DNA from: a virus
IMG/VR virus record: IMGVR_UViG_3300050821_024084
Coordinates: 1-64,000 of that record
Reading direction: 5' to 3' (one strand)
Length of the DNA: 64,000 bases
Shown: piece by piece, positions 1 through 64,000 of the stretch
How the letters are laid out: the number at the start of each line of letters is the position of its first letter
Numbering within the stretch: position 1 is the stretch's first letter
The notes under the pieces: model-generated
What the model was told of the DNA's origin: nothing
Seen by the model: the letters and a program-made list of their open reading frames with translations, nothing else
Database searches by the model: none
Made by a program: the position numbers and the translations under genes

Positions 1-648
1 TCATCCGTGCTCGCGCTGCCGGGCTTCCAGCGCTTCCGTGCGCCTGCGGTAGCCCGCGAGCATTCTTTTCATCTCCTCCATTTCTTCCTGAGAGTTCTCC
101 TGGTACGCGCGGGACTGCGTGGACTGATCTTTCAGCATGGAGATCTCCCGGCGGTGCCGTGCTACCTCATCGACCGTTTGCCCCATGATCTGCGTCAGGT
201 AATCGAAGCTCTCCCCGAGGGAGCGCAGCCTCCTGACTTCAGCAGGGGACAGGCCCTCCTCGCTTGTCGTGCGGATTGTCTCCGCTGCCTTGCTCAGCAT
301 TCGCTGGGAACTCTGACGCTCGGCAATGCCCTTCTGCATCTGCGCGACTCCCCGTGCGATCCGGTAGCCCTGCCCGCGTACGACTACGAGCGTGACCTGG
401 TGCTTGTCCTGAAGCTCGTGCGTGATGCGGGAGATTGTCTGGTAGTACGTCGGGCCGAGTGCCTGCGTTCCTATCGCCTCAGCGAAATCCGCATGAGAGA
501 TGACATCTCCCATGCGGACGCTGCTCAGCTCCAGCTGCACGCAGATCCACTCGAAGCCCGCGCGCCACAGCGCGCGCCCGTCGGGCCGCCGGGGGCGGAA
601 GAGCTCTATCTGCCCCCCGCCCCCGTCCTCGTGGTAGTCCTCAGACAT
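1..648 (-). CDS. Hypothetical protein (winged-helix-like N-half, coiled-coil C-half), translationally coupled downstream of the RAMP-like gene
   Basis: 215-aa ORF. Start overlaps the stop of 641-1372. GDVISHADF...VRGQGYRI resembles a helix-wing segment; the C-terminus is heptad-rich. Confidence 0.7.
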   Translation of the reverse strand: MSEDYHEDGGGGQIELFRPRRPDGRALWRAGFEWICVQLELSSVRMGDVISHADFAEAIGTQALGPTYYQTISRITHELQDKHQVTLVVVRGQGYRIARGVAQMQKGIAERQSSQRMLSKAAETIRTTSEEGLSPAEVRRLRSLGESFDYLTQIMGQTVDEVARHRREISMLKDQSTQSRAYQENSQEEMEEMKRMLAGYRRRTEALEARQREHG

Positions 649-1372
649 CGCCGAGGAATTCCGTCTCGACCTTGAAGCGGCCCGCGCCGTTGATGCGGTT
701 GTCGCCGAGGCCCTCGATGAGACCGCACATTTCCGTGATGTCCCGCAGGGTCTCGAAGTCTAGGAGCTGCGGGAAGAACAGCCACTCGCACTCCAGCGTC
801 CACTGCTTGAAGCGGGGGCGGCACCGGGGCACGCGACCGGACACGGTGACCATCGTGATGTCCTGGTAGGCACCGTGCATCGCGTACAGCGCGTGCGGGG
901 ATCGCTCCATGTCCTTGAACACCAGGCGGATGCCCTCACGTCCTGCCTGCGGGTCCCGGAAGTTCAGCGCGCGGTCGATGGAACGGCCTTGCCGGGTGGC
1001 CTTGGCTGCTTCCTTGAAGGCGCGCTTGATGTTCGTCTGCGGCATGACGACGACGAGATCGTCGTTGTCCTCGTTGGCCGGGCTGTCCTCCGTGCTGCTC
1101 GTGTACCCGGGCTCGAAGAACGCCCGGCTGCCGGTGTAAAGCCCGCCGAGGAATTCCAGGCGGGCCATCTCGTGCCGGTCCTCGTCGGTCTTCTTGCGCT
1201 TGGATGAGATCTTCGCGATGGCCTTGGTGTACGGGTCATCGGGGTTGGCGAGCCGGATGTTGTGCATCAGCAGCTCGGTCGTCCCGGTGAGCGTCGTCCG
1301 CGCGTACGCGAGCTTCAGCCGGCCGCCGCGCTTCTCCTGGGTTTCATTCTGCTCAAGAGCTGGGGTAGTCAC
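641..1372 (-). CDS. RAMP-superfamily (Cas7/Csm3-like) RNA-binding protein, solo, no other cas genes
   Basis: N-terminal strand TLTGTTELLMH, central MPQTNIKRAFKEAA (equivalent to IPGSSxKG), RVPRCRPRF..W, and C-terminal Gly-rich loop GLIEGLGDNRINGAGRF..V, the typical RAMP motif order. RBS GGAAGGA upstream. Confidence 0.75.
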   Translation of the reverse strand: MTTPALEQNETQEKRGGRLKLAYARTTLTGTTELLMHNIRLANPDDPYTKAIAKISSKRKKTDEDRHEMARLEFLGGLYTGSRAFFEPGYTSSTEDSPANEDNDDLVVVMPQTNIKRAFKEAAKATRQGRSIDRALNFRDPQAGREGIRLVFKDMERSPHALYAMHGAYQDITMVTVSGRVPRCRPRFKQWTLECEWLFFPQLLDFETLRDITEMCGLIEGLGDNRINGAGRFKVETEFLGDV

Positions 1373-1423
1373 GCGAGTCCTTCCTGCGATGATGAGGTGT
1401 CTTCTGCTTGCCGTAGCTCCCCT

Positions 1424-1429
1424 AGTATA
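1424..1429 (-). promoter_or_regulatory. Putative -10 element (TATACT) for the RAMP-like gene
   Basis: Plus strand AGTATA; the same GGTATACT context recurs upstream of other leftward genes (about 10168, 12769, 18483). Confidence 0.45.
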
Positions 1430-1459
1430 CCTAACTGGGATGGGCTAGGTATGCGCTAT

Positions 1460-1948
1460 GAGGGAGCCTGTCCTTGCCGTGAGAGAGCCCATCCCCTGCG
1501 ATCCTGGCCGATTCCAGCCTAGCCGCGAGGGAGCCTCGCCTATCCCGTTTCGTCTTGTCCTGCTCCTGAGAGAGCCGGTCCTTGCCCGTCCAGTCCTAGC
1601 CAAGCCCTGAGGTAGCCTTGCCCATCCCATCCGTTCCATTCCGTGTCACGCCGTGAGGGAGCCTAGCCCTTGCGATTCCATCCGTTCCCGTCCGCTCCTA
1701 GCCGCTGCGCGCCCTGAGGGAGCCCGGCCTCTGCGATTCTTTGCTATCCGATCCGCGCCGCTTCCGGTCCTATCCCTGAGGGAGCCTAGCCTATCCGGTC
1801 CGATTCTGGACGTTCCGTGCCTAGCCATTCCGTTCCTGTCCTTGAGGTAGCCCTGCCGGTCCTGTCCATTCCGTTCCGATGCGCGTCCTTCCCCGAGGGA
1901 GCCTTGCCCATCCCGTCCATTCCAGTCTGGCCAATCCCCGAGGGAGCC
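1460..1948 (-). repeat. Non-coding array of about 10 units, each made of 5-nt periods (minus strand GG[A/C]-NN) separated by a 9-nt delimiter; putative guide-RNA array
   Basis: Plus-strand delimiter GAG(G/A)(G/T)AGCC at 1460, 1481, 1527, 1568, 1609, 1655, 1716, 1778, 1844, 1895, 1940. Spacings are 21, 46, 41, 41, 46, 61, 62, 66, 51, 45 (8 of 10 equal 5n+1). The intervening DNA parses as NN-tcc/NN-gcc pentamers. Confidence 0.93.
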
Positions 1949-2057
1949 ACGCTACTTCTGCTCGTTCCGCCGCATGCCGGCGTCCCGGCGGGGTGAACGC
2001 TACCGTGCTGCGCTGGTCACCGCAACCGGGGCACGCTAGACTGTCCCTCACAGCACC

Positions 2058-2089
2058 GAGGCCCCCGGCAGCATGCTGCCGGGGGCCTC
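2058..2089. promoter_or_regulatory. Perfect 32-bp palindrome between the array and the primase gene
   Basis: GAGGCCCCCGGCAGCATGCTGCCGGGGGCCTC. Confidence 0.6.
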
Positions 2090-2123
2090 ATCTCGTACTT
2101 TCCACCGTACGCAAGGAGTCTAC

Positions 2124-4733
2124 ATGCCCGTCACGCCGTTCCGCAACTCCGGCCCGGAACCGGTCCCGATGGACACGCCCTTCGAGATCCCCGGCTGGTT
2201 CCGGTTCACCTGGTGCCGGTGGAACCACACGACGCGGAAGGCAGGCAGGGACCGCGACGGGCAGACCCGGATCAGGTACATCAAGAAGTTCGCGCTGGAA
2301 GGGGAAGTCGAGAGCTACGCGTACGGCACGTTCTGCGCGTTCCCCCGCGAGATGGACACCCAGCCGGGTCTCATCTGCGCGCCGCATGCGCGCTTCCTGG
2401 TCGCGGAGTGCGACGACGATGATGAGTTCGATCTCTCCCTGCTCGGAGACAATCCCGTCCCGACCGTGCGGTCCTCGCGAGGGTTCCACTACTACCACGC
2501 GGTCCCGCCGGAGCTGACGCACCTGATGCCAACCGACGGCCCGCTGCCGGGCGGGGATCTCCAGACGGCGGGCTTCGTGCCCGCGCCGGGCTGCACGCAC
2601 CCGTCCGGCGCGATCTACACGCTGGTGTCGGATCATCTCCCGGTAGCGGACGAGGCGATGCTGCTGCGGCTGCGCGCTGCCCGCACCCGGCAGAACGAGC
2701 GCCAGCGGGAGGTCTACCGCGAGCGCGGCGGGACGGGGGGCTACGACGGCTCAGGGATCAACGGGCAGGACGATTACCTGGCGAAGGAGATCTGCTGGAA
2801 GCTCGTCGCGCAGGGCCTGCCGGAGGCCGGGGTCCGGGAGATCTGGGAGCGGGAGGCTGCTCAGCTGCCGCTGGCCGACCCGTCCGATCCTTTCACCGGC
2901 GATGATTTCACCCGGCATTACGCAGGCGCGATGCGGAAGTACGCCCGGATGCAGGAGCGCGAGGCAGCTCCTGTGCGAGCGCTGACGAGCTGGAAGCCTA
3001 TGATAGCGGCTGCTGAGGAGAGCGAGGAAACCGTGACTGACGAGCCGTTCCCGCCGTCGCCGTTCCGTCCGGGCGCGGGCGCGTTCCGCATCAGCGACGG
3101 CCAGGTGGTCGAGGAGGTGCTGCTCCGCAAGGGCAAGGACATCCGGCTGGTCGCGTACTGCCCGATGTATGTCTCGCGGAGGATGTTCGACGACAAGGGC
3201 GAGATCCAGTACGAGATCTCCTGGAAGGCATACGACGGCCAGCTCATGCGCAGCTGCGCGACGGCGGCGGACATCCGCAATCACACCCGGCTCCTGACGG
3301 TGTTCCCGGAGGCTGTGGTGACCTCGACCGAGGCTCCGGCGCTGAGCAGGTACCTCACGAAGTACATCCAGGTGCATGCCGACGTCCTGCATGCGAATCA
3401 GGTGCGGATCGCCACCTCGCTGGGGTGGCAGAGCGGCACCGACTTGTTCGTGTCCGGCGACGGGCGTCCGTGCCAGGTGCAGGACACCGCGAATCTGGGG
3501 CGCTGGATGAGCGGTCATCAGGCATCCGGCTCACTGGAGACCTGGCGGGCGGCTCTGGAGCGCGCGCCGTGGCGGGTGCTCGTGCTGACCGCAGGCGCAT
3601 GTGCTGCTCCGCTGCTGAACATCCTTCAGGTCAATGGCTTCATCGTCAGCAACTCAGGGGAGACCACCCGGGGCAAGACGCGGGCGGCCCGGGTGGCGGC
3701 TAGCGTCTGGGGTAATCCCGAGGAGACTGTGCTCAGCTGGAGCGCCACGCGCGTCGCCCTGGAGCGCTACGCAGCGTCAGCACGAGGCGTGCCGCTCGTG
3801 GTGGATGACTCCAAGCTGGCGCGCACCGGGAACCAGATCGCGGAGATCATCTACCAGATCGCGTCGGGCACGTCGACCAGCAAGTCGGAGCGCTCGGGAG
3901 CGCGGCTCCAGGAGACGTACATCATCCGCACGGTGATGATCACGAACGGTGAGCAGCCGCTGCTGAGCGCGAGTGAGCACAGTGATGGCGGGGCGGCGGC
4001 TCGCGTGATCGAGATCTGGGGGCCTCCGTTCGAGTCTGCGGACCAGGCGGACATGCTGGACAGCGTGGTGACCGAGCATCACGGGCTGGCGGGCGAGCAT
4101 TTCGTGACCTGGCTGCTCGGCCTGGATGCGGAAGACATCCGCGCACGGTACCGGACCTTGCGCGAGAAGACCCAGGCTTCCGCGCAGACGGACGTCGCGC
4201 GCCGGCGGGGCAGTGCGATCGCCGTGCTGCGGCTGGCGGCGGAGCTGGCACATGAAGCTGGCCTCCTGCCGGAGATCGCCGAGGAACACTGGACCGAGAT
4301 CATTGCAGAGCGACCGGGTGAGGAGGGCTCTGATGATCTGCCTCGGGAGGCGCTGGAGAAACTCTGGCGTGAGGTGATGATGAACCGGAACATCTTCTGG
4401 GAGCCCCGTGACGGAGCAGGGCTCGCCTCCCAGGCGGTCCGGGGGCTCATCCCCGCCGGAGGGTTCGCTGGCCGGCTGGAGACTGAGAAGAACTGGGTGG
4501 CCGTCCGCCCGGAGTGGCTGAAGGACTTCCTGAAGAAGCACGGGCATGAGGCGGAGGGTGTCATCCGCAGCTGGGCGGAGCGCGGGTGGGTGGCTCAGAC
4601 GAAAGAGGGGAAGCGCACTATCCCGACACGGATCGCGGGCGGGTCGCCGGTAAAGCTCATCAAGGTGACCGAGCTTCCCGAAGGCGTCAGCAATATCGGC
4701 GAGGATCTTCTGCGAGACAGCGAAGATCTCTGA
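2124..4733 (+). CDS. Bifunctional primase/polymerase (AEP Prim-Pol) fused to a DUF927/Cch-like helicase
   Basis: TVRSSRGFHYY and GFVPAPGCTHPSGAIY Prim-Pol motifs; SLGW, Walker A SGETTRGKT, Walker B LVVDDS, ITNGE, ARVIEI, EHHGLAG helicase motifs; RBS AAGGAG before ATG 2124. Confidence 0.85.
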   Translation: MPVTPFRNSGPEPVPMDTPFEIPGWFRFTWCRWNHTTRKAGRDRDGQTRIRYIKKFALEGEVESYAYGTFCAFPREMDTQPGLICAPHARFLVAECDDDDEFDLSLLGDNPVPTVRSSRGFHYYHAVPPELTHLMPTDGPLPGGDLQTAGFVPAPGCTHPSGAIYTLVSDHLPVADEAMLLRLRAARTRQNERQREVYRERGGTGGYDGSGINGQDDYLAKEICWKLVAQGLPEAGVREIWEREAAQLPLADPSDPFTGDDFTRHYAGAMRKYARMQEREAAPVRALTSWKPMIAAAEESEETVTDEPFPPSPFRPGAGAFRISDGQVVEEVLLRKGKDIRLVAYCPMYVSRRMFDDKGEIQYEISWKAYDGQLMRSCATAADIRNHTRLLTVFPEAVVTSTEAPALSRYLTKYIQVHADVLHANQVRIATSLGWQSGTDLFVSGDGRPCQVQDTANLGRWMSGHQASGSLETWRAALERAPWRVLVLTAGACAAPLLNILQVNGFIVSNSGETTRGKTRAARVAASVWGNPEETVLSWSATRVALERYAASARGVPLVVDDSKLARTGNQIAEIIYQIASGTSTSKSERSGARLQETYIIRTVMITNGEQPLLSASEHSDGGAAARVIEIWGPPFESADQADMLDSVVTEHHGLAGEHFVTWLLGLDAEDIRARYRTLREKTQASAQTDVARRRGSAIAVLRLAAELAHEAGLLPEIAEEHWTEIIAERPGEEGSDDLPREALEKLWREVMMNRNIFWEPRDGAGLASQAVRGLIPAGGFAGRLETEKNWVAVRPEWLKDFLKKHGHEAEGVIRSWAERGWVAQTKEGKRTIPTRIAGGSPVKLIKVTELPEGVSNIGEDLLRDSEDL

Positions 4734-4742
4734 GGAGGGAAA

Positions 4743-4937
4743 ATGTACGACTGGCAGTTCACCTTGCCTGATGGTAACAAGGGGCTCATCGATGCCGAGG
4801 AAATGGGGGACACCACCGTCTGGCATGCCATCATCACATCGGATCCGGGTGACTGGGAGGGAACGCACGGATGGGGTGGCACAGCGGCAGAGCCCCTGGT
4901 GTTCGCGCTTAACAAGCGCGAAGAGAGCATCACCTAG
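4743..4937 (+). CDS. Small hypothetical protein
   Basis: 64-aa ORF with strong RBS GGAGGG. Confidence 0.55.
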   Translation: MYDWQFTLPDGNKGLIDAEEMGDTTVWHAIITSDPGDWEGTHGWGGTAAEPLVFALNKREESIT

Positions 4938-5004
4938 CTAACTCATAGTGAGCGCTCCGCTTCATTAAGTACGAGAGCAGGAGCGGAGCGCTCGAAAAAC
5001 ATCT

Positions 5005-5425
5005 CTGACCTGCATGTACCCCCTTGTACCCCCTTGTACCCCCGCTGTACCCCCCTAAAAATGTCCCTGACCTGCATGTACCCCCTGTACCCCCTTTTCG
5101 GGGATTTTAAGACGCAGGTACGCAGCCGCGTCTTGTTTGTATTCTGTACCCCCTCGTACCCCCTCGTGTACCCCCTCAGCAGGTCCCTGACCTGCATGTA
5201 CCCCCTGTACCCCCTGTACCCCCTAAAAATATCACCCTCGCGTGTACGCGTGCGTGCGTGCGTGCGTGAGGTTGTTCTACGAACGGGGTACAGGGGGTAC
5301 AGGGGGTACATGCAGGTCAGAGGCTTAAGAAGGGGGTACAGAGAGGGGTACAAGGGGGTACAGACACAGAGAGTAAGTAAGTAAGTAACAGAGAGTATAT
5401 ATATATATATATAAGAAAAAAGAAG
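5005..5425. repeat. Putative replication origin: GTACCCC iterons (direct then inverted) plus (TA)n AT-rich tract
   Basis: Many TGTACCCC(C) copies at 5015-5224; CTGACCTGCATGTACCCC x3; inverted GGGGTACA copies at 5285-5361; TATATATATATATATA at about 5396-5413; located immediately after the primase-helicase. Confidence 0.75.
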
Positions 5426-5490
5426 TACATCCTAAGAACTACCCCCCTTGCAGTAAGCTTGAGGGAGGCGGGAGGGCCAGGAGGGAAACC

Positions 5491-5679
5491 ATGAAGAACG
5501 AGCTGATCACGTGCCGCTGCGACCGGTACGGCGACCCGTGCCGGAACCCGGCGACGCAGGAGGACCTGCTCTGCGATGACTGCCGGGGCCGGAGCTGCTG
5601 GTGGATGGCGATTGAGCGGCAGGAGGCGACCCATTTCCTCCCCGCCTGGAACCTCCTCCCGGTCAGTACGCCCGGCTAG
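5491..5679 (+). CDS. Small Cys-rich hypothetical protein
   Basis: 62 aa, CxC..C..CxxC, RBS GGAGGG. Confidence 0.55.
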   Translation: MKNELITCRCDRYGDPCRNPATQEDLLCDDCRGRSCWWMAIERQEATHFLPAWNLLPVSTPG

Positions 5680-5796
5680 GAGCGATTCCCGGTTTCCGGC
5701 TTCAGAATCGCTCCGCAAAATTTTGTTGAAATTTCAAACTCCCATAAGGCTGTTTACGCGCTCGGATCGCTTGCTCTCACCGGGTAAACTGAGTTC

Positions 5797-7041
5797 ATGA
5801 GCACGACAGAGCGCACCTCGCACGGCACCTCGATCCGGGAGACCTGGGGTCCGGCGGTGACGATCGAGGACATCGAGCTGATCCTGGTCCGCGCCGGGGC
5901 GGCGTCCGGGGTGCGGATGCGGGTGCTCGACGCGGTGCGCAAGCACGTCAGCTGGGAGCTCAACAAGCGGATCCGCCCCTGGGGCGATTCTGCGGAGACC
6001 GGGCTGTCCCGGGTGCAGCGCGAGGAGCGGGACGCGCGGCGGGCGCGGATTGCGGCCAGCCTGGAGGACGTCGCCCTGGAGGTGCCCGCAGACGCCCCTC
6101 CGGTTCGCTCTGACGCGTTTTCAGCCCCGGACCCTACCGGAACTACCCCCCCGCCCTCCGAGGCGCTCAGGGACGCTCCCAGGGCCGCTGAGCCCGAGCC
6201 CCGGATCCGTATCCCGCTCCCCGTGAACCCGGAGCCGCTGCCGGATGCTGAGCCGGAGACAGCCGAGCTGGAGGAGATCGACGCGGAGCCGGAGCCTGAC
6301 GACGGCGATGCGGATGACGATGCGGATGACGAGGCGGTCGTCGAGGCGATCCGGGAGCTGCTGGGGGTCACCCCGGACCTGCGCCTGGTGCCGGACCAGG
6401 CCCCCGCCCCGGAGATGCCCTCGGAGAGCTCCCCAGCGGCCCCGGGACCGTCGGAGACCCCCGGACCCATACCGGAGGTACCCCCCGCCCTCCCGACGCC
6501 TCCAGCGCCCGCAGATGAGGCTTCCCGGCCGTCCCCCGGGAACGCGGAGCCGGAGCCCGCCGCTGCGGAGCCCACGGAAGCCACCTGCCGGGCCTGCGGG
6601 GCGGTGAAGCCGCTGGCGGGGTTCCGGCTGGATGACGGCCGCTGGCCGCGCCGGACGTGCCGGGCCTGCGAGGTGATCCAGCGCAGGGAGCGCAGGGAGC
6701 GGGAGCGGCTGCGGAAGACGACGCGGGCGTGCAGCAAGTGCGGCGTGCCCAAGCCCCTGACGGACTTCCGTCTCGACAAGTCCGGCCCGGACGGGAGGGC
6801 ACGGCAGTGCGCGGCGTGCATCCGGGAGCGGGAGCGGGCCTGGCAGGAGCAGCGGCAGAAGGCACGCCTGCTGGAGACGGGGTTCGTGGCGTGCACGAAG
6901 TGCGGGGAGCTGAAAGACCCTCAGACGGACTTCTACCCGAGGCGGCTGAAGAAGGACGGGCGGGCGACGCAGTGCAAGGAATGCGAGAAGGCGTATGCTA
7001 GGAATCACCGGAAGCCGAAGACGGCAGCAAAAGATTCTTGA
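5797..7041 (+). CDS. Protein with acidic/Pro-rich linker and three C-terminal CxxC-x-K..F-x-CxxC zinc-binding repeats
   Basis: TCRACGAVKPLAGF..CRAC, ACSKCGVPKPLTDF..CAAC, ACTKCGELK..DF..CKEC; TAAACT 6 nt before ATG suggests a leaderless start. Confidence 0.7.
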   Translation: MSTTERTSHGTSIRETWGPAVTIEDIELILVRAGAASGVRMRVLDAVRKHVSWELNKRIRPWGDSAETGLSRVQREERDARRARIAASLEDVALEVPADAPPVRSDAFSAPDPTGTTPPPSEALRDAPRAAEPEPRIRIPLPVNPEPLPDAEPETAELEEIDAEPEPDDGDADDDADDEAVVEAIRELLGVTPDLRLVPDQAPAPEMPSESSPAAPGPSETPGPIPEVPPALPTPPAPADEASRPSPGNAEPEPAAAEPTEATCRACGAVKPLAGFRLDDGRWPRRTCRACEVIQRRERRERERLRKTTRACSKCGVPKPLTDFRLDKSGPDGRARQCAACIRERERAWQEQRQKARLLETGFVACTKCGELKDPQTDFYPRRLKKDGRATQCKECEKAYARNHRKPKTAAKDS

Positions 7042-7061
7042 AGATTTTTGCCTGCGGGGGC

Positions 7062-7090
7062 TTGACACACGATCGTAGTCTAGATACCCT
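7062..7090 (+). promoter_or_regulatory. SigA-type promoter
   Basis: TTGACA-17 bp-TACCCT upstream of 7133. Confidence 0.6.
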
Positions 7091-7132
7091 CGTTCACGGG
7101 AACTGAGATCTCAGTTCCCGTGAGGAGGAAGC

Positions 7133-7984
7133 ATGGGGTACGACCGCGTTGTCAGCGCCGCGCTATCTGAGACGCGGAGCAAGTTCGCCCTGGCAGAGGC
7201 GCTAGCCCTGGACATCCCGCCTCGGGGGCAGGGTCGAGCGCAAAAAGACGACTCCATCCGCCAGCATCTGGAGGTGGCGCGTCGGGAGATCATCGAGGCC
7301 GGGGGAGAGCCTCGCAGTCCTGATACACTTGATGTCTATCGTCGTACTGCGCTATGGGCGACGAGGAAATTGAACGGTACCGTTCAATTTCAGTGGGTAG
7401 GGGGCGCGTCGTGGACAGCTCATCGGGAAGCCTACGAGAGTGGCATGTCCATCGAAGAGTTCCGAGGTCTTCCCGATCAGCGCGTGAATACTGCTCTTCG
7501 AGCTGCGGGCAAGGCGAACAAGTATCCTCCCGTCGGCACAATGACCACATGGCCGGGCAAGCAGCAGATAGCCGCTGTGAAGGCGCTTCCTCCTGAGCGC
7601 CAGGCGGAAATAGTCGAAGCGACACTCCGGGATGACCGGGTGCGTTCTCAAGCTTTTGCCATTATCCGTGACGCGGCGTACCAGAATGAGGCGGAGCAAC
7701 GTGCCATTCAGCAAGATGTCAGGCCGATGTCACCCGGAGTTGCAGCTTCTGCTGCTCTGTTGCGTGGGATGGCTCCTCCGCATGCCAGGGCGCTTGGCCA
7801 TCTAGAGCGGGCTTATCAGGACGTCAAGGATGCTATCCGGGAAATTCGTGCTGCCGAAATGACTTCCGAGGAGATGAAGCCTCTCACTCGGGCGCGGGAG
7901 CAGCTGACCGAATCAGTTGCAGAACTCAATTCCGTCATGTACGAAGGAGATTTTAGTGGCCAAGGCTCACCCTATACCGGCTGA
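7133..7984 (+). CDS. Hypothetical protein (lower GC)
   Basis: 283-aa ORF, RBS GAGGAGG. Confidence 0.7.
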   Translation: MGYDRVVSAALSETRSKFALAEALALDIPPRGQGRAQKDDSIRQHLEVARREIIEAGGEPRSPDTLDVYRRTALWATRKLNGTVQFQWVGGASWTAHREAYESGMSIEEFRGLPDQRVNTALRAAGKANKYPPVGTMTTWPGKQQIAAVKALPPERQAEIVEATLRDDRVRSQAFAIIRDAAYQNEAEQRAIQQDVRPMSPGVAASAALLRGMAPPHARALGHLERAYQDVKDAIREIRAAEMTSEEMKPLTRAREQLTESVAELNSVMYEGDFSGQGSPYTG

Positions 7985-8447
7985 GGTGTCCGCTCAGCTC
8001 GTCATGAACGTCCTCGGCGACGAGCCTTACACCATGGATCAGGTAATAGAGCAGATCATCGCTAAGCATGATATCCCCGCCGCTCCTACACGTCACCAGG
8101 TGAGGACAGGGATAAAGTTCGTCAAGGAAAATCTCGAAAACCGGCCGGATTACAAGCTTATCGTAGTCGACCAGCGAGGCACTCTCTCTACGTATAGATT
8201 CGCTCGTGAAGCGGCGGACATGAACAGGTATCTTCATCAGCAGGCAAACAAGTGGATGGGGGAGATGATCAATGTCGGGGTAGCGATGGAAGCCGCCCGG
8301 GACCGGCTCACGAATGGAAGGAGCAAGGACCTGGAGAACCTTCGCCGGTCCCTGATCGGCTTGCTCTACCAGCTCGTATCTCTCTACAAAGAGGAGGAAC
8401 AGCCCGCCGCTGAACGGCGTATCGGGGACCGGCTCGGTTCACGTTAA
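7956..8447 (+). CDS. Hypothetical protein (lower GC), coupled to the previous gene
   Basis: GTG at 7956 after GAAGGAGA; 163 aa. Confidence 0.65.
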   Translation: MAKAHPIPAEVSAQLVMNVLGDEPYTMDQVIEQIIAKHDIPAAPTRHQVRTGIKFVKENLENRPDYKLIVVDQRGTLSTYRFAREAADMNRYLHQQANKWMGEMINVGVAMEAARDRLTNGRSKDLENLRRSLIGLLYQLVSLYKEEEQPAAERRIGDRLGSR

Positions 8448-8468
8448 TATCCGTATCACCTTCTTGAG

Positions 8469-8505
8469 GGCCGGGGAGCAGCATCTCTCCGGCCTTCCTC
8501 CTTTT
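8469..8505 (+). terminator. Intrinsic terminator
   Basis: GGCCGGGGAG-CAGCAT-CTCTCCGGCC followed by a pyrimidine/T run. Confidence 0.55.
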
Positions 8506-8556
8506 ACTCTAGCTCATACCAGGGCCGCAAGTCAACGGGGGGTGTACACTGAGCTC

Positions 8557-9588
8557 ATGGAAGACGAGGAAGAGAAGGACGTCTGCCCCGAGTGCGGCGG
8601 TGAGGTCCGCCTGGTGTTCGTCGGCAAGGACGGCCGGGGCCTGCTGAGCGAGAAGGAGATCGAGCGGCTGCGGGTCAAGGCGGTGGTGGTCTCGCTGGAA
8701 TCGGATCAGGCGGAGCGCTATCTGTCCGGGGATCCGGAGCTGCGGTACGACATCAGGGAGCGCATCCTGAAGTACACCGCGATCCTGCCCGAATCTGAGG
8801 GGGGATGCTGGGTGTGGCAGGCGACTCTGACAACCAGCGAGATCCCCATTATGCGCATCGGGAGAGCCGGAAGGGACATCCGCCGCTGGCTCTGGCTTGA
8901 CGCAGGAGGCCGGATCTGCGATCCGTGGACCATGCTGCGGCCCGTGACGCCGGACCCGGCTCTGCCGCGCTCGTTCAAGGGAACGGTACCCGCCTCGTGC
9001 GGGAAAGGCGGCGGCCGTCGCTGCATACGCCCCCGGCACTGGAAGGCCGAGCCCCGGCATCCGCTGCCGTCCGGCGCGGATCACAAGCCAGGTCGTCCCG
9101 GCGCCGGCCTGCGGGATCCCGACGGGAGCCCGGCGGACATCATCGCCGTGATCGAGATCCGGAATGACCGCTCGTCACATCTGGTAACCTACGACCGGTG
9201 GATACGCGGCGCGATTCACAAGCTGAATTCCGGCGTGACGGAATGCGGCGAGGATGAGTACGGGAATCACGTGTTCGAGCTGGAGCGCGGGATGGTCGTC
9301 TTCCGGAACTCAGAATGGATCAGGAGAACGGGCGAGGCGTCCCGGAAAATTCACGACGAGAAAATGCGGGAATGGAAGAAGATCTTCCCGGGCGACCGGG
9401 AGGAATGGCGGAAGGAAACAGACGGGAATCCGCTGTCGCCTTCGGTTCCTGACATGACGGATGAGCAGCGGATGCGCATGATCGAGCTGCTGATGAGCGA
9501 GATGGGAGGCCGGCCGGAGCAGTCCTGGCTTCCCCGGGAAGCGGACGAGGCGGGTGCGCCTGATATTCCTGACGCATCCCGCCCCTGA
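8557..9588 (+). CDS. Hypothetical protein with degenerate HNH-like segment
   Basis: GGCWVWQA and C..RRCIRPRHW resemble the phage HNH CWxW...CxNPxHL pattern; N-terminal CPECG; TACACT 6 nt before ATG. Confidence 0.55.
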   Translation: MEDEEEKDVCPECGGEVRLVFVGKDGRGLLSEKEIERLRVKAVVVSLESDQAERYLSGDPELRYDIRERILKYTAILPESEGGCWVWQATLTTSEIPIMRIGRAGRDIRRWLWLDAGGRICDPWTMLRPVTPDPALPRSFKGTVPASCGKGGGRRCIRPRHWKAEPRHPLPSGADHKPGRPGAGLRDPDGSPADIIAVIEIRNDRSSHLVTYDRWIRGAIHKLNSGVTECGEDEYGNHVFELERGMVVFRNSEWIRRTGEASRKIHDEKMREWKKIFPGDREEWRKETDGNPLSPSVPDMTDEQRMRMIELLMSEMGGRPEQSWLPREADEAGAPDIPDASRP

Positions 9589-9593
9589 TGATG

Positions 9594-10121
9594 TCACGCG
9601 CTGATGGCCTCGGGCGGGGCGGTGGCAAGCACGTGCTTGCGGGCGTACTCCCGCCCTGCGTGGCGCGCAGCGCGCAGCGTGCGCTCGTCCACGGCACGGG
9701 CGCGGGTAGCTGCCTGGACCGGGGCCGGACGCACAGCCTCCCCGGTCCGGATCTCGCCGGCCACCCCCTGCGCGAATCCCTCGATCGCTGCGCGGGTGGC
9801 CCGCGTGATGTCGTAGGAGTTGGCCGGGGCGGAGCCGGATGCCTGCGCCTGCTTCTGCTCCTTGCGGATCTCGCTGCGACGGCGGGCGGCGAAGTCCTCG
9901 GCTGCCTTGCTGACCTGCTCCCACAGCTCCTCCAGACGGGTGAAGCCGGCATCGGCAGAGACAGTGATCTCGACGGTGACAGGCTGGCCCGAGGTGGAGC
10001 GCGTGGTGCCCTGGGTCAGGCGGGCTTCGGCTCCCAGCGCCGTAGCGAGGGTGTGGTAGGCGTAGGCTCTCGCGACGCCGTGACCTCCGGCAGCGTCGAG
10101 TTCCTTCTGGTGAACGGACAT
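9594..10121 (-). CDS. Hypothetical protein, apparent paralog of 31125-31994
   Basis: 175 aa, RBS GGAG, upstream TATACT. Confidence 0.7.
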   Translation of the reverse strand: MSVHQKELDAAGGHGVARAYAYHTLATALGAEARLTQGTTRSTSGQPVTVEITVSADAGFTRLEELWEQVSKAAEDFAARRRSEIRKEQKQAQASGSAPANSYDITRATRAAIEGFAQGVAGEIRTGEAVRPAPVQAATRARAVDERTLRAARHAGREYARKHVLATAPPEAISA

Positions 10122-10215
10122 CGTGAGTTACTCCTTTGGGGGTGCGGTTATGGTGCCTTGCAATTACAGTATACCCTGTCCCGCACAGTGGTAAACAGCC
10201 TGAGGAAGGAACCGC

Positions 10216-10542
10216 GTGACCCCGCTTGTCATTGCCCTGACCATTACCGGATTTCTCCTGGTAATGGGGCTCGTGTTCTTTGTCCTGTGCAGCAGGAAAG
10301 TGTGGCTCGGGGTGACGCCCTATGAGCTGAGAAAAGTGCGGTGCCGCCATTGCTCCGGCGGTATCCAGGCGCTCCTGACCCGGGAGGACGGCGAGCTGGC
10401 CTGGGGGAAGATCCCGCCGTTCCTGCTCCAGCTGGTGCGAGACGGGGGGGATGACATCCATCGCCCCCCGCTCGCTAACATCCGCAAGTGCTCGAACTGC
10501 GCGGGGATGGGCAGCACGCTCCACCCGAAGGACGGGAGCTAG
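10216..10542 (+). CDS. Membrane-anchored zinc-finger protein
   Basis: N-terminal TM helix; CRHCSGG and CSNCAGMG (DnaJ-like CxxCxGxG). Confidence 0.6.
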   Translation: MTPLVIALTITGFLLVMGLVFFVLCSRKVWLGVTPYELRKVRCRHCSGGIQALLTREDGELAWGKIPPFLLQLVRDGGDDIHRPPLANIRKCSNCAGMGSTLHPKDGS

Positions 10543-11126
10543 AGCGCCTGCGCGGCAGCCTCGATGAAGGCGACGGAACTCTCCGGGAAAAGCGCAGCCT
10601 CCGCCGTGGACTCGAATCGCGTCTCCATTCCCGCGATGCGATGCGGATCCGTGATGAAGAACGGCGGCATGGGATCCATGCCGCCCACGTCGCAGTACAC
10701 TCCGGTGGTGCCGTCCTCGCGCGTGAAAATGCAGATGGTGTCGTTTATTGCCTGGACACCTGCGCGGAACGGGAGAACGCGGATTTCCGTCTCCGGGCGC
10801 TCGGCGCAGTACGTCAGGTGCTCCAGCTGACGCCTGAGAACAGGGATACTGCCGGGACTCCGGCGCAGCACAGCCTCATCCAGGATGTAGAGCGACCGCA
10901 TCTTCGGCATCCGCGCTGCTTGCACGACCTGACGCTCCAGGCGCTTGTCTACGGCTTGCCGCATGAGAGCTTCCTCCTCAGGGAGGGTGGAAGCTGTGAC
11001 TGTCTCAGCGTACTCCCTGGTCTGGAGCAGGCCCGGCACTATTCTCTCGGCGTATACGCGTATTGCTGACAGGCTGGCTTCCATGCCCGCATAGGCGAGA
11101 TAGATCGTGTCCAGCTCTTTGCCCAT
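10539..11126 (-). CDS. Stand-alone DUF5753 domain protein (actinobacterial XRE-associated sensor domain, no HTH)
   Basis: EASLSAIRVY..IVPGLLQTREYA, ILDEAVLRR, RRQLEHL, IRVLPF, ALFPESSVAFI. Confidence 0.85.
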   Translation of the reverse strand: MGKELDTIYLAYAGMEASLSAIRVYAERIVPGLLQTREYAETVTASTLPEEEALMRQAVDKRLERQVVQAARMPKMRSLYILDEAVLRRSPGSIPVLRRQLEHLTYCAERPETEIRVLPFRAGVQAINDTICIFTREDGTTGVYCDVGGMDPMPPFFITDPHRIAGMETRFESTAEAALFPESSVAFIEAAAQAL

Positions 11127-11140
11127 TCCGGTGCTTCTCC

Positions 11141-11731
11141 TTACTTCTTCAGCGTGAGGGTGATCGTGCCCGTCACCCACGCCCTGGCGGTGGCGACCGA
11201 CGGGTTTGCGTTCTGCGACATGTTGCAGGTCCCGTCCTTCAGCTTCGGCATCTTGCCGGAGAAGCCCACGTCAACCTGGGCGGTCCCCGTCGCCCCGGCG
11301 AACCTGCCGGTGCTCTTCGCGCCGTCGATCCTCGCGTTCACGATGGTTGTGTCCGCGATGTCACAAGCGCTCTTCGCCCCGATGTAGGTCAGCCTGCCGT
11401 TCTCCGGGACGGAGGTCACTGTCAGCTCCAGCGTGCCGTTCCTGGTCGGGAATGCGTGCATCTGACCGGGTTCCGGGCCGCTGCCGCCCGGTGTGAACGA
11501 TCCTGCCGTGTCCACGGGACCGGCGTAGCGCAGCACGAACGCGGGAGGATCGACGAGAGCGGCCTTGCCGGCGACGTCCCCCGTGAAGATCTCCGTGGAG
11601 GAGGTGGTCGCCGGGGCGGTGTGAGACGGGCGGGCAGGCGTGACCTTCGCGGGTGACGATGCGGAGCTGCATGCAGCGGTGAGAGCGGCTGCGGCGATCA
11701 CGACGGACGTGCTGATGATGATGGTTTTCAT
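11141..11731 (-). CDS. Lipoprotein
   Basis: Signal peptide with lipobox LTAAC, followed by an S/T/P linker. Confidence 0.7.
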   Translation of the reverse strand: MKTIIISTSVVIAAAALTAACSSASSPAKVTPARPSHTAPATTSSTEIFTGDVAGKAALVDPPAFVLRYAGPVDTAGSFTPGGSGPEPGQMHAFPTRNGTLELTVTSVPENGRLTYIGAKSACDIADTTIVNARIDGAKSTGRFAGATGTAQVDVGFSGKMPKLKDGTCNMSQNANPSVATARAWVTGTITLTLKK

Positions 11732-11788
11732 GTGCGGGTGTGTCTCCTTGAATGATGTGAGAAATACGTGCCGGCCAGCGAGGGGAAT

Positions 11789-12205
11789 CTATTCACCGCT
11801 GGCGTCCATGAGTTCGTCCTCGTCGGCGTCCGGGTGATCTTTGAGATATTTCAGAGCCCGGATGGCACCTTCGGTGGTGTCTATCACATAAAACAGCGTG
11901 TCGGCCTGCTCGTCCGTGATCTCCAGCGCGTCGCGCGCCCAGTACGGGATGAATCCCCGGGTGCCGTCCGGGAGACGGATATTGTACCTGACGTCAATCA
12001 CAGACCCCGCTGGCAGCGAGAACAGAGCCGTCCAGCCGGCGATGCAGGCTGTCGTGCCGCACTCCGGTTCCCGGGCTATCTCGGGGATGAGCTCTCCCGC
12101 GCTGCTGAAGGAGCTGAACCCCCCGTCAATCCAGAGATCCTGATCATGCTGATCCGGCCTGAGGAGAAGAACGTCCAGGATCTTGTCCGTGAGCGTGATG
12201 TTCAT
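11789..12205 (-). CDS. Phage hypothetical protein (CGTTACIAGW motif family)
   Basis: HDQDLW...CGTTACIAGW...ARDALEIT..QADTLF. Confidence 0.7.
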   Translation of the reverse strand: MNITLTDKILDVLLLRPDQHDQDLWIDGGFSSFSSAGELIPEIAREPECGTTACIAGWTALFSLPAGSVIDVRYNIRLPDGTRGFIPYWARDALEITDEQADTLFYVIDTTEGAIRALKYLKDHPDADEDELMDASGE

Positions 12206-12221
12206 GCTGGTTTCCTTCCTG

Positions 12222-12473
12222 TCAGCGGAAGCTTCCGGTCATTGAGTCCAGGCTGCGGAGCCGGGCGCGGCGTGCGTGCGCGGTGTGCGGCACGGGGCGG
12301 GGCTGCGGCTGGCGAGCCGCCTGCGGGTCCTGGTAGCCTCGCCGGCCGGCGTTGCGTATAACCCCGTAGGCGTACATGCGCGTTCCCAGGCGGGCGGTCC
12401 CCCCGACAGCGCGCCCGGCCATCCGGGCCTCGCCGCCGACGATGAGCTTGTCCCATCCGAGTTTCGTGAACAT
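12222..12473 (-). CDS. Small basic hypothetical protein
   Basis: RBS GGAGGAG; 83 aa. Confidence 0.5.
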   Translation of the reverse strand: MFTKLGWDKLIVGGEARMAGRAVGGTARLGTRMYAYGVIRNAGRRGYQDPQAARQPQPRPVPHTAHARRARLRSLDSMTGSFR

Positions 12474-12721
12474 CAGGCTCCTCCTCCGTCACGTGGCGTG
12501 ATCGCTTTTGCTTCTCGGGCGGCTGCTTCTGCGAGGCAGGCCGCGTAGCCCTCGCCATACGCTTCCAGGCGGAACCGGCTCTCCAGACGCACATTCAGCT
12601 CCATGAGGACGTTCTCCAGCGCCTCGCGCCCGTTGTCCCGGACGAGGACGGCGCTGCCCTGCCGTTCCCGGAGGACGTCCTCGATCTTGCGCATGCTCCG
12701 GCGGATCTCATACAGGTCCAT
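12473..12721 (-). CDS. Small hypothetical protein
   Basis: ATG 12721 (MDLYEIRR) after GGAGGAAG. Confidence 0.55.
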   Translation of the reverse strand: MDLYEIRRSMRKIEDVLRERQGSAVLVRDNGREALENVLMELNVRLESRFRLEAYGEGYAACLAEAAAREAKAITPRDGGGA

Positions 12722-12806
12722 GTCTCTTCCTCCCTGCACGGCGCTGCGTAAACGCGCACCGTGCCCTAAGTATACCTTAAGGCACGGTGCTACGTAAACA
12801 GCTAGA

Positions 12807-13298
12807 CTAGGCATAGATGTCCTGAGCGGCCCGGACCGACTGGTCGCAGTCCAGCTGATGCGGCAGCCGGTTCTCCGTGTCGGGCCACAGCACCTGAAGG
12901 CGCGGGACCGGCTCCTCGTACCAGGCGTCCGAGATGCCGAACGGGATTGCTGCGTAGGCGAGGTGCACTTTCTGGAACAGCACCTCGTAGCTATCCGGGA
13001 GCAGCCCCGCCACGCGCTCACCGTCGTGGTAGTGACGACGGTAGTCGCTGATCTGCTCCACGGCCCGGGAGAGGATGTGATGCCCGCCCTCCGGCGGCAG
13101 CCCGACGATCACCAGCTCCGGATGCTTCCAGCTCTTGTGCAGCCCGATGGTGTACGCGAACTGCGGTGATCCGGTTCCCGGGTCGTCGAAGACCCCGACG
13201 CAGTGCCAGCCGTAGCGGCGGACTGATTCTGACACGCCGTGCAGGATCACCTCCTGAGACGGGTGCGTGCAGCGGTCATCATGGGCGTGCGCGGTCAT
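12807..13298 (-). CDS. DUF4262 domain protein
   Basis: VRRYGWHCVGV..FAYTIGL..HPELVIVGLP..LQVLWPDTENRLP. Confidence 0.85.
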   Translation of the reverse strand: MTAHAHDDRCTHPSQEVILHGVSESVRRYGWHCVGVFDDPGTGSPQFAYTIGLHKSWKHPELVIVGLPPEGGHHILSRAVEQISDYRRHYHDGERVAGLLPDSYEVLFQKVHLAYAAIPFGISDAWYEEPVPRLQVLWPDTENRLPHQLDCDQSVRAAQDIYA

Positions 13299-14422
13299 GA
13301 AAAGGTCCTTTCAGGCTGCGGGAGCGCGATTCCTGCTCCCTTCAGGCGCATGCGGATATGCCGGATCAGCACCATCAGGTCGTCACAGTAGACGGACACA
13401 TGATCATAACCGTGCCCGTCGCTTTTCCAGCGATTCGGGTAGTACCCCCCGCCGCATTCATAGAACAGCGGGCACATCCGGCATTCTGCGCAGGGGCCGG
13501 GCGGGGTGAACAGCGGGTGCGCCAGGATCTCGTCAACCGAGTGCGTGCGGATGTTCATCCCGGTGGAGAACACTTCTGTCCCGCCTATGACCCGGAGCGC
13601 GTCCAGGCCCTCGGCGGAGCCGTCCGGCTGGATCACGACAGATTTCTCGTCCGGGGGACGTCCGATGAAGCCAGCTCGGACATCGCGGCCGAGTATCCGT
13701 GACATGAGGATGTGAAACAGCCGGATGTCGGGAGCGCCTTTGTCCAGATACCACGCGTCGAACACCCGTGCGAGCCACTCCCCGGTCCCGGGCTGCGGCG
13801 GATTGTCCCAGGTCGCCAGCGGGAACAGGAAGTCCATGTGCGCGGGTTCCTCGGCACGCAGCGCCCGGTAGACGGTTTCCGGGTCGTTCGAGGGGTCGAT
13901 CACTGCAAGGAGGCCGCCGTACATGTGGCGGAACTCGGGGCGGCGCAGCAGCTCCAGGCCCCGGCGTGTCTCGGCAGCCGACTCGCGCAGGGCCGGGAAC
14001 AGGCGCTTGCGATTTGCCGCGTCGTCACCGTCAATGCTGACCCCGAAGCCCAGCGGGTAGCGGGAGAACTGCCGGAGAAGGTCTTCCGTGAGCAGCGTGG
14101 CGTTGGTCTGCATGCCGTACGTGACCGTGCATCCGGGCGGTACGGCGGAGCGGATCGCGGTCATGACCTCGGTGATCCGCTCCGCCCCCGCCAGGAGCGG
14201 CTCTCCCCCGTGCAGCAGGATGCTCATCCGGTCCAGATCGTGTGTCCGGACGTGCTCAGCTATCTCATGTGCAGCTGCCGCCAGGGTCCCGGGCTCAGTG
14301 AAGAGCGGCTGCCGTCGCCAGGCTTCCTGCTCTTCCAGCTCGTACATGTAGCAGTACGTGCATCTCAGATTACAGCGTGCGGCAAGCTTGAGTATGACCT
14401 CAGCAGCGCGGGGGGGACTCAT
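13295..14422 (-). CDS. fxsB: FxsB-family radical SAM/SPASM peptide maturase (cyclophane-forming)
   Basis: ILKLAARCNLRCTYCYMYE, LLHGGEPLLAG, QTNATLL, GVSIDG, DFLFPLATWDNPP, SPASM CAECRMCPLFYECGGGYYPNRW...SVYCDDL. Confidence 0.88.
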   Translation of the reverse strand: MSPPRAAEVILKLAARCNLRCTYCYMYELEEQEAWRRQPLFTEPGTLAAAAHEIAEHVRTHDLDRMSILLHGGEPLLAGAERITEVMTAIRSAVPPGCTVTYGMQTNATLLTEDLLRQFSRYPLGFGVSIDGDDAANRKRLFPALRESAAETRRGLELLRRPEFRHMYGGLLAVIDPSNDPETVYRALRAEEPAHMDFLFPLATWDNPPQPGTGEWLARVFDAWYLDKGAPDIRLFHILMSRILGRDVRAGFIGRPPDEKSVVIQPDGSAEGLDALRVIGGTEVFSTGMNIRTHSVDEILAHPLFTPPGPCAECRMCPLFYECGGGYYPNRWKSDGHGYDHVSVYCDDLMVLIRHIRMRLKGAGIALPQPERTFS

Positions 14423-14462
14423 GAGAGCAGATCCTTCCGGTGGCCAGAGGAGTAAGGGGAGC

Positions 14463-14696
14463 TCAGCCGGGCAGGGCGGCTGAGAACGTATACGTACCGT
14501 TCCCGCAGGTCATGGGCTCGACGTCTGCGTCGAGGATGCGCTCCAGGGGTGTCTTCCCGGAGCTGAGCGTGTTCAGCGGGTAGATATCGCTGGAGACGAA
14601 GGAGTTCGTGCTCATCTTCCCGGCACGTGCCGTGGCGCGCTCCCCGGGTGCAGCCGAGTTGAAGGTGTAGGCGGACAAGGAGGTGTTGATGCTCAT
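14463..14696 (-). CDS. fxsA: FxsA-like (FxSxx-COOH) RiPP precursor peptide, 77 aa
   Basis: Leader-like TPLERIL, C-terminal YTFSAALPG, plus N-terminal YTFNSAAPG; immediately upstream of fxsB; RBS GGGAGGG. Confidence 0.75.
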   Translation of the reverse strand: MSINTSLSAYTFNSAAPGERATARAGKMSTNSFVSSDIYPLNTLSSGKTPLERILDADVEPMTCGNGTYTFSAALPG

Positions 14697-14770
14697 GGTG
14701 CCCTCCCGGGGCTTGACAGGTGATCTGCGGACTGCTAGCATCATCCTGAGGGGTTTGGCTGCGGTGGTGA

Positions 14771-14802
14771 AGCGGGGCGGCGCGATGAGAGCCGCCCCGC
14801 TT
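14771..14802. terminator. GC-rich hairpin upstream of the RiPP operon
   Basis: AGCGGGGCGG...CCGCCCCGCT. Confidence 0.5.
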
Positions 14803-14824
14803 CTGTCAGTGTAGCCGGTCCGGC

Positions 14825-15193
14825 TCAGACGACCAGCGCCTGGTCCTCGCGGCGGCGGGTGATGTAGTCCTGCCAGGCTTCCGTAAGAGCACGGAAGGCC
14901 AGGACCTGATTCGGGAACGAGCGCCCGATCTCGTCTTTAAAGACGAGGGAGATGTCACCACCCCAGAAGGTGGTGAAGCCCAGATCACGGGCGTCGAACC
15001 GATCCAGCCCGAGCACGGCCCGGCCCCAGTCATAGTCCTCGTACAGCTGGCCGAGCACGCAGTTGCTCGCGCTGTCGATGCTGAGCGTGCCCGGGTCCAC
15101 CTCGTCCATCCAGGCCGGACGGGTCTCGTTCAGGAGCGCGGCTCCGGCCTCGACGCGGGCGGCGTACGGGCTGGGGGGTGCGGCAGTAGTCAT
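14825..15193 (-). CDS. Phage hypothetical protein
   Basis: ARVEAGAALL..PAW..LSIDSASNCVLGQLY; RBS GAAAGAAGGA. Confidence 0.65.
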   Translation of the reverse strand: MTTAAPPSPYAARVEAGAALLNETRPAWMDEVDPGTLSIDSASNCVLGQLYEDYDWGRAVLGLDRFDARDLGFTTFWGGDISLVFKDEIGRSFPNQVLAFRALTEAWQDYITRRREDQALVV

Positions 15194-15659
15194 GAATCCT
15201 TCTTTCCTTCCGGTGGGACAGCGGGCTCCAGCCCGCGCGGGACGCGTGCCCGGAGAGAGGCCGCCGGTGAACGGATCCGGGCACGCGCCCGGACGGGCTG
15301 GGATCCCGTGCTGTTTACAGTATAGCAGGGACAGGCGTCGGGAGCGGGGGGTTCCGGTTTCTTCGGGGGGAAGGAGCGTGCTGACGGCAGCACGGACGAT
15401 CTCCGCCAGCTGGCCGCTGAAGTACCCGCAGTTCCCGAAGCATTCTGCGAGGGCTGTGATCAGCGCATCTTCGTTTTCGGTATAGCCGCTCATGTCCAGA
15501 CCTGAGGCGCTTTCCTCCTCGATATAGCGCTGTGCGCTCTCGAACTTCCAGTTGCGGAGCCGGCTCTCGACACGATCGCTCATAGCCATCGGAGCCGTCC
15601 TCCGTGAGGCCCCAGGCACCACGCGAAGAATATATCCTGGAAGTGCTGTGCGGGGCTCA

Positions 15660-16184
15660 TCACTCCGTCTCCGACATAACTATCATGGCTGCGACAGATG
15701 CTACGATTCCTATGATCCCGATGATCACAAGGGGCAGCCAGATCGCGAGACCGAGGGCGGTGCCTGCCACGGAGCCCTTGCCGGCGGGGATGGAGGCCAT
15801 GACTACCCCCGGCACGATGGCAGCGAGCAGGGAGAAGGTGATCCCCCCGAGCCCGACGGGCAGGAACACCTGCGGCTTGCTCCACGTCACGCGACGCAGC
15901 CGGGCACGTATCCGGGCCTCGGGCGGGGCGTCCGCCGGCACCCCCTCTTCCGCGAGGTCCGCGAGCTGCTTGCGGAGGTCATCCTCCACCTTAGCCACCA
16001 GGATCTTCGCGCGCCGCTGCTCGCCTTCCTCCTCCGTCAGGTAGCCGTGCGCGATGTTGTAGCCGAGCCGGTCGATCGCCTTGTTCCGGTGCTGGTGCCC
16101 GATGCGGCGCTCCGGCTCGATCGCGCGCTGACGCGGGTAGCCCCCGTCTTCGTAGCCGTAGGGGTTGTGGTAGTCCGCTTTCAT
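15660..16184 (-). CDS. DUF1707 (SHOCT-like) membrane protein
   Basis: RIGHQHRNKAIDRL..AHGYLTEEE..R..A...DL...LADL plus two TM helices. Confidence 0.8.
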   Translation of the reverse strand: MKADYHNPYGYEDGGYPRQRAIEPERRIGHQHRNKAIDRLGYNIAHGYLTEEEGEQRRAKILVAKVEDDLRKQLADLAEEGVPADAPPEARIRARLRRVTWSKPQVFLPVGLGGITFSLLAAIVPGVVMASIPAGKGSVAGTALGLAIWLPLVIIGIIGIVASVAAMIVMSETE

Positions 16185-16357
16185 GAGGGTCCTTCCTCGT
16201 GGATGTGATAGTCGTCCGTGGATTCCCCGCACACGCGGCAGGGATGGCTGTGCTCATCTGTGCGATCGCAGTCCGGGCACAGCCCGAAGATCGCACGCAG
16301 GAGACGCGCCCCCGGATCCCCCGGGTCCAGAGGCGGCGTCCATCCTTCTTCCATCTC

Positions 16358-17512
16358 TCAGTTCTCCTCCGCGCTGAACGCGCCCGTCAGCGCGTCGACC
16401 CTGCTGCTGGTGTGCGCGGCGGGGTATGCCCTGGTGAAGTACCGGCACGCCGTGAGCAGCTCGGGCAGGTGGGCGGTGGCCCCCGGTGCAGGGGACCGGG
16501 CTGCGAGGGCTGCGCACGCCAGCAGGGGCGTCCACAGCTGGCGCTGACGGCCGTCCAGTTCAGCGGGCATGATGCCCGGCACGTAGGATTCCGCCAGGTC
16601 CAGCACGATCTCCTGGGCCAGCGGATCCGAGCCGAGGAACTTCATGTGCTCCTGGAGCTGCGGGAGCTGCTCCTTGTCGTGACGGCTGACCGGGGGCGGC
16701 GGCGGGAACACCTTCTCCGTCTCCACCGTGATGCAGCGCTCCAGCAGGTCGTCCAGCTGCTCGCCGCCGGCGGCCTTGAGCAGCACGCTCCGGGCGCACA
16801 GCAGCATCGCGCCGAACACCTCCATCTTCACCTGGGTCATGGACCGCCCGATGCGGCGCACCGCGTCCCGGGTGTACCCGGCAGTGAAGATGGACTGCGC
16901 GTCCACATGCTTGGTCGCCTGCCCGTTCGCGCCGAGGAAGAAGCGGTGCGCCTCGTCGAGGATCACCGTCTTCTGCTCGTTGAGCGCGGCGGCCAGCCCG
17001 TAGATGGTGGGCGACACGTCGATGAAATCCGGGTTGCCGACGAGCGCTAGCCCGAGACGGGCGGCTGCCGACTTGCCGGTGTTCTTGTCCCCGACGAACA
17101 GCCACCGGGGCGTTGCGTCCCAGATCAGCTGACCGGGTTCCGGGGTCTCCGTCTGGCGCTCCCGGAAGTGGGTGTGCATGATCCACGCGGCGTACCCCCG
17201 GACCGCCTCGTCCGGGAGCCGGAGATAGGTGTTCATGCCGTTGCGCATAGCGACCAGGCACTTGTGCATGATCGTGGCGAGTTCCTCGTCCGAGGAGCTG
17301 GGCGACAGCTCAATCACCGGCTGGGTGCTGGCGTAGCCTCGCGGTCCGGCCGGCTCGGCGAGGGTGAGGTTGTCTGGTATAGTGGCTGGGAGCAGGTCCG
17401 CTTGCGGCAGCTTGATGCCCCCCGGGGCGGTGCAGCCGTACCCGTGGAATCGGGAGCGCGGCGGCGCACCGCATGTGCAGGTCCCCGCCGTGGCGAGGGC
17501 TGGTGTGGTCAT
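16358..17512 (-). CDS. P-loop ATPase (DUF3631-associated type)
   Basis: AAWIMHTH, TPRWLFVGDKNTGKS, TVILDEA, AGYTR, RCITV, DGRQRQLWTPLL. Confidence 0.7.
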   Translation of the reverse strand: MTTPALATAGTCTCGAPPRSRFHGYGCTAPGGIKLPQADLLPATIPDNLTLAEPAGPRGYASTQPVIELSPSSSDEELATIMHKCLVAMRNGMNTYLRLPDEAVRGYAAWIMHTHFRERQTETPEPGQLIWDATPRWLFVGDKNTGKSAAARLGLALVGNPDFIDVSPTIYGLAAALNEQKTVILDEAHRFFLGANGQATKHVDAQSIFTAGYTRDAVRRIGRSMTQVKMEVFGAMLLCARSVLLKAAGGEQLDDLLERCITVETEKVFPPPPPVSRHDKEQLPQLQEHMKFLGSDPLAQEIVLDLAESYVPGIMPAELDGRQRQLWTPLLACAALAARSPAPGATAHLPELLTACRYFTRAYPAAHTSSRVDALTGAFSAEEN

Positions 17513-17588
17513 TCCTGAGTGTCCTTCCCTGGGTCTGCGCTGAACGCGCATGCCACGTCAGCGGATGTCCGCTGACGAGCAAACGGGT

Positions 17589-17903
17589 TCAGGCTTTGAG
17601 CGCTTTCCGGATCACGAGCACTTGCAGCATGGACGCCCCGGAGATCGCGAGCGCAGTCGTCCCGAACTCCAGAGGCGGCCAGCCCCCTACGAGCCAGGGC
17701 CGGAAGATGCCGGCTCCGATTGCAGCCAGCCACACGCTGGAGCAGAACGCGCAGCTGATCAGGTCGTACAGCCAGCGTGACCAGGGCTTTTTCCTGCTAG
17801 CGAGCCACAGCCGCAGCGGGGCGCTGATCTTCGCCTGACTGCCGATCTGCGCTACGGTGCCCACGTCGAGGGCGAGCACCGCCGCCTGGACGACGGGGTT
17901 CAC
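17589..17903 (-). CDS. DUF1360-like membrane protein
   Basis: PLR..LYDLISCAFCSSVW; hydrophobic segments. Confidence 0.7.
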   Translation of the reverse strand: MNPVVQAAVLALDVGTVAQIGSQAKISAPLRLWLASRKKPWSRWLYDLISCAFCSSVWLAAIGAGIFRPWLVGGWPPLEFGTTALAISGASMLQVLVIRKALKA

Positions 17904-18229
17904 TTGTCCTTCTCATAGATCTCCGGCGAGCCGCAGCACCAGCCCACCGTCAGCCCGAGATGAGCGTACTTCGCCTCCCAGACCCGGAAGATGTCCTCCG
18001 CCTCGGGGCGGCTGAGTTTCCCCGCCCAGAACCTCGCCTGGGTGACGCGGAACTCCTCCTCGGCTTTCTCGCGCTCGTCTTCCTGCTCCGCGAGCGCGCT
18101 GTCGATCTCCTCCAGGCAGCACGCCACCTCCTCGCTCAGCCCGGGGTTGCGCAGGTCAGCGGAGCTGGCAGGCTCCGTCTCTGCTGATTTCTCCGCTGGG
18201 CGCTTGACGTTTTTCTGGACGTTCTTCAT
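17900..18229 (-). CDS. Protein with Pup (prokaryotic ubiquitin-like protein)-like N-terminal half
   Basis: SSADLRNPGLSEEVACCLEEIDSALAEQ resembles the Pup helix (LxDDVDxxLDEIDxVLEEN); no terminal GGE/GGQ. Confidence 0.55.
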   Translation of the reverse strand: MKNVQKNVKRPAEKSAETEPASSADLRNPGLSEEVACCLEEIDSALAEQEDEREKAEEEFRVTQARFWAGKLSRPEAEDIFRVWEAKYAHLGLTVGWCCGSPEIYEKDK

Positions 18230-18730
18230 GCTCGGTCCTTCCTCCCTCGGGATTGCGCTGAGTGCGCATACCCGCGCACGGCGTGACCGCGCGCGAGCAA
18301 ACGGGCTCAGGGCCGCAGCCACCAGTGGTTGTCTACGCCCAGACCCTGGAGCAGTGTCCGGGGGTCGGAGCCTGGTCCGGTGTCCGCGTTGGGCGCGTTG
18401 CCGTTGCTGAAGCTCTTGTCCATGTGCGATCCTTCCTCGCGGGGGACATAGCAAGGTAAATTTGCTGTTGCGTACGGTACCCAGTATACCCCCTAGGGGG
18501 CGTCCGGCTGTTTACCTGCGGCATTCGGGTGCTCCCGCACGCTGGCGAGACGCAGCTGGAAGCGCCGCGTGCGCCCGGTGTCGGGGTAGGTAACGGAGAT
18601 TTCCACCAGATTAGGCGTGAGAGGCGTTACCGTGATATCGTCACCGGTAACGCCCTCGGGGGCTCCGGGGAAGTACGGCAGGAGCGCGAGGGCGTTCCGC
18701 AGGTACTCCCGGAGCCAGTCATGCAGCGGG

Positions 18731-19045
18731 TCACTGTTCGTCGGGTACCTCCTCCGGTACGCAGGGCTCGTAGGTCCAGCGCTCCAGCGTGTCCTCGGGC
18801 GGGATGGCCTTGTGCCCGATGAGGACGTTGCCGTGCTCGCTCTCGCGTACGACGCACGCGTCGCAGATTACTACCGCGAGATACTCCAGGGAAGCCGCAC
18901 CCGGGCTCGGGTCGTAGACCGTCGAGCCGTAGTTGCCGTGCGCGATGAAGATGAGGCCCGGGTACGGGGCGGAACCGAACCACCCGGGCAGCGCGTTCTC
19001 CATGGTGCGGCGGCAGATGATGCAGAGCACATCGCTGAATTTCAA
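18731..19045 (-). CDS. Phage hypothetical protein
   Basis: CIIC...GLIFIAHGNYGSTVYDP...VICDAC; TTG start overlaps the upstream stop. Confidence 0.6.
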   Translation of the reverse strand: MKFSDVLCIICRRTMENALPGWFGSAPYPGLIFIAHGNYGSTVYDPSPGAASLEYLAVVICDACVVRESEHGNVLIGHKAIPPEDTLERWTYEPCVPEEVPDEQ

Positions 19046-19362
19046 TGGCCTGTCCCCATGGTGACGAACGCCCACGCTACGAATGCCCATGCAGCTATGC
19101 ATATGAGCAGCATGAAGGTGGCTCTTGCGTCTTCCCGCCGCTTCCGCCGCTTCCGCTTGCGCTCTGCTTCTCGCTGTGCGCGGACTCGCTCGCGTTCCTT
19201 GCGCTCCTTCTCGTCCAGCCACGCCGCCACGGCCGGAGTAACGCGCCGGGCGATCTTCTGGTGGTCCTTGCCGGTCTTGACGAAGTGCGCGACGGCCTCT
19301 TCGTAGCGCGCGATCTGCTCGTGCGGGCTAGCCGGCATCAGGCGCTTCGGGTTGAGTCTCAT
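19042..19362 (-). CDS. Hypothetical protein with C-terminal TM helix
   Basis: 106-aa ORF in a coupled operon. Confidence 0.6.
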   Translation of the reverse strand: MRLNPKRLMPASPHEQIARYEEAVAHFVKTGKDHQKIARRVTPAVAAWLDEKERKERERVRAQREAERKRKRRKRREDARATFMLLICIAAWAFVAWAFVTMGTGH

Positions 19363-19741
19363 CGGACGGCCCGTACCTTTCCTGATAGCGGGTGAGCAGC
19401 CTGGCGAGAAAATCCGGGCTGAGCTGCCAGGTGGTCGTCGGCCAGGCTTCCGAGAGGAACTGACCCGAGATGATGTAATCCACGATCGTCATCCCGGCAG
19501 CGCGGGCTCCGTCGATCACGGTGTCCATCAGCGCAGCTTCCTGTGCGATGTGGTCGATCTCCTGCACGCGGAGCCGCTCGTCGCGCAGTACCATGATGAT
19601 GTACTCCGGCAGCGTGATGCTCAGCCGCTCCGCGTAGCCGTAGGCGCTCATCAGTTCGAGGGCGAGCCCGTGGTTGCGCTTCTTGTCCTCATCCCACAGC
19701 TCGTCGGCGAAGCCGGGCGCTATCTCGAACCGGTCACTCAC
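19328..19741 (-). CDS. Hypothetical protein
   Basis: 137-aa ORF in a coupled operon. Confidence 0.6.
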   Translation of the reverse strand: MSDRFEIAPGFADELWDEDKKRNHGLALELMSAYGYAERLSITLPEYIIMVLRDERLRVQEIDHIAQEAALMDTVIDGARAAGMTIVDYIISGQFLSEAWPTTTWQLSPDFLARLLTRYQERYGPSDETQPEAPDAG

Positions 19742-20400
19742 CGGAGCACCTCGTCGTCGGATTGTGACAGGACGATGCCCTTGAGCATCGTCACCTCGGC
19801 TTCGAGCTGCCCGATGCGGGTGTCCTGCTCGCGAGCGATCTCCGTCAGGAGACCGAGGGCCAGCTGGTGTCCCTTGAGCAGCATGTACACCCGGTGGTAG
19901 TCAGGGTCCACTGTTTCCTTCCTCTGTTTTTCAGGGGCCCTAATCCGTTCCCGGGTAGGGCTTGCCGACGCACTTCTCCCCCACCATGGAGGCACGGTGC
20001 GCAGCCGCGAGAATGCCGTGCGTGAGCGCGTACCCCGAGCAGGACGGGGTGAGCGTGCAGATAGCCTGACGCGGCAGACGCCGGTACAGGTGTATGAGCA
20101 GTCTGCTGACCATCTCCCCGGGATCTCCTTCCTGCGTGCTCTCCTGGCACGCTCCGCCGTCCCCGGACGGGAGGTAAGAAAAATCCGGGGACGACGGGCC
20201 GCGTCAGGCGGCGGGAGAAGGTCAGAGGGCGAGAGCGAGGGAAGCGGTCACCAGGCAGCAGGTCATCACGTGCTCGGCTTCCGCCTGGATGCGGGCGGTC
20301 CAGCCTCGCCGGGCGATCAGGCGGCGGACGAAGGCGCAGTTGCCTTCCTCGGTGTAGGGCTCCCGGATCATTCCTAGTCTCCTTGGGTTATAGCCGGTGC

Positions 20401-20808
20401 TCAGCTGTGAACGGTGCTGCTGGTAGCCGCGCAGAGTCCAGGCTTAGCCTCGACTACGTCGCGGTATTCGGCGTTCTTGACGAGCCCCGGGAGCCAGGAC
20501 TCATACGGCCACGGGTTCCCGGTCTCCCACGCGGAAATGCGGTTCCACGAGTTGTACCGGCCGTGCGCCTGCTCCTCCCGTATCTGAGTGATGACGAGCC
20601 GGTGCGCTATCACGTGCTCCGGGCCGACGATCCGGTCTTCCAGACCGGGGTTACGCCCGCCCACTGCCGTAAGATGGATCTTGACCGGGGTGCAGTGACT
20701 CGTGCTGCCTCCGCCGCCTGTCGGGGCGGTGAGTGCACTAGCCGTGCCGGCGCTCGCTCCGACGAGGGTGACGGCTGCCGCCGCCACTGCGAGATTACGG
20801 ATCTTCAC
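20401..20808 (-). CDS. Secreted hypothetical protein
   Basis: Signal peptide ending ASA; RBS AAGGAG. Confidence 0.65.
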   Translation of the reverse strand: MKIRNLAVAAAAVTLVGASAGTASALTAPTGGGGSTSHCTPVKIHLTAVGGRNPGLEDRIVGPEHVIAHRLVITQIREEQAHGRYNSWNRISAWETGNPWPYESWLPGLVKNAEYRDVVEAKPGLCAATSSTVHS

Positions 20809-20886
20809 GTTCTAGTCTCCTTGGGGTAGGGTAATGCGGTGGTGCTACACACCCAGTATAGCACGCCGCACCGTCTTCGCACCCGG

Positions 20887-21296
20887 TCAGCGCGCGGGCG
20901 GGACGTCCTCGCCCAGCCAGTGGCGACGGATCTCACGAGCGATCTCCGCCAGGCTGTAGACATTCTCGTCGTTGAGCACGGTTGCCTCGTAGTCTCCGAT
21001 CACAGGATCGGAAGCGCCCGGTTCCAGCCCGAGGAATTCCACGACCGCATCCGGGAGAGTTCCACTCTCCCCGTCGTAGGTGATGGTGCCGTCCACATCA
21101 TCTTCCTCGACGCGGAGCTCGACGCCGTGCTTGATAGCGGTCAGGCAGGCCACTCCCAGACAGCAGAGTCCCTGCTTCTGAGAGTAGATCCCGTCCTCGG
21201 ATACCTCGGTGCGATGGAGATACCCGGTGGTCTGCGGGTATCTCCTGATTCGAGTTCCTCGACCCACCACCGGACTGCCTGCTCGTTGAACTGCAT
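20887..21296 (-). pseudogene. Frameshifted paralog of 21296-21721
   Basis: MQFNEQAVRWWVEELESG then a 1-nt loss at about 21242 (GGA GA TAC vs GGA GAG TAC in the paralog) before YPQTTGYL...CCLGVAC. Confidence 0.7.
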
Positions 21297-21721
21297 CAGT
21301 GTCCTTCCTTCTCAGGGGCTTCCCCGAGGTACGTCTCCCGGATCGCGCGCGCGATGCGTTCCAGCGACCACAGGTCGACGGCACTGTCGTTAGCGTAGGC
21401 CGCCCGGGTACGGAGCCTGCCCTGATCGTAAGCAAGCTCCGGGTTGCGCATCTCATCTTCCGTCACTCCCAGGAACTCCGCGACCTTCTCCGGCAGCAGC
21501 TGAGTCGAGCCGTCGTAGCTGACAGTCCCGTCGTCGTGGAACTCGACTCTCAGCTCGACGCCGTGCTTCATTGCCGTCTCGCAGGCGACCCCGAGACAGC
21601 AGTACCCGGCCGGGACCCCGTTCGGGGCAGCCTCGGTGCGTCGCAGGCACCCCTTCGTCTGCGGGTACTCGCCGGACTCCAGGTCCTCTGCCCACCAGCG
21701 CATAGCTTCCTGATTTGCCAT
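21296..21721 (-). CDS. Phage hypothetical protein (LESGEYPQ...YCCLGV motif family)
   Basis: WAEDLESGEYPQTKGCL...YCCLGVAC...AND...SLERIA. Confidence 0.75.
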   Translation of the reverse strand: MANQEAMRWWAEDLESGEYPQTKGCLRRTEAAPNGVPAGYCCLGVACETAMKHGVELRVEFHDDGTVSYDGSTQLLPEKVAEFLGVTEDEMRNPELAYDQGRLRTRAAYANDSAVDLWSLERIARAIRETYLGEAPEKEGH

Positions 21722-21793
21722 GATATCCTTCCTCTTGAGGGTTTTCCTCCGTGCGGAGGGAACAGTCAGTGAGCGACTGCTCACTGACCATCC

Positions 21794-22159
21794 TCAGCGC
21801 GCGGCGGGCTTCCAGTCCCCGTCGCTCTCGGCGGCGTGCGCCTCGCAGAAGTGGACGTCGTCCCGGGTGTAGGAACCCGGCTCGGGGCAGTACGGGACGT
21901 CGCACTCCGTGTCCCGGACCTCCACCTCGTCCGCTTCCCATTCGAAAGTGATGTGGAACGTCTTGCCCGACTGCGGAACTGCCACTACGACCGTTCCCGT
22001 GACGGGATTGCGCCGTCGCATGTGCTGACGGGGCCAGCCCACGACGATCAGGCTGGTGCGCACCGTGCCGGAGGTGAAGACGATCTCGTCGCGCTCCTGC
22101 ACGTTGCGCAGCGGCGTGGTGAGCGTCTTCGGGGTCACGATTTCTTCCCAGTTAGTCAT
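21794..22159 (-). CDS. Hypothetical protein
   Basis: 121-aa ORF with C-terminal C..C..CxxH. Confidence 0.6.
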   Translation of the reverse strand: MTNWEEIVTPKTLTTPLRNVQERDEIVFTSGTVRTSLIVVGWPRQHMRRRNPVTGTVVVAVPQSGKTFHITFEWEADEVEVRDTECDVPYCPEPGSYTRDDVHFCEAHAAESDGDWKPAAR

Positions 22160-22448
22160 CCTCCGTGACCTCCCAGCTGCCGATCGGGGTGCCCATCACA
22201 TCCCTGAGCTTGCCCCTGTACCCGGGCGCGAGGCTGCCTGCCAGGTCCTGGTCCATAAGGCCGAGCGCGAAGCGAGCCTCCTCCTCCGGGAATTCTGCTG
22301 CGTCCGGGATGTGAAAGCGGATGCGTACTTCCATCAGTCCTTGTCCTTCCATGATTCGATGAGGAGCCTGACTGCGCGCACCACGATGGAGATGGCAATC
22401 GCCATCTCCACCAGCAATGCTGCGATGAGCAGGTCTTTCAGGATCATT

Positions 22449-22736
22449 TCAGCTGAAGTCTGCACCCCAGGTGCCCGCCTGCACGAATACGAGGTAGCCG
22501 CTCTGCTGCACGATGCGGATGATGTTCCGGGCTGTGTCCTCGCTCTCGGTGCGGAACATCACGGCGTCGTGATCACCGTCAGACATGATTGACCACGTGA
22601 AGTGAGAGGCCACGGGGAGCGCGTCCCGGAGCTGCATGACGCGCCCGTTGATGAGCTCATACCGGCTGAGGTCCCCTAGCGTAGAGGTGAACTCCGGGTT
22701 TCCGCCGGATCCTGCCATGACTATAACGGTGTACAT
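22449..22736 (-). CDS. Hypothetical protein
   Basis: 95 aa; GGGTAAG RBS module. Confidence 0.6.
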   Translation of the reverse strand: MYTVIVMAGSGGNPEFTSTLGDLSRYELINGRVMQLRDALPVASHFTWSIMSDGDHDAVMFRTESEDTARNIIRIVQQSGYLVFVQAGTWGADFS

Positions 22737-22803
22737 GCTTACCCTTCCTTGTCATTCCTCCGTGCGGAGGAGACGCAGCCCGCGTCGTGCGCGGGCGGCA
22801 TCT

Positions 22804-23271
22804 TCACTGCGCGTCGGGGTCGAGGGGGTCCGGGCGGAACTGTGACGGGTCGGGTGCGCCTCCGCCCGGAAGCATCGGCTGGCCGGGGTAGCGGTTGTCA
22901 CTGTCGTGGGCGCGTGCGATGATCGCGTAGGCGTTGGCGATGATCAGGTGCTCCTCCGGGCGGAAGCTGTCACCCATGGAGTCCCAGAACCGCCCGAGCA
23001 GCTCCTCCAGCTGTCCTAGCTCATCCTGGTGCGCTCGCACGGTGCTGCGCGGGCGTCCGATCCGGGAGCCGTTCGCCTTCGCAGCGATTGCTGCGAGGGC
23101 GTGCACGCTTCCCGTGAAGCGGATGGTGGGCCACTGATCGCCGTGGATGCGGCCGAGGATCTCATACGATGCGGTGCCTTTCGGCCCCATCAGCTCCTTA
23201 GCGATGTCATGCAGGGACTCACCGTCCTCGACGATGACCTGCTGGTCGAGATGCGTGATGTCCGTCTTCAT
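22804..23271 (-). CDS. Hypothetical protein
   Basis: 155 aa; GGAGGTAA RBS. Confidence 0.65.
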   Translation of the reverse strand: MKTDITHLDQQVIVEDGESLHDIAKELMGPKGTASYEILGRIHGDQWPTIRFTGSVHALAAIAAKANGSRIGRPRSTVRAHQDELGQLEELLGRFWDSMGDSFRPEEHLIIANAYAIIARAHDSDNRYPGQPMLPGGGAPDPSQFRPDPLDPDAQ

Positions 23272-23275
23272 TCCT

Positions 23276-23701
23276 TTACCTCCCTGGATTTTCCTCTGTA
23301 ACCGATCCGTCCGGGCTGATAATCAGGATGGGCCGCCCGAGCTTCCGCGCATACCGGACCGTGTGCCAGACCCCGGATCTGACTTCCTCATAGGCATGCA
23401 GCGGCGCGGCGATAAGCTCAGCCGTCTCATCCACGATGTGCGTGTTGCGCACCAGGTACGGGAACTGCTCGCGGCGCTCGTCCACGTCACAGTCCGCCCG
23501 GTCGTGCTGCTTGACCGGAGGGTGACCGACGATATGCAGGCCCAGCCTGCGCGCGATGACCCCTGCCTCGTAGTCTGCGCCCACGCACTCTCCGTGATGC
23601 AGGATGACTCTCCTTTCTAGGAGAATCTCTGCCTGCGCAGCCTGGAGCGCGGTCATTCCCTGACCTGTCCCCGTGAAGCCGGTTGCGTGCGAGGGTGTCA
23701 T
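23276..23701 (-). CDS. SLOG-superfamily (DprA/YspA-like) nucleotide-binding protein
   Basis: GFTGT, HHGECVGAD, YLVRNTHIVD, RSGVWHTVRYARKLGRPI. Confidence 0.75.
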   Translation of the reverse strand: MTPSHATGFTGTGQGMTALQAAQAEILLERRVILHHGECVGADYEAGVIARRLGLHIVGHPPVKQHDRADCDVDERREQFPYLVRNTHIVDETAELIAAPLHAYEEVRSGVWHTVRYARKLGRPILIISPDGSVTEENPGR

Positions 23702-23808
23702 CGGCGCTTACCTCCCTGGTGCGTGCATGGTGTATGTAAACAGCATACCAGGGCAGCGCGCGCCATGGTACCCGGTCTGAGCCGTATGCCATGGCGCACG
23801 CAACCGCG

Positions 23809-24117
23809 CTAGCTGCCCGAGGGCTGCTGGTACTCGCATGCGAGCTCTGAGTCACCCCGGAGCTTCGCGACGATCCGGTCGCCCTCTGTGATATCGCGCA
23901 TCGCCGGGACGACGTGCTCGTCGCAGACCCGCGTGCTCTGCGTGTAGCCCCGGTCGTAGACGATCCAGGTCGCGCGACGCGGCTCCTGGTCCGCGAACAG
24001 TGCCGCGTACTGCCGGGCGGCGTCGGCCGTGCTCGTCGCGTCCAGTGTGCAGCGATCCATCAGGGTCATGGGAGACTGAGCCTCCCGCTGCATGAGGACC
24101 GTGATTTCTGTCTTCAT
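23809..24117 (-). CDS. Hypothetical protein
   Basis: GGAGGTAAG RBS; 102 aa. Confidence 0.6.
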   Translation of the reverse strand: MKTEITVLMQREAQSPMTLMDRCTLDATSTADAARQYAALFADQEPRRATWIVYDRGYTQSTRVCDEHVVPAMRDITEGDRIVAKLRGDSELACEYQQPSGS

Positions 24118-24143
24118 TCCTTACCTCCTAAAGTTCGAAAAAA

Positions 24144-24506
24144 CTATCGAACGTCGGCGAGTGTCAGCTCCGGGACGTAGTCCGCGAACCCGGAACCGAT
24201 GCACGTCAGCGTGTGATGACAGCTGCACTCGTAGGCAGCTCCGTATCCGGGCGCTCCGTAGATGCCCCGGAACATCAGCGGCGTCATGTCGACCGGGCAG
24301 AACGGGCCGCCCGGAGCCTGATAGCAGTGCTTCGTGATGAAGTCCAGGTGCCGGGCTTCCTCCGCGAGCTGGCTGCTCCACTCCCGGGTGCATGCTTCGC
24401 ATTCTTCGTGCGTCAGCTCCCAGCACGTGTCGTGCCTGCACTCCGGGTACGAGGGTGAGTCCCAGTACCCGCAGACAGGTCCCTTGTGGCAGGTGTGCTC
24501 GTTCAT
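24144..24506 (-). CDS. Cys/His-rich hypothetical protein
   Basis: GGAGGTAAG RBS; 120 aa. Confidence 0.6.
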   Translation of the reverse strand: MNEHTCHKGPVCGYWDSPSYPECRHDTCWELTHEECEACTREWSSQLAEEARHLDFITKHCYQAPGGPFCPVDMTPLMFRGIYGAPGYGAAYECSCHHTLTCIGSGFADYVPELTLADVR

Positions 24507-24579
24507 GCTTACCTCCTTCAGCCCGTCATCTGGCGGACTAGACCGCGCAGGTCCCGGAGGACCTGCGCGACCTGGACCG

Positions 24580-25242
24580 TCAGGTGTACAGCGGGATCTC
24601 GACGTCCTCCCTTCGCACCGGCTGCGACTGGTAGTCGTAGTCGCGGTGGAGAGAACCCCGGCTGACCGTGCCGAACTGCACGGTGTCCGATCCGTAGATC
24701 TCCCGGAGCTTCGCCTTCATGTCAGCAGACGAGCCGAAGATACCGGCTGCCCCGGTGATCGCGTCTGCCGTGGAGAAGCGGAGCGTGACCGCCAGCGTGT
24801 ACCCGTTCGGGAGCTGCGGGTCCGGCGTGTAGCCGGGCAGTCCCATCCGCCGGAACGCCTCGTTCGCCTCGTCGAGCGCCAGGTTCCCGTTGTTCACCCA
24901 GTACAGCAGGCGAGCACGGATCTGCTTCAGCTCGGCCTGGTAGCGCTCTCCGAGACGCTTCGCCTGCCCGGCGAGGCCCGTCTCGTTGAGCCACTCCGCC
25001 GGGACTGACTCCGCGTCCGTGAGTGCCGGGACGGTCACGGTGTCCTGGTCCTCAGGGAAGCGCTCGCTGATGCCGCGCGCGTAGTTCACCCACGCGCTGC
25101 ACCAGCTCTTCCGGTCCGCGAGCGTGGTCCTCGCGTAGTCCCACAGTGCCTGAAGAGCCGCGTGGAACTGCTCACCCGTGACCGGGGCGTCCAGGTCGAT
25201 CGCCGGGACAGCCGTGGTCTCGGGCGTGCTGTCGTTCTGCAT
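24580..25242 (-). CDS. Hypothetical protein
   Basis: 220 aa; RBS GGAGG. Confidence 0.7.
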   Translation of the reverse strand: MQNDSTPETTAVPAIDLDAPVTGEQFHAALQALWDYARTTLADRKSWCSAWVNYARGISERFPEDQDTVTVPALTDAESVPAEWLNETGLAGQAKRLGERYQAELKQIRARLLYWVNNGNLALDEANEAFRRMGLPGYTPDPQLPNGYTLAVTLRFSTADAITGAAGIFGSSADMKAKLREIYGSDTVQFGTVSRGSLHRDYDYQSQPVRREDVEIPLYT

Positions 25243-25325
25243 ACCTTGTCCTCCTTGGTCCGTGCACTAGCCTCTCTAGCGCACGGCGCACGTCACGAAC
25301 ATGAGCTCGTGACGCACGCGGCGCG

Positions 25326-25583
25326 TTAGGTGACGGTCAGTTTCCCGTTCTTGCGCGTGACGGTGGCGTAATATCTGCGATTCGCGTACGGGTCCGGCCC
25401 GACGACATCGAGAATCACATCCTCGGTGATATCCTCAGCCCGCCAGTTCCCGGCTCCGGGACTGATGCCGCTTGTCGCGTCGAACCAGACGTTCTCCGGC
25501 TCGCTGGCGAGGGCGCGCCGGAGCGCGGCCTTGGACGCGGGCCGGGTGTGACTGATGAACGCTCCGGTGTTGTGTCGTGGCAT
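25326..25583 (-). CDS. Phage hypothetical protein
   Basis: SKAALRRA...VVGPDPY..R.YYATV. Confidence 0.65.
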   Translation of the reverse strand: MPRHNTGAFISHTRPASKAALRRALASEPENVWFDATSGISPGAGNWRAEDITEDVILDVVGPDPYANRRYYATVTRKNGKLTVT

Positions 25584-25730
25584 TGCGTTACCCCCTTAGG
25601 TATATGGGTAGTATGCACTACCGGGCAGGCATGATGCACATGCGCGACCGGGAGCAGCGCGACCACCGCTCCGACCCCGAATCCGATGAGAACCGGGGTC
25701 AGCAGCTCACGCGTCCTGCGGAACATGACG

Positions 25731-25961
25731 TCAGCAGCCCGCCAGCGACGGGTCAGCCTGGCAGACCGACGACGAGATCGCGTCACCGGACGGATTCGCG
25801 ATCGATGACACCTCGTGGATCACCACGATGCCGCCGATGATGCTCAGCAGGACGCCCAGCCCGACGATGATCGCGATGAAGACCGTCGCGTTGCGGGTCT
25901 GCCGGGCGTAGCGCTCGGTCTCAGGCTCCCGGGTGATGACCGGGGTGACTGGTACTGGCAT
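25731..25961 (-). CDS. Small membrane protein
   Basis: TM helix; GGAGGTAAG RBS. Confidence 0.6.
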   Translation of the reverse strand: MPVPVTPVITREPETERYARQTRNATVFIAIIVGLGVLLSIIGGIVVIHEVSSIANPSGDAISSSVCQADPSLAGC

Positions 25962-26041
25962 TGTCTTACCTCCCTAGGTTCGCGTACCTGTCTGGCACAC
26001 GGCACGATGCGTGACCGGTAAGTCACGCATCATGCGGCGCG

Positions 26042-26344
26042 TCAGCTCTTGAGCTTGGCGATCGCGTTCCTCCGCAGGTCCTCGGCGGAGCGCTGCTTGC
26101 GGACGTTGAGCTGCCCGTAGCTGAGGGTGATATCGCCGTGCAGCGCTTCCGCGAGAGCGGTGAACGCCTTGAGGACTGGCGGCGGAACGGCGTCGGGCAC
26201 GTTCGCCCAGGCGACGTTCTCGTAACGCTCGTAGTCGTTCAGGCCGGCGATCGCCGTCGCGATATCGGCCTCGGTGAAGACGCCTTCCTGCACGAGCTGG
26301 TCGGCGTACTGCCCGTTGCTGTCGTATGTGCTGGTAGTGGCCAT
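26042..26344 (-). CDS. Hypothetical protein
   Basis: ATG 26344 after GGAGGTAAG. Confidence 0.65.
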   Translation of the reverse strand: MATTSTYDSNGQYADQLVQEGVFTEADIATAIAGLNDYERYENVAWANVPDAVPPPVLKAFTALAEALHGDITLSYGQLNVRKQRSAEDLRRNAIAKLKS

Positions 26345-26426
26345 TGTCTTACCTCCCTGGGATGCGTGCCTGAGTCCTGGCACACAGCGCGACGCACGTG
26401 CAGATGCACGCACGCCACGCACTGCG

Positions 26427-26669
26427 TCAGTCCCGGACGTTCTTGCGGACCTCCTCCAGCTCCGCCAGCTCCTGCGTGCCGGTGATCGCCTCCAGCCGGA
26501 TCGTGTACCAGCGCGCGGTCTCCTCCTCATCGGGCATGCCGGAGTAGTCGATGCGCTCGTCGAAGAAGCTGACGCTCGTCCCGTCACGCGGGACGCATAG
26601 CCAGCCGCTTTCTTCGAGTGAATCCCGGACGCGGGAGGTCACTCTCTCGATGTCCTCAGGCTCCGTCAT
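26427..26669 (-). CDS. Small acidic hypothetical protein
   Basis: GGAGGTAAG RBS; 80 aa. Confidence 0.6.
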   Translation of the reverse strand: MTEPEDIERVTSRVRDSLEESGWLCVPRDGTSVSFFDERIDYSGMPDEEETARWYTIRLEAITGTQELAELEEVRKNVRD

Positions 26670-27131
26670 TGCTTACCTCCTTCAGTGTGCACGCCTCCTG
26701 GCATGCAGCGCGGGACGCATCCGGTCGGGATGCGTCCCGCGCAGCGCGTCAGGCGCTGGTCTCGTCGTCAGCCGGGGTGGTGGCTGCGACGGGAGAACCG
26801 GGGTACGGCTGCATGTAGTAGTCGGAATCGCGCGTCGCGAGGCTCCGCAGCGCGCGCTGGAGCAGCCGGGTGACGGTGCGCATGGCTCACACCGCCTTGA
26901 TGTAGTCGAGATACTCCTGGATCCCGCTGTAGACCCAGGTGGACAGCACCACCGCGTCCTCCCCGACCCCCACGCTGAGGAACAGGATGATCGTGATCGT
27001 GCTGGTGAACAGGACGCACATGTGGATGTGATACCGCACGCGGATCTTGCGAGCCTCCTCCGGGTCCGGCGGGAGCACCGGATGCAGCAGGCCCTTCGTC
27101 CCCTGCGGGAGACGGACCGGGACCGGGGTGA

Positions 27132-27500
27132 TCACGCGCTCAGCCAGGTCAGCTCGGACGTGCAGACCTCGTAGGTGGCCACGATGTTCGCCGCCCGGGA
27201 CTGGTTCATGTACTCGAACACGTTGTGCAGCGACGCCCCGCCCGCGAACATGTCGTCCACGTACAGGAGCCGGCTGTACGCCGTGCAGTCACCGATCATC
27301 ACGATGTGCGACTGCACGCAGTCGTGCCCGCCCCGGCAGATGAGCATCAGCGGCTTGTTGAGATCCGACGCGAGAGCCGCGCCGAGCGCCACGCCGTGCA
27401 TGTCGCCTGCGGTGACGATCGCATCGAACTTGTCCTGACAGTGCGCCAGGAACACCGAAGCCTTGATCCTGGCATCGGTCAGGGGCTGCCATTCTCCCAT
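27132..27500 (-). CDS. Phosphoribosyltransferase-like protein
   Basis: FDAIV..GVALGAALA..LNKPL, PRPP loop LYVDDMFAGGASL. Confidence 0.75.
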   Translation of the reverse strand: MGEWQPLTDARIKASVFLAHCQDKFDAIVTAGDMHGVALGAALASDLNKPLMLICRGGHDCVQSHIVMIGDCTAYSRLLYVDDMFAGGASLHNVFEYMNQSRAANIVATYEVCTSELTWLSA

Positions 27501-27615
27501 GATTGCTACCTTCCTTCCTTGTCGGGCAGTACGCCGGAGGTCCAGCGCACTAGACCGCGCGCATCCGGGGAGGATGCGCGCGATCTGGCACGTTAGAACC
27601 AGCTTCGCCGGTGAG

Positions 27616-29007
27616 TCAGCTGATAGCCGCCTGGATGTGCGGGCTGATGCGGAGGGCATTGGCGATGACCGTCAGTGCCGGATTGACTGCTGATGAGGTC
27701 ACGAACACGGAGGCATCTGCGACGAACAGGTTCGGTATGTCGTGCAGGCTGCCTTCCGGGCTCACGACGGACGTGCGCGACGAGTGCCCCATCCGCAGCG
27801 TGCCGCACTGATGCGCGACTGCTGCCAGCGGCATCTCGCTGCTGAGCGTGACGTACCCTGCGTGATGCAGGATGCGCCGGATGCGGGACCGGAACGTCCG
27901 CGCGCGAGCCGCGTCCTGCGGATCCCGGGTGACCGAGAGCCGGATGCGACCGGAACTCGTGAGCGTCACGGCGTTGCCCGGACGGGGGCTGTCTTCCGTC
28001 ATGAGCCACAGCCCGAGCGCACGCGAGGCGAGCGCGTCAGTCGCAGCTGACGGGAGATGTGCTGCCAGGCGGGACTCGCCGCGCAGCATGCCTCCGGCCG
28101 GACGTCCGGTCATCTGGAGACTGGAGCGCAGCTCCGGCACGTCGTCCAGCATGACAAGGGTCTTGTGGAACCCCTCGTCCGCCGGGCTCAGGCCGTGCCG
28201 GAGTCCCGCAGGCGGGAAGGCGAGCATCGCGGTGCTGATGTGCGCCATGTAGTTCCGTCCCGCCTGACCGGAGTCCCCGCCCAGACCGGAGCGCAGCAGC
28301 AGCGCCGCTGAGTTCACGGCCCCGGCTGCGAGGACGATAGCTCCGGCGGTGAGCGCGGTGCCGTCCTCCAGGATCACCCGGCGAGCCTGACCGCGCTCCG
28401 CCTCGATCCGCTGCACGCACGCCCCGGTACGGAGCGTGACGCCCGGATGACGCAGAGCCCGGCGCAGGGCTACTGTCTCCGCGTCTGCCTTGCCGAGCAC
28501 CGGGCACGGGAAGCCGTCGCAGCGCGCGCAGCGCGAGCATGCTCCGGCGGTTCCGTCGAGCACGCCCGAAGGCGCGGGCGACGGATGCAGGCCCTTGCTC
28601 GTCAGGACATCCGCGAAGGCAGCGACCGCCGGCACGTGCGGAAGCGCGTGCACGTTGTACCAGCGCTCGGCCTCACGGTAGGCTGGCTCCATGTCCGCGC
28701 AGGTCACCGGCCAGGTCGTGAAGTCGTCCGGAGCGAAGCGGAACAGCGCCGCCCCGTAGAACTTCGTCGCCCCGCCGACGTTGTAGTGCACCTGCGGGGT
28801 GAACGGACGGCCGGCCGCGTCGAGCCAGGGATCTGCGCTCACGTAGCGTGAGCGGCAGAACACCTCCTGCGCGTCCCAGTTCTGCGGCTCGCGGGGAACG
28901 TGCGTTCCCCGTTCGAGGATCAGGATGCGCGCGCCCGTCCGCGCCAGCGCGCGGGCGACCGCTGAGCCGCCTGCCCCGGAGCCGATGATGATGAGATCAG
29001 CGTCCAT
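27616..29007 (-). CDS. GMC-family FAD oxidoreductase
   Basis: IIGSGAGG, LILERG, VGGATKFYGA, CSRCARCDGFPC, LAAGAVNSAALLLRS, HQCGTLRMG, NLFVADASVF...NPALTVIANALR. Confidence 0.92.
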   Translation of the reverse strand: MDADLIIIGSGAGGSAVARALARTGARILILERGTHVPREPQNWDAQEVFCRSRYVSADPWLDAAGRPFTPQVHYNVGGATKFYGAALFRFAPDDFTTWPVTCADMEPAYREAERWYNVHALPHVPAVAAFADVLTSKGLHPSPAPSGVLDGTAGACSRCARCDGFPCPVLGKADAETVALRRALRHPGVTLRTGACVQRIEAERGQARRVILEDGTALTAGAIVLAAGAVNSAALLLRSGLGGDSGQAGRNYMAHISTAMLAFPPAGLRHGLSPADEGFHKTLVMLDDVPELRSSLQMTGRPAGGMLRGESRLAAHLPSAATDALASRALGLWLMTEDSPRPGNAVTLTSSGRIRLSVTRDPQDAARARTFRSRIRRILHHAGYVTLSSEMPLAAVAHQCGTLRMGHSSRTSVVSPEGSLHDIPNLFVADASVFVTSSAVNPALTVIANALRISPHIQAAIS

Positions 29008-29892
29008 GGTGTCTTACCTCCCTAGGGTCGTGCGCCGTCTGGCACACGGCACGCGACACGAGCTGGATGCTCGCATCACATGCTCTGTGTCAGCTGAGAA
29101 TCGTGCCGATGAGAATACCGAGCAGGACTCCGGCGGTCACTGCCTCGGCGGTGATCAGGAGCCTGATGAGCGCGGCTCTCATCGTCACAGGCCGCCGTCG
29201 TCGTCAGCTGCGTCACCGTCGGAGCCGTCCGGGTCCTCGTCGTTCCCGGCGAATCGCATGTCGGGCTGCGGCATGGGCTGACCCGGACGCCACGTGCCGG
29301 CGTTCGTCCTGATATCGTGCATGAAATACCAGGCCACGACGATCATGACGCCGAGGATGACGGCGACCACGCAGAAGTACTGAAGTGCGGTCATGTTGCT
29401 TACCTCCCTTGAGATGTGCACCTCCTGGCGCACAACGCGATCCGCGAGCGGCAGGCTCGCGGGTCACGCACTGCGTCAGGGCCTGTCCAGCTCAGCTGCG
29501 AGCAGCGGATGAGCCGGGGCGACGATGACCTCATACCAGGTGCCGTCTGCCGGATCCTGGAAGTAGAAGTAGGAACGCGGATCGAGATCGCCGTACAGGC
29601 TCAGCTCGCCCTCCTGATCGAACTCGATGGTGGTGAACGGGACGTGATTCCTTTACTATCTCCGCCATCTCATGCCGTCGCTCGATGCGGATAGCATGAG
29701 ATGCGGCGGACGAAAGGTCCAGCAGCGTCTGCGACGCCGCCAGCGTCTCCTCGCTCTGGAGTTCTTCCGGGATCGCCTGTACCAGCGTCCGGAGTGCCTC
29801 GCGTAGATCCATCGCTTACCTCCCTTGAGATGCGTGCCGTCTGGCACGCAGCGCACGCCACGTGACAACTGTCACATGACGCACGCAGCGCG

Positions 29893-30306
29893 TCAGCTGC
29901 GACGATGCTCGTGCTGAGCCGGGCACTGCGCGAGCGGCCACACCTTGTCGGCGTAGCCCGTCCGGAGATGACGGGCGACGTAATCGGCGTTGCCGATATT
30001 GTGGACGATGGTGCCGGCGGCCAGCATCCCGATTCCGGTCTCGCGACTGCAGAATCGCAGCCCGGCAGCCAGCTCGGCCTCGTAGATCCGGGCGCTCCAG
30101 CGCTTGTGATCGGTGAGATAGTCCGCCAGTCCCGCCTCGGCCTGCCCGGCGGTGATGCCGTCCAGATCCCGGAAGGCGTTGCGCCTGAGGATCGTCTCGT
30201 TGACGTGCTGGACGGCCCATGCCCATTCCCGGTCGCCCGTCCAGGTGCCGTTGTCAGCGGCGATCGCCGCAGCGAGCGCGGTCAGCGCGGTATCGCGTCG
30301 GTTCAT
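29893..30306 (-). CDS. Hypothetical protein
   Basis: 137 aa; GGAGGTAAG RBS. Confidence 0.65.
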   Translation of the reverse strand: MNRRDTALTALAAAIAADNGTWTGDREWAWAVQHVNETILRRNAFRDLDGITAGQAEAGLADYLTDHKRWSARIYEAELAAGLRFCSRETGIGMLAAGTIVHNIGNADYVARHLRTGYADKVWPLAQCPAQHEHRRS

Positions 30307-30390
30307 GCTTACCTCCCTTGAGATGCTCGTGCGAGCGCACGGGCAGCACCCCTCGCGAGGTCGCCCCTCGTGAAGGATGCTGCGCGTCTC

Positions 30391-30612
30391 TCACGCAATC
30401 TGGCTGACCGGCCCGCCTCGCGCGCGGACGCGCTGCACGAGCCCGGTGAGATCCTTCCTGGTCTCCCGGCTGACGACCGGCTGGCCGTCCAGGTCCAGGC
30501 AGGTCATCTCTCCGTTGCGATCGGTGATGACCAGGTAGTACCCGTCGTCGATCTCGTAGGTCGTGGTCCCGTAGCGCGTCGTGCGCGCCCAGGTGACCCG
30601 GAATCTGCTCAT
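30391..30612 (-). CDS. Small hypothetical protein
   Basis: 73 aa; GGAGGTAAG RBS. Confidence 0.55.
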   Translation of the reverse strand: MSRFRVTWARTTRYGTTTYEIDDGYYLVITDRNGEMTCLDLDGQPVVSRETRKDLTGLVQRVRARGGPVSQIA

Positions 30613-30778
30613 TCCTGCTTACCTCCTCTGGCTGCGCGGGTATCGCGCAGCACCGCCCGCGACGGATGTCGCGGGCGATGCAACGGTTACCCGCCGGTAA
30701 CTCGCTGTCGCTGATCTCGCCCATGTCGATGAGCATCGCGCGGGCCTCGCCGGCGCGTGTCCTGCGCGACGCTGCGAG

Positions 30779-30904
30779 CTAGAACTCGTCGTCGTCGTCG
30801 TCGTCGTCGCTGCTGAGTCCCGGGTTGCCTGTGTCGAACTGGCGTTCGATTTCGGCCGGGGTGAATCCGGCTCCCTGAAGAGCGTCCCAGCTGGCCGGGC
30901 TCAT
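30779..30904 (-). CDS. 41-aa peptide with poly-Asp tail
   Basis: MSPASWDALQGAGFTPAEIERQFDTGNPGLSSDDDDDDDEF; GGAGG RBS; explains the (GTC)n tract. Confidence 0.5.
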   Translation of the reverse strand: MSPASWDALQGAGFTPAEIERQFDTGNPGLSSDDDDDDDEF

Positions 30905-31124
30905 GACTGAGCCTCCGGCCGGGCGTGCCGTCCGGTGGCGGGAAGCTGAGCCGCCGCGCGGGCGAGCAGCTCCTGCTCCAGCTGGCTGATCCGCTCCAGC
31001 AGCCTCTGACGGCTGACGCCGGCGGTCGTGGTCGTGGTCATTGCCCCTTACCTCCTTACTCTGCGTGATCGGTTGATCACACTAGACCGCTCCGGGGCGG
31101 CTGCCCCGGAACGATCTGGCGTGG

Positions 31125-31994
31125 TCAGGCCGTGACGGCCGAGGGCTCGCGGGCGGACGTGTCCGTGTCCGTGACCTCTTCCGAACTGGTGTTCGATTCC
31201 GGCGCGGGGGCCGGAGCCGGAGCCGGAGCCTCGGCGGGGACCGGGAACCCGAAACCGGGATCGTGGGCGCCCTGGTAGAGGGCCAGCAGCGAGACCGGCG
31301 CGGCGTTGATCTTGAACTTGCGGGTCAGGCCGCCGCGTCGCACCGGGTAGTGCGATCCGAGCCACGCCCCGGAGGCGTCCTCGGCCGCCTGGATGACGGC
31401 GCGACGATCCGCACTGGTGTTCGTATCCGCGACCCGCGAGTCGTGGATCATTTGCGCTAGGCGCACGCCGGTGCGCAGGATGGAACCGCGCATCATGCGC
31501 AATTCGTCGTACGATTTGTACGACGAATTAGTTTTCGAATTCGAACGGTAGTTCGAACCGGCGAGCTTGCCGGCGTCGTCCAGCACTGCACTGACCTGCG
31601 AGAATAGCGCAGCCAGTGGTTTATGAGCACCCTCCGTGACTGCTATACGGAGCGTAACCGGCGACCGATTCGTGCTGTCGTGCGTTGACCCGTCGTAACC
31701 GCCTGCTGCACCGAACGTAGCCGCCGCGATGGCTAGGTGCGCCACGGCACGAGCCGGACCGTTGCCGCTTGCGCCCGGGATCTCCCAGGTGAACTCGGAG
31801 ATTTCGCCCGTGTGTTCGACGGTTGCGGCTAGTAGCGCAGCGTGCATGAGTGCTGACATCTTGTCATCCTCATTGTCACTCTGCGTAACCATGTGGAGAA
31901 GCGATTCAAAAGTCGCGTTCTCGTCCGTAACCGTGTCGTTCTGTGCGGTTGCCGGTGTGGTTGCCGGTGTGGTTGTGCGCTTACGTGATGGCAT
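31125..31994 (-). CDS. Hypothetical protein, apparent paralog of 9594-10121
   Basis: ATG 31994 after GGAGGTAAG; GNGPARAVAH...FGA...SPVTLRIAV. Confidence 0.7.
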   Translation of the reverse strand: MPSRKRTTTPATTPATAQNDTVTDENATFESLLHMVTQSDNEDDKMSALMHAALLAATVEHTGEISEFTWEIPGASGNGPARAVAHLAIAAATFGAAGGYDGSTHDSTNRSPVTLRIAVTEGAHKPLAALFSQVSAVLDDAGKLAGSNYRSNSKTNSSYKSYDELRMMRGSILRTGVRLAQMIHDSRVADTNTSADRRAVIQAAEDASGAWLGSHYPVRRGGLTRKFKINAAPVSLLALYQGAHDPGFGFPVPAEAPAPAPAPAPESNTSSEEVTDTDTSAREPSAVTA

Positions 31995-32120
31995 TTGCTT
32001 ACCTCCGTTGGGTTGTGTTTCATTGCCCGAGCGGGCAACACCGAATACGTATTCCAATCATGATGATTGAAGATTGAAGATTGAACACGTGTTCGATGCA
32101 ATTCGCTGGGAAATGGCGCG

Positions 32121-32378
32121 CTAAGAACGCGCGATAACGCGCGAGTCGACAGAATCGGATATGACATCGGTAATGGCGCTGATTGCGTCTGGATCACCGT
32201 GAAATCGGACGATATAACTGTCCGCAACTTCCCATGAAACCGCGCAATCGAAGATATCGATACCCGCTTCGCGCAAGACCAGCGCAGAAAGCAGATTCGA
32301 TATCTCGTCAGAACTGAAACCGGGAAACAGGTCATTCGGGTCATCGTAAATCACGGTGACACTCGCCATGTCTGGCAT
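32121..32378 (-). CDS. Small acidic hypothetical protein
   Basis: 85 aa; GGAGGTAAG RBS. Confidence 0.6.
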   Translation of the reverse strand: MPDMASVTVIYDDPNDLFPGFSSDEISNLLSALVLREAGIDIFDCAVSWEVADSYIVRFHGDPDAISAITDVISDSVDSRVIARS

Positions 32379-32447
32379 GCCGCTTACCTCCTTGGAATTG
32401 CCCTAGCGGGCAACACGGTGCACACATCGTGCGCACCATGCAATTCG

Positions 32448-32846
32448 CTAGGAACACATGCACGCGCCATTCCTGGCACGCAGCGTACGGCATATCCCGC
32501 ACACGTTCCGGGGGTCACGCATAAACCGCTTGTGATTCCCGGACAGCACCGCTACCGGCTTTCCGGATTCGTTGTAGCTGTTCGGGCGCGTGATTCCGGC
32601 GACTTCTAGTTCCGCTTGCCGTTCCGCAACTTGCGCAATAAAAAGTGCGTACGCCTGCGGCCCCATTTCCTCAAGCAAAGGATGCGGAGGGCGATCGGCA
32701 ATCATGTGCGTCTTTCCAGCGCTACGGCGCTGGAGATTCACCATGCCATTCTCACGCCTGTTGAGCGCAATCTGACCGGCACGCCGCGATGCTTTCCACG
32801 GTTGCGTGATCTTGCTGGCCTTAGGTGCTTTACCTGGCTTTGCCAT
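32448..32846 (-). CDS. Basic hypothetical protein
   Basis: 132 aa; GGAGGTAAG RBS. Confidence 0.65.
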   Translation of the reverse strand: MAKPGKAPKASKITQPWKASRRAGQIALNRRENGMVNLQRRSAGKTHMIADRPPHPLLEEMGPQAYALFIAQVAERQAELEVAGITRPNSYNESGKPVAVLSGNHKRFMRDPRNVCGICRTLRARNGACMCS

Positions 32847-33053
32847 TACTTACCTCCTTGGCGCCCTAAACGAGCAACACAGCGCACACATCGTGCGCGC
32901 CATGCAATTCGTCAGGACTTGCCGGTAAACGGGTGATGATCCGGATAGGCGATATGCCCATCTCTACCACCCCCACCCGCATGCAAGAATGGCAACCGCG
33001 AGGATTGCCGCTATCGCGTAGGCGTGAATGACGTATTTCATTTCCCTTACCTC

Positions 33054-33336
33054 CGTTCGCGGGGGATTATCCGCGCGGAAAGCCAGATGGGCAAGATAAC
33101 TGCAACGCTTGCGCGCTTTTTACGCAATTGCCCGGACTCACTTCGTCCGAATTACGGCAACAACCGAGTCCACCTGACTAACCGTGCGAATACGGGCCAC
33201 ATACGGCAAGCCGCATTAGTGAACCGCACCGCGTTCGCGGGGGATTATCCGCGCGGAAGGCCACGCCAGAATTCAGCGTGGCCAACCGTGCGAATACGGG
33301 CCACATACGGCAAGCCGCATCGGTGAACCGCACCGC
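33054..33336. repeat. Interleaved direct repeats (27 bp x2; about 53 bp x2)
   Basis: CGTTCGCGGGGGATTATCCGCGCGGAA at 33054 and 33232; AACCGTGCGAATACGGGCCACATACGGCAAGCCGCAT..GTGAACCGCACCGC at 33180 and 33284. Confidence 0.8.
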
Positions 33337-34160
33337 ATACCCAAAGGTAGGTAAGGTAAGCAATATGCGTCACTGCCAATGCCATTACGGGGGGTTCATG
33401 TTCCGCGCTGTAAAAGCCGCGCCCGTGCAATTCCACGGGACCTATCTACGGTATCCCTTTCGGGTGTTACCTCACCGTTGGCACTGGTGACCGCCTGGTA
33501 AACCAGGCGGATTAACGCTATTGATTGGCGGAATCGGCCACGGGCCCATGCAGCTTGCGAAACTACCGCGTACCGCATTTCGTGCGCCCACTACGTACCT
33601 TGCATTCTGCCCGCTTATGGCGTGGCCCAACTGCTTGCGCAGCCTGGTTGGACCATAAACGAGGTTTGGCCGACCCCTATGGTGTTATGCATTTCCCCAA
33701 CACGCGGCCTAGGCGAAATGCCCTAGGCGGGGGGCGCGCCCCGTGGGGGCGGCGCGCCGTGCTTTGAATTTGTATTGCACTACACACACTGGTGTAAGGG
33801 CACCGAATTTGTCAACAGCCTGTTGCCATTCTGTTCCCCTTTCGTTATCGTTCTGTTACCTGCGCCCGTTGCGCGCCCCTGTAAGCCACCATAAGCCACG
33901 CGCCGGCGCGCCCTAGTACCTGCCACGGGGGTGTGCCCTACAGGCCCGCAGCGTGGCGCGCAGCGCCGTGCACGGGCACCTAGCGCACGGGCGCACCCGC
34001 CCCTGTGCGTGGCCAGGGTGCGCTGTGCTGGCCTGCCACGGGCAGGCCCATACCGGCGTACGGGTAGCGCCATGCAGGCTGGTACAGGCACCCAGCTGGC
34101 GCGCCTGGTAATAGTTGCTTAGGTTAAGCAACGTTCTGACCAGGCATTATGTGCATGTTA

Positions 34161-34351
34161 GTTAGGTGTGCTAACCATTGTGTGACCACTAGTTAGCACA
34201 ACTAATGGTATTCATTAGCATTGCTAACATGTGTGCGCATGCGCCGGCACGCATATTAGTTAGCAATACTAACGAGCTGGCGCACTGGTTAGCGCGCCTA
34301 ATGATATTTCATTTGCATTGCTAACGATATACGTTAGTTAGTGATGCTAAC
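34161..34351. repeat. Seven 15-bp dyads RTTAG-N5-CTAAY
   Basis: At 34161, 34192, 34214, 34259, 34288, 34311 (imperfect), 34337. Confidence 0.85.
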
Positions 34352-34582
34352 GATCCGTCCGCACGCGTGTTCGAACTATTGTGTACTGATCAGTACACAA
34401 TAGTGGCTTTTTTCGAATTTGTACCCCGGCAATCTACCCCCCGCACCAGCCCCCTCCCCACACCCCCTAAAGCTCGAAAACATTTTCGAATTTTCCACCT
34501 CACCAGCCCCCCCGCCCCATCCTCCAAAGTTCGAAAACATTTTCGAATCCGCCGCACCGGCCCGCCATGCTATGCTGGCCTT

Positions 34583-35077
34583 ATGCACATACGCCTGGCC
34601 GCTGTCACCATCCTCACCGACGCTTCCGCTCGCGTCCTGCTCGGCATCCGAGGACCCGGCACCGGTGCCGGACTCTGGGGTCTGCCGGGGGGTCACTGCG
34701 ACCCTGGCGAGTCTCCGCGCGCCTGCGCCGCGCGTGAGCTGACCGAGGAGACGTCTCTCCGCGCGCACCCGGACGCTCTGACGTTCGCCCTGGTGTCCGG
34801 CCGACCGGCGTTCACCGTCCCGGACACCACCTACATCGAATTCATTTTCGAATGCTCGCGCGTCGCCGGCACGCCCCGGGACACCCCCGAGATGCACAGC
34901 TGGACCTGGTTCTCCCCGGCTGCGCTCCCGCCTGCCGCTGCGATGTTCCCGCCTGCCCGGGGGGTCATCACCGCCTGGCTCCAGGGGGAGCGCTGCGCCT
35001 GGCGGACCGCCTCCGACCCCGCCCTCAATCCCGAACACCAGTTCTACACCGTCCCCGGGCATCAGTCCGGGACATGA
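34583..35077 (+). CDS. NUDIX hydrolase
   Basis: Nudix box GGHCDPGESPRACAARELTEETSL; TATGCT 6 nt before ATG (leaderless). Confidence 0.9.
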   Translation: MHIRLAAVTILTDASARVLLGIRGPGTGAGLWGLPGGHCDPGESPRACAARELTEETSLRAHPDALTFALVSGRPAFTVPDTTYIEFIFECSRVAGTPRDTPEMHSWTWFSPAALPPAAAMFPPARGVITAWLQGERCAWRTASDPALNPEHQFYTVPGHQSGT

Positions 35078-35147
35078 CACACCTGGTTCTGTGACCGGGG
35101 GGTCCAGGGGGGATGCTCCGGCTCTCGTCAGCTCCAGCGCAGACGAC

Positions 35148-35876
35148 TCACGGGTACCTGGTATCCGGCGCACCTGGCCCTGCGTCTGCCGATCGCCGGG
35201 CCAGACCGTAGATCCACTCTCCGGGGTATGCCGGATGCCCGTAGCCGACGCGACCGGCGAGCTCGGTTTTCCTCACATCCGTCCGCCACGGACGAACCGT
35301 CAGCGTGATGACCTCGCAGTCGGCCGCGTCCAGGATAGTCCAGAGCTCAGCTGGCTGATGATACCGGAAGTAGCGCGGGGCTCCGAGCCGGGCGGTCTCG
35401 TACTCGTCGCCGTCGCCGCGACGCGTGCAGAACGCGAAGACCCCGCCGGGCCGGAGGACCGACCGGATCCACCCGAGCGCGATGCGCAGCTCCCGGATGG
35501 TGAAGTGATGCAGGACCGCCGCCGCCAGAACTCCGTCGAATCGATGGTCGACGGGCGGGTCCGTCAGGACATTGATGCTCCAGACGTCCTGTCCCTGAGC
35601 GCGAAGATAGTCCGCGAATGCCGGGGTGACGTCGCTGCGCTGCACGTCCGCGCCGAGCTGTTCCAGCACGCGAGCATCGCGTCCGTGAGCGGAGCCGATC
35701 TCCAGCACGCGCGGACGTCCGGCATCGGGTCCGCCCGACGTGAGCTCCTGACAGAAGTCCGTCAGCCACAAATCATACCAGGGAGGATATGTGACTGAGA
35801 CACTCCGCGCGATGTACGCGGCGGCATGTGCCTGATAGGTCTGAAGAGTGACGACGGACGGATCGGGACTGTTCAT
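35148..35876 (-). CDS. Class I SAM-dependent methyltransferase
   Basis: VLEIGSAHGRDA, FDGVLAAAVLHH, VLRPGGVFAF. Confidence 0.85.
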   Translation of the reverse strand: MNSPDPSVVTLQTYQAHAAAYIARSVSVTYPPWYDLWLTDFCQELTSGGPDAGRPRVLEIGSAHGRDARVLEQLGADVQRSDVTPAFADYLRAQGQDVWSINVLTDPPVDHRFDGVLAAAVLHHFTIRELRIALGWIRSVLRPGGVFAFCTRRGDGDEYETARLGAPRYFRYHQPAELWTILDAADCEVITLTVRPWRTDVRKTELAGRVGYGHPAYPGEWIYGLARRSADAGPGAPDTRYP

Positions 35877-35893
35877 GAGAAGCCTTTCGTCTG

Positions 35894-35909
35894 TAGAACT
35901 GATGTTCGA
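35894..35909. promoter_or_regulatory. LexA/SOS-like box
   Basis: TAGAAC-TGAT-GTTCGA, about 18 bp upstream of the methyltransferase start. Confidence 0.55.
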
Positions 35910-35943
35910 TAACTGCCAGGCGAGCGACCCGGACTGACAGCAG

Positions 35944-36279
35944 GTGGTGCAGGCCCCCGGGACACTGGTCATCGACACCGCCGGCGACATCCTGGCGTTC
36001 AACACACCGTACGGCAACACGACGATGGCCATCGTGCAGTCCGAGTACTTCATGATCTATCAGGACAGCGGTGCGTCGCAGGGCGTGCCGATCTTCACGT
36101 TCAGCAACGGCGTGTATACCGATCCGTTCAGCAACACCATCGGCGGCGGTTTGTTCCTCGGTCAGGTCGGGACGCCGACCACGTCGCCGACTGCGGGCAT
36201 CCAGCTGTACGTGGATGCGTCCGGGAACCTGAAGGCGCTCACGCAGGACGGGAACACGCGGACCATTGCTGCGGTGTGA
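35944..36279 (+). CDS. Hypothetical protein resembling a virion/tail-fibre fragment
   Basis: G/T/S-rich beta-type sequence, PTAGIQLYVDASGNLKA..DG. Confidence 0.45.
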   Translation: MVQAPGTLVIDTAGDILAFNTPYGNTTMAIVQSEYFMIYQDSGASQGVPIFTFSNGVYTDPFSNTIGGGLFLGQVGTPTTSPTAGIQLYVDASGNLKALTQDGNTRTIAAV

Positions 36280-36355
36280 GCGTCAGCGCTTTGTTTCGTG
36301 GACGGATAAGACGTCGTCCTGAGATCTCCTCAGACACCATGCGCACTGACACGTT

Positions 36356-36416
36356 CAGTCTAGCCTAGCCTGTCCTGTCCCATCCTTGTCTTTCCAAGCC
36401 ACTCCCTGAGTTACGC
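36356..36416 (-). repeat. Orphan pentamer-periodic unit of the same type as the 1460-1948 array
   Basis: Plus strand: ca gtc ta gcc ta gcc tg tcc tg tcc ca tcc tt gtc tt tcc aa gcc ac tcc ct GAGTTACGC (delimiter-like). Confidence 0.8.
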
Positions 36417-36666
36417 TGTGTAACTATCGCCTACCTGGCTAGGCGATGCTACCAGTGCGTCCGCTCGTGACGTCCGCGCAGCTGCTCGTCCGTCGGGACG
36501 ACGGGGAGCTTGTCGCTGAGATGCCACAGGACGCACATGCTGGCGAGATCCACTGCGGCGTACAGGAACTGGAACGGGAGCTGTCGCAGGACGAACTCCA
36601 TCAGATCGCCCAGACCGATGAGTCCCTGGATGCCTGCCAGGACACGAAGCAGGAGGATGCGTGCAT

Positions 36667-36921
36667 TCATGATAGCGGAGTGACCTTCCTGGGGGTGGAG
36701 CGCGGTCGGATGGGGATCTGCATCGCTACGATGTCGCGATGCACCTGCGTGTAGCTGACGCCGGTCGCAGCGGCGATGGCACGCATGCTGTAACCGAGCG
36801 CGTACATGCGCTGGACGGTGAGCTGTCGACTCACCTCCCGGAGCCGGACGGTCCAGTACGCGAACGCGGTCGCGTTGCCGTCCGGATAGCCGCGCATCGG
36901 TCCGGCGAGATAGATCTCCAT
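36667..36921 (-). CDS. DUF4406-like N-terminus fused to an HTH-like segment
   Basis: IYLAGPMRGYPDGNATAF then GYSMRAIAAATGVSYTQVHRDI. Confidence 0.55.
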   Translation of the reverse strand: MEIYLAGPMRGYPDGNATAFAYWTVRLREVSRQLTVQRMYALGYSMRAIAAATGVSYTQVHRDIVAMQIPIRPRSTPRKVTPLS

Positions 36922-36937
36922 GCAGCTCCTTCATCGA

Positions 36938-36953
36938 TCGAACTGATGTTCGT
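36938..36953. promoter_or_regulatory. LexA/SOS-like box
   Basis: TCGAAC-TGAT-GTTCGT upstream of 36921. Confidence 0.6.
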
Positions 36954-36954
36954 A

Positions 36955-37644
36955 TCAGTCGAGCATCCAGGTGAGCGTCGCATCCGCGTGCGCGACGGTT
37001 GTGTCGAGTACCGGCAGAGACGCTACTTCAGCCGACAGCAGCAGCCCGAGCTCGGTGCAGCCGAGGATCACGCCGTCGCATCCGGCGGCGGCCAGACGTC
37101 CGGTGACGTCGCGCAGCTTGTCCCGGCTCTCCTCGGAGATAACGCCCCGGCAGAGCTCATCATAGATGATCCGGTCCACCATCTGACGATCCGGCTCGTC
37201 AGGAATCGTGATCGTGAGATCACGTTCTGCGAGCGCATCTCGGTAGAACTGGTGTTCCATCGTGTAGCGGGTTCCCAGCAGTCCCGGACGAGTCATATCG
37301 CGTGTGCGAGCGGCAGCAGTCACAGCATCGGCGATATGCAGCACCGGTATCGCGACTGCCGTCGCGATCTGAGAGTAGACGCGATGCATCGTGTTCGTGC
37401 AGATGATGAGTCCCTCTGCGCCGGCATGCTCCAGATTGCGTGCGCACGTGGCCAGATAATCCCCGGCGAGTTCCCACTGCCCGGACGTCTGGAGATATTC
37501 CACGTTCGCGAAGTCGACCGACAGCACGATGCAGCTCGCGGAATGCAGCTCGCCGAGCCGGGTCCGGACACCCTCGTTGAGCAGACGATAATAGACGGCG
37601 GTGCTTTCCCAGCTCATGCCGCCCAGCAGACCGATCGTTTTCAT
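36955..37644 (-). CDS. Aspartate/glutamate racemase family protein (YgeA/RacX-like)
   Basis: MKTIGLLGGMSWEST..YY, ICTNTMH, LLGTRYTME, VILGCTE. Confidence 0.93.
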   Translation of the reverse strand: MKTIGLLGGMSWESTAVYYRLLNEGVRTRLGELHSASCIVLSVDFANVEYLQTSGQWELAGDYLATCARNLEHAGAEGLIICTNTMHRVYSQIATAVAIPVLHIADAVTAAARTRDMTRPGLLGTRYTMEHQFYRDALAERDLTITIPDEPDRQMVDRIIYDELCRGVISEESRDKLRDVTGRLAAAGCDGVILGCTELGLLLSAEVASLPVLDTTVAHADATLTWMLD

Positions 37645-37662
37645 GAATCCGTCCTTCCGTTG

Positions 37663-37678
37663 TCGAACTGATGTTCGG
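37663..37678. promoter_or_regulatory. LexA/SOS-like box
   Basis: TCGAAC-TGAT-GTTCGG upstream of the racemase. Confidence 0.6.
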
Positions 37679-37845
37679 GAAGCAGGGTCGCTGCGCGACC
37701 CTGCACCCCGCCTGGTAACGCTCGCCGCCGGACCGGCAGCGACATCCCGCGTCCCGGTCTGCGCGAGCAGCCGAGCTTGTGCGCGTGACGCATCTGGCAT
37801 TCCGGGCAGCGTCCGCGCACCCGGAACCAGACCGCCCGGACGCGC

Positions 37846-38289
37846 TCACTCCAGCTGAGCCCGGTCATCCCGGCCTCCTGTCGAACTGATGTTCGTATCC
37901 GGGCCGGGATCGGCCAGGTCGCGATCGCTCCACAGCGTCACCCGGGTCTCGCGCTGCTCCAGCAGCGACGGCAGCCGGTACCAGGCCACCCGGATGGTGT
38001 ACCGGCCCGTTCCCTCCGTCAGGACGGTCCAGCCCCGCACCGTCCGGGGGACGCTCACCTGCGTGAGCGGCATATCCGGGCGCGCGCCCGGTCCCGGGGT
38101 CCGGTCGGAGCGTCCGATGTGAATCCATTCTCCCGAGTACCCGTAGATGTCCGGGTACTTCTCCCGGGTCTGAATCTCCAGGATCCACACATCGTCGCGC
38201 TCGAAAATCAGATCGACGCCCTCGACGTGAATCTCGCCCTGCTCGACCTGGATTTCCCGGTCGGGGGCGCGGGGGATGCCGTCAGTCAT
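37846..38289 (-). CDS. Hypothetical protein
   Basis: ATG 38289 (MTDGIP) after GAGGA. Confidence 0.6.
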   Translation of the reverse strand: MTDGIPRAPDREIQVEQGEIHVEGVDLIFERDDVWILEIQTREKYPDIYGYSGEWIHIGRSDRTPGPGARPDMPLTQVSVPRTVRGWTVLTEGTGRYTIRVAWYRLPSLLEQRETRVTLWSDRDLADPGPDTNISSTGGRDDRAQLE

Positions 38290-38728
38290 GTCCTCGTTCC
38301 TTCCTCTCAGACGTGATTCCGGGGAATGCCGAGCAAGTCCAGCGCCTGCTCCAGCAGATCCTCCGGGTGCATCTCGAAAACAGTTTCGTAGTCGTCGCCG
38401 GCTGTCCGGTGCACGACTGTCTGATCGTTGTCGATCCACAGCACGCAGTCCCGGTCCAGCTTTCCCGTCTCGTACGCGGCATGCAGCTCCGCCAGCGTCG
38501 CATAGCGCATCATGCGTTCCTCCTCCATCACTCAGGGGAGGCCCCGGGCCGGGGCCTCCCCGCCACCTGGCTCCTCCTCACCGGTCACGCCCGTCCCGCA
38601 CCACGGGGACCAGGCGGCCCACGTCGTGCGACCATCCGGCAGCGAGACCGACTGCTCCATCCACAGATGCCCGCGCGTCCAGCAGTCCAGACCCGGAACA
38701 TCCGCCCACAGACCCGCAGGCGCGTCCA

Positions 38729-39085
38729 TCACACCCGCTCCTGACGCTGCGACCAGCGACGCAAACGCTCCAGATCCCGCTCATCCGCCAGCTCGCGCGT
38801 TGCGGCATGCAGCAGCTCCGACCAGCGTCCGCGCTCCTCATTGCAATCCGGACAGCTCAGCGCATAGGCACGCTCCCCGGGCAGATGCAGCAGCGGACGA
38901 CCATCCGGATACCGGGACCGGTCATTCAGATGATCAATCGTCGCGAAATCCGCCGGAGTATCACGCGTGCGACCCGCCATCCGCCGCTCCATGTGCAGCG
39001 CCAGCGGCATCCCGCACCACCAGCACGACGGATCCTCCTCGAACAGCCGGAGCAGTCTGCGACGCATCCGGGAAGTATCCGTCAT
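38729..39085 (-). CDS. HNH endonuclease
   Basis: CWWCG...ATIDHL...LSCPDCNEERG. Confidence 0.8.
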   Translation of the reverse strand: MTDTSRMRRRLLRLFEEDPSCWWCGMPLALHMERRMAGRTRDTPADFATIDHLNDRSRYPDGRPLLHLPGERAYALSCPDCNEERGRWSELLHAATRELADERDLERLRRWSQRQERV

Positions 39086-39212
39086 CGATCCTCCGCATCC
39101 TCATGCGATTCCGTCGTCCAGACCCAGCGGAGGATCTGCACATGCCAGCCCAGCGGACTGCGTCCGGCTCCCAGCGCGACATACCCGGGTGCGGTCGTAT
39201 AGCGACGCCAGC

Positions 39213-39626
39213 TCATGCCGGCTCACTGTGCCAGATGACATGCAGCGGCGGCCAGTCCGTCCAGCGGGGCCGTCCGCGCACCCAGTCACCCAGTATCATG
39301 CGACCGTCCCGGCTCGTCTCCCGGAACGTCCACCAGGTCAGACCGCTGACATGCAGCTCCAGACGTCCGCACTGGAATTCGAGACGATTCGGCTCGCTGA
39401 ACGGAGCATTCAGCCCGGCATGCAGCCACAGACGCGCAGCCCGGGGACGCATGACCGGCGGCACATTCATCATCACGCATGCGCCCCACGGGAACGCAGG
39501 ATTCACGTCGGCATGCAGCTCCAGCCAGCGCGTCCGCACACGGATGCACGGCACCCCCGCGTACGCATCGACGGAGAACACACCTGGTGGTGCAGCGGGG
39601 GTCCGGGGGCGGGGAATATCCGTCAT
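39213..39626 (-). CDS. Hypothetical protein
   Basis: 137-aa ORF in a coupled leftward operon. Confidence 0.5.
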   Translation of the reverse strand: MTDIPRPRTPAAPPGVFSVDAYAGVPCIRVRTRWLELHADVNPAFPWGACVMMNVPPVMRPRAARLWLHAGLNAPFSEPNRLEFQCGRLELHVSGLTWWTFRETSRDGRMILGDWVRGRPRWTDWPPLHVIWHSEPA

Positions 39627-40302
39627 TCGCTCGCTTTCTTCTGTTTCAGGTACCAGGCTTCCAGCAGCTCTTCCGCTCGCTCCAGCTCCTCCAGCGCCTG
39701 CGCGCCGTGCAGCGCGCAGATGACGGCATCCGCCTCGGCCCGGGTCAGCGCCTGCGCATCAGTCCACGTGCAGCCGCTGGAGCTGTGCGGAGGCGGATGA
39801 CCCGGCTCCTGCGTGCAGATCGCGCCGTGCTGACAGAACGACTGACAGCACAGCTCATCAATCAGTCGCACTCCGGATTCTCTTCCCGCTTTCCCGCCGC
39901 GCGTCGCGCACGCGACAACGGACCCGGCTGATTCGGATTCGGCTGATGCCATCGTCGCGACCGCGACCCGTCATCCCGGTGCAGCTGCCGCAGATACGGC
40001 TCTATCTGCCGGTACGCGCTCGCGCGCCAGCGACCCGGATTGCGACGACTCATTCCTCCTCCTCATAGAACGGCAGCGGCGCGAGCCAGTAGTACACCGT
40101 GATCCCGCTGCGCTCCCGGCTACGCGACTCCCCCGCCTGCGACCCGTCCGGATACGACGCTCGCCAGACAATCTCATCCTGACCCGTCAGCCTGCGGATC
40201 TCATTCGCACGCCGACGAGCTGCCCCGGGCGATCCGCAGACACACAACGTCACCGGATCGCCATACGCGCCGATCTGCTCCGACAGCGTCCACACCGTCC
40301 GG

Positions 40303-40617
40303 TCAGACATCAGCATCACCTGGTCCCGGCCGGGGGTCCGGGGGAAGCAGCATCTCTGTCTGCATGCGACGCAGCTGCGACGCCGACCGGGGACGCACGG
40401 GGATGACCGTCCCCAGCAGCCGGAACTCCGCCGGATACGCGCGCGCAGCCGCCTGCGCCAGGATCATCCGCTGCACCACGTGAATCGCCGCACGCGCCTC
40501 CGCCAGATCCCCCTCGCGATTCGGACCCTGAGGGACCAGCAGCTCCAGCCTGGTGTAGCAGCCGCCCAGCTCCTGCACCAGCGCACGCTCAGCCGGGGTG
40601 AGCACGTCATCCGTCAT
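40303..40617 (-). CDS. Phage hypothetical protein
   Basis: 104 aa; RBS GAGGAGGAG. Confidence 0.6.
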   Translation of the reverse strand: MTDDVLTPAERALVQELGGCYTRLELLVPQGPNREGDLAEARAAIHVVQRMILAQAAARAYPAEFRLLGTVIPVRPRSASQLRRMQTEMLLPPDPRPGPGDADV

Positions 40618-40816
40618 GACTCCTCCTCAGAGATCAGCCAGTCACGCAAGCGCCGGATCTCCCGGACCAGCGCCTCACTGTCCACGTACGGCTCGTGCAC
40701 GTGCGAGCACTGCGGGCGCTCCGGCTCCGGCAGCAGGTCACCTGCATGATGCATGTGATGAGCCGCCGTCCAGCGCTCCAGCCGGGCTAGCACCTTCGCG
40801 GCGAGATCCTTCTCAT

Positions 40817-41368
40817 TCATCCGGCTGGCCCGTCGAGATAATCCCAGACCTGCTGATCCGGATCCGGCCCGACCTGCCGGTCCTGACCCCAGTCAGGTTC
40901 CGCCTCGGCGGCGAGCCGGGGAGCCGGATTCGGACGATGCGCATCGTCGCTGACCGACATGTCCTCGCCAGGATCATCGGCAAACGGCCAGCCCGCATCC
41001 GGGAAATGCTCCTGCATCCACTCCGGCGTGACCGGGATGTGCCCGACGGACTCGTCCAGCTTCCACGTCCCGAATCCCGAGGCCATCCACTGACCCAGCC
41101 GGTGCAGCTGATGTCCCAGCGACCGGTCCGCGATGCCGTGCTCATCACGCGGACCCCAGCGCACATGCCACAGCCAGTCCGGCGGACCGAGCAGCAGCGA
41201 GCACACCGGACCGGAACGCTCCGGCGTGCAGCGCCACTCCAGGATGCCCGCCCCGATCTCCTCCAGCAGCAGCGCGTGCAGCGGCTGATAGTACAGCTCG
41301 ATGGTCGTGCCGCGATCCTGCTGATGCGTCAGCCGGGCACGCAGGATGCCGCCGTTGTTATTGCTCAC
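40817..41368 (-). CDS. Hypothetical protein
   Basis: 183-aa ORF, coupled. Confidence 0.55.
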   Translation of the reverse strand: MSNNNGGILRARLTHQQDRGTTIELYYQPLHALLLEEIGAGILEWRCTPERSGPVCSLLLGPPDWLWHVRWGPRDEHGIADRSLGHQLHRLGQWMASGFGTWKLDESVGHIPVTPEWMQEHFPDAGWPFADDPGEDMSVSDDAHRPNPAPRLAAEAEPDWGQDRQVGPDPDQQVWDYLDGPAG

Positions 41369-41718
41369 CTGTCACAGCTCCCCGGGATGTCGTCGTCATG
41401 CAGCTCCGCGAGAATCTCCGCGAGCCTGGTCGTCCCCTCCGGGGTCCGGGGATCCGCCCGGACGGTCCGCCAGGTCACCTTCCCCAGACCCCGGGGCAGC
41501 TCCTGACCCGGCCGGAGCACCGTCACGACGGGCTTCTCCAGCATGATCGCCAGACCCAGCTCCACGCAGAACCTCACATCCGGGGTGGTCTCCGGCACCA
41601 TCAGCACCACGTACCGGGACGTGGTCATGGCAGGCAGCGTCTTCACCTGCACGTGGGAGACAATAGCCTCCCACTCCGCCCGCTCCTGCGGGGGCAGCTC
41701 GTCTATCCAGCTGGCCAC
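41365..41718 (-). CDS. Hypothetical protein (nucleoside deoxyribosyltransferase-like ELG motif)
   Basis: FCVELGLAIMLEKPVV. Confidence 0.5.
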   Translation of the reverse strand: MASWIDELPPQERAEWEAIVSHVQVKTLPAMTTSRYVVLMVPETTPDVRFCVELGLAIMLEKPVVTVLRPGQELPRGLGKVTWRTVRADPRTPEGTTRLAEILAELHDDDIPGSCDR

Positions 41719-41804
41719 CGGACTCCTTCCTGTTCCTGCGCGCCGGGCGCGCGCTTACCGCCAGCTTACCACCCGGGGCCGCATGCGGGGCGGTAAAAAT
41801 AAGG

Positions 41805-41834
41805 TTGCGCGGCAGGGGGCGCGGGGGGTATAGT
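41805..41834 (+). promoter_or_regulatory. Promoter for the ncRNA/tRNA cluster
   Basis: TTGCGC-18 bp-TATAGT. Confidence 0.55.
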
Positions 41835-41954
41835 CAGACCTGTGACCGCAGGGAAGTGCAGTTTCCTTCCGTGTGTCCCAACCGAAGAGAAGCGGCTCCC
41901 GGCGGTCACGTGAAACTTGAGAACTCAACTGACGCATCACATAAGCTCTCCTCC

Positions 41955-42090
41955 GATGCGCAGGCAGGCGGGTACTTCGGCAACGCACATGTCTCAGGAA
42001 CATGCAATTCCTGGTTCAAGCCCAGGTCGGCGCTCCGGCGTCGATAGCGTAATTTCCCCGCAAGGGGAGTCCCGCAGCCGCTCAGTTCAC
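41955..42090 (+). ncRNA. Y-RNA-like (YrlA-type) tRNA mimic, copy 1
   Basis: 5' GATGCGCAG..GCGGGTACTTC and 3' CCCGCAGCCGCTCAGTTCAC; T-arm CCTGG-TTCAAGC-CCAGG followed by a loop-closed acceptor-like stem TCGGCGC-TCCG-GCGTCGA. Confidence 0.65.
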
Positions 42091-42140
42091 GGAGGAGACC
42101 CCCGGATCCTCGCAAGGGGGTCCGGGGGACGAGCCTCTCC

Positions 42141-42259
42141 GATGCGCAGTCAGCGAGATACTTCACTGGTAATGAAAAGGTTACAGGTTCGAGTCCTGCC
42201 ATTCCTCTCGGGGAATGTAGCTCAAATGGAAGAGCATTTCTCGCAGACGATCAGTTCAC
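42141..42259 (+). ncRNA. yrlA: Y-RNA-like (YrlA-type) RNA with circularly permuted tRNA domain
   Basis: Order is anticodon-like arm TTCA-CTGGTAA-TGAA, T-arm CAGG-TTCGAGT-CCTG, acceptor CATTCCT-CTCG-GGGAATG, D-arm TAGCTCAAATGGAAGAGC, inside the shared GATGCGCAG/CAGTTCAC frame; Ro60 gene 3 kb downstream. Confidence 0.8.
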
Positions 42260-42406
42260 GGAGAGGACCTTACTGCGCGATCCCGTCCCGTCCATCACAA
42301 TGCGGGCACCTGTTTCAGCGGGATCGCGTTTAACGTCCGGCGCGCAGCAGACGGGGTTTTTCTGAGGGGTTAGACCTCGCCTGCGCGCCGGATCACACGT
42401 CAGCCA

Positions 42407-42475
42407 GATGCGCAGCATGCGGGTACTTCGAGTTGCGGAAAGCTCACCATCTGTCCCGCGTGCGACCCGGTACAC
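42407..42475 (+). ncRNA. Short Y-RNA-like copy lacking the tRNA domain
   Basis: GATGCGCAGCATGCGGGTACTTC...CCCGCGTGCGACCCGGTACAC. Confidence 0.5.
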
Positions 42476-42487
42476 TGGCTGACCCGG

Positions 42488-42563
42488 CGCGGGGTAGAGG
42501 AGTTCGGTCGTCCTCGTGGCGCTCATAACGCCGAGATCGCAGGTTCAAATCCTGCCCCCGCTA
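42488..42563 (+). tRNA. tRNA-fMet (CAT), CCA not encoded
   Basis: CGCGGGG/CCCCGCT acceptor with C1:U72 mismatch, anticodon loop CTCATAA, T-arm GCAGG-TTCAAAT-CCTGC. Confidence 0.92.
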
Positions 42564-42565
42564 CG

Positions 42566-42605
42566 AGATCCTCCGCGTCTTCCCTCCGGGGGACGCGGGG
42601 GATCT
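42566..42605 (+). terminator. Hairpin after the tRNA
   Basis: AGATCCTCCGCGTC...GACGCGGGGGATCT. Confidence 0.5.
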
Positions 42606-42624
42606 TCCACCCAGGAAGGATGTC

Positions 42625-42843
42625 ATGCCACCCAAGCGAAGCAAGAACACTGTCGCCAAGGCGACCCGTGCTGCCAGCTGGGCACGCGGCAAGGAGCGCA
42701 GCCAGCGGCGGATCTCGGAGCAGACTGCGGCCGCGCGACGCAATCGCGAGACCCGCGCAGCGGGCCTCGCCACCCCCTGGCAGCAGGCACGCGCCGTGCG
42801 TCGCGCGCGCCGGGCCGAGGAAAGGAACGCAGCGAATGACTAA
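42625..42843 (+). CDS. Small very basic protein
   Basis: 72 aa Arg/Ala-rich; RBS GGAAGGA. Confidence 0.55.
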   Translation: MPPKRSKNTVAKATRAASWARGKERSQRRISEQTAAARRNRETRAAGLATPWQQARAVRRARRAEERNAAND

Positions 42844-43180
42844 GACGGATGCAGCGGCAGCAGCCCGGGAGATGCTCCGGATGCTGGACGACGGCCGGGG
42901 CTGGTGCAAGCAGACCTACTTCCGGCGCATCAAGGACCCGGATACCGGGCAGCTCGTGGGTCAGTACTGCCTGCAAGGGGCGCTGCATAGTCTGCTGGGC
43001 GTGCAGACCTGGGCAGCCGTGGACACGAGGAACGCGATTGTCAGTATCCTCGCGGAGCAGTACCCGGAGCGTCTCGACCCGCGATGGCTCACGATCCCCA
43101 GCTTCAACGATCACGAGGCCACCACCTGGGACGACGTGCGCGTCGTCCTGGAGAAGCTCGTCGCACGGGAGGACGCGTGA
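42836..43180 (+). CDS. Tandem paralog 1 (DUF6197-like)
   Basis: GWCK..YCLQGA..EQYPER..FNDH..T..DV..VLEK. Confidence 0.75.
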   Translation: MTKTDAAAAAREMLRMLDDGRGWCKQTYFRRIKDPDTGQLVGQYCLQGALHSLLGVQTWAAVDTRNAIVSILAEQYPERLDPRWLTIPSFNDHEATTWDDVRVVLEKLVAREDA

Positions 43181-43527
43181 AGCGGAACCCGCACGTCGCG
43201 GAGGACATGCTCGCGTACCTGGGCGACCCCGGGCACTGGATCCAGGGCAGGTACGAGATGAGGGAGCAGCGCTGTCTGCTCGGAGAACACGGCGCAGCCG
43301 CCTACAGCAACGCGAATCACTGGGCCGGACGCACGCGGCGACCCGGGAATTCCCGGCTGCTCAGGCAGCTGGCGAGCATCATCCAGGAGCAGTACCCGGA
43401 ACGTCTTGAGTGCCTGCGCGGCATCGGTGAGGTCATCGCGGGGTTTAACGATCACCCGGAGACCCGGCATGCCGAGGTTGTTGCCGTGCTGGAGAAGCTC
43501 GTCGTCCGGGAACAGGAGGACGCGTGA
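43177..43527 (+). CDS. Tandem paralog 2 (DUF6197-like)
   Basis: HWIQG..CLLG..EQYPER..FNDHPET..VLEK. Confidence 0.75.
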   Translation: MKRNPHVAEDMLAYLGDPGHWIQGRYEMREQRCLLGEHGAAAYSNANHWAGRTRRPGNSRLLRQLASIIQEQYPERLECLRGIGEVIAGFNDHPETRHAEVVAVLEKLVVREQEDA

Positions 43528-43889
43528 CTGAAACGAGGACGGAGCACGCTCAGATCGCCCGGGAGATGCTCGATCTGCTAGATGAGGGACGCAGCTGGCT
43601 CAAGGGCAGCGTATCCGATGCGAGCCGGCAGCGTCGCTGCGTGCTCGGCGCGTATCAGCGAGTGATCGAGCTGCGACGGGGGGTCTGGGGGGGTGACTGG
43701 TGGACACCGTTCGTGGCGGCGCTGGAGCAGACGGTACATGAGCAGTACCCGGAGCGCACGCGACGTGCCGCCTCCTTGTTCTGGGCGAACATGATTGATC
43801 CGGCAGCGATCAGCTGGTTCAATGACCATGAAGACACCACCTGGGATGATATCCGGGTGGTGCTGGAGAAAATGGCGGTGCAGGAATGA
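43524..43889 (+). CDS. Tandem paralog 3 (DUF6197-like)
   Basis: SWLKG..CVLGA..EQYPER..FNDHEDT..VLEK. Confidence 0.75.
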   Translation: MTETRTEHAQIAREMLDLLDEGRSWLKGSVSDASRQRRCVLGAYQRVIELRRGVWGGDWWTPFVAALEQTVHEQYPERTRRAASLFWANMIDPAAISWFNDHEDTTWDDIRVVLEKMAVQE

Positions 43890-44257
43890 ACGAGACGGAA
43901 ACCGAGATCGCGGTGCTCCGGGAGATGCTCCGGTGGCTGCGCGATCCGGAGCACTGGGTCAAGAAATCGTACATGAGCCTGGGGCGCATGTGCCTGACGG
44001 CTGCTCACGGGTCGATCTGCTATCAGAATCCGTTCTACTGGATGACCTGGCGTGACGGGGAAGGACCCTCACTGTCGCTCCGGACGCTGGCGGACGTCAT
44101 CCGGGAGCAGTACCCGGAGCGGGCACCCGTGCGGCAGGGTCCGGGACTGCGGCCGGCAGGGGAGATCGTCCTGTTCAACGATCATCCGGACACCGTGCAC
44201 GCCGATATCATCAGCGTGCTGGAGAAGTCCATCGCGCGCCTGGAGGAAGCCGCATGA
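43886..44257 (+). CDS. Tandem paralog 4 (DUF6197-like)
   Basis: HWVK..CLTAA..EQYPER..FNDHPDT..VLEK. Confidence 0.75.
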   Translation: MNETETEIAVLREMLRWLRDPEHWVKKSYMSLGRMCLTAAHGSICYQNPFYWMTWRDGEGPSLSLRTLADVIREQYPERAPVRQGPGLRPAGEIVLFNDHPDTVHADIISVLEKSIARLEEAA

Positions 44258-44610
44258 CCATCAAGGACGAGGCGGAGCAGATGCTCCGGGTACTGCCCGG
44301 TCCGGGACAGTGGATGCGCTGCGGATTCTCCTCCGGTTCGCGTCGGTGCCTGATAGGGGCGTATGCTCAGGCAACCGGGGACATTGCTATGGATCTGGTG
44401 TGGGGTCGCACTCCCTCGCGATGCGAGGAGATCCCGTATCTCCAGCTCCTGGCGGGCATCATCCGGGAGCAGTACGCCGAGCGCGTGGCGCTCTGCGAGG
44501 ACGTGACCAATACGATCATGGGGTTCAACGACAGCGCGTGCACCCGGTACGCGGATGTGCGCGTCGTGCTGGAAAAAGCGCTCGTGCGAGCGCAGGAACA
44601 GGAAGAGTGA
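44254..44610 (+). CDS. Tandem paralog 5 (DUF6197-like)
   Basis: QWMR..CLIGA..EQYAER..FND..VLEK. Confidence 0.75.
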   Translation: MTIKDEAEQMLRVLPGPGQWMRCGFSSGSRRCLIGAYAQATGDIAMDLVWGRTPSRCEEIPYLQLLAGIIREQYAERVALCEDVTNTIMGFNDSACTRYADVRVVLEKALVRAQEQEE

Positions 44611-45239
44611 TGACAGAACCAGGCTATGCGCACTACATCGGGCTGTTCGACCGGTCCGGATCCATGGACGGCATCCGGGAAGAAACCGAGAACGGCATCC
44701 GGGCGTTCTTCGATCAGCAGCGCGATCTTCCCGGCAAGGCGACGGTATCCGAATACCAGTTCGATTACGAGCCGGAGCTGATATGCAGCTTCGAGGACCT
44801 TCTCAATCTGCGACCCTACAAGCTCGCGCCGCGCGGCAGCACAGCGCTCCTGGACGCCATCGGCTACGTCCTGGATCATGAGGGACGCAAGCTGGAACTC
44901 CTGCCGGAAGAGATGCGACCCGAGCAGGTGTTCTTCCTCATCGCTACCGACGGGAAGAACAATTCCTCGCGCAACTTCGGGCTCACGGACATCCGGGCCA
45001 GGCTCCAGCATCAGCAGGACGTGTACAAGTGGGAAATCGTGTACATGGGCGCGAACGTGGACGCCTTCGAGGAGGGGAATGCCATGAGCATCCCGAGCAC
45101 CAGCACGCTCCAGTACGCGAACACCACGACAACGGAGGCATACAAGATGTCCGGCGGGGCGGTGCGACGCAGCCGGATCAGCGGACAGTCCGTCAGCTAC
45201 ACTCCGGAAGAACGCGAGCAGGCGAAGGGCGAGTCCTGA
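44610..45239 (+). CDS. vWA domain protein
   Basis: MIDAS DRSGSM, PRGSTALLDAIG, IATDG.NNSS, YMGAN. Confidence 0.85.
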   Translation: MTEPGYAHYIGLFDRSGSMDGIREETENGIRAFFDQQRDLPGKATVSEYQFDYEPELICSFEDLLNLRPYKLAPRGSTALLDAIGYVLDHEGRKLELLPEEMRPEQVFFLIATDGKNNSSRNFGLTDIRARLQHQQDVYKWEIVYMGANVDAFEEGNAMSIPSTSTLQYANTTTTEAYKMSGGAVRRSRISGQSVSYTPEEREQAKGES

Positions 45240-45346
45240 TCCGCCCCTACGTCGAATGGCCACGCGCAGTAATCGACGGACGACGGATCCGCCGGGTGGA
45301 AGATGTCGATCTTGCACCCGGCGGTCCGCTTGCAGAAGGGACTACG

Positions 45347-46228
45347 ATGAAACTGAATCAGCCAGGGACCCGCGCGGGACGCGGACCTCTGGCAACGGAA
45401 ACCGTCAGCTCAGTCAAGACGCACGAAGACGGCACCGGCTATCAGCGCGATGAGCGCTCGCAGCTGTTCCTGCTCGCCACCACGACGTTCGCAGGCGAGG
45501 GCAGCTTCTACGAGAGCGCTGCCGTCAGCGACGAGCGACTCAAGACCCTGACGCGCACGCTCGCGATCACGACGGACGGCTGGACGTGGCTCTGCGGATT
45601 CCTGCCGTGGCTGCGGAGCGACGGCAGCATCCGGACTGCATCGCTGATCTGCGCCGCCGAGGCGGTAGCGGCCCGGATCGCGGAACGGAAGCGTCTGCTT
45701 CGTGGGGAACCTGCGACCGGAAGCTACGAGATTCTCGACACGCAGGGTCCGCCCCTGACGCACCGGCAGCTGATCGCAGTCGTCTGCCAGCGCGCCGACG
45801 AGCCCTGCGAGATGCTGGCTTATGCGCTGGGGGTCTGGGGGCGCGCGCTGCCGCTGCCGGTCAAGCGAGGCATCGCTGATGCAGCGGTGCGGCTGTGGAA
45901 CGAGGCTGCCGCGCTGCGCTGGGACAAGCCGGGGAACGCGGTGCGCTTTGCCGACGTACTGGAGCTCTGTCACCCCCGGACCGGAGCAGACTGGCAGAAT
46001 GTCATGTTCCGGGATCTGATCACGGAACGCAAGGGCCGGGACGACTACGAGCCGGACCGGCTGCTCCGCAAGGTGCGAGCACGCTGGCTGCTCAACCAGC
46101 AGCAGCCCGCCGGACGACACGCCATCGCGCGGCACGCGCTGGACGGCGACATGCAGGACCGGAAGCTCATCGACGACGCGGCAGTCGGTCAATGGGAATG
46201 GACACGAAGCTGGCTGGGTGAAAGGTGA
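45347..46228 (+). CDS. rsr: Ro60/Rsr TROVE protein, N-terminal part
   Basis: THEDGTGYQRDERSQLFLLA, FYE, WLRSDGSIRTAS, QRADEPCEMLAY, PLPVKRGIADA, RFADVLELCHP. Confidence 0.88.
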   Translation: MKLNQPGTRAGRGPLATETVSSVKTHEDGTGYQRDERSQLFLLATTTFAGEGSFYESAAVSDERLKTLTRTLAITTDGWTWLCGFLPWLRSDGSIRTASLICAAEAVAARIAERKRLLRGEPATGSYEILDTQGPPLTHRQLIAVVCQRADEPCEMLAYALGVWGRALPLPVKRGIADAAVRLWNEAAALRWDKPGNAVRFADVLELCHPRTGADWQNVMFRDLITERKGRDDYEPDRLLRKVRARWLLNQQQPAGRHAIARHALDGDMQDRKLIDDAAVGQWEWTRSWLGER

Positions 46229-47204
46229 CATGGAACCAGATCGCCCCCCGGAGCTGATTGAAGGGCCGGGGGTGCAGGGGGAGCCGAAGGAGCTGCGCTC
46301 TGCCCTGCGCCTGACTCCTGCCGAGCAATGGCAGCTCATGATCCCGCAGATGGGCTACATGGCGCTACTGAGACAGCTGCGCGCGTTCGACAAGGCCGGA
46401 ATCCCGGAATCCGTCGCGAACAAGGTCGCGCAGCGGATTGCCGATCCCGCGCAGGTCGCACGCTCGCGACAGCTGCCGTTCCGGTTCTACTCGGCGTACA
46501 TCAACGCGCCGTCGCTCCGCTGGGGGCAGGCACTGGAGCAGGCTCTCCAGGCGTGTCTCCCGAATGTCCCCGAGCTGCCCGGCCGGACGCTGATCCTGAT
46601 CGACACCTCCGGCTCGATGGAGAGCTTCCTCTCCGAGCGACCCGACTCCCGGCCCCGACGGGGGAAGGGCCGCCGGGGCGGCAGCCCGGACGAGCCGCCG
46701 CCCGTCCGGCCGATGCGCGTCCAGGCAGCCGCTCTGCTCGGGCTGGCGCTCGCGCTGAAGAACCCGGAAGCTGTAGATGTCTGGGGTTTCGCTGACGGGC
46801 AGTTCCGGGTCACGGGCATCGGGCCGGGTCAGTCCCTGCTCAAGGCGGTGGAGGCGTTCAGCCGGTGCACCGGCAACGTCGGGCATGGTACGCAGATCGC
46901 GCTGGCGGCCCGGATGTGCTACGGCGCGCACGACCGGGTGTGCATCTTCACGGACATGCAGACCTTCGGGCCGGGCGGAGGATTCGGCTTCTACAGCTCC
47001 TACGGCGTCGGGGATGTCAGCGCGGCGGTGCCTGCGCGGGTGCCGGTCTACGCCTTCAACCTGGCGGGCTACGAGGCGTCGGCTATGCCCGTCGGCGGGG
47101 GCAACCGTCACGAGCTGGGCGGTCTCTCGGACGCGACGTTCACAATGATCCCGGTTATCGAGGCCGGGCGCTCGGCGCGCTGGCCGTGGGAACAAGCAGC
47201 ATGA
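46218..47204 (+). CDS. rsr: Ro60/Rsr C-terminal TROVE plus vWA part
   Basis: WQLMIPQMGYMALLRQLRAFDKAG, VARSRQLPFRFYSAY, TLILIDTSGSM, HDRVCIFTDMQ, YAFNLAGY, GGLSDATF. Confidence 0.88.
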   Translation: MKGDMEPDRPPELIEGPGVQGEPKELRSALRLTPAEQWQLMIPQMGYMALLRQLRAFDKAGIPESVANKVAQRIADPAQVARSRQLPFRFYSAYINAPSLRWGQALEQALQACLPNVPELPGRTLILIDTSGSMESFLSERPDSRPRRGKGRRGGSPDEPPPVRPMRVQAAALLGLALALKNPEAVDVWGFADGQFRVTGIGPGQSLLKAVEAFSRCTGNVGHGTQIALAARMCYGAHDRVCIFTDMQTFGPGGGFGFYSSYGVGDVSAAVPARVPVYAFNLAGYEASAMPVGGGNRHELGGLSDATFTMIPVIEAGRSARWPWEQAA

Positions 47205-47550
47205 CGCGCGGGGACCGCTATACTGTAAGCAGCATGCGGTCCCCGCATTATGAGGAGGAAAGCAGTGATCCAGGACATCGAGACCACCCCGCTGCGCGGC
47301 AGGCGCGTGATCTGGACCGGCAGCAATCAGGATGAGATGCGCGAGGTGGCGGGCTACCGGTTCCAGGGCGTGTGGGAGTCCATGGCACTTGTTGCCAGCA
47401 TGGCAGGCGATACTACGCATCTGCCCGTCGGCTGGGCGGTGCAGGTCTTCGAGAACGGCAACTGGGTCTCCGGGCCGGAAGTCACGCTGAGCGCTTACAC
47501 GCAGCTGCGCGTCCCGCAGGACGCATGACCGGCACTCAGGAAGGAACCGA

Positions 47551-48042
47551 ATGAAAGACGCTAACACGGCGGTGGTGCTCGATCTGGATAGCACGCTTGC
47601 CGACGTCCGGCACCGACGTGGTCTGCTGCCGCTCGTGAATCCGGCGAGCACCTGGGAGGAGTACTCGCTCGCCTGCGACGGCGACAGCCCGATCCCGGAA
47701 ACATTCGCCCTGATGAACGCGCTGTGGCCGCTGCATCAGATCCACATCATCAGCGGGCGGCACGAGATCGCGATGGACAAGACGGTGCGCTGGCTGGCGC
47801 ACTGCCGGGGCCGGTACGACTTCCTCCAGCTGCGCACCGACGGTGGTCAGGGGGGATGGACCGCCAACGGCCGGTTCAAGGTCGACTACATCTCGCAGCT
47901 GGAAGATTCCGGCGTGCGTGTCCTGCTGTACGTGGAGGACTACCCGGATGTTGTCCAGCAGGTCCGGGTCGAATGCGAGATCCCGGTCCTGCATGTCCGC
48001 ACGGCCAGTGCGGAGGACAACATCCCAGATCCGGGCCGGTGA
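47551..48042 (+). CDS. HAD phosphatase, polynucleotide kinase/phosphatase (PseT) 3'-phosphatase type
   Basis: VVLDLDSTLAD, D.PI, IISGR, TVRWL, FKVD, YVED. Confidence 0.8.
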   Translation: MKDANTAVVLDLDSTLADVRHRRGLLPLVNPASTWEEYSLACDGDSPIPETFALMNALWPLHQIHIISGRHEIAMDKTVRWLAHCRGRYDFLQLRTDGGQGGWTANGRFKVDYISQLEDSGVRVLLYVEDYPDVVQQVRVECEIPVLHVRTASAEDNIPDPGR

Positions 48043-48045
48043 CGC

Positions 48046-48408
48046 GTGATCTGGTGCTTTCTCTCGGTGCTCCAGGTGGGTGTCTACGGCTGGTTTGCGC
48101 GCTGCCAGATGCAGGATCCGGGAAGCTATCGAGCGTGGGTGGCTGACGGGGCAGCGTCGATTGTGACGCTGGGAACCGGGGTTGCTCTCAGTACCACCGG
48201 TTACCCCCTGCTGCGTGTCTACGGCGCAGGGATGGCCTTGTTCGCGATATTCCTGCTCAGGCGCTGGTGGAAAAAGCGCCCGCCGCGTCAGCGCACGGGC
48301 GCTGGCGCTCTGCTCGGCGCGAAGTCTCGCGCGATGCGCGAGGCCGTGCTTCGCAAGATGCGTGAGGCCGGGGACGGTCTGCGACGGCCCCTGCCGGTGC
48401 CCGCGTGA
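48046..48408 (+). CDS. Membrane protein
   Basis: Three hydrophobic segments and a basic tail. Confidence 0.55.
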   Translation: MIWCFLSVLQVGVYGWFARCQMQDPGSYRAWVADGAASIVTLGTGVALSTTGYPLLRVYGAGMALFAIFLLRRWWKKRPPRQRTGAGALLGAKSRAMREAVLRKMREAGDGLRRPLPVPA

Positions 48409-48744
48409 GCGCGGCGGCTACCGGTCTGCTCGCGCTCATTGCATGCCTGACGCTTCGCTACGGCCTGAACCTGATCCTGTCTCGCAGGGAGCTGCGCAGA
48501 CGCGTGCTGGATCTGTGCGATGCGGTGGTGCGGGGCCTGAATGACAGGGAGAATCCAGACGGGGCGCCCGTGCAGGGCGTGACGCATGTGGTCAAGACCA
48601 GGACCCGGCCTGCCTACTGGATAGCCGTCCGCGCGGCACGCGGACGTCCCGTGCATGTCTGGGGCGGCTGGACCTGGCATGCAGATGTAACACGCATCAC
48701 GCCGGACGTCGTGCAGAAGAGAAAGCGAGTGCTATAGTAACCAC

Positions 48745-49359
48745 GTGACGGATGATCTGCACGCGCAGCTCGCGGACTGCATTACGCAGATCATTCCTGT
48801 CGTCCGGCAGCTTCAGATGGCTATGCTGCGTACCTCCGTCCCCGCCGGGACGGGGGTGCGCGTGCATGCGGGGACTGGCAGCCGACCCCCCTGGAATGGC
48901 GCGGCGGCTCTGACCGTGCTCGAATTGCATGCGCTGGTCCGCGCCCTGGAAAAGGAGCTGCGCGACGCACGCGGACTGTCCGCGCGTCTGCGCGGCAGCA
49001 GCGACGCGAATACCGAGGCGGCCCTGAACGCCATTCCTGATCTGCTGACCGCGCTGCCCGTCCCGGAGGGAGCGCGCGTGCTGCGCGTGCTGACACGCTG
49101 GCTGCGCGGCGCACGGACCGTCCTGGGGGATCTGGAGCTGCCGCGCCGGCTGCCGCGTGTCAAGGGCGCAGGTGAGCCGCGCTGTCCGTTCTGCACATTC
49201 CAGACTCTGCGGATGTGGGCGCTGGAAGGCATTGTCCGATGCTTGAATCCGGTGTGCACGGATGCAGAAGGGCGGCATCCCGTGGCGAGAATGGAATTCA
49301 GCTCCTTTACCGGGGAGCTGGAGCTTATCTGGCAAGATGGAGGGGTAGGACTGTCATGA
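48745..49359 (+). CDS. Hypothetical protein with zinc ribbon
   Basis: GSRPPWN...RCPFC..TL...VRCLNPVC. Confidence 0.65.
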   Translation: MTDDLHAQLADCITQIIPVVRQLQMAMLRTSVPAGTGVRVHAGTGSRPPWNGAAALTVLELHALVRALEKELRDARGLSARLRGSSDANTEAALNAIPDLLTALPVPEGARVLRVLTRWLRGARTVLGDLELPRRLPRVKGAGEPRCPFCTFQTLRMWALEGIVRCLNPVCTDAEGRHPVARMEFSSFTGELELIWQDGGVGLS

Positions 49360-49592
49360 GAACCTTCCGGGGCTACCGGCCCGCCCCGCCGGAGGAGTAC
49401 ACGGCGAAAGGCATCACCAATAATGGCGAGATGCCCGACTACGAAGGCATCATGTTCAGCGACGGGACGCTGTGCGTGCGCTGGCTGACGCAGTACCGGT
49501 CGCATTCAGTGTGGGAGAGCTGGGAAGCGTTCTACCATGTGCACGGGCATCCCGAGTACGGGACCCGGATCGAGTGGGACCGTGAGCGCTGA
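49356..49592 (+). CDS. Small phage hypothetical protein
   Basis: EGIMFSDGT..VRWLT..SHSVW...HGH...TRIEW. Confidence 0.6.
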   Translation: MRTFRGYRPAPPEEYTAKGITNNGEMPDYEGIMFSDGTLCVRWLTQYRSHSVWESWEAFYHVHGHPEYGTRIEWDRER

Positions 49593-49594
49593 TC

Positions 49595-49846
49595 GTGAGC
49601 TGGTCCGGATGCGAGCTGCCGCTGATTGACGGCGACTGGCAGGGACTCTGGACCACAGCCGAGGCGGCGGCGCTGCTGGGGCCGCCCGTGCTGACCGAGC
49701 GTCAGGTCCGGGAGATGGTCCGTCAGCAGGGGGTGCGTCCCGCCGGACGCCGGAAAGACAGCGGAGCGTCCCGGCGCTACCTGCGCGTCTACCGGGTACC
49801 GGAGCTTATCCGCGCCTACGACGCGTTGGCGACGCCCGCCGCGTAG
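49595..49846 (+). CDS. Small HTH-like DNA-binding protein
   Basis: LWTTAEAAALLGPP.LTERQVR...RVY. Confidence 0.55.
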   Translation: MSWSGCELPLIDGDWQGLWTTAEAAALLGPPVLTERQVREMVRQQGVRPAGRRKDSGASRRYLRVYRVPELIRAYDALATPAA

Positions 49847-50106
49847 CCAACCGGTCAGCCTCGCAAGAAGCGAGGCTGCTACCTGCGGAAACAATAATTT
49901 TTTGCGTTTTGCTGCGGCGCGGTTGCTACCGCTGTAAAGTACGTGGCATACTAATGCCAACGGGCGAGCTGTCTTTGCTGCCGGGTTGGCGTTAGTGCCA
50001 GGCCCCGGCCGCAGCGCATCTGCCCTGACCCTGCCGACAGCAGCGGAACTCCCGGGACGCAGAAGTTCCCGCGCAGCGCGCGGGAACTGACCAGGAGCAT
50101 CCACGG

Positions 50107-50823
50107 ATGTCGGTACTGCGTGTTTCCAGCGTGACGGCCGGCCTCGCCAGCATCCTCATGATGGCGATGGCATTCGCAAGTTCTCCGGCTCACGCAAGCG
50201 TCCGGCCACAGACTGCGGTGCACACCACGACCCTGGACGTCCAGGGGGTGCAGCGCGACCGGACGAGCTTGTCAGCAGGTCCGCATGTGAAAATCGTCGT
50301 CAGCGGTAACACGCTGAGCGGCATCGCTGAGCAGAAGTACGGCAATCCGGCCTGCTGGCCGGGTGTCTACGATGCGAACAAGAAGACGATCGGGTCCGAC
50401 CCGGACGTCATCACCGTCGGGGAGCGGCTGACCCTGCCCGCTGCCTGCGACACCACCCCGCCCGTTGAGGTGACCGCCGTCGTGAAGAAGACGGTCCCGG
50501 TGCACAGCGGCGCGACGGAGACTGTATCTGCGGCCAGGAGCGGCAGCTTCTACGCAGACGTCCTGACCAGAAGCCAGGTCGAGGCGCTGTGGGAGGACGA
50601 GGGCGGTCCGGCCGGTGATGCGGTCGAGGCGGCGGATATCGCCTACTGCGAGTCCGGCTGGAACCGGTTCGCTTACAATCCCTCGGGAGCGACGGGCATC
50701 TGGCAGATCCTGGGCGCTGTCGCACCCGGGAACCTGACCGACCCGTACGTCAACGCCCGGAATGCAGTCGTGAAATTCGACAATGCCGGGCATTCCTTCG
50801 CGCCATGGGTGTGCAAGGCGTAA
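50107..50823 (+). CDS. Secreted LysM plus lytic-transglycosylase-like protein
   Basis: Signal peptide; LysM VVSGNTLSGIA...VYDAN..IG.DPDVI.VG.RL.LP; lysozyme-like AYCESG.N..AYNPSGATGIWQI. Confidence 0.85.
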   Translation: MSVLRVSSVTAGLASILMMAMAFASSPAHASVRPQTAVHTTTLDVQGVQRDRTSLSAGPHVKIVVSGNTLSGIAEQKYGNPACWPGVYDANKKTIGSDPDVITVGERLTLPAACDTTPPVEVTAVVKKTVPVHSGATETVSAARSGSFYADVLTRSQVEALWEDEGGPAGDAVEAADIAYCESGWNRFAYNPSGATGIWQILGAVAPGNLTDPYVNARNAVVKFDNAGHSFAPWVCKA

Positions 50824-50915
50824 CAGGGTTACGCTCGCAGGGCGAGCGCACCTGGTACAACTGAATACGCCGCACACCCTCGCAGGACCCGGTACTCTGT
50901 GCCGGGTCCTGTGCT

Positions 50916-51617
50916 ATGCTCAGGAACGTGGATAAGATCGAGCGCGTGAAAATCACCCGGCTGAAGCCATTCCCGGGTAATCCCCGCCGGGGGAACACGG
51001 AGGCGATCGCCGCCTCCTTGCAAGAGCACGGCCTGTACAAGCCGCTCATCGCGCAGCGCAGCACCGGGCACGTGATGGTCGGGAACAACACGCTGGACGC
51101 CGCGCAGCAGCTCGGCTGGACCGAGATCGACGTCATCTACAAGGACGTCGACGATGACCGGGCGCAGCGCATCATGCTGGTGGACAACAAGACCAGCGAC
51201 GAGGCCGACTACGACATGGTGCTGCTGTCAGTCCTCATAGACGCGCTGGAAAATGACTACACCGGCACCGGGTACGACCCGGAAGAAGCCGAGCAGCTCA
51301 TCGCCCTGCGGCATGCGCTGGCAGCCGACGGGGAAGCCGCCGATGAGCTGATCGAGCTGACCGAGGTTCCCGCGACTGGCGCGGCCTACGCCGAGACCCC
51401 GTATCAGGAAGCCGCCCGTGCCGAGCGGCAGGCCCAGCAGACCCCCCGGCAGATCGCCGGGATGCGCGAGATCTTCCTGGTGTACCCGGAAGATGAGCAC
51501 CGGGAGGTCACGGAGCTGCTAGCTCAGCTCCGGGAGGCGTGGGGGGAGGACATCCGCGCGCCGCAGATGGTGCTCCGGCTGCTGCGAGAAGCTGTCGCAG
51601 CCCTGGCTGTGCGGTAA
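50916..51617 (+). CDS. ParB/Srx N-terminal domain protein
   Basis: LKPFPGNPRRGN..AIAASL.EHG..KPL...VMVGN...AAQQLGW...LVDNK. Confidence 0.85.
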   Translation: MLRNVDKIERVKITRLKPFPGNPRRGNTEAIAASLQEHGLYKPLIAQRSTGHVMVGNNTLDAAQQLGWTEIDVIYKDVDDDRAQRIMLVDNKTSDEADYDMVLLSVLIDALENDYTGTGYDPEEAEQLIALRHALAADGEAADELIELTEVPATGAAYAETPYQEAARAERQAQQTPRQIAGMREIFLVYPEDEHREVTELLAQLREAWGEDIRAPQMVLRLLREAVAALAVR

Positions 51618-51627
51618 GCTGGGGACC

Positions 51628-52536
51628 ATGCAACTAGGAATGCAGGTCAGCGAGCTGTGGGACGACTACGTCCGGTTTCACCGGCTCGCTCTGGAAACTC
51701 GTGACGTGGATCCCGTCTACCCGGTGCTCCGCCGGATATGTGACACCCAGGACTGGAGCACCGAGAAACGCGTTCAGGCGGTGCTCGCGCATGTCACGTA
51801 CTACGATCTCGGCTCCGCGCTGCTGGCGCTGGAGACCGGCGACTGGCGCAAGCGCCCGATGGGCACGGAGCGTCGCAATCTGTTCCCGGACGAGCAGCTG
51901 GGCAAGCACCTGATCTCGACAGAGAAGGAAGTCGTTTTCTACGGCGGATACGTGCGCTGGCTCGGGGACGATCTGTCCGGCACGGACCGTCAGGGCAACT
52001 GGCGCATCGTCACCGAGCGGCTGCTGCGCGTGCACGGCAACGGTCGATGGGCCGCGTACAAGACATGCGAGATGCTCGCGGAGATCGCGGATTTCCCGCT
52101 CGACGCCCCGGACATGGGGCATGCCTACTCCACCGGTCCCCGGCAGGGCCTGAATCTGCTGTATCCCGCTGCGCGTCTGGTACGCGGCATGCGCCCGGAC
52201 GCCATCAGCGCGCTGGACGCCTACAGTACCCGGCTGTGCGCCCGGCTGGAAGATGCGGGACTCCCGGCGCGCATCGCCCAGACCGAGACCACGCTCTGCG
52301 ACTTCCACGGTCTGGTAACAGGCCGGTACTACGTCGGGCATGACATTGATCTCATGCAGAAACAGCTCCTGAAGGCGGGGGAGGCCGGGGGGGATCTGGT
52401 GGAAGCAGCCTGGCGCGCACGGCTGGCGGTACTGCCGGCGAGCTACCTGGGGGAGGTAGGCCGTCGCTGGGAGGGACCGGACCGGCTGCGCAAGCTGGCG
52501 TACCGGCGCACGGGGGAGATCCTCACGCGTGACTGA
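51628..52536 (+). CDS. Amino acid:DNA transferase (aGPT-Pplase-like, HhH glycosylase fold)
   Basis: DVDPVYPVL, GTERR, GNGRWAAYKTCEML, GPRQGL, ETTLCDF...GRYYVGHDID. Confidence 0.8.
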   Translation: MQLGMQVSELWDDYVRFHRLALETRDVDPVYPVLRRICDTQDWSTEKRVQAVLAHVTYYDLGSALLALETGDWRKRPMGTERRNLFPDEQLGKHLISTEKEVVFYGGYVRWLGDDLSGTDRQGNWRIVTERLLRVHGNGRWAAYKTCEMLAEIADFPLDAPDMGHAYSTGPRQGLNLLYPAARLVRGMRPDAISALDAYSTRLCARLEDAGLPARIAQTETTLCDFHGLVTGRYYVGHDIDLMQKQLLKAGEAGGDLVEAAWRARLAVLPASYLGEVGRRWEGPDRLRKLAYRRTGEILTRD

Positions 52537-53404
52537 CGGCTGGACATACGGCGTCGAGCTGGAGTGGCCGGATGTTGACGTCCGGACGGAGCTGCCGGAC
52601 GAATGGGCGTGGTCAGCCACGGACTACACCGTGGTCAGTTCCGACGGCATAGCGAACGATCCTAAACGCGAGCTGATCCTGCACGGCGGGGAGCTGAACT
52701 CCCCGGTGTGCCGGTCGCCGGAAGAACTGAGCGAGCGCAGCCTGGAGCTGGCCGAGCTGCTCCGGCCGGGCCGGAACTACCGCTCCAATCTGCATATCCA
52801 CCTTGCGATGCCGGAGCTGGAGAACCTGGAGCTGCTCAAGCAAGCAGCGGATTTCACCTGGCGTGAGCTGCCGCGCACGCTGGAGGTCATGGATCCGCTG
52901 CGGATGCTGCTCAACGGCCTGACTGATACTGATGAGATTGCCGGAGCGGAGAAGCGGATGGCGCATTCTGCGCGGTCCCGGCACTACTTCACCAGCCGGA
53001 CGCGTCACCTGATGCGGATGCAGGCCCGGTCGCGAGAGGAATTCCTCCGGGCGGAAGTGCCGCTGCGCAAGCGCGACGGTGCGCCGCAGTGGCAGCTCGC
53101 CCCGCGCGAGGCGGTGAACTTCCGGTCGCTGCGCAAGCACGGGACCGTGGAGTTCCGGTTCTTTGCCGGGGATGACCGGGGCCACGGCGTGCGGGCAGCG
53201 GCGAGCTTCGCGCGGGACTGGATGCGCTGCGCCTGCGAGGACAATAAGGGCTTCGAGGTGCCGTACTGGGATGAGCTGCCGGTGCAGCTCCCGTTCGAGC
53301 TGCGGCTTGAGCGGGGCTGGGCCTGGACCAATCTCCAGCACAATTCGCGTGACACGGTTCGACAGCGCCTGGCTGATATGGGTAAGCTGGATGCATGTAC
53401 GTGA
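52529..53404 (+). CDS. Amidoligase-family enzyme
   Basis: TYGVELEW, GGELNSP, NLHIH, VNFRSL.KHGTVEFRFF. Confidence 0.8.
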   Translation: MTDGWTYGVELEWPDVDVRTELPDEWAWSATDYTVVSSDGIANDPKRELILHGGELNSPVCRSPEELSERSLELAELLRPGRNYRSNLHIHLAMPELENLELLKQAADFTWRELPRTLEVMDPLRMLLNGLTDTDEIAGAEKRMAHSARSRHYFTSRTRHLMRMQARSREEFLRAEVPLRKRDGAPQWQLAPREAVNFRSLRKHGTVEFRFFAGDDRGHGVRAAASFARDWMRCACEDNKGFEVPYWDELPVQLPFELRLERGWAWTNLQHNSRDTVRQRLADMGKLDACT

Positions 53405-53805
53405 TGGTCGTCTGCGCCGGGAATGTCGCTCGCAGTCCTGCGCTGGCCTGCCTGCTCCAGGCGTCCCGGGCGGATCTGCGAGTGGAATCAGCTGGCGTCG
53501 GCCGCAAGGCTGTTGCCGGCCTGCGGATGAAGAAGCCGATGCGCGGGCTGCTCACGCAGGCGGGCTACGCGGAATTCGCGCAGGCGCATCGCAGTCGGCT
53601 GATAGCCGATCTGCCAGAGCGCCCGGATCTGTGTATCGCGGTCGGTGTCCCGCAGATGCGACGCCTGGAAGAGCTGCTGCCGGACGTGCCCCGGCAGGCG
53701 TGCGATCCGCTGATTCCTGACCCGGCCTACGGAGATCAGGTCTCCTACGACCGGGCCTGGACGTGTATCCTGGAGAACGCCGCCCGGCTGGCGGTGGCCC
53801 TGTGA
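53395..53805 (+). CDS. Low-molecular-weight phosphatase (LMW-PTP/ArsC fold)
   Basis: VCAGNVARSP, SAG, IPDPAY. Confidence 0.85.
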   Translation: MYVMVVCAGNVARSPALACLLQASRADLRVESAGVGRKAVAGLRMKKPMRGLLTQAGYAEFAQAHRSRLIADLPERPDLCIAVGVPQMRRLEELLPDVPRQACDPLIPDPAYGDQVSYDRAWTCILENAARLAVAL

Positions 53806-54638
53806 AGCTTATCGTGGTGGGGGCAGGCATCGCCGGGTCGGCCCTGTGCCAGCTCGCTGAAGAGCGCGGGCACGACGTGACGCTGGTGTCGGACGGCGTG
53901 CCGGACAGCCTGGCGGCGACGGCGGTGCTGCGGCGCGGTTACCATGCGGGCAAGCCGGACCAGCTGGCGGCCCTGGACTACGCCCTGGACTGCTACCAGC
54001 GGTGGGGGGTGCCGGTGCGCCGGGGCGGGCTAGGGCAGAGCTACCGGCGGCTCGGGGATGAGCCGGTGGCAGATGAGGACTGGCTCCTGCTGGACCCCGC
54101 CGCTCCGCTGGCGGAACCCGACGTGCGCGCTGAGATCCTGACGGTGAAGAACGGGACGGCGTGGCTCGGGGCGGGCCGGTCGCTGGAAGGCGATGCTGTT
54201 GTTGTCGCAACCGGTGCCCGGGAGGGCAATCTCCAGGCGACAGGGAGCGTCACCTGGGGCGTCACCCTGGTGCACAGCCATCCGGAGGCGCTGCGCGACG
54301 AGCAGATCCGCATCTACCAGTGGGCCCCGTACCGGACGATCGTCGCCGGGGTAGTGAACGGGGAAGCCCGGGTGGGCTCGTCATCGGCCCGGAGCCCGGA
54401 TGCGGCCCGGAACCAGATGACCAAGATGCTGGAGAAAGCCTGGGGTCTGGGCTGGCTGACCACGCGAAAAAGCTGGGGCGAGGTGCTGGGCGCGCGACTG
54501 AAGACCGAGCAGCTGTCCTGGCGGGATCCTGAGGACGGGGCCTGGCGGCTGGCCGGGTTCCACCGGACCGGCTATGCGCTAGCTCCGGCTGCGGCACGTG
54601 ATCTGCTGAGCGAGATCGAGTTGACGGTCAGCGGGTAA
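53802..54638 (+). CDS. FAD-dependent oxidoreductase (DAO/glycine oxidase-like)
   Basis: IVVGAGIAG, VVVATGA, G.R, GFHRTGYALAP. Confidence 0.8.
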   Translation: MKLIVVGAGIAGSALCQLAEERGHDVTLVSDGVPDSLAATAVLRRGYHAGKPDQLAALDYALDCYQRWGVPVRRGGLGQSYRRLGDEPVADEDWLLLDPAAPLAEPDVRAEILTVKNGTAWLGAGRSLEGDAVVVATGAREGNLQATGSVTWGVTLVHSHPEALRDEQIRIYQWAPYRTIVAGVVNGEARVGSSSARSPDAARNQMTKMLEKAWGLGWLTTRKSWGEVLGARLKTEQLSWRDPEDGAWRLAGFHRTGYALAPAAARDLLSEIELTVSG

Positions 54639-54656
54639 TCTGCTAGTCTCGGGTAT

Positions 54657-55244
54657 GTGTACCTGGTATACCTGACGGGAGCGCCTGCGACCGGGAAATC
54701 CTCGCTGATGGCCCGGCTGACGAACGGTCTCACGCGCGTGCCGCAGCTGGCAGACGGCGTGGTTCCGTACGAGGAGCTGCTGGCTCCTGACGGGCGGATG
54801 ACCGGTGTGGAGCTCGGCAAGCGCCGGGAGCGATTCTCCGGCACGGACGCGATGGCGTACAGCATCATGCCGAAGGTCTGCGCCTGGGTGGAGCGCTCCA
54901 TGCGCGAGCTGATGCTGGGCGAGGGCGATCGCCTGTCCAGCATGAAGTTCCTGACTGCTGCTGAGAAGGCGGGCTACGAGATACATCTCGTGCATCTGAG
55001 TGCCCGGCAGTCCGTGCTGGACGAGCGCTGCGAGGCACGAGGAAGCCGCCAGTCCCGGCACTGGCGCATCGGGCGCGTCACGATGGCTGTCCGCCTGGCG
55101 GCTCACGCAGAAGCTGCCGGGCACACGGTGCACACGCTGGATGCCGAGCGCCCGCTTGATGAGCTGGTGCGTGAGATGCGGGAGCAGATGCCGTTCCTGC
55201 TGGAACTGGGGAACGCCGATGATCCGGTTGCGACTCGCCACTAG
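54657..55244 (+). CDS. P-loop kinase, 5-hydroxymethyluracil-DNA kinase type
   Basis: YLTGAPATGKSSLM, ELGK....FSGTDAM, LGEGDRL, RC..RGS.Q. Confidence 0.78.
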   Translation: MYLVYLTGAPATGKSSLMARLTNGLTRVPQLADGVVPYEELLAPDGRMTGVELGKRRERFSGTDAMAYSIMPKVCAWVERSMRELMLGEGDRLSSMKFLTAAEKAGYEIHLVHLSARQSVLDERCEARGSRQSRHWRIGRVTMAVRLAAHAEAAGHTVHTLDAERPLDELVREMREQMPFLLELGNADDPVATRH

Positions 55245-56529
55245 AGTAGCAGATCGCGTTATCAAGGAAAAGCTCGAAGGCTATACCCTAGGTGAGCAGG
55301 ACTATGACGTCCTGGTGCGCGGGAAGGCGCTCGTGCGGATGCCGGACGGACGTCCGCTGCTGTGCTATCTGCCGGGCGTCCTGAAAGAGACCCAGGAGCG
55401 CGAGGGCGTCTACGATATTCTGCATCCGCTGTACACGCACATGACCAACAACCGGGGCGCGGCCAGCGGGACGCGGAGGATCGTCCGGGGGTCCGGCGAG
55501 AAGACCGGCAAGCGCAGCGATGCGATGTCGGTGGCCTCGCCGTTCATCGGGGCGGCAGATCCCGGCGGGATCTACCGGTACTGCCGTCTGACAGAATGGA
55601 CTGGCAGTCATCTCCCGCAGTGGGAGGCACTGCATCCGTATCTCCGGGAGATCGCGCATCACTTCGAGCAGCAGATCCCGGATCGGCATGCCGTCCAGAT
55701 GGAGTACGTGCAGCGCACCGACCACGCCTGGGTCGTGCCGGGAACGCCGTTCACCACTATCACCGTCAACAACTCGTTCGCGACGGGCGTGCACAAGGAC
55801 GCCGGGGATCTGGAGACGGGGTTCTCCGCGCTGTCCTGCCTGCGTCAGGGCGACTACGAGGGCGGCGTCCTGGTGTTTCCCGCGTATCGCATCGGGGTAG
55901 ACATGCAGGACGGGGATCTGCTGCTGATGGACGCGCATCAGTGGCACGGCAACACCCGCATGATGTGCGGCTGCGGGGAGCCTATCCAGCGGCGGTTCTG
56001 CGAGACGTGCGGGGCTGAGCGGATCAGCGTGGTGTGCTATTACCGGACTAAGATAGCCGACTGCGGCACCCCGGAAGAGGAACTGGAACGCGCCGTGACG
56101 GACACGGAGCGCCGGTCAGGACTAGGAGACGAGCTTGATGAGCGGGACACGAACTCAGACCCTGCAAGTGGACTCCCGGGCGCTCCAGCGGTACGTGCAG
56201 GGGATGACCTACCAGCAGATAGCGGACGCGGAGCAGTGCTCCGAGCAGACAGCTCACATCCGGGTCCGCCGGGCGATCCGGAACCAGTACCGGCTGGAAG
56301 CCGACGAGCTCCGCGTCGTCGCGGACGAGCAGCTCAGCTTCCTGACCCGGCAGCTGACCGCGCTGATCCACAAGAAGTCCTACAAGATAGCGCCCAACGG
56401 GAAGATCGCCGTTCACCCGGAGACCGGGGAGCCGCTGGAGGACTACAGCGAGCAGCGGATGACCGCGCTGGCGCTGCTCAAGGTGGGCGAGTCCCGGCGC
56501 AAGCTGCTCGGACTCGACCAGCCAGTTAA
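55219..56529 (+). CDS. TET/JBP-family 2OG-Fe(II) dioxygenase
   Basis: NRG.ASG, YCRLT, PFTTITVN..F.T.VHKDAGD, GDLLLMDAH.WHGNT, RISVVCYYR. The C-terminal ~130 codons overlap terS and may be non-functional. Confidence 0.85.
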   Translation: MIRLRLATRVADRVIKEKLEGYTLGEQDYDVLVRGKALVRMPDGRPLLCYLPGVLKETQEREGVYDILHPLYTHMTNNRGAASGTRRIVRGSGEKTGKRSDAMSVASPFIGAADPGGIYRYCRLTEWTGSHLPQWEALHPYLREIAHHFEQQIPDRHAVQMEYVQRTDHAWVVPGTPFTTITVNNSFATGVHKDAGDLETGFSALSCLRQGDYEGGVLVFPAYRIGVDMQDGDLLLMDAHQWHGNTRMMCGCGEPIQRRFCETCGAERISVVCYYRTKIADCGTPEEELERAVTDTERRSGLGDELDERDTNSDPASGLPGAPAVRAGDDLPADSGRGAVLRADSSHPGPPGDPEPVPAGSRRAPRRRGRAAQLPDPAADRADPQEVLQDSAQREDRRSPGDRGAAGGLQRAADDRAGAAQGGRVPAQAARTRPAS

Positions 56530-56662
56530 GCACCGGGTGGAGATCACCGACAAGATGGACTCCGAGATCGAGCGCCTGGCGCAGGATCTCGCTGCGAACG
56601 GCGCAGGCGAGCCGGTGCTGCCGGAGCTACCTGCCGGGGTGACGTCCGGTGACGGAGACTGA
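56138..56662 (+). CDS. terS: Terminase small subunit
   Basis: HTH GMTYQQIA, RRKLLGLDQP; directly upstream of terL. Confidence 0.75.
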   Translation: MSGTRTQTLQVDSRALQRYVQGMTYQQIADAEQCSEQTAHIRVRRAIRNQYRLEADELRVVADEQLSFLTRQLTALIHKKSYKIAPNGKIAVHPETGEPLEDYSEQRMTALALLKVGESRRKLLGLDQPVKHRVEITDKMDSEIERLAQDLAANGAGEPVLPELPAGVTSGDGD

Positions 56663-59390
56663 CGAGCCTCCGGAGCTCCCCCCTAACTGGCGGGATCTCG
56701 GTCCTGATGCCAAGCGCGTGCTGCTGCACAAGCTGCGCGGCATGGCGGTCAGCAAAGGACTGGGCGGACCTCGTGAGTGGCGGTCGAAAGCGCGGCCCAA
56801 GCAGCTGCCCCCGAGTGACCCAGCACATCATCTGCCGGACGGTAACGGGTTCAGATGCGGATGTTCCGGTCCTGATGAGAACTGGAATATCTGGATGTTC
56901 ATGGCCGGCCGGGGGTGTGTTGCCGGGCATACGCGCATCTGGCTACCGCTGGAGAACCGGTTCGAGCGGATCGATACGCTAGTCCGTCAGGGAGAGGCCG
57001 TCATTGTCCTCTCCCTGACGGAGAATGGCGCAGAACCACGTCAGACTGACGGGGCTCCTTTCATCGGGGGCGTGGCAGAGCTGTATGATGTGCTGACTTC
57101 GGACGGCAACCGCATCACGGTGACTGACCGGCATCGTTTCCTGACTCCGCAAGGATGGCTGCCACTCGCTCGCGTGCACGTCGGACAGCTTCTTGCCGGA
57201 GGCGCTCCCGCTCCTCCGCAGGAAGCTTCTTCACACCGGTCAGGGTGGCGTGAAGATGCTCGGAATTGGCGGGGAACACGCGAAGATTCTCCGGACGATT
57301 ATCCGAGGTATCCCCGTTCACATGATCAACTACCTCGTCAGGGGACAGGCAGCGTCCTAGCACCTGCTCCATCACGAGTCGATGCTGCCGGACATACCCG
57401 AGATTATTCATGTGAGGATGATTTCTCATCTTCACGAGAATGTAACCGTCCTCGTCGACTGCATAGCCTCCCTTCCAGAAGTAGTTATGCTCGGGACGCG
57501 CTTTCGCCTCTAGACACGGAAGTCCGAGTTCTATCAGGCGTGAGCGAACTGTCTCTGCGTTACAGCCGAGGATGGCTGCCATTTCCGTGCATGTCATCTG
57601 CTGGGCATGCAAGTCGCGGAGCTTATCAGTGTCTACAGGCATGCGACTGCCCTGAGACATGCGCTTGCGCGACAGGTCAGAAGCCCTATGCCCTCGCAGC
57701 TGCACCCCGGCACGTTGCAGAGCGCGTCCTACGGTCTGATAACTTGTTCCGGTTGTCTGAGCAAGGTCTTTCAGCGGCTCTCCTTCCTGATAGCGCCGGA
57801 TCAGGTCCGGAAGAAGATCTGACGGTATCTTGGAGTACTCTCGGCTCGGCATGTGAGCATGGTATCACGTGGACGAGAGTACGGTCGGTCCGGTCTGCGG
57901 GAACAGGATGGTTTTATGACCTGACTGTCCCTGGTGCAGAGAATTATGCGGCGGAAGGTCTCTGGCATCACAATTGCGGAAAAACCTGGTCGGGCGCTAA
58001 CTGGATAATTGAACAGGCGCTCCGGAACCCGGGAACGATGTGGGCGGTCGTTGCCCCGACATTCCGGGATGTCCGGGTCACGTGCTTCGAAGGCCCCTCC
58101 GGGATTCGACGTCTTCTTCAGCCTGGTGAGGAAGATCAATGGCGCAGGAATGAGCTGCGCCTGGATCTGGTGAATGGCTCCGTTATTTACGGGTATTCGG
58201 CTGACCAGCCGGAACGATTGCGCGGATCTAACCTTTCCGGGGCGTGGGTAGATGAAATGGGGAGTTTTGCGTATGAGGAAACCTGGTATGAGGGACTAGT
58301 CCCTGCGCTACGTATCGGGGAACATCCCCGTGTCATGGTCACCACGACTCCGCGCCCGACGAAGCTCATCCGGGATCTGTACTCGCGTCGCGACGGCACC
58401 GTTCACACCACCACGGCCTCCACCTGGGAGAATGCGGCCAACCTGTCGGCTGCCGCCCTCGATGAGCTCAAGCGCCGGTACGAAGGCACCCGGCTGGGCC
58501 GTCAGGAGCTTGAAGGCGTCCTCCTGGAGGATCTGGAAGGCGCGCTGTGGCGGCGCAGCGATATCGACGCTGCGCGAGTCAGGCCGGAGGACGTGCCAGA
58601 TCTGGCCCGCGTGGTGGTGGCGATCGACCCGGCGATGAGCGCCGACGAGGATGCTGACGAGACGGGCATCATCGTGTCCGGGGAAGACGGGCGCGGCCAC
58701 GGGTACGTCCTGGCGGACTGGTCGATGCAGGGCACGCCCGAGGCATGCATGCGGCGGGCTGTCCAGGCGTACAAGCACTACAACGCGGACTGCGTCGTGG
58801 CTGAGGTCAACAACGGCGGTGACTTTATCGGCACGGTGCTGCGCACCGTCGATCCGAATCTGCCCTACCATCAGGTGCGGGCCTCGCGCGGGAAGGCGAT
58901 CCGGGCAGAGCCTGTGTCGTCACTGGCGGAGCAGCACCGGCTGCATCACGTGGGGAACTTCCCGGAGCTGGAAGATCAGCTCTGCTCATTCGTCCCGGGA
59001 ATCGCCGGGCCGTCCCCGGACCGGCTTGACGCGCTGGTCTGGTCAGTATTCGAGCTGAAGAGCTTGTCGCAGTCCAGCTGGCTCTCCGCGTACGGAGCCA
59101 TCCGCTGCACGCAATGCGAGATGGCGTTCCGGGGCTCGGCGACGTGCCCGCGCTGCGGAGCAGATGCACCTGCATCGCCTGACGGGGGAAGCTTCTCCCC
59201 GGAGGGGGCGGGGGAGGATCGCAGCATGGGCGGCTGGGCCTCGGTGTACCGGCTGGCCAGGTGCAGCAAGGGACACGTGTACTCTGAGCGGTCCGGTGGC
59301 TGCCCGCAGTGCCGGTCCGGCGGCCTGGACTGGCTGCGCGCGCACGGCAAGCCCGGTGGACAGGCAGGTTCCGGGGCGGTAAGCTCGTAG
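56649..59390 (+). CDS. terL: Terminase large subunit with intein in Walker A
   Basis: AGRG|intein|CGKT, VVAPT, RLRG, AWVDE, TTTP, GRQEL, VVAIDP, EVNNGG, RGKAIRAEP, SPDRLDALVW. Confidence 0.95.
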   Translation: MTETDEPPELPPNWRDLGPDAKRVLLHKLRGMAVSKGLGGPREWRSKARPKQLPPSDPAHHLPDGNGFRCGCSGPDENWNIWMFMAGRGCVAGHTRIWLPLENRFERIDTLVRQGEAVIVLSLTENGAEPRQTDGAPFIGGVAELYDVLTSDGNRITVTDRHRFLTPQGWLPLARVHVGQLLAGGAPAPPQEASSHRSGWREDARNWRGTREDSPDDYPRYPRSHDQLPRQGTGSVLAPAPSRVDAAGHTRDYSCEDDFSSSRECNRPRRLHSLPSRSSYARDALSPLDTEVRVLSGVSELSLRYSRGWLPFPCMSSAGHASRGAYQCLQACDCPETCACATGQKPYALAAAPRHVAERVLRSDNLFRLSEQGLSAALLPDSAGSGPEEDLTVSWSTLGSACEHGITWTRVRSVRSAGTGWFYDLTVPGAENYAAEGLWHHNCGKTWSGANWIIEQALRNPGTMWAVVAPTFRDVRVTCFEGPSGIRRLLQPGEEDQWRRNELRLDLVNGSVIYGYSADQPERLRGSNLSGAWVDEMGSFAYEETWYEGLVPALRIGEHPRVMVTTTPRPTKLIRDLYSRRDGTVHTTTASTWENAANLSAAALDELKRRYEGTRLGRQELEGVLLEDLEGALWRRSDIDAARVRPEDVPDLARVVVAIDPAMSADEDADETGIIVSGEDGRGHGYVLADWSMQGTPEACMRRAVQAYKHYNADCVVAEVNNGGDFIGTVLRTVDPNLPYHQVRASRGKAIRAEPVSSLAEQHRLHHVGNFPELEDQLCSFVPGIAGPSPDRLDALVWSVFELKSLSQSSWLSAYGAIRCTQCEMAFRGSATCPRCGADAPASPDGGSFSPEGAGEDRSMGGWASVYRLARCSKGHVYSERSGGCPQCRSGGLDWLRAHGKPGGQAGSGAVSS
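56916..57974 (+). mobile_element. Intein (353 aa) in terL
   Basis: Starts CVAGHTRI, block B ITVTDRHRFLT, ends YDLTVPGAENYAAEGLWHHN followed by +1 Cys. Confidence 0.92.
57115..57852 (-). CDS. HNH homing endonuclease encoded antisense within the terL intein
   Basis: Two HTH repeats, NYFWKGG...GYILV...HP...GYVRQHRLVME..LGR.L...EVVDHVNGD.SDNRPENL. Confidence 0.88.
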   Translation of the reverse strand: MPSREYSKIPSDLLPDLIRRYQEGEPLKDLAQTTGTSYQTVGRALQRAGVQLRGHRASDLSRKRMSQGSRMPVDTDKLRDLHAQQMTCTEMAAILGCNAETVRSRLIELGLPCLEAKARPEHNYFWKGGYAVDEDGYILVKMRNHPHMNNLGYVRQHRLVMEQVLGRCLSPDEVVDHVNGDTSDNRPENLRVFPANSEHLHATLTGVKKLPAEERERLRQEAVRRARERVAAILAESGNDAGQSP

Positions 59391-59391
59391 C

Positions 59392-59634
59392 ATGCCGCTT
59401 CACTTCACTCCGCAGGACCGGGCCGATGCCCTGGATCTGTTCATGAAAGGCAAGGCATGCGAGCACTGCGGCGGCGTGCATCAGCGTGCCTGCCCGCGCG
59501 TCCGTGAGCTGGAATGGAACGACAAAGGCCAGATCCGGCGCGTGGTGTACTGGGCCGACGCGGAGTGGCAAGGGGCGCGGGAGTTCATCACCTGGCCGGA
59601 AGACTGCTACGAGGAGGACGAAGACGATGAGTGA
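59392..59634 (+). CDS. Small hypothetical protein
   Basis: CEHCGGVH..ACPRV; 80 aa. Confidence 0.6.
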   Translation: MPLHFTPQDRADALDLFMKGKACEHCGGVHQRACPRVRELEWNDKGQIRRVVYWADAEWQGAREFITWPEDCYEEDEDDE

Positions 59635-59790
59635 CGACGCGCCCGTGTTCCCCCCGATGATGCAGGCTGCCGTCGCGATCCATGAAGCGTTCCTGGCGTA
59701 CGTGGAGGCCGGGTTCACGCGTGATGAGGCGCTGAGGATTGTCGTCACGCAGATGAGCTGGTTCAGGCCGCCGCTCCAGCCGGAGCCAGA

Positions 59791-60123
59791 ATGACCAGCG
59801 CGGGAGGCGCGGTCACGATGTCCCGGCTGTCGCTCCAGTACGTGTCCGTCCCGGTGCAGGCGTACAAGGGGGGCACGGTCTACAATCCCACGAATGACGT
59901 GGTGGAATTCGCCTTCGTACAGAATTACGGGACGGTGCCGTCCAGCTGGGCGGCGGGCAGCTGGGTATCGCAGCTGAATTACACGTATCCGTATGCGGCT
60001 CAGTGCCTGGTGGGGCCAGGCGGGGCGACGGCACCGACCACGGGGGTTTACAACATCTGGGTGCAGATCCAGGACGATCCGGAAGTCCCGGTGTTCATCG
60101 CCGGTCAATTGCAGATCATATGA
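59791..60123 (+). CDS. Hypothetical (probable virion) protein
   Basis: CLVGPGG...GVYNIWVQIQDDPEVPV. Confidence 0.6.
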   Translation: MTSAGGAVTMSRLSLQYVSVPVQAYKGGTVYNPTNDVVEFAFVQNYGTVPSSWAAGSWVSQLNYTYPYAAQCLVGPGGATAPTTGVYNIWVQIQDDPEVPVFIAGQLQII

Positions 60124-60139
60124 CGGGAAGGGGGCGGGA

Positions 60140-63100
60140 ATGGCGCGTCGCTCCACGCTGATGGCCGCGAAGTACATGCCGGGCGCGGCGTCCCCGACCT
60201 CCGCCCCGCAGAATGCGGGGGCTCCGTACTACGGGCTCGTGTCACCGCTGGCACAGCAGCTCGCGAATGAGCGGGGCTATTCTAATTCCTACGGGCCGTT
60301 CCTGCCGAGGCCCGCGCAGACATTTACTGAGGGCGCATTCGGGCCGTTCAGCCCGATTCTCCCGGTCCCGGTAGATGCGCCTCCCGTCGAAGACGGGCTG
60401 CCGGATCCCCGGCTGTTCGAGTACCAGGTCGGGTGGAACCTGCCGGTCGGGCAGCCGGGGACCGAGGGTCTCAAGCTAGTGGATTTCGCTACGCTGCGCA
60501 CGCTGGGGGATCTGTACTCGGTCGCGCGGGCGTGCATCGAGAAACGCAAGAACGAGATCACCGGCCTGGACTGGGATATCGTGCCGACGCACGAGGCGTC
60601 CAAGGCGTACCAGGGCGACCGGAAGGCCAACCGGGATCTGGGCGAGCGCATCGCCAAGGCGAAGAAGTTCTTCCGGCAGCCGGACCCGGACTACTTCTCG
60701 TTCGGGGAATTCCTCACTGCCGTGCTGGAGATGGTGTTCGTCTACGACGCGCTGTCTATCGTGCTGCGGCCTAAGCGCGGTAAGGGGATGGGCAAAGGGC
60801 TGCTCGGGTCGGATCTGGACTGCCTGGAGCTAGTTGACGGAGCCACTATTCGCCCGCTTTTGGGAATGCACGGAGAAATTCCGAGGCCGCCCTGCTATAG
60901 CGAGGACACGGAAATTCTCACCCGGGGCGGCTGGAAGCTGTTCAGCGATCTCAAGGGAACAGAAGAAGTTGCTACCCGCTCGAAAGACGGTGTGTTTGAG
61001 TGGCAGCGGCCCACGCATTACGTGAATGAGGCGTACACCGGTCCGATGGTGCAATTCTCCGGTCGCACTATTGACTGCCTGGTAACCCCTGATCACCGGA
61101 TGCTCACGACTGTAGGTCCTGACGGCTGGTCCGAGGCTAGCCGGGTGCGAGACAGTAAAGGACGGATCTGCGGTCATGCAGACGGTAAGGACGGGACTCA
61201 GCGGGAATGGATCACATCGGCGCAGCGTCTCCTGGAAAGAAAGCAGGCAGGCGCAAAAAAGGATGACCGGCTGGTAGCTGTCAGCTCGTGGCACGGGCGC
61301 GAGCTGCGGAGTGCCACGTTTACCGTCACGGGCCAGGTGTTTCGGTGGGACGATGGTGATGTGCATCGTGCAGAGGGACCGGAAATCCCTGCGGATGTGC
61401 GGGATCACTCAGTAGAGATGACGGGTGATCAGTACGCGGCCTTCATGGGCATGTACCTGTCTGAAGGCGGTCTCATCCACGACAGAGAAAAGCACGGCTA
61501 CCGGATTACCATCAGCCAGACCGCGAACGGAAAGGGAATCGCGGAGTACGGACAGCTTATCCAGGAGCTATTCGGTGATCTTCGGCGAGGCTCTGGCGGG
61601 TGGAATATCTGGAGGAAGGCGCTGTGGCGGTACTGCCATCAGTTCGGATACGCACCGGATAAGTTCGCGCCACCCGAAGTGCTTGATATGTCGCGGCGTC
61701 AGCTCAAGATATTCTGGAGGTACTACTGGCTAGGCGACGGGCATACGGAGCACACACAGGAGCAGGAAGTCGTGGCGACCTCCAGCTGTCTGATGGCGGG
61801 CGCGTTCCAGGAAATCATCCAGAAACTCGGGTACTCATCATCTGCTCGCCCTAGTGGTGATGGCTATTATCGCTTGCGTACACGGAAGACTGCCTATCCC
61901 GGGTATAACGCTAAGCAGGCTGATTACTCGGGGCGTGTTTACTGCGTGACGGTGCCGAATGGTATTGTTTATGTCCGGAGGAATGGCCGGGCGGTGTGGT
62001 CAGGAAATTCGCCCGCCTACCAGCAGTACCTTTACGGCGTGCCGCGCAGCGACTACATGACAATGATCACGCAGCGGGACATTGATGAAGGCGGCCTGGC
62101 CGGATCCGAGATCCAGTCGTTCACGTCGGATCAGCTGCTGTACCTGCGCACTACTCCCCGGCGCTGGACGCCGTATGGCTTCGCTAACCTGGAGCAGTCG
62201 CTCATCCCGGTGCTGACGGGGCTGCAAAAGCAGGCGTATCAGCTTGATTATTTTCGTGAGGGATGCTATTCTCCGGACACTGAGATTCTCACGAAAGATG
62301 GCTGGAAGCTCTTCCCGGACCTGACCTACGACGATGAGCTTGCTACTCGAAGCGAGCAGGGAGACTTCCGCTGGCATCGACCGGAAGCCATTCTTTCGTA
62401 CGACTTCGACGGGGAGCTGCTCGCTTTTCAGAGCAAGGCAGTAGATCAGCTTGTGACACCTGGTCACAGGATGATCGTGCAGCACCTGCCATCCTACGTG
62501 CGTGATCACCCGGCTACTCCGGAACATGGCTGGCACGTGCGGCTCGCGAAATATTTCGCCGAGCATCCAAGCGCCCAGTTCCAGATGCCGGCGACGTCTC
62601 GCTGGACAGGACCCGAGCCGGAGTACCAGGAAATCGACACCTGGCGCAAGGTCAAGCGGCAGTATGGTACGGAGAAGGCCATCACGTGGCTCCGCGAGCA
62701 CCTGGTGCCGGGTGAGTGGGCTCCGTCTGCGCAGGTGCTCAAGTCTGCTCAGGCAGCAGGCGTCGGGAGAAACTCTCTTGAGCGTGCGAAAGACGTGCTC
62801 GGGATACAATCACGACGCGTCGGCAGCACGCGCTCCGGAAGGGGAGTTTCTTTCTGGGAGATGCGTCTTCCTGCTGAAGACCTGGCTGTGCTGGAGCGCG
62901 CAGAGGAAATCCGTACGGGAAGCCGCCGGATCCCGATGAAGGAGTTCTGCGGGCTCCTTGGCCTGTATATCTCAGAGGGCTGGGTGCGATCAGATCGTAA
63001 TGATGTACTCATTGCCCAGCATGCGGATAATCCGCGTATCGAGCGTATTCGCGAGATACTGGACAGTACCGGGCTGCACTGGAGCTATCAGGAATCGAAC

Positions 63101-64000
63101 CAGAGATTCGCGGTGTGCAGCAAGGACCTCGCGCGCTGGCTTCGGGATAACTGCCCGGGACGGGCATGGGAGAAGCGCATTCCGGTTCGGTTCAAGAACC
63201 TCGGCCCGGAATGCCTCGCCGCTCTGATGGAGGGTCTGACACTCGGAGATGCGCATCTCGGCCCAGCTGGTCAGCGTTACTACACAACGACAAGCCCTGG
63301 TCTTGCAGACGATGTGCAGGAGATTTTCCAGAAGCTCGGGTGTGATGCCTGGATTCGCCAGACGAAGATGGAGAAGTATTTTTCTGGTGAATACGGTGAG
63401 ACTCCGTATGGCGGTCACGCGCGACGGCAGATGTATGTCGTCCGGGAACGGATGCAGGATGCTCATATGGTTCCTGCGCCTGTGCCTGTTTCGTACACCG
63501 GAAAAGTCTGGTGCGTGACTGTCCCCGGTGGGGTGGTCTATGTCCGGCGGAATGGTCGCGCTATCTGGTGCGGGAATACTATCCCCGGCATCTATATCAG
63601 CCCCGGGGACCCCAACATGACCCCGAATCAGATCCGGGAACTGCAAGACGCCCTGAACGCGATTGCCGGGGACCCCGCCTGGCATCACAAGGTCATCGTG
63701 CTGCCGCCCGGCTCCAAGACCGAGCCGCAGCGCCCGGTGGATCTCGCTGACCAGTTCGACGAGATCCTGATGACTGAAGTCTGCATGAACTTCGACATCA
63801 ACCCGATGGACCTGGGCATCGTCCCCAAGGTCAGCACTGCCGTCTCGCCGTTCGCGGCGCGTGAGATGGCGCAGGCATCCAAGACGGTGCACGAGCGGAC
63901 CGCGACCAAGCCGCTGCTGAAGTTCCTCTGCAACATCTTCGACTCCATCCTGCATCGCGTCTGCGGTCAGGATGATATGAAGTTCACGTTCGAGGGCCTG
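60140..64000 (+). CDS. Portal protein (truncated by the window end) with two inteins
   Basis: ATG 60140. YSVARACIE.R..EI.GLDWDI, YDALS, LELVDGATIRP, AYQQYLYG, QLLYL...PR.WTPYG..LEQ, QLDYFREG, KPLL motifs stay in one frame; follows the terminase. Confidence 0.88.
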   Translation, partial: MARRSTLMAAKYMPGAASPTSAPQNAGAPYYGLVSPLAQQLANERGYSNSYGPFLPRPAQTFTEGAFGPFSPILPVPVDAPPVEDGLPDPRLFEYQVGWNLPVGQPGTEGLKLVDFATLRTLGDLYSVARACIEKRKNEITGLDWDIVPTHEASKAYQGDRKANRDLGERIAKAKKFFRQPDPDYFSFGEFLTAVLEMVFVYDALSIVLRPKRGKGMGKGLLGSDLDCLELVDGATIRPLLGMHGEIPRPPCYSEDTEILTRGGWKLFSDLKGTEEVATRSKDGVFEWQRPTHYVNEAYTGPMVQFSGRTIDCLVTPDHRMLTTVGPDGWSEASRVRDSKGRICGHADGKDGTQREWITSAQRLLERKQAGAKKDDRLVAVSSWHGRELRSATFTVTGQVFRWDDGDVHRAEGPEIPADVRDHSVEMTGDQYAAFMGMYLSEGGLIHDREKHGYRITISQTANGKGIAEYGQLIQELFGDLRRGSGGWNIWRKALWRYCHQFGYAPDKFAPPEVLDMSRRQLKIFWRYYWLGDGHTEHTQEQEVVATSSCLMAGAFQEIIQKLGYSSSARPSGDGYYRLRTRKTAYPGYNAKQADYSGRVYCVTVPNGIVYVRRNGRAVWSGNSPAYQQYLYGVPRSDYMTMITQRDIDEGGLAGSEIQSFTSDQLLYLRTTPRRWTPYGFANLEQSLIPVLTGLQKQAYQLDYFREGCYSPDTEILTKDGWKLFPDLTYDDELATRSEQGDFRWHRPEAILSYDFDGELLAFQSKAVDQLVTPGHRMIVQHLPSYVRDHPATPEHGWHVRLAKYFAEHPSAQFQMPATSRWTGPEPEYQEIDTWRKVKRQYGTEKAITWLREHLVPGEWAPSAQVLKSAQAAGVGRNSLERAKDVLGIQSRRVGSTRSGRGVSFWEMRLPAEDLAVLERAEEIRTGSRRIPMKEFCGLLGLYISEGWVRSDRNDVLIAQHADNPRIERIREILDSTGLHWSYQESNQRFAVCSKDLARWLRDNCPGRAWEKRIPVRFKNLGPECLAALMEGLTLGDAHLGPAGQRYYTTTSPGLADDVQEIFQKLGCDAWIRQTKMEKYFSGEYGETPYGGHARRQMYVVRERMQDAHMVPAPVPVSYTGKVWCVTVPGGVVYVRRNGRAIWCGNTIPGIYISPGDPNMTPNQIRELQDALNAIAGDPAWHHKVIVLPPGSKTEPQRPVDLADQFDEILMTEVCMNFDINPMDLGIVPKVSTAVSPFAAREMAQASKTVHERTATKPLLKFLCNIFDSILHRVCGQDDMKFTFEGL
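60893..62008 (+). mobile_element. Intein 1 in portal (LAGLIDADG, 372 aa)
   Basis: CYSEDTEILT..., VTPDHRM, FMGMYLSEG, YWLGDG, ...VRRNGRAVWSGN followed by +1 Ser. Confidence 0.9.
62264..63577 (+). mobile_element. Intein 2 in portal (LAGLIDADG, 438 aa)
   Basis: CYSPDTEILT..., VTPGHRM, LLGLYISEG, LTLGD, ...VRRNGRAIWCGN followed by +1 Thr. Confidence 0.9.

What the first reader, a model, noticed from the sequence alone, without database searches (positions are those of the whole stretch)
1..1990. Candidate phage RNA-guided system: solo Cas7/RAMP-like gene with an upstream array of pentamer-periodic (GGM-NN)n units
Seen in sequence: 1460-1948 is non-coding and consists of about 10 units bounded by a 9-nt delimiter (minus strand GGCT[C/A][C/T]CTC). 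Inside each unit a conserved triplet (minus strand mostly GGA or GGC, occasionally GCA/GAA/GAC) alternates with a variable dinucleotide, 2 to 11 periods per unit, and unit spacings are almost all 5n+1. Example on the plus strand: ta gcc ta tcc gg tcc ga ttc tg gac gt tcc gt gcc ta gcc at tcc gt tcc tg tcc tt. The array lies immediately upstream of, and on the same strand as, a 243-aa protein with the RAMP motif order and C-terminal Gly loop. No cas1, cas2, cas3 or CRISPR repeats are present. Established: Cas7-type RAMPs polymerise along guide RNA with a fixed nucleotide period per subunit. Inference: the transcript is cut at the delimiters into small RNAs, one RAMP subunit binds each 5-nt period through the triplet, and the variable NN positions form a discontinuous target code. 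Without a nuclease the likely output is DNA binding or transcriptional silencing, for example of competing phages. From memory this matches the architecture of the recently reported VIPR (viral interference programmable repeat) systems, although those were described with GGY triplets rather than GGA/GGC; this link needs verification.
Basis: partly seen in the sequence, partly recalled or inferred. Interest (0 to 1): 0.97.

Follow-up and report, generated by a model that had tools for sequence, protein, structure and literature searches.

The report
Phage VIPR guide-RNA system, GGA/GGC type
This soil actinobacterial provirus carries a real VIPR system (a Cas7-like Vipr protein, a DNA-binding helper gene and ten five-letter-repeat guide RNA units), a CRISPR-like class first described in 2026 preprints, so it is a new example with a few local peculiarities, not a new kind of system.

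Summary
On the minus strand, 1948-1460 has 11 copies of GGCT[C/A][C/T]CTC bounding 10 units of G-G-M-N-N pentamers. Lag-5 identity is 0.44 against 0.28±0.02 in shuffles, the strongest in the 101-kb record.

The 243-aa ORF (641-1372, minus) is a Vipr protein. A family profile matches PDB 36pp 'SUSP1 Vipr protein' end to end (E 5.5e-45), and its confident model resembles Csm3/Cas7.

- The gene is not solo. A Vap1-like gene (winged helix plus coiled coil, 1-648) overlaps its stop codon by 8 nt.
- Metagenome contigs show a second array just beyond window position 1.
- GGM is real (position 3: A 65%, C 33%, T 0%). It is a derived trait of a small clade (window, L081, L082) inside a group of seven loci that share the 9-nt separator and 5n+1 spacing.

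No natural target was found and no RNA data exist. VIPR is already in print (three 2026 preprints, which mention variant consensus repeats and staggered arrays), and this scan has noted VIPR loci on other DNA about 340 times. Verdict: new member of a known kind, moderate to low interest.

The parts
1460..1948 (-). vrRNA array. It holds 10 units of G-G-M-N-N pentamers separated by 11 copies of the 9-nt separator GGCT[C/A][C/T]CTC. Each unit reads NN + (GGMNN)n + GGCTC + CCTC, with n = 2-11.
   Evidence: Searches give the segmentation and composition. One search gives the periodicity against shuffles. One search shows the RNA is less structured than shuffles (z = +3.72). One search finds no Rfam family and no ribozyme.
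641..1372 (-). vipr gene: a 243-aa Vipr protein (minimal RAMP/Cas7-like RNA-binding subunit) with a GTG start.
   Evidence: phmmer against PDB 36pp_D 'SUSP1 Vipr protein' gives E 7e-13; the family profile gives E 5.5e-45 over positions 4-190 of 192. The AF2 model has pLDDT 91.9. Foldseek top hits are all Csm3/Cas7. It matches phrog_4652. SUSP1 contact residues H17, R138, D177 and R179 map to H37, R185, D224 and R226 here.
1..648 (-). vap gene: a 215-aa Vap1-like accessory protein with a winged-helix domain (about residues 27-99) and a long coiled coil (101-214). Its ATG overlaps the vipr stop by 8 nt.
   Evidence: The AF2 model has pLDDT 85.9. Foldseek gives weak winged-helix hits to SaeR, GntR and FadR DNA-binding domains (E 7e-3, prob about 1). 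hhalign to the gene after vipr in Felixounavirus wV8 gives 96.5% probability, E 9e-10; to Mycobacterium phage LittleE gp33 it gives 99.5%. Homologous ORFs sit directly after vipr in at least 40 loci.
1373..1459 (-). 87-nt non-repeat leader between the last separator and vipr, containing the ribosome-binding site GGAAGGA.
   Evidence: Read from the sequence. A comparable leader with a shared TAGGTA motif lies before vipr in L081 and L082. Function is inferred.
1949..2057 (-). Non-repeat region upstream of the array and the presumed array promoter. It has TTGCGG-17 nt-TAGCGT, plus a second TAGCGT directly before the first separator.
   Evidence: Read from the sequence. The sigma-70 consensus scan found nothing, so this is inference only.
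2058..2089 (.). Perfect 32-bp palindrome (16-nt arms, no spacer) in the divergent intergenic region between the array and the primase-helicase gene.
   Evidence: The Logan contigs of run X1 break here. Role unknown; it may not belong to the system.

Best explanation
This is a VIPR (Viral Interference Programmable Repeat) locus of an uncultured soil actinobacterial provirus. Its layout is array, then vipr, then a vap1-like gene, then a second array just outside the window, all on the minus strand.

Shown here:
- The protein is a Vipr homologue with a RAMP fold.
- The array is non-coding, 5-nt periodic and G-rich on the vipr strand. It has two near-fixed G positions, an A/C third position and two maximally variable positions.
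- The helper gene is Vap1-like.

Inferred by homology with SUSP1 (bioRxiv .720920 and .720927):
- The minus strand is transcribed.
- One Vipr protomer binds each pentamer and sequesters the G-G-M triplet, using conserved H37, R185, D224 and R226.
- The NN dinucleotides are displayed and pair with double-stranded DNA under the 'two read, one skipped' rule. The resulting R-loop/triplex blocks transcription of a rival mobile element, with the winged-helix Vap protein assisting.

My own inference for this clade: the constant last pentamer GGCU(C/A) followed by the GG-less 6-nt linker CCUCNN ends each filament and shifts the frame by +1. The precursor is therefore divided into 10 short guide RNPs of 3-12 protomers, possibly after trimming of the naked linker by host RNases. 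This would replace the roughly 40-nt pseudoknot tail of type II or a hammerhead ribozyme.
For: - Sequence homology to a solved Vipr.
- Fold.
- Conserved G1/G2 contact residues.
- Periodicity and per-position composition.
- Arrays on the vipr strand in almost all of about 160 related loci.
- Closest relatives: L081 and L082 have the same layout, with arrays on both sides and separator GGATCCCTC. L001, L002, L005 and L084 have GGCTACCTC separators.
- Spacing is 1 mod 5 in 31 of 36 intervals across the clade.
- In L005 and L084 the array after vap ends in a hairpin plus T-run, giving the same transcription direction as vipr.
- The array RNA folds worse than all 100 shuffles (z = +3.72), as expected for a protein-coated single strand.
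- The vap gene is homologous to the Felixounavirus vap1 position.
- There is no self-target under the 1-nt skip rule.
- Proviral context: IMG/VR provirus, a terminase and a primase-helicase.
Against: - No expression or processing data exist for this locus.
- No natural target was found for any guide.
- Units are short (6-11 pentamers, one with only 2) compared with 9-16 in the characterised systems. Several pentamers are degenerate (GAATC, GCAAA, AAACG), and two units carry a 1-nt indel, so some guides may be weak or decaying.
- SUSP1 W178, which stacks on G2, is Asn here.
- The residues that form the SUSP1 pyrimidine pocket are all different, so RNA recognition cannot simply be copied from SUSP1.
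- The linker model of unit definition is my inference and has no direct support.
Confidence: 0.87

Rival explanations
1. The locus is a VIPR relic. The protein and array are recognisably VIPR, but the array is decaying (short and degenerate units) and no longer directs silencing.
For: One unit has only 2 pentamers. There are 16 of 72 pentamers without GG, and two frame-breaking indels. No target was found for any guide.
Against: All tested RNA-contact residues except W178 are conserved, and the ORFs are intact and translationally coupled. Positions 1-3 remain strongly constrained while positions 4-5 are at maximal entropy. The RNA avoids secondary structure. Near-identical copies occur in soil metagenomes of different studies and years. 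[quoted passage not shown]
Confidence: 0.06
2. It is a mechanistically distinct VIPR subtype. In the window/L081/L082 clade, Vipr recognises a purine (A) at scaffold position 3. This makes it orthogonal to GGY systems and to rivals' solo vrRNAs. Units are defined by the CCUCNN linker alone.
For: Position 3 is A in 65% here and 87-88% in L081 and L082, against C or T in almost all other loci. The three proteins form a supported clade (SH-aLRT 97) nested among GGC-type sisters. In this clade the G-loop residue before the invariant GRF is Ala, whereas it is aromatic in 134 of 146 loci. The SUSP1 pocket is reported to exclude purines.
Against: This rests on one evolutionary event, so the Ala/A coincidence is anecdotal. 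Other A-rich arrays (L113, L151) keep Tyr at that site. The window still uses C in a third of repeats, which suggests relaxed specificity. The discovery paper already lists 'a related consensus' and NNNGG-type repeats.
Confidence: 0.05
3. It is not a guide system at all. The periodic tract would be a simple tandem or micro-satellite-like repeat or a protein-binding DNA array (iterons), and the RAMP-like gene would be unrelated to it.
For: Phage genomes do carry iteron arrays; one lies at 4995-5365 in this window.
Against: The same gene-plus-array pairing recurs, on the same strand, in about 150 unrelated contigs. The array is strand-asymmetric (G-rich on the gene strand), with hypervariable NN positions, unlike iterons. 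The homologous SUSP1 arrays are experimentally shown to be guide RNAs.
Confidence: 0.02

Closest known systems
VIPR systems (Vipr + Vap + vrRNA), reference type II system of Escherichia phage SUSP1 (bioRxiv 10.64898/2026.04.26.720920 and .720927; PDB 36pp, 36pk)
   Same: The Vipr protein is homologous over its full length. The G1/G2 contact residues H, R and D, and the G-loop Arg, are conserved. The accessory gene directly after vipr is vap1-like. The arrays are pentamers with two fixed G positions and two hypervariable positions on the vipr strand. The context is viral or proviral, with no cas genes, no CRISPR repeats and no nuclease gene in the locus.
   Different: Identity to SUSP1 Vipr is only about 29%. 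Position 3 is A or C and never U, whereas SUSP1 uses a pyrimidine and its pocket excludes purines. SUSP1 W178 is Asn here. Units end in a 9-nt separator instead of a roughly 40-nt pseudoknot tail. There are 10 or more contiguous units of 2-11 repeats, against 4 vrRNAs of about 12 repeats. The protein has a 25-residue acidic insertion (about residues 80-105) and a 20-residue N-terminal extension.
'Staggered' vrRNA arrays of other VIPR types (legend of fig. S18 in 10.64898/2026.04.26.720920)
   Same: [quoted passage not shown] A 1-nt offset between neighbouring units fits the 5n+1 spacing seen here and in six relatives.
   Different: Only the legend text could be read. Neither the figure nor the tables are held. 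Identity of architecture, separator sequence and type number therefore could not be checked.
Class 1 CRISPR-Cas backbone subunits (Cas7/Csm3)
   Same: Both have an RRM/RAMP fold with a glycine-rich loop and a thumb (Foldseek prob 1.0, TM 0.45-0.53). Both oligomerise on the RNA with a fixed nucleotide period; for Vipr this was shown on SUSP1.
   Different: Sequence identity is 10-14%. The period is 5 nt instead of 6. There is no CRISPR repeat, no Cas6/Cas5/Cas10/Cas11 and no adaptation genes. The guide is read discontinuously.

Membership tests
VIPR system | Vipr protein homologous to the described Vipr family | tested here: met
   PDB 36pp_D 'SUSP1 Vipr protein': E 7e-13 with the single sequence and E 5.5e-45 end to end with the profile.
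VIPR system | Minimal RAMP fold: a single RRM core, a glycine-rich loop and a thumb | tested here: met
   AF2 model with pLDDT 91.9. The 43 Foldseek matches with E <= 0.001 that are listed are all CRISPR backbone RAMPs: Csm3 of type III-A, Cmr of type III-B and the type VII backbone subunit. The G-loop is GLGDNRINGAGRF.
VIPR system | Residues that read G1 and G2 of the repeat (SUSP1 H17, D177, R138, W178) | tested here: inconclusive
   H37, D224 and R185 are conserved and invariant or near-invariant in the family. W178 is Asn225 here. This rests on alignment only, with no RNA complex.
VIPR system | Tandem pentamer repeats (at least 4) of conserved GGY alternating with hypervariable NN, next to vipr on its strand | tested here: met
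   There are 72 pentamers. Positions 1-2 are G in 97% and 79%, and positions 4-5 have 1.9 bits of entropy. The third letter is A/C instead of C/U, a 'related consensus' in the paper's terms.
VIPR system | Accessory vap gene beside vipr | tested here: met
   A 215-aa winged-helix plus coiled-coil protein is translationally coupled to vipr. It is homologous to the gene after vipr in Felixounavirus wV8, in LittleE and in at least 40 loci.
VIPR system | No CRISPR array or cas adaptation genes; viral or proviral location | tested here: met
   No Cas1 in the record. The only repeat cluster of this kind is the array itself. The record is an IMG/VR provirus with 88% CheckV completeness and carries a terminase. 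cas2 and cas3 were not searched.
VIPR system | vrRNAs are expressed and co-purify with Vipr | not testable with these tools
   No RNA run holds the locus.
VIPR system | Guides match natural targets under the 1-nt skip rule and avoid self | tested here: inconclusive
   No self match above shuffled controls. No convincing external target was found.
VIPR type II (SUSP1 / P. fulva clade) | About 40-nt conserved structured 3' tail (a pseudoknot in the SUSP1 clade) after each repeat tract | tested here: not met
   Units are separated by only 9 conserved nt plus 2 variable nt. The array as a whole is less structured than shuffles.
VIPR type II (SUSP1 / P. fulva clade) | vap1 accessory gene | tested here: met
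   hhalign of the vap family profile against wV8 gp095 gives 96.5% probability, E 9e-10. That gp095 is the vap1 orthologue is inferred from its position and size relative to the paper's 1,114-bp vipr-vap1 segment.
CRISPR-Cas class 1 effector | CRISPR repeat-spacer array and further Cas subunits (Cas5, Cas6, large and small subunits) | tested here: not met
   There are no 25-40-nt repeats. The neighbours are a winged-helix protein and a primase-helicase. No Cas1.

The most novel reading that the evidence does not exclude
Within a clade of actinobacterial-phage VIPRs that use a bare 9-nt separator (GGMUNCCUC) and a +1 frame step to divide one transcript into many short guides, the window/L081/L082 lineage has switched the third scaffold letter from C to A. 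This happened together with loss of the otherwise near-universal aromatic residue in the G-loop. If Vipr here truly prefers or tolerates a purine, the scaffold itself is an evolvable 'password'. It would keep rivals' solo vrRNAs, which are known to hijack Vipr in the SUSP1 family, from loading, and it would give an orthogonal second channel for engineering.
Probability: 0.15. Interest if true: 0.55.

Novelty: new member of a known kind. Interest (0 to 1): 0.3.

Why it matters
The locus adds a well-resolved actinobacterial-phage example to a class known from only a few months of preprints. It documents three natural variations in a form that can be tested directly:
- a purine at scaffold position 3;
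- a 9-nt unstructured separator with 5n+1 spacing in place of a pseudoknot tail or a ribozyme;
- guides as short as 6-8 repeats.

These bear on how vrRNA ends are defined and on how specific the Vipr-scaffold contact is. Both questions matter for engineering orthogonal VIPR tools. As a discovery of principle it is not new: the class, its code and its variants are in print, and this scan has flagged VIPR loci many times.

Tried and rejected
Target search, no convincing result:
- Own 101-kb record under skip rules 0-3: only the array itself matched, at skip 3.
- All 169 fetched loci: best matches equal to shuffled-guide controls.
- Exact gapped patterns in viral contigs: unit 3 in full, 0 hits. 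Unit 5 in full, 1 hit in a 43.7% GC contig, L167:795-823, with no other guide converging. Unit 2 plus tail, 0 hits. Unit 4, 0 hits. First 9 repeats of unit 3, 1 hit at L170:7469 in a 54% GC contig, 20 of 22 letters overall and no convergence. I read both single hits as chance.
- Unit 5 with up to 2 mismatches in 401 Actinomycetes genomes: 15 hits against 11 for the reversed-pattern control.

Other attempts:
- Expression: no RNA holder listed.
- Rfam, including hammerhead: nothing near threshold.
- Sigma-70 promoter scan: none found.
- Link between the position-3 base and residues aligned to the SUSP1 Y3 pocket (E71, M72, C173, T175): no general rule across about 146 loci.
Comparing arrays between near-identical phages was therefore not possible.
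- The first genome-contig scan failed for lack of a conserved stretch.
- megablast of window 1-6000 against GenBank phages: no match.
- Vap Foldseek hits are weak (best E 7e-3). The winged-helix call rests on the model's topology together with those hits.
Full report
OBSERVATION. On the minus strand the stretch 1948-1460 contains 11 copies of GGCT[C/A][C/T]CTC, spaced 45, 51, 66, 62, 61, 46, 41, 41, 46 and 21 nt apart. Segmentation by a small dynamic program reads every unit as two variable bases, n pentamers, the constant pentamer GGCT(C/A) and then CCTC. There are 72 regular pentamers, one 4-mer and one 6-mer, with 2-11 pentamers per unit. Position 1 is G in 97%. Position 2 is G in 79%. Position 3 is A in 65% and C in 33%, and never T. 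Positions 4 and 5 carry 1.92 and 1.89 bits, and all 16 dinucleotides occur. Lag-5 identity is 0.444 against 0.283±0.021 in dinucleotide-preserving shuffles, and these are the most periodic windows of the whole 101-kb record. No frame is open across the tract.

THE PROTEIN. The 243-aa ORF at 641-1372 (minus strand, GTG start, GGAAGGA 5 nt upstream) has no Pfam family and matches phrog_4652, of unknown function. Against the PDB sequences it hits one thing only: chain 36pp_D, 'SUSP1 Vipr protein'. The E-value is 7e-13 with the single sequence and 5.5e-45, end to end, with a profile of 38 relatives. AlphaFold2 on that alignment gives pLDDT 91.9 and pTM 0.86. The listed Foldseek matches with E <= 0.001 are all backbone RAMPs of class 1 CRISPR, mostly Csm3 of type III-A, at 10-14% identity. 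The family is large: 5,596 50%-identity cluster representatives at E <= 1e-3. Using the alignment and the cryo-EM paper's contact list, SUSP1 H17, R138 and D177 (which read G1 and G2) and R179 correspond to H37, R185, D224 and R226. All four are invariant or nearly so in the family. SUSP1 W178 is Asn225. The residues that form the pyrimidine-only pocket for the third letter (E71, M72, C173, T175) are Thr113, Asn114, Glu220 and Leu222.

WHAT IS KNOWN. Three 2026 bioRxiv preprints cover it:
- The first describes Vipr, the vap accessory genes and vrRNAs of alternating GGY/NN. It also describes the rule that NN pairs with DNA while every third target base is skipped, silencing of rival phages and satellites, seven types, 'a related consensus' in some types (NNNGG, YNNNG, NNNNG), staggered arrays and ribozyme-interspersed arrays.
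- The second gives the filament and triplex structures.
- The third covers competition with satellites and solo vrRNAs.

An index look-up shows that this scan has already noted VIPR-like loci about 340 times on other DNA.

THE NEIGHBOURHOOD.
- Accessory gene. The ORF at 1-648 (215 aa) starts inside the vipr stop codon with an 8-nt overlap. Homologous ORFs sit directly after vipr in at least 40 related loci. A model built on 24 of them (pLDDT 85.9) shows a winged helix (about residues 27-99) followed by about 110 residues of long helices. Foldseek gives weak but consistent winged-helix DNA-binding hits. Its profile matches the gene after vipr in Felixounavirus wV8, the SUSP1 group (96.5%, E 9e-10), and in Mycobacterium phage LittleE (99.5%). 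The gene is therefore Vap1-like, and 'solo' is not accurate.
- Second array. The record is an IMG/VR provirus (CheckV 88%) that begins exactly at the vap stop codon. Soil-metagenome contigs that cover window 1-2087 run on to the left. About 96 nt beyond position 1 they carry sequence that aligns to 1640-1704 of the array, and a loose end reads, in reverse complement, GGACC GGAAG GGACA GGATA GGCCA. A second array therefore follows vap, outside the window, as in the closest relatives.
- Cas genes. There is no Cas1 and only one Vipr in the record.

RELATIVES.
- Arrays. About 160 loci were fetched from viral, metagenome and genome collections. Almost all carry GG-at-lag-5 tracts next to vipr on its strand.
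- Third letter. It is C or T in nearly all of these loci. It is A in 87-88% of repeats in L081 and L082, the closest relatives with DNA (50% identity), and A/C mixed in the window.
- Shared separator. Seven loci share the short separator: GGCTCCCTC in the window, GGATCCCTC in L081 and L082, and GGCTACCTC in L001, L002/L027, L005 and L084. Their unit spacing is 1 mod 5 in 31 of 36 intervals.
- Tree. In a quick maximum-likelihood tree (the careful search did not finish) the six of these loci kept after removing identical sequences (L027 duplicates L002) form one group with SH-aLRT 93, and window+L081+L082 form a subclade with support 97.
- G-loop residue. In that subclade the G-loop residue before the invariant GRF is Ala, whereas it is aromatic in 134 of 146 loci. 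This is one event, and other A-rich arrays (L113, L151) keep Tyr, so the link is only suggestive.
- Direction and tails. In L005 and L084 the array after vap ends in a hairpin plus T-run, which fixes the direction of transcription as that of vipr. More distant clades use other, longer tails (L020, L113).

HOW IT MOST LIKELY WORKS. The shown parts are the homology, the anatomy and the conservation pattern. A further result is that the array RNA is predicted to be less structured than every one of 100 shuffles (z = +3.72), which fits a single strand kept free for protein coating. The following steps are inferred from SUSP1. The minus strand is transcribed from the non-repeat region 1949-2057. 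One Vipr protomer binds per pentamer and buries G-G-M. The NN pairs are presented and read DNA two bases on, one off. Binding blocks transcription of a competitor, helped by the winged-helix Vap. My own inference concerns unit definition. The constant pentamer GGCU(C/A) is in frame with the preceding repeats, and it is followed by six bases without GG (CCUCNN). That linker would leave a gap in the filament and shift the next unit by +1, so it could both end a filament and expose a site for host RNases. This probably corresponds to the paper's 'staggered' arrays, but only the legend could be read.

TARGETS. None was found; the searches and their controls are listed under Tried and rejected. In brief, own-record matches under the 1-nt skip rule equal shuffled controls, which agrees with the papers' report of no self-targeting. 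Scans of viral contigs, of the fetched loci and of 401 Actinomycetes genomes gave nothing above chance or control. What the system is aimed at remains unknown. The NN positions are 46% G+C against 65% for the phage, and TA is the commonest dinucleotide. This is not what wobble-aligned coding targets in a high-GC genome would give, but I did not test that further.

VERDICT. The thing is a new member of the published VIPR kind. Its local features are the A/C third letter, the 9-nt separator with 5n+1 spacing, short units and a Vap1-like partner. These are worth a line in a catalogue and a few bench tests, but they do not make a new class.

Noticed in passing
left of window position 1 (outside the window; seen through runs X1 and X4): Metagenome contigs continue past the record's edge. 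About 96 nt beyond the vap stop codon they carry a second GGMNN array: a piece aligns to 1640-1704 with 10 differences, and a loose end reads GGACC GGAAG GGACA GGATA GGCCA in reverse complement. The provirus boundary therefore cuts the VIPR locus in two.
   Followed up: partly
window 2058-2089: A perfect 32-bp palindrome (GAGGCCCCCGGCAGCA and its complement, no spacer) lies between the divergently oriented array and the primase-helicase gene. Assembly contigs break here. It could be an operator, a bidirectional terminator or a cruciform; this is untested.
   Followed up: partly
window 4995-5365: Directly after the primase-helicase gene (DUF927/Prim-Pol, 2073-4733) lies a non-coding block of about 20 copies of a 9-10-nt iteron, TGTACCCCC(T). 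The copies form two inverted groups (arms 5143-5242 and 5265-5364, 79% complementary). This looks like a replication origin.
   Followed up: partly
window 5797-7041: A 414-aa protein has an acidic, proline-rich N-terminal half and three or more repeated Cys-rich modules. These match Lar-like restriction alleviation, endonuclease VII and HNH PHROGs (E 1e-20).
   Followed up: no
window 1460-1948; L003:2430-2445: The separators GGCTCCCTC, GGATCCCTC and GGCTACCTC, and especially the single tail GGATCACCTC in L003, resemble the 3' end of bacterial 16S rRNA (GGAUCACCUCCUUUCU, recalled from memory). This could be chance in a short C/U motif, or a hint that a 16S 3'-end processing activity defines vrRNA ends.
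   Followed up: no
window 641-1372, residues about 80-105 of the protein: A 25-residue acidic, low-confidence insertion (pLDDT about 64) is present only in the window protein and its nearest relatives (P0002, P0003, P0008), between the helical bundle and the first strand after it. Role unknown.
   Followed up: no
window 56649-59390: In this 913-aa ORF only residues about 444-850 match large terminases (37-46% identity to diverse phages). The N-terminal 440 residues are unexplained, and the true start may lie further downstream.
   Followed up: no
L113:3850-3960 and 4560-5400: A distant Vipr locus (35% identity, lower G+C) also uses GGA-NN repeats (66% A at position 3) but has a different, longer tail (GGGCCACACCGC...). 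Purine at position 3 has therefore arisen more than once.
   Followed up: partly

Follow-up and report, generated by a model that had tools for sequence, protein, structure and literature searches.

The closest described relatives of the locus analysed here are the bacterial FxsA/FxsB (MscA/MscB) and ChlA/ChlB(H) triceptide systems, whose sources (Nguyen 2020 Nat Chem; Morishita 2024 Nat Chem; Ruel 2025 JACS) are given as cited in PMC11002830, PMC12912966 and PMC12636437. MscB, a characterised member of the FxsB family, forms links from Phe-C4 to Ser-C-beta between residues i and i+2, and enzymes related to MscB take Tyr as the donor and Ala as the acceptor (PMC11002830). Bacterial Fxs loci are predicted to be conflict systems, in which the FxSxx peptide, coupled to AP-ATPase/TIR effectors, would act either as a toxin or as an alarm signal (Kaur et al., 2020; PMC7159879). 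The chemistry of triceptides and of FxsB enzymes is known; a phage-borne version is new relative to the literature searched, in which none is described.

The window, i.e. the whole 64,000-nt stretch of viral DNA that was analysed, probably carries such a version in the form of a triceptide-type RiPP cassette of two genes. This cassette would be an accessory, “moron-like” module and lies in the early part, on the minus strand, of an apparently non-integrating actinophage of ~130 kb. The three-gene layout of the original prediction holds, with a precursor peptide gene (14463-14696), a radical SAM gene (13295-14422) and a DUF4262 gene (12807-13298) all on the minus strand. The precursor, which has a good ribosome-binding site, lies upstream of the enzyme gene at a distance of 40 nt. 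As read from the sequence, the upstream boundary of the cassette is a GC-rich minus-strand hairpin with a 12-bp stem and a 9-nt loop (14770..14802), located between the stop codon (14825) of an upstream 265-aa gene and the precursor. Since no T-run follows its stem, this hairpin is not a canonical intrinsic terminator, and it is absent from the intrinsic-terminator list. The downstream boundary is formed by a second minus-strand hairpin (12755..12790) located 3' of the DUF4262 stop codon, followed by GGGAGGAAG and the ATG of the next gene at 12721.

The carrier appears to be an uncultivated, non-integrating actinophage of about 130 kb, a virus of soil actinomycetes. Its record is colinear with G001, a complete phage genome with terminal repeats at its ends, and the same pair of precursor and radical SAM genes is present in related phages of ~130 kb, G001 among them. 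That a phage encodes both a precursor and a cyclophane-type radical SAM enzyme is thereby borne out, and the proposed survey of other phages finds the pair recurring. Six contigs encode both the structural protein of the lineage and a radical SAM enzyme of the clade (two read directly, four by record matching); three clade members, namely the window record (G000), G001 and G002, were read at the DNA level. For the structural protein, 663 homologues are on record. The closest homologues of the enzyme lie on contigs of 128,348, 186,052, 108,564 and 56,160 bp. No tyrosine or serine recombinase is found in G000, the complete G001 or G002, and because no integrase was found, the IMG/VR label “provirus” of the record is doubtful. 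Searches of cultured phages by megablast (positions 12-16 kb) gave zero matches, those by tblastn of the radical SAM enzyme nothing above 28% identity, and those by tblastn of the protease-capsid protein just one Thermoanaerobacterium phage fragment; in that collection, the lineage therefore has no cultured relative. Viral contigs scanned with a single sequence likewise gave nothing.

The 375-aa enzyme is assigned to the radical SAM/SPASM maturases of the three-residue-cyclophane type by HMMs, alignment, tree and structure match, and its best NCBIfam matches are all cyclophane-forming maturases. It matches the FxsB model (TIGR04269; 2.3e-92, 309.9 bits, curated cut-off 370) and the YhhB model (263 bits, cut-off 445) over their full span, and scores 95 bits against XyeB (cut-off 450) and 61 bits against GrrM (cut-off 310). 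The enzymes of the phage relatives reach 318.7, 336.6 and 320.1 bits against TIGR04269, and bacterial controls 585 bits for the long form and 452 bits for the short form. The radical SAM CxxxCxxC motif corresponds to C17, C21 and C24 and the C-terminal SPASM-type cysteines to C314, C317, C323 and C346; in the alignment, both sets are invariant across the phage clade and bacterial FxsB. Furthermore, residues 2-360 match the solved radical SAM domain of ChlB (9gm3) at 4.4e-59. In a quick IQ-TREE analysis of 59 rows, the enzyme falls in a clade of 15 rows (SH-aLRT 94), whose sister group is a 41-row clade of bacterial FxsB (98*). Among the metagenome and genome matches listed, the closest bacterial homologues are at most 43% identical and all of the bacterial FxsB type; those of that type served as the comparison set. 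To judge from its sequence, the enzyme is FxsB-like and not a curated FxsB, and belongs to a divergent sister clade. Of the FxsB identity originally proposed, the TIGR04269 match stands, whereas the assignment to FxsB itself does not, with a score under the cut-off and a position outside the bacterial clade. Homology to characterised members and an adjoining peptide with aromatic-x-X motifs, by which triceptide maturases are recognised, are both found. The score under the curated FxsB cut-off and the lack of an NCBIfam match for the peptide count against the two-gene reading.

The precursor gene lies in a longest ORF that extends to 14744 and encodes 77 aa plus the stop codon, as supported by the ORF, its ribosome-binding site and public gene calls. 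Self-alignment reveals an N-terminal core, YTFNSAAPG, at residues 10-18 (14643..14669), which contains Y-x-F and a canonical F-x-S-x-x (F-N-S-A-A, residues 12-16), and a C-terminal core, YTFSAALPG-COOH, at residues 69-77 (14466..14492), which contains Y-x-F and F-x-A. The internal duplication with two cores is confirmed by a BLOSUM62 score of 36, reached by 3 of 2000 peptide shuffles. Aligned ungapped, the two copies differ at three amino acids; with one single-codon gap each, eight codons are aligned, six of which differ, all six synonymously. Because of this synonymy in the gapped alignment, the core repeat is, as far as its codons tell, old and preserved at the peptide level. In total, the peptide contains six Tyr/Phe-x-X motifs. 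Its C-terminus, with seven residues after the Phe and Ala rather than Ser at i+2, departs from FxSxx-COOH, an observation which counts against the two-gene reading.

Among 1.84 billion representative proteins, the sole relative of the precursor is an 80-aa peptide encoded on the 128,348-bp contig, which also encodes a radical SAM enzyme 81% identical to that of the window. The two peptides share 14 residues ending in …TYTFSA as well as the final PG, and the N-terminal core copy is missing from the relative, being unique to the window phage. The lack of this copy in the nearest relative, and the possibility of its being a remnant in decay, are further points against the two-gene reading. Multi-core or fused multi-module precursors recur in the clade (G001, G002 and the 128,348-bp contig): the G001 precursor of 57 aa contains F-N-N, F-Q-S and F-N-S and ends in FNSDI-COOH, i.e. 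FxSxx-COOH, and the G002 precursor ORF consists of two fused modules. Comparison of the phage-clade precursors points to the leader motif TPLERIL at residues 49-55 (14540..14560) as a candidate recognition sequence, since each of the four contains one to three copies of TPLxxI(L), which resembles the (I/V)PLxx(L/M) of bacterial FxsA leaders. NCBIfam, including its FxsA models (TIGR04268 / NF040585), in a search run without a bacterial FxsA positive control, returns for the peptides of the window, G001 and G002 no family at E up to 10; Pfam likewise gives nothing for the peptides, and a degenerate DNA pattern of the conserved core has zero matches in IMG/VR.

Bacterial loci provide the background against which the small phage cassette can be viewed. 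Among the matches listed, an FxSxx-COOH precursor accompanies 58 of the 62 long-form bacterial loci. The long-form loci sampled contain TIR-like FxsC (8 ORFs in 7 loci) as well as FxsC C-terminal domains and SLATT, and the short-form loci contain FxSxx-TPR proteins in six of nine cases and the hydroxylase as a separate adjoining gene in five of nine. In G000, G001 and G002, no aKG-HExxH hydroxylase (TIGR04267) is present, either fused or adjoining, whereas the positive control is detected (L156 residues 597-764, 184.8 bits); TIR-like FxsC (NF040588) and FxSxx-TPR (NF040586), both found around bacterial loci, are likewise missing from these three genomes. The unusual trait of the phages is that they have no hydroxylase, FxsC or FxSxx-TPR partners, unlike the sampled bacterial loci. 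The predicted lack of an HExxH domain is thus correct, whereas the small size of the enzyme is not exceptional, since short forms make up 88 of the 150 bacterial or metagenomic homologues that could be classified (among the matches listed).

The third gene encodes a DUF4262 protein of 163 aa (PF14081, 98.9 bits over residues 26-152, cut-off 28; 99.1 bits in the genome search). The best structural matches of its model, by two methods, are to the SUFU (Suppressor of fused) fold, including the bacterial homologue 3k5j (Foldseek probability 0.99, E 3e-3; by VIA, Z 7.8 over 121 residues, with SUFU in five of the six top rows). As identity is 10-15% and the Z-score middling, this likeness concerns the fold, and implies neither a function nor a link to RiPP chemistry; on the model, the SUFU-like fold is not that of a RiPP enzyme. 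A PDB sequence search with the protein was empty, and PADLOC, including its Shedu models, returned no family; a Shedu-like nuclease was rejected. The Shedu domain is DUF4263, and the statement of one preprint that DUF4262 is the hallmark domain of Shedu SduA looks like a slip of wording.

In the proposed mechanism, the 77-aa peptide would be the substrate of the 375-aa enzyme, which would bind the leader, probably via the TPLERIL motif, and cleave SAM reductively. The resulting 5'-deoxyadenosyl radical would take the C-beta hydrogen from residue i+2, whose C-beta would then bond with the aromatic ring of residue i, so that three-residue cyclophanes form at Tyr/Phe-x-X. The most likely cross-link site is the conserved C-terminal TYTFSA segment; the N-terminal YTFNS copy and perhaps F33-V-S35 may be additional sites. 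Pfam, PHROGs and PADLOC analysis of the neighbouring genes detects no leader protease, transporter or exporter, or immunity gene near the cassette. Since the cassette has no hydroxylase, protease or exporter, the product is probably a ring-stapled peptide without hydroxylation, retained in the infected cell unless it is processed by proteases or transporters of the host. The lack of an evident leader protease or exporter near the cassette also counts against the two-gene reading. The analysis itself shows the gene structure, the homology and clade of the enzyme, the phage context, the conserved core and the lack of the bacterial partner genes; enzyme-substrate pairing, cross-link sites and chemistry as well as any biological role are inferred.

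Several other readings concern what the cassette consists of and where it comes from. A real possibility, albeit not the expected one, is that the C-terminal unit alone is functional, residues 1-27 being what is left, decayed but in frame, of a second precursor copy, or the precursor being a 50-aa peptide translated from an internal ATG at 14615. The nearest relative does without the N-terminal copy, residues 28-32 repeat the ORF start (MSxN), a GGGAAG stands before the internal ATG, and the conserved leader motifs all lie C-terminal of residue 36. However, this GGGAAG abuts ATG 14615 directly, whereas ATG 14696 is preceded, at a spacing of 4 nt, by the Shine-Dalgarno-like GGGAGGG (14701..14707). 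Because of this better placement, the 77-aa product, which public gene callers report likewise, is the favoured precursor. In addition, the first 27 codons are coding-like (GC3 about 85%), and both the synonymous differences between the cores and the fused precursors of related phages speak against decay. It is doubtful that DUF4262 is a third pathway component such as a peptide-binding partner, a chaperone or a self-protection protein, as the coupling in the original prediction would have it. Its ATG does overlap the radical SAM stop codon by four bases (ATGA at 13295-13298), all three genes lie between the two hairpins, and the SUFU-like fold modelled for it would suit a scaffold for binding proteins or peptides better than an enzyme. 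Yet start/stop codon overlaps are routine in phage operons, and DUF4262 occurs at none of 165 other FxsB-like loci (G001-G005 and 160 bacterial or metagenomic loci, among the matches listed). No close homologue is encoded on the 128,348-bp sister contig, and in Streptomycetaceae the domain occurs sporadically, in 29 of 121 genomes, and at a distance from Fxs loci. DUF4262 is therefore most likely a separate phage gene and not a conserved partner of the cassette. That the cassette is an artefact, with host DNA misassembled onto a phage or the genes residing in the host flank of a provirus, is extremely improbable. The “provirus” label and the trimming of 30 kb from a 131,096-bp contig would fit it, but homologues of genes 2073-4733, 9594-10121 and 17589-18454, which flank the cassette, are found in G001, and clade enzymes occur on other phage contigs of 108-186 kb. 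Bacterial homologues are as distant as described above, and GC content is uniform over the region, that of the cassette equalling that of the phage. A chimera with host DNA, named as a potential refutation of the original prediction, is largely refuted by these phage backbone genes on both sides.

Further readings concern function. An exported, bacteriocin-type weapon lethal to competitors of the infected cell or lysogen is very unlikely: although most described phage-borne biosynthetic clusters are bacteriocins on temperate phages (bioRxiv 10.1101/2020.10.01.322628), the three genomes read are free of recombinases, the cassette is located in a run of small early genes of the minus-strand arm, and the genes for export, immunity and leader processing are lacking from its surroundings. 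It seems rather unlikely, though conceivable by analogy, that, in line with the original prediction, the phage peptide resembles the product of host FxsA and blocks, pre-empts or misdirects a host Fxs-linked TIR/STAND conflict system. As this mimicry concerns function, it would sit on top of the two-gene triceptide reading. The bacterial neighbours described above and the predicted coupling of FxSxx peptides to effectors are consistent with it, as are the retention of just peptide and cyclase by the phages and, in a comparison of the two closest phages, the far greater divergence of the cassette (81% and about 70% identity) than of a structural gene (98%). On the other hand, none of ten bacterial FxsC/TPR neighbour proteins is matched by a PADLOC model, and with a core that is not FxSxx-COOH and no beta-hydroxylation step, mimicry of the host product would be imperfect.

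In a recombinase-free lineage, the minimal pair has shifted between genome positions and its cores have diversified, which suggests that the cyclophane peptide serves a purpose within infected cells. The bacterial relatives lie beside TIR-like, SLATT and STAND-type genes, and the phage pair therefore offers a simple two-gene handle on the role of the Fxs peptide. For enzymology, the enzyme would be a cyclophane synthase of compact size that naturally lacks a hydroxylase and has an unusual core, …TYTFSA..PG. It is unlikely, and argued by analogy, that the ring-stapled peptide of a virulent-type actinophage imitates a signal or toxin derived from host FxsA, thereby disarming the TIR/STAND-linked Fxs system or making it misfire; if true, this would be the first RiPP used as phage counter-defence, and the enigmatic Fxs system would gain a function open to testing.

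Among known systems, prophage bacteriocin clusters such as that of sublancin on SPbeta likewise consist of a ribosomal peptide and a maturation gene carried as phage cargo (bioRxiv 10.1101/2020.10.01.322628). In contrast to the phage cassette, which is of the cyclophane class and has no integrase, exporter or immunity gene, they belong to temperate phages and include export and immunity genes. YhhB, XyeB/XncB, GrrM/OscB, HaaB/ScaB, HtkB and MicB belong to the superfamily of the phage enzyme and share its predicted aryl to C-beta chemistry between i and i+2; for these enzymes, several rings per precursor are usual, and a Tyr donor and an Ala acceptor are precedented. Conversely, the YhhB, XyeB and GrrM models score the phage enzyme lower, and their leader and core motifs differ. 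From the bacterial Fxs systems, the phage cassette is set apart by enzymes of a separate sister clade that score 310-337 bits against the FxsB cut-off of 370 (452/585 for bacterial short/long forms), by the missing hydroxylase and partner genes, by the ending …FSAALPG-COOH of the window core in place of FxSxx-COOH, and by phage-borne precursors with several cores and partly duplicated modules. Nevertheless, the FxsA/FxsB and ChlA/ChlB(H) systems are the nearest in kind: their radical SAM domain is homologous to the phage enzyme over its full length, with the same cluster-binding cysteines, a precursor directly upstream, a PL-containing leader motif and aromatic-x-X motifs near the C-terminus, which in G001 takes the textbook form FxSxx-COOH.

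Three open reading frames (ORFs) lie on the minus strand, in the same direction, between positions 12807 and 14696, where the original prediction had placed a precursor, a radical SAM (rSAM) enzyme and a DUF4262 gene. The precursor gene (14463–14696) encodes 77 aa, which is also its length in public protein collections, and its start is best read as the ATG at 14696, with GGGAGGG 4 nt upstream, over an internal ATG at 14615, which GGGAAG directly abuts. The gene for the 375-aa rSAM protein (13295–14422) starts 40 bases downstream of the precursor, and the start of the 163-aa DUF4262 gene (12807–13298) overlaps the rSAM stop as ATGA. This unit is separated from the upstream gene by a 12-bp GC hairpin (14770–14802) and from the next gene by a second hairpin (12755–12790) followed by a ribosome-binding site, both on the minus strand; a consensus scan of its coding strand detected neither a canonical promoter nor a canonical terminator inside it. 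Just downstream of the cassette region, a gene for a DUF5753 protein (10539–11180; 118.6 bits) and the end of a gene for a probable lipoprotein (11141–11731; signal peptide with lipobox-like …TAACSS) overlap. Two genes upstream of the precursor, positions 15660–16232 encode a 190-aa protein in which a DUF1707 SHOCT-like domain precedes hydrophobic segments that probably span the membrane; this protein has a weak homologue in a related viral record (G002, IMGVR_UViG_3300027795_000039).

The nearest NCBIfam family of the enzyme is FxsB (TIGR04269; 309.9 bits, 2.3e-92), but its score lies below the curated cut-off of 370 bits. Three other members of its clade score 318.7, 336.6, and 320.1 bits; bacterial controls reach 585 bits (a long form carrying the aKG-HExxH hydroxylase domain) and 452 bits (a short form). 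YhhB is the second match (263 bits against a cut-off of 445), and all remaining strong matches are cyclophane-forming or peptide-modifying rSAM families, with Radical_SAM and Fer4_12 as the only Pfam domains. Among solved structures, the closest match is to the rSAM domain of ChlB, a multiple-cyclophane synthase (9gm3; residues 2–360, 4.4e-59), and an alignment including bacterial FxsB proteins shows C17, C21, and C24 as well as C314, C317, C323, and C346 to be invariant. In a 59-row tree, the enzyme and 14 other sequences form one clade (SH-aLRT 94) that is sister to all bacterial FxsB (support 98), inside which the HExxH-fused forms are monophyletic (support 100). The sub-cut-off score, the cysteines, the ChlB match and the sister-clade position together indicate an enzyme that is FxsB-like in fold, probably also in chemistry, and not a curated FxsB. 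The predicted FxsB identity thus survives as the nearest family, but not as membership of it.

The two core motifs predicted in the precursor, YTFNSAAPG (residues 10–18) and YTFSAALPG (residues 69–77), are real: their self-alignment scores 36, a value reached by 3 of 2000 shuffles. Eight codons align between the copies with one single-codon gap each, and the six that differ are all synonymous (6/6), a pattern that speaks against a repeat of recent or chance origin. Among 1.84 billion representative proteins, searched exhaustively with phmmer, there was a single true relative, an 80-aa peptide whose contig measures 128,348 bp; an 81%-identical rSAM protein was assigned to this contig, the same size being recorded for both. 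This relative shares with the window peptide the 14 residues that end in …TYTFSA, and also the terminal PG. The N-terminal core copy is missing from it; instead it carries TPLE(R/Q)I modules, three in number, and internally an IYPFNSS motif, whose counterpart in the window has degenerated to IYPLNT. The precursor of a related complete phage (G001) comprises 57 aa, contains F-N-N and F-Q-S and ends in FNSDI-COOH, in contrast to the non-FxSxx core of the window, and that of G002 is a single ORF of two leader-core modules. A TPLxxI(L) leader motif is common to all four precursors and resembles the (I/V)PLxx(L/M) of bacterial FxsA leaders. Comparison of the four indicates that the C-terminal core is conserved, that multi-core architecture is a property of the clade and that the N-terminal copy is private to the window phage. 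The G002 ORF (946–1386 of locus L007) lies in front of the rSAM gene with TPLGKI in each module; one core closes with …FSADI, no stop codon following, and …GFNNNR forms the second core, at the C-terminus.

The record is a 101,021-bp IMG/VR “provirus” cut out of a 131,096-bp source contig. Gene by gene, its right-hand 52 kb are colinear with the right-hand 51 kb of G001 (129,940 bp, direct terminal repeats, rated complete), a block that includes the portal fusion, protease-capsid protein and tail genes and reaches the end of G001. Left-arm genes on either side of the cassette (primase-helicase, 2073–4733; 9594–10121; 17589–18454) match G001 at 28.6–39.9 kb. The cassette, flanked on both sides by genes with counterparts in a terminal-repeat-bounded genome, accordingly lies in true phage DNA and is not a chimera with host DNA. 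No tyrosine or serine recombinase was found in the record, G001 or G002, and the source contig is sized like three relatives (129,940, 132,026, and 128,348 bp). Together with the colinearity, this makes the “provirus” label look wrong and suggests that the whole source contig is a phage genome from which the trimming took off the left arm, the missing 30 kb probably being the phage’s own. A single 2179-aa ORF (59993–64000, continuing to 66532 of the whole record) combines matches to portal, minor-head/Mu F-like, NUDIX-like and ParB-like proteins with other domains, and a 933-aa ORF (70216–73017 of the record) has protease-like and capsid-like matches.

The pair of precursor and clade rSAM also occurs in G001 and G002, as a survey of other phages revealed. 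It lies elsewhere in G001, at 74.5–75.6 kb, and near a record end in G002; the cassette therefore behaves as movable cargo. The contigs that bear homologues of a conserved structural protein of the lineage (663 in number) include ones of 128,348, 129,940, 108,564, and 186,052 bp, the same sizes as contigs with clade rSAM genes; therefore, at least six phage contigs carry the pair, four of them joined by identical contig size, whereas it is apparently missing from most of the lineage. Streptomyces assemblies contain partial homologues of the structural protein, a hint at the host. The GC content of G002 (51% as opposed to 63–65% in relatives) suggests a different host group. The searched collection contained no relative of this phage among cultured phages.

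The DUF4262 protein (PF14081, a solid assignment to a family of unknown function) had been described as a coupled member of the operon. Five viral records, related or rSAM-bearing, lack it, the 128,348-bp sister contig encodes no close homologue, and tblastn found it near none of the 165 comparison loci listed. In Streptomycetaceae, it occurs sporadically (29 of 121 genomes), several times in chromosome-end regions, and a genome with both genes has it at a distance from the Fxs locus. Its AlphaFold model (27-sequence alignment; mean pLDDT 90), in which G52, E61, G66, Q135, and W138 are invariant residues, best matches SUFU proteins in Foldseek (probability 0.99, E 3e-3); by VIA, it matches 3k5j, a bacterial SUFU homologue, with Z 7.8, SUFU proteins take up five of the first six rows, and the first unrelated row after them drops to Z 4.0. 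The modeled fold is thus binding-protein-like rather than that of a RiPP enzyme, and DUF4262 is read as an independent phage gene, a partnership in the peptide pathway being distinctly improbable. Of the proposed phage RiPP pathway, the two-gene core of precursor and rSAM is supported, but the DUF4262 linkage is not conserved. No PADLOC model, Shedu models included, matched the 163-aa protein, and Shedu was rejected as its identity. The domain of Shedu is DUF4263; searching texts for “DUF4262” can mislead, since a Shedu preprint gives that name as hallmark domain (bioRxiv 10.1101/2023.08.10.552762), probably a slip for DUF4263.

By homology, the enzyme would join aryl to C-beta between residues i and i+2. 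Related enzymes link Phe to Ser (MscB), Tyr or His to Arg (YhhB), and His or Tyr to Ala (HaaB/ScaB; PMC11002830). Candidate sites in the 77-aa peptide are Y10-T-F12, F12-N-S14, F33-V-S35, Y39-P-L41, Y69-T-F71, and F71-S-A73, with the C-terminal pair (Y69-T-F71, F71-S-A73) ranking first on conservation. A bacteriocin of benefit to a lysogen is argued against by a phage without recombinase; no protease, exporter or immunity gene lies close to the cassette. Kaur et al. (PMC7159879) predicted that FxSxx peptides serve conflict systems of actinobacteria as toxins or alarm signals, and the original proposal that the phage peptide mimics or antagonizes host Fxs would fit a phage that keeps only peptide and cyclase. 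It would also fit a cassette diverging far faster than the structural protein, with identities between the two closest genomes of 81% and about 70% for the cassette as opposed to 98% for the structural protein. No PADLOC model matches ten host partner proteins (FxsC/TPR).

The known systems were represented by at least 160 FxsB-like loci from metagenomes and species-representative Actinomycetota genomes. Among the loci listed, 62 enzymes are long forms (rSAM followed by about 400 aa) and 88 are short forms; therefore, the 375-aa enzyme without HExxH, originally considered unusual, is of ordinary size. An F-x-S-x-x-COOH peptide lies within 1 kb upstream in 58/62 of these long-form but only 15/88 of these short-form loci, so many short forms may use unrecognized precursors. 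Seven long-form loci are flanked by TIR-like FxsC (8 ORFs), FxsC C-terminal domain (6), AAC(3)-like (4) and SLATT (2) proteins, while nine short-form loci (including L135, L139, L140, L169, and L204) hold a separate aKG-HExxH hydroxylase in five cases and FxSxx-TPR in six, often after the FxsB gene. None of these partners (FxsC, hydroxylase, FxSxx-TPR) is found in the record, G001 or G002. The HExxH domain is an aKG-dependent beta-hydroxylase working on the pre-formed cyclophane (PMC12636437), and with it absent, the phage product should lack beta-hydroxylation. The sampled bacterial Fxs loci thus place immune-type and tailoring partners beside FxsB, whereas the phages carry peptide and cyclase only, in the window with a non-FxSxx core, a relocated cassette, an enzyme clade below the FxsB cut-off and a DUF4262 gene that is not a conserved partner.

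What the first reader, a model, noticed from the sequence alone, without database searches (positions are those of the whole stretch)
36346..36445. Orphan guide-like unit 35 kb from the array
An intergenic stretch has about 10 pentamer periods in the same orientation and alphabet as the main array (ca gtc ta gcc ta gcc tg tcc tg tcc ca tcc tt gtc tt tcc aa gcc ac tcc ct), ending in ctGAGTTACGC, which resembles the ctGAGGTAGCC delimiter. A small hairpin (CGCCTA...TAGGCG, about 36428-36445) lies just upstream on the minus strand. This suggests units can be dispersed and act in trans, and argues against the main array being local slippage.
Basis: seen in the sequence. Interest (0 to 1): 0.8.

Follow-up and report, generated by a model that had tools for sequence, protein, structure and literature searches.

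The report
Stand-alone VIPR guide-RNA unit in a prophage
The short five-base repeat tract is real and is a lone guide-RNA unit of the phage's VIPR system, a CRISPR-like DNA silencer first described in 2026. It lies 35 kb from the main guide array and is a new example of a known kind, not a new system.

Summary
On the minus strand, 36356-36405 holds ten in-phase GGMNN pentamers (8 GG, 2 GA). They follow an 11-nt motif (36406-36416) that matches the main array's delimiter at 8 of 11 positions and in the same register.

No Markov shuffle of the 101-kb genome reached 8 of 10 in-phase units (0 of 200). A profile of the main-array units picks the orphan as its top hit outside the array (E = 0.04).

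The main array (1460-1948) sits beside a 243-aa RAMP protein. That protein's family matches the solved SUSP1 Vipr protein (E = 7e-44). The system is therefore VIPR (bioRxiv 10.64898/2026.04.26.720920).

Solo or orphan vrRNAs are already published for satellites and for phages without VIPR (10.64898/2026.10.15.759431). This scan has also noted similar orphans in at least 18 other genomes.

What this case adds:
- The orphan lies in a genome that has its own vipr gene.
- It shares the genome's unusual GGA/GGC dialect.
- 3 of 11 near-complete VIPR-carrying viral genomes hold guide units more than 5 kb from vipr.

Expression, loading by Vipr and the target are not shown. No target was found, and a decayed relic remains possible (about 0.3).

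The parts
36356..36405 (-). Orphan vrRNA-like repeat tract: ten in-phase pentamers GGMNN (8 GG, 2 GA). The variable dinucleotides are GT TT AA AA TG CA CA TA TA TG.
36406..36416 (-). Delimiter-like motif (RNA sense GCGTAACTCA plus G). It matches the array delimiter GGCTACCTCAG at 8 of 11 positions and is followed by pentamers in the array's register.
36410..36424 (.). Small 5-bp hairpin (GTTAC, 5-nt loop, GTAAC) that overlaps the delimiter-like motif.
   Evidence: read from the sequence.
36426..36447 (.). Hairpin with an 8-bp stem and 6-nt loop directly after the stop codon of the minus-strand 73-aa ORF. No T-run follows it.
36446..36454 (-). TGGTAGCAT, a TGnTAnnnT extended -10-like box about 40 nt upstream of the tract. 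It overlaps the stop codon of the upstream ORF. This is weak evidence only.
   Evidence: 55 such boxes in the genome, 20 of them in intergenic DNA, which makes up 26% of the genome.
36280..36355 (-). Structured 3' flank of the tract. It includes the reverse complement of the + strand terminator-like hairpin at 36278-36291. No closing delimiter is present, only GGCTA.
   Evidence: fold z-score -1.76, not significant.
36449..36673 (-). 73-aa ORF with a hydrophobic N-terminus, immediately upstream of the orphan on the same strand.
36667..36921 (-). 84-aa ORF with an HTH_58 domain behind a 30-residue DUF4406 N-terminal remnant.
35944..36279 (+). 111-aa ORF that converges on the orphan. No relatives were found.
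1460..1948 (-). Main vrRNA array: 11 delimiters GGCT(C/A)(C/T)CTC and 10 units of 2-11 GGMNN pentamers.
641..1372 (-). vipr gene: a 243-aa RAMP protein (P0001).
1..648 (-). vap-like accessory gene (215 aa, P0002), directly downstream of vipr.

Best explanation
The tract is a stand-alone guide-RNA (vrRNA) unit of the prophage's own VIPR system.

Proposed mechanism (published for the SUSP1 system, inferred here):
- The minus strand is transcribed, either as the 3' end of the HTH / 73-aa operon or from the TGnTAnnnT box at 36446-36454.
- The delimiter-like motif marks the unit's 5' boundary, as delimiters do inside the main array.
- Vipr protomers made from the gene 35 kb away bind one per GGM pentamer and form a helical filament.
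- The filament presents the ten NN dinucleotides to pair with double-stranded DNA, skipping every third target base, and silences transcription there.

The unit has the layout of an array-terminal 'delimiter plus last unit', so it probably arose by relocation of an array end.

Shown: the sequence grammar, the identity of Vipr, and dispersal of units in relatives. Inferred: transcription, processing, loading and targeting. The target is unknown.
For: Identity of the system:
- The A1 profile of P0001 relatives matches PDB 36pp 'SUSP1 Vipr protein' at E = 7.2e-44 over nearly its full length.
- The AF2 model (pLDDT 91) matches Csm3/Cas7 RAMPs: Foldseek probability 1.0, VIA Z 10.3.
- H37, D224 and R226 are invariant or nearly so. 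In the alignment the matching His and Asp-x-Arg columns line up with SUSP1 H..., GDWR, which the structure paper gives as H17, D177 and R179.
- 229 viral stretches encode relatives. Most of the 80 fetched loci carry GGNNN pentamer arrays next to the gene.
- The published VIPR description fits: Vipr plus vap plus vrRNAs of 9-16 pentamers.

The orphan belongs to this system:
- 8 of 10 in-phase units, against 0 of 200 shuffles.
- Same strand as vipr and the array.
- Same register of delimiter, one base, then pentamers.
- Top nhmmer hit outside the array, E = 0.04.
- Third-base dialect A5/C3/T0, against A35/C29/T0 in the main array; relatives use mostly C.
- Conformity of 80%, against about 70% over the main-array units (counted).

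Precedent:
- In the sister clade (L002, L003, L035) the last unit of the downstream array is also 'delimiter, one base, at least 10 pentamers, no closing delimiter'.
- 3 of 11 near-complete VIPR-carrying viral genomes have units more than 5 kb from their single vipr gene.
- In G003, eight distal singles carry the same promoter-like box and tail hairpin as the units beside vipr.
- Solo vrRNAs that use a Vipr made elsewhere are shown experimentally for satellites.
Against: - No RNA data could be obtained.
- There is no consensus promoter or terminator, and the TGnTAnnnT box is weak evidence.
- The 3' side lacks the delimiter or tail that follows units in the array and the sister clade; only GGCTA remains.
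- No target was found in any search, exact or mismatch-tolerant.
- The NN string is AT-rich (25-30% GC) and would spell odd peptides, so a coding target in a GC-rich rival is unlikely.
- The neighbouring gene is a chimera (DUF4406 remnant plus HTH), which suggests a rearranged, possibly decaying region.
- No sister genome could be fetched to test conservation.
Confidence: 0.55

Rival explanations
1. Relic. The tract is a fragment of a vrRNA array (last delimiter plus last unit) that was moved by recombination into an accessory region. It is no longer expressed or loaded.
For: - There is no closing delimiter or tail.
- There is no clear promoter.
- No target was found.
- The flanking ORF is chimeric.
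- The 31-40 kb region has weak coding signal.
- The delimiter-like motif is degraded to 8 of 11 matches.
Against: - The unit conforms better (80%) than the main array on average (about 70%).
- It keeps the exact register and dialect.
- Its length of 10 units falls in the published functional range of 9-16.
- Relatives maintain many complete distal units.
Confidence: 0.3
2. Solo vrRNA used against a rival's VIPR, either as a decoy or redirecting guide (as in F5 satellites) or as a guide against another phage's vipr or vrRNAs, rather than as an ordinary guide of the resident system.
For: Published solo vrRNAs act this way. The orphan sits apart from the operon and could be expressed on a different schedule.
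Against: - Its GGA/GGC dialect matches this genome's own array, not the GGC/GGT of relatives.
- It has no match above the shuffled-guide null in 80 related VIPR loci or 11 genomes.
- No repeated host or phage element matches it.
Confidence: 0.07
3. A DNA-level site: a binding array for Vipr, Vap or another protein, for example a regulatory or partition site, not an RNA gene.
For: The main array lies in a promoter-bearing divergent intergenic region upstream of vipr, and repeated short motifs can be operators.
Against: The published mechanism is RNA-based and has structures behind it. The strict strand polarity of the units in all 11 genomes fits transcription. The orphan lies between gene ends, not at a promoter.
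Confidence: 0.05
4. A chance periodic run or local slippage.
For: Adjacent duplicates (GGACA twice, GGCTA twice) could come from slippage.
Against: 0 of 200 shuffles reach 8 of 10. The delimiter match in register, the shared dialect and the shared strand point the same way. The ten NN values are otherwise varied.
Confidence: 0.03

Closest known systems
VIPR systems (Vipr RAMP + vap + vrRNA); type example Escherichia phage SUSP1; bioRxiv 10.64898/2026.04.26.720920 and 10.64898/2026.04.26.720927
   Same: - A small RAMP protein homologous to SUSP1 Vipr.
- A two-gene vipr-vap operon.
- Flanking arrays of pentamers with a fixed GG triplet and a variable NN.
- The system is carried by a phage.
   Different: - The third base is A or C (GGM), not a pyrimidine.
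- The G-loop reads D-N-R, not D-W-R.
- Units are separated by a 10-nt delimiter, not a ~40-nt structured tail; this may be the 'staggered array' type.
- The unit studied here lies 35 kb from the operon.
Solo (orphan) vrRNAs of F5 satellites and of VIPR-null SUSP1-family phages; bioRxiv 10.64898/2026.10.15.759431
   Same: A single vrRNA unit encoded away from any vipr/vap operon and presumed to use a Vipr made elsewhere.
   Different: - Those elements lack vipr. This genome has it.
- Those solos keep the full conserved tail and sit at the deleted vipr locus or in a conserved satellite region. This one has only a 5' delimiter-like motif and lies in an unrelated accessory region.
- The published targets (REP elements, vipr, vrRNAs, satellites) were identified. 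No target was found here.
Dispersed vrRNA genes in related VIPR-carrying viral genomes G003 (160 kb) and G002 (154 kb), found here
   Same: Single guide units tens of kb from the only vipr gene, in short intergenic gaps.
   Different: Each G003 unit has its own TGATAGAGT-type box and its own tail hairpin, and uses GGC/GGT. The G000 orphan has neither a clear promoter nor a tail.
Isolated CRISPR mini-arrays / solitary repeat units in viruses (from my own knowledge)
   Same: Guide-encoding units carried by viruses apart from effector genes and aimed at competitors.
   Different: These have contiguous spacers flanked by repeats, a different effector family and no pentamer code.

Membership tests
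VIPR system | The Vipr protein is a small single-RRM RAMP homologous to characterised Vipr. | tested here: met
   The A1 profile matches PDB 36pp_D 'SUSP1 Vipr protein' at E = 7.2e-44, residues 4-189 of 202. The fold matches Csm3/Cas7.
VIPR system | Residues that read the GG bases are present (SUSP1 H17, D177, R138; W178 stacks on G2). | tested here: inconclusive
   H37, D224 and R226 are invariant or nearly so, as are the Arg residues R180/R183/R185. The corresponding His and Asp-x-Arg columns of the A1 profile align with SUSP1's H and GDWR. The Trp is replaced by Asn in this clade. Which Arg corresponds to R138 was not mapped by structure.
VIPR system | A vap accessory gene lies beside vipr. 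| tested here: met
   P0002 lies directly downstream. Homologues lie directly downstream of vipr, or within a few hundred bases, in 19 of 80 loci by single-sequence tblastn.
vrRNA (the orphan itself) | A tandem run of at least 4 (typically 9-16) pentamers with a fixed GGY and a variable NN. | tested here: met
   Ten in-phase units, 8 with GG. The third base is A or C, not Y, which is the same variant as the genome's main array. The paper allows 'a related consensus'.
vrRNA (the orphan itself) | A conserved 3' tail follows the repeat tract. | tested here: not met
   The delimiter-like motif is 5' of the tract. The 3' side keeps only GGCTA, then unrelated structured sequence. Array-terminal units in L002/L003/L035 also lack a closing delimiter, so the feature may not be required in this clade.
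vrRNA (the orphan itself) | It is expressed as a small RNA that co-purifies with Vipr. | not testable with these tools
vrRNA (the orphan itself) | The NN string matches a natural DNA target under the 1-nt skip rule (at least 80% NN identity). | tested here: inconclusive
   - Own genome: maximum 13 of 20.
- 2.37 Mb of related phage DNA: maximum 15 of 20, equal to the shuffled-guide null.
- Exact 18-base pattern: only AT-rich chance hits.
- No database-wide search that tolerates mismatches was possible.
Solo vrRNA sensu Lopez et al. 2026 | It is encoded on an element that lacks vipr and vap. | tested here: not met
   The same record carries one vipr gene at 641-1372 (tblastn). The orphan is 'solo' only in the sense of being distant from the operon.

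The most novel reading that the evidence does not exclude
Some large VIPR-carrying actinophage-type genomes keep a distributed guide repertoire. Single vrRNA units are scattered through the genome, either as mini-genes or, as here, embedded at the 3' end of an accessory operon and released at a delimiter. Different guides would then be expressed on different schedules. Under this reading the GGA/GGC 'dialect' of this phage reflects a Vipr with an altered third-base pocket, which insulates its guides from rival Vipr proteins and from rivals' decoy vrRNAs.
Probability: 0.2. Interest if true: 0.55.

Novelty: new member of a known kind. Interest (0 to 1): 0.35.

Why it matters
VIPR is a newly described, very small RNA-guided DNA-binding system and a proposed ancestor of CRISPR effectors. 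This case matters for three reasons.
- Guide units of a phage that carries VIPR need not sit beside vipr, so locus-centred surveys (20-kb windows in the discovery paper) undercount guides.
- It documents a clade with short delimiters and a GGA/GGC scaffold. That conflicts with the purine-excluding pocket described for SUSP1 and would be worth a structure.
- It gives concrete test cases (this orphan, plus G002 and G003) for whether guides act in trans within one genome.

It does not reveal a new kind of system.

Tried and rejected
**Centromere or operator idea.** My first idea was a centromere- or operator-like repeat for a partition protein upstream of a ParA-like gene. I rejected it because the 243-aa protein has no Pfam hit and is a RAMP/Vipr.

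**Close relatives of the locus.** None were found.
- blastn of 35000-38000 and of 1-6000 against phages, and of 1-6000 against plasmids: no match.
- The 111-aa neighbour in viral, genome and metagenome contigs: no relatives.
- The racemase in viral and metagenome contigs: none.

**Target search.**
- 1-nt-skip scan of the orphan guide on its own genome: 13 of 20.
- The same scan on 2.37 Mb of related phage DNA: 15 of 20, equal to the null.
- Exact 18-base gapped pattern in viral contigs: 9 hits, all in contigs of 31-37% GC.
- The same pattern in genome contigs: 35 hits, nearly all in typically low-GC lineages by organism name (GC not computed) and none in Actinomycetota. I read both sets as chance.
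- The 22-base pattern of main-array unit U1852: 0 hits.
- 29 guides of G002 and G003: no self- or cross-targets above the null.

**'Solo guide beside its recoded target'.** This lead came from earlier notes of the scan. The best local match is 11 of 20 at 35902-35930, with 10 of 12 over the first six units. That is expected by chance given the positions tested.

**AT-rich operator region.** A cluster of 12-of-20 matches at 34179-34274 reflects an AT-rich operator-like repeat region, not a target.

**RNA families, promoters and fold.**
- No Rfam family matches 36100-36700.
- There is no sigma-70 consensus promoter, and no terminator on the minus strand.
- The RNA fold of the region is not significant (z -1.76).

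Full report
**What is there.**
The window is the first 64 kb of a 101,021-bp IMG/VR provirus record of 65% GC.

At the finding, the + strand reads ten NN[GT]CC-type pentamers (36356-36405) and then CTGAGTTACGC (36406-16). On the minus strand this is an 11-nt motif followed by ten in-phase pentamers. Eight of them are GG plus A or C plus two variable bases; two begin with GA.

An 8-bp hairpin (36426-36447) and a 5-bp hairpin (36410-36424) lie just upstream in minus-strand sense.

The tract sits between convergent genes. A 111-aa + strand ORF ends at 36279, with a terminator-like hairpin at 36278-36291. A 73-aa minus-strand ORF ends at 36449. That ORF follows an 84-aa HTH ORF, an Asp/Glu racemase and a 197-aa ORF on the same strand.

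**Is it more than chance?**
- Across both strands of the whole record, at least 7 of 10 in-phase GG[AC] units occur only in the main array (1460-1948) and here, all on the minus strand.
- In 200 Markov shuffles of the array-masked genome the best value was 4-6 in 196, 7 in four, and never 8.
- An nhmmer profile built from nine main-array units finds the orphan as its best hit in the masked genome (E = 0.04). The alignment keeps the register of delimiter end, one base, then pentamers.

**What the main array is.**
- The array has 11 copies of GGCT(C/A)(C/T)CTC and 10 units of 2-11 pentamers. The start-to-start spacing is mostly 5n+1.
- It lies upstream of, and in the same sense as, a 243-aa gene (641-1372) and a 215-aa gene (1-648). 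Neither gene has a Pfam family.
- The 243-aa protein has about 80 relatives of roughly 200 aa, with a C-terminal glycine-rich loop.
- Its AF2 model (pLDDT 91) matches Csm3/Cmr4/Cas7 RAMPs.
- 229 viral stretches encode relatives. In most of the 80 fetched loci, pentamer-periodic GG arrays lie directly beside the gene.

**Literature.**
- A literature search led to the VIPR papers.
- A Vipr RAMP and a vap gene work with vrRNAs made of 9-16 GGY/NN pentamers plus a 3' tail.
- One Vipr protomer binds each pentamer.
- The NN bases pair with double-stranded DNA, skipping every third base, and this represses transcription.
- The A1 profile matches the solved 'SUSP1 Vipr protein' (PDB 36pp) at E = 7.2e-44, so membership rests on sequence homology to the characterised protein.
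- The vap-like gene follows vipr, directly or within a few hundred bases, in at least 19 of 80 loci.

**Does the orphan belong to this system?**
- The grammar is the same. In the array each unit is a 10-nt delimiter, one base, then pentamers. The orphan is an 8-of-11 delimiter match, one G, then pentamers.
- This genome uses an unusual scaffold. The third base is A (35) or C (29) and never T in the main array. Relatives use mostly C with some T. The orphan has A5/C3/T0.
- The orphan's conformity (8 of 10) is above the main array's average of about 70%.
- I therefore put about 0.9 on the tract being vrRNA-type sequence of this phage's own VIPR system.

**Which side does the delimiter belong to?**
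The sister clade (L002, L003, L035; Vipr 44-46% identical) uses the same GGCTACCTCA delimiter. Its arrays start with a unit just downstream of a TGnTAnnnT box, and delimiters follow units.

The last unit of its downstream arrays is 'delimiter, one base, at least 10 pentamers, no closing delimiter'. The orphan has exactly this layout. It looks like a relocated array end. The missing closing delimiter is not by itself a defect.

**Are dispersed units a general feature?**
I assembled 11 near-complete VIPR-carrying viral genomes of 75-160 kb, each with one vipr gene. Units more than 5 kb from vipr occur in three of them:
- this genome: 1 unit;
- G002: one single unit at 55 kb and a four-unit array at 95 kb;
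- G003: eight single units at 18-52 kb and a five-unit array at 6 kb.

Fifty-five shuffled genomes gave one cluster in all.

In G003, seven of the eight distal singles carry a clear TGATAGAGT-type (or TGATAAAGT/TGATACAGT) box, and all eight end in a short A-rich motif, mostly GGGAGAAG, followed by a hairpin. The units beside vipr show the same features. Each distal single sits in a short intergenic gap, on either strand relative to its neighbours.

Trans use of one Vipr by distant guides is therefore the simplest reading for these genomes.

The published solo vrRNAs are on satellites and on VIPR-null phages. I found no statement about distal units in genomes that carry VIPR.

**What could not be shown.**
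- Expression: no consensus promoter or terminator was found. A TGGTAGCAT box at 36446-36454 is weak evidence. Read-through from the upstream operon is equally possible.
- Target: no match above the null in the phage's own genome or in 2.37 Mb of related phage DNA. Exact gapped patterns hit only AT-rich viral contigs and bacterial lineages that are nearly all typically low-GC by name.
- The lead from earlier scan notes, that solo guides spell a rival allele of the neighbouring gene, found no support here. Sister sequences could not be fetched.
- The upstream HTH ORF is a chimera with a DUF4406 remnant, so the region has been rearranged.

**Verdict.**
The thing is a distal, stand-alone vrRNA unit of a VIPR system.

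I put 0.55 on it being functional in trans and about 0.3 on it being a relic of an array end. It is a new member of a kind published in 2026. This scan has already noted similar orphans in at least 18 other genomes. Interest is therefore modest.

Noticed in passing
window 5000-5420: An origin-like region just after the primase/helicase gene (2073-4733). It holds about a dozen TGTACCCCC iterons in direct orientation, then inverted copies (GGGGGTACA), with (GCGT)5, (AGTA)4 and (TA)9 runs between and after them.
   Followed up: no
window 34120-34405: An AT-rich regulatory region upstream of the NUDIX gene. It has about 8 copies of a palindromic operator-like motif (GTTAGC, 5 nt, CTAAC) and a perfect 30-bp palindrome at 34375-34404. 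It gave a cluster of 12-of-20 chance matches to the orphan guide.
   Followed up: partly
window 36667-36921 (minus): An 84-aa ORF that looks like a chimera. Residues 1-30 match the start of DUF4406 (E = 0.002, below Pfam's gathering score). Residues 35-77 are an HTH_58 domain, with a weak HTH-only match to the CRISPR repeat-binding protein Cbp1. It overlaps the start of a 73-aa hydrophobic ORF.
   Followed up: partly
G003:C1 (L082-L089) 56033-56097, 71331-71380, 72579-72638, 90290-90359, 142644-142703, 143784-143848, 144350-144414, 149190-149244: Eight single vrRNA genes are scattered over a 160-kb phage genome that has one vipr gene (107997-108569). Seven of them have a clear TGATAGAGT-type box, and all end in a short A-rich motif (mostly GGGAGAAG) plus a tail hairpin, like the units beside vipr. 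There is also a five-unit array on the opposite strand 6 kb from vipr.
   Followed up: partly
G002:C1 (L090-L097) 111488-111557 and 151047-151382: A single vrRNA-like unit lies 55 kb from vipr, apparently antisense inside a 688-aa ORF by my crude gene call. A second four-unit array lies 95 kb from vipr in a 154-kb phage genome.
   Followed up: no
window 1460-1948: The main array uses GGA about as often as GGC and never GGT, unlike relatives and unlike the published purine-excluding pocket. Four of the ten units contain a recurring non-canonical pentamer GAATC, three to five pentamers before the delimiter.
   Followed up: partly
window 207-224 (minus): A delimiter-like sequence (GCTCCCTCGGGGAG) lies inside the vap-like coding region. 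It is the second-best nhmmer hit of the unit profile (E = 0.48) and is probably chance.
   Followed up: no
window 641-1372, residues about 88-105 of P0001: An acidic insertion with low model confidence is present in P0001 and shared in part by a few of its relatives (P0003, P0004, P0009; P0079 has a glycine-rich insertion at the same place). It is absent from the other ~200-aa family members aligned in A1 and, by the near-gapless profile alignment, apparently from SUSP1 Vipr.
   Followed up: no
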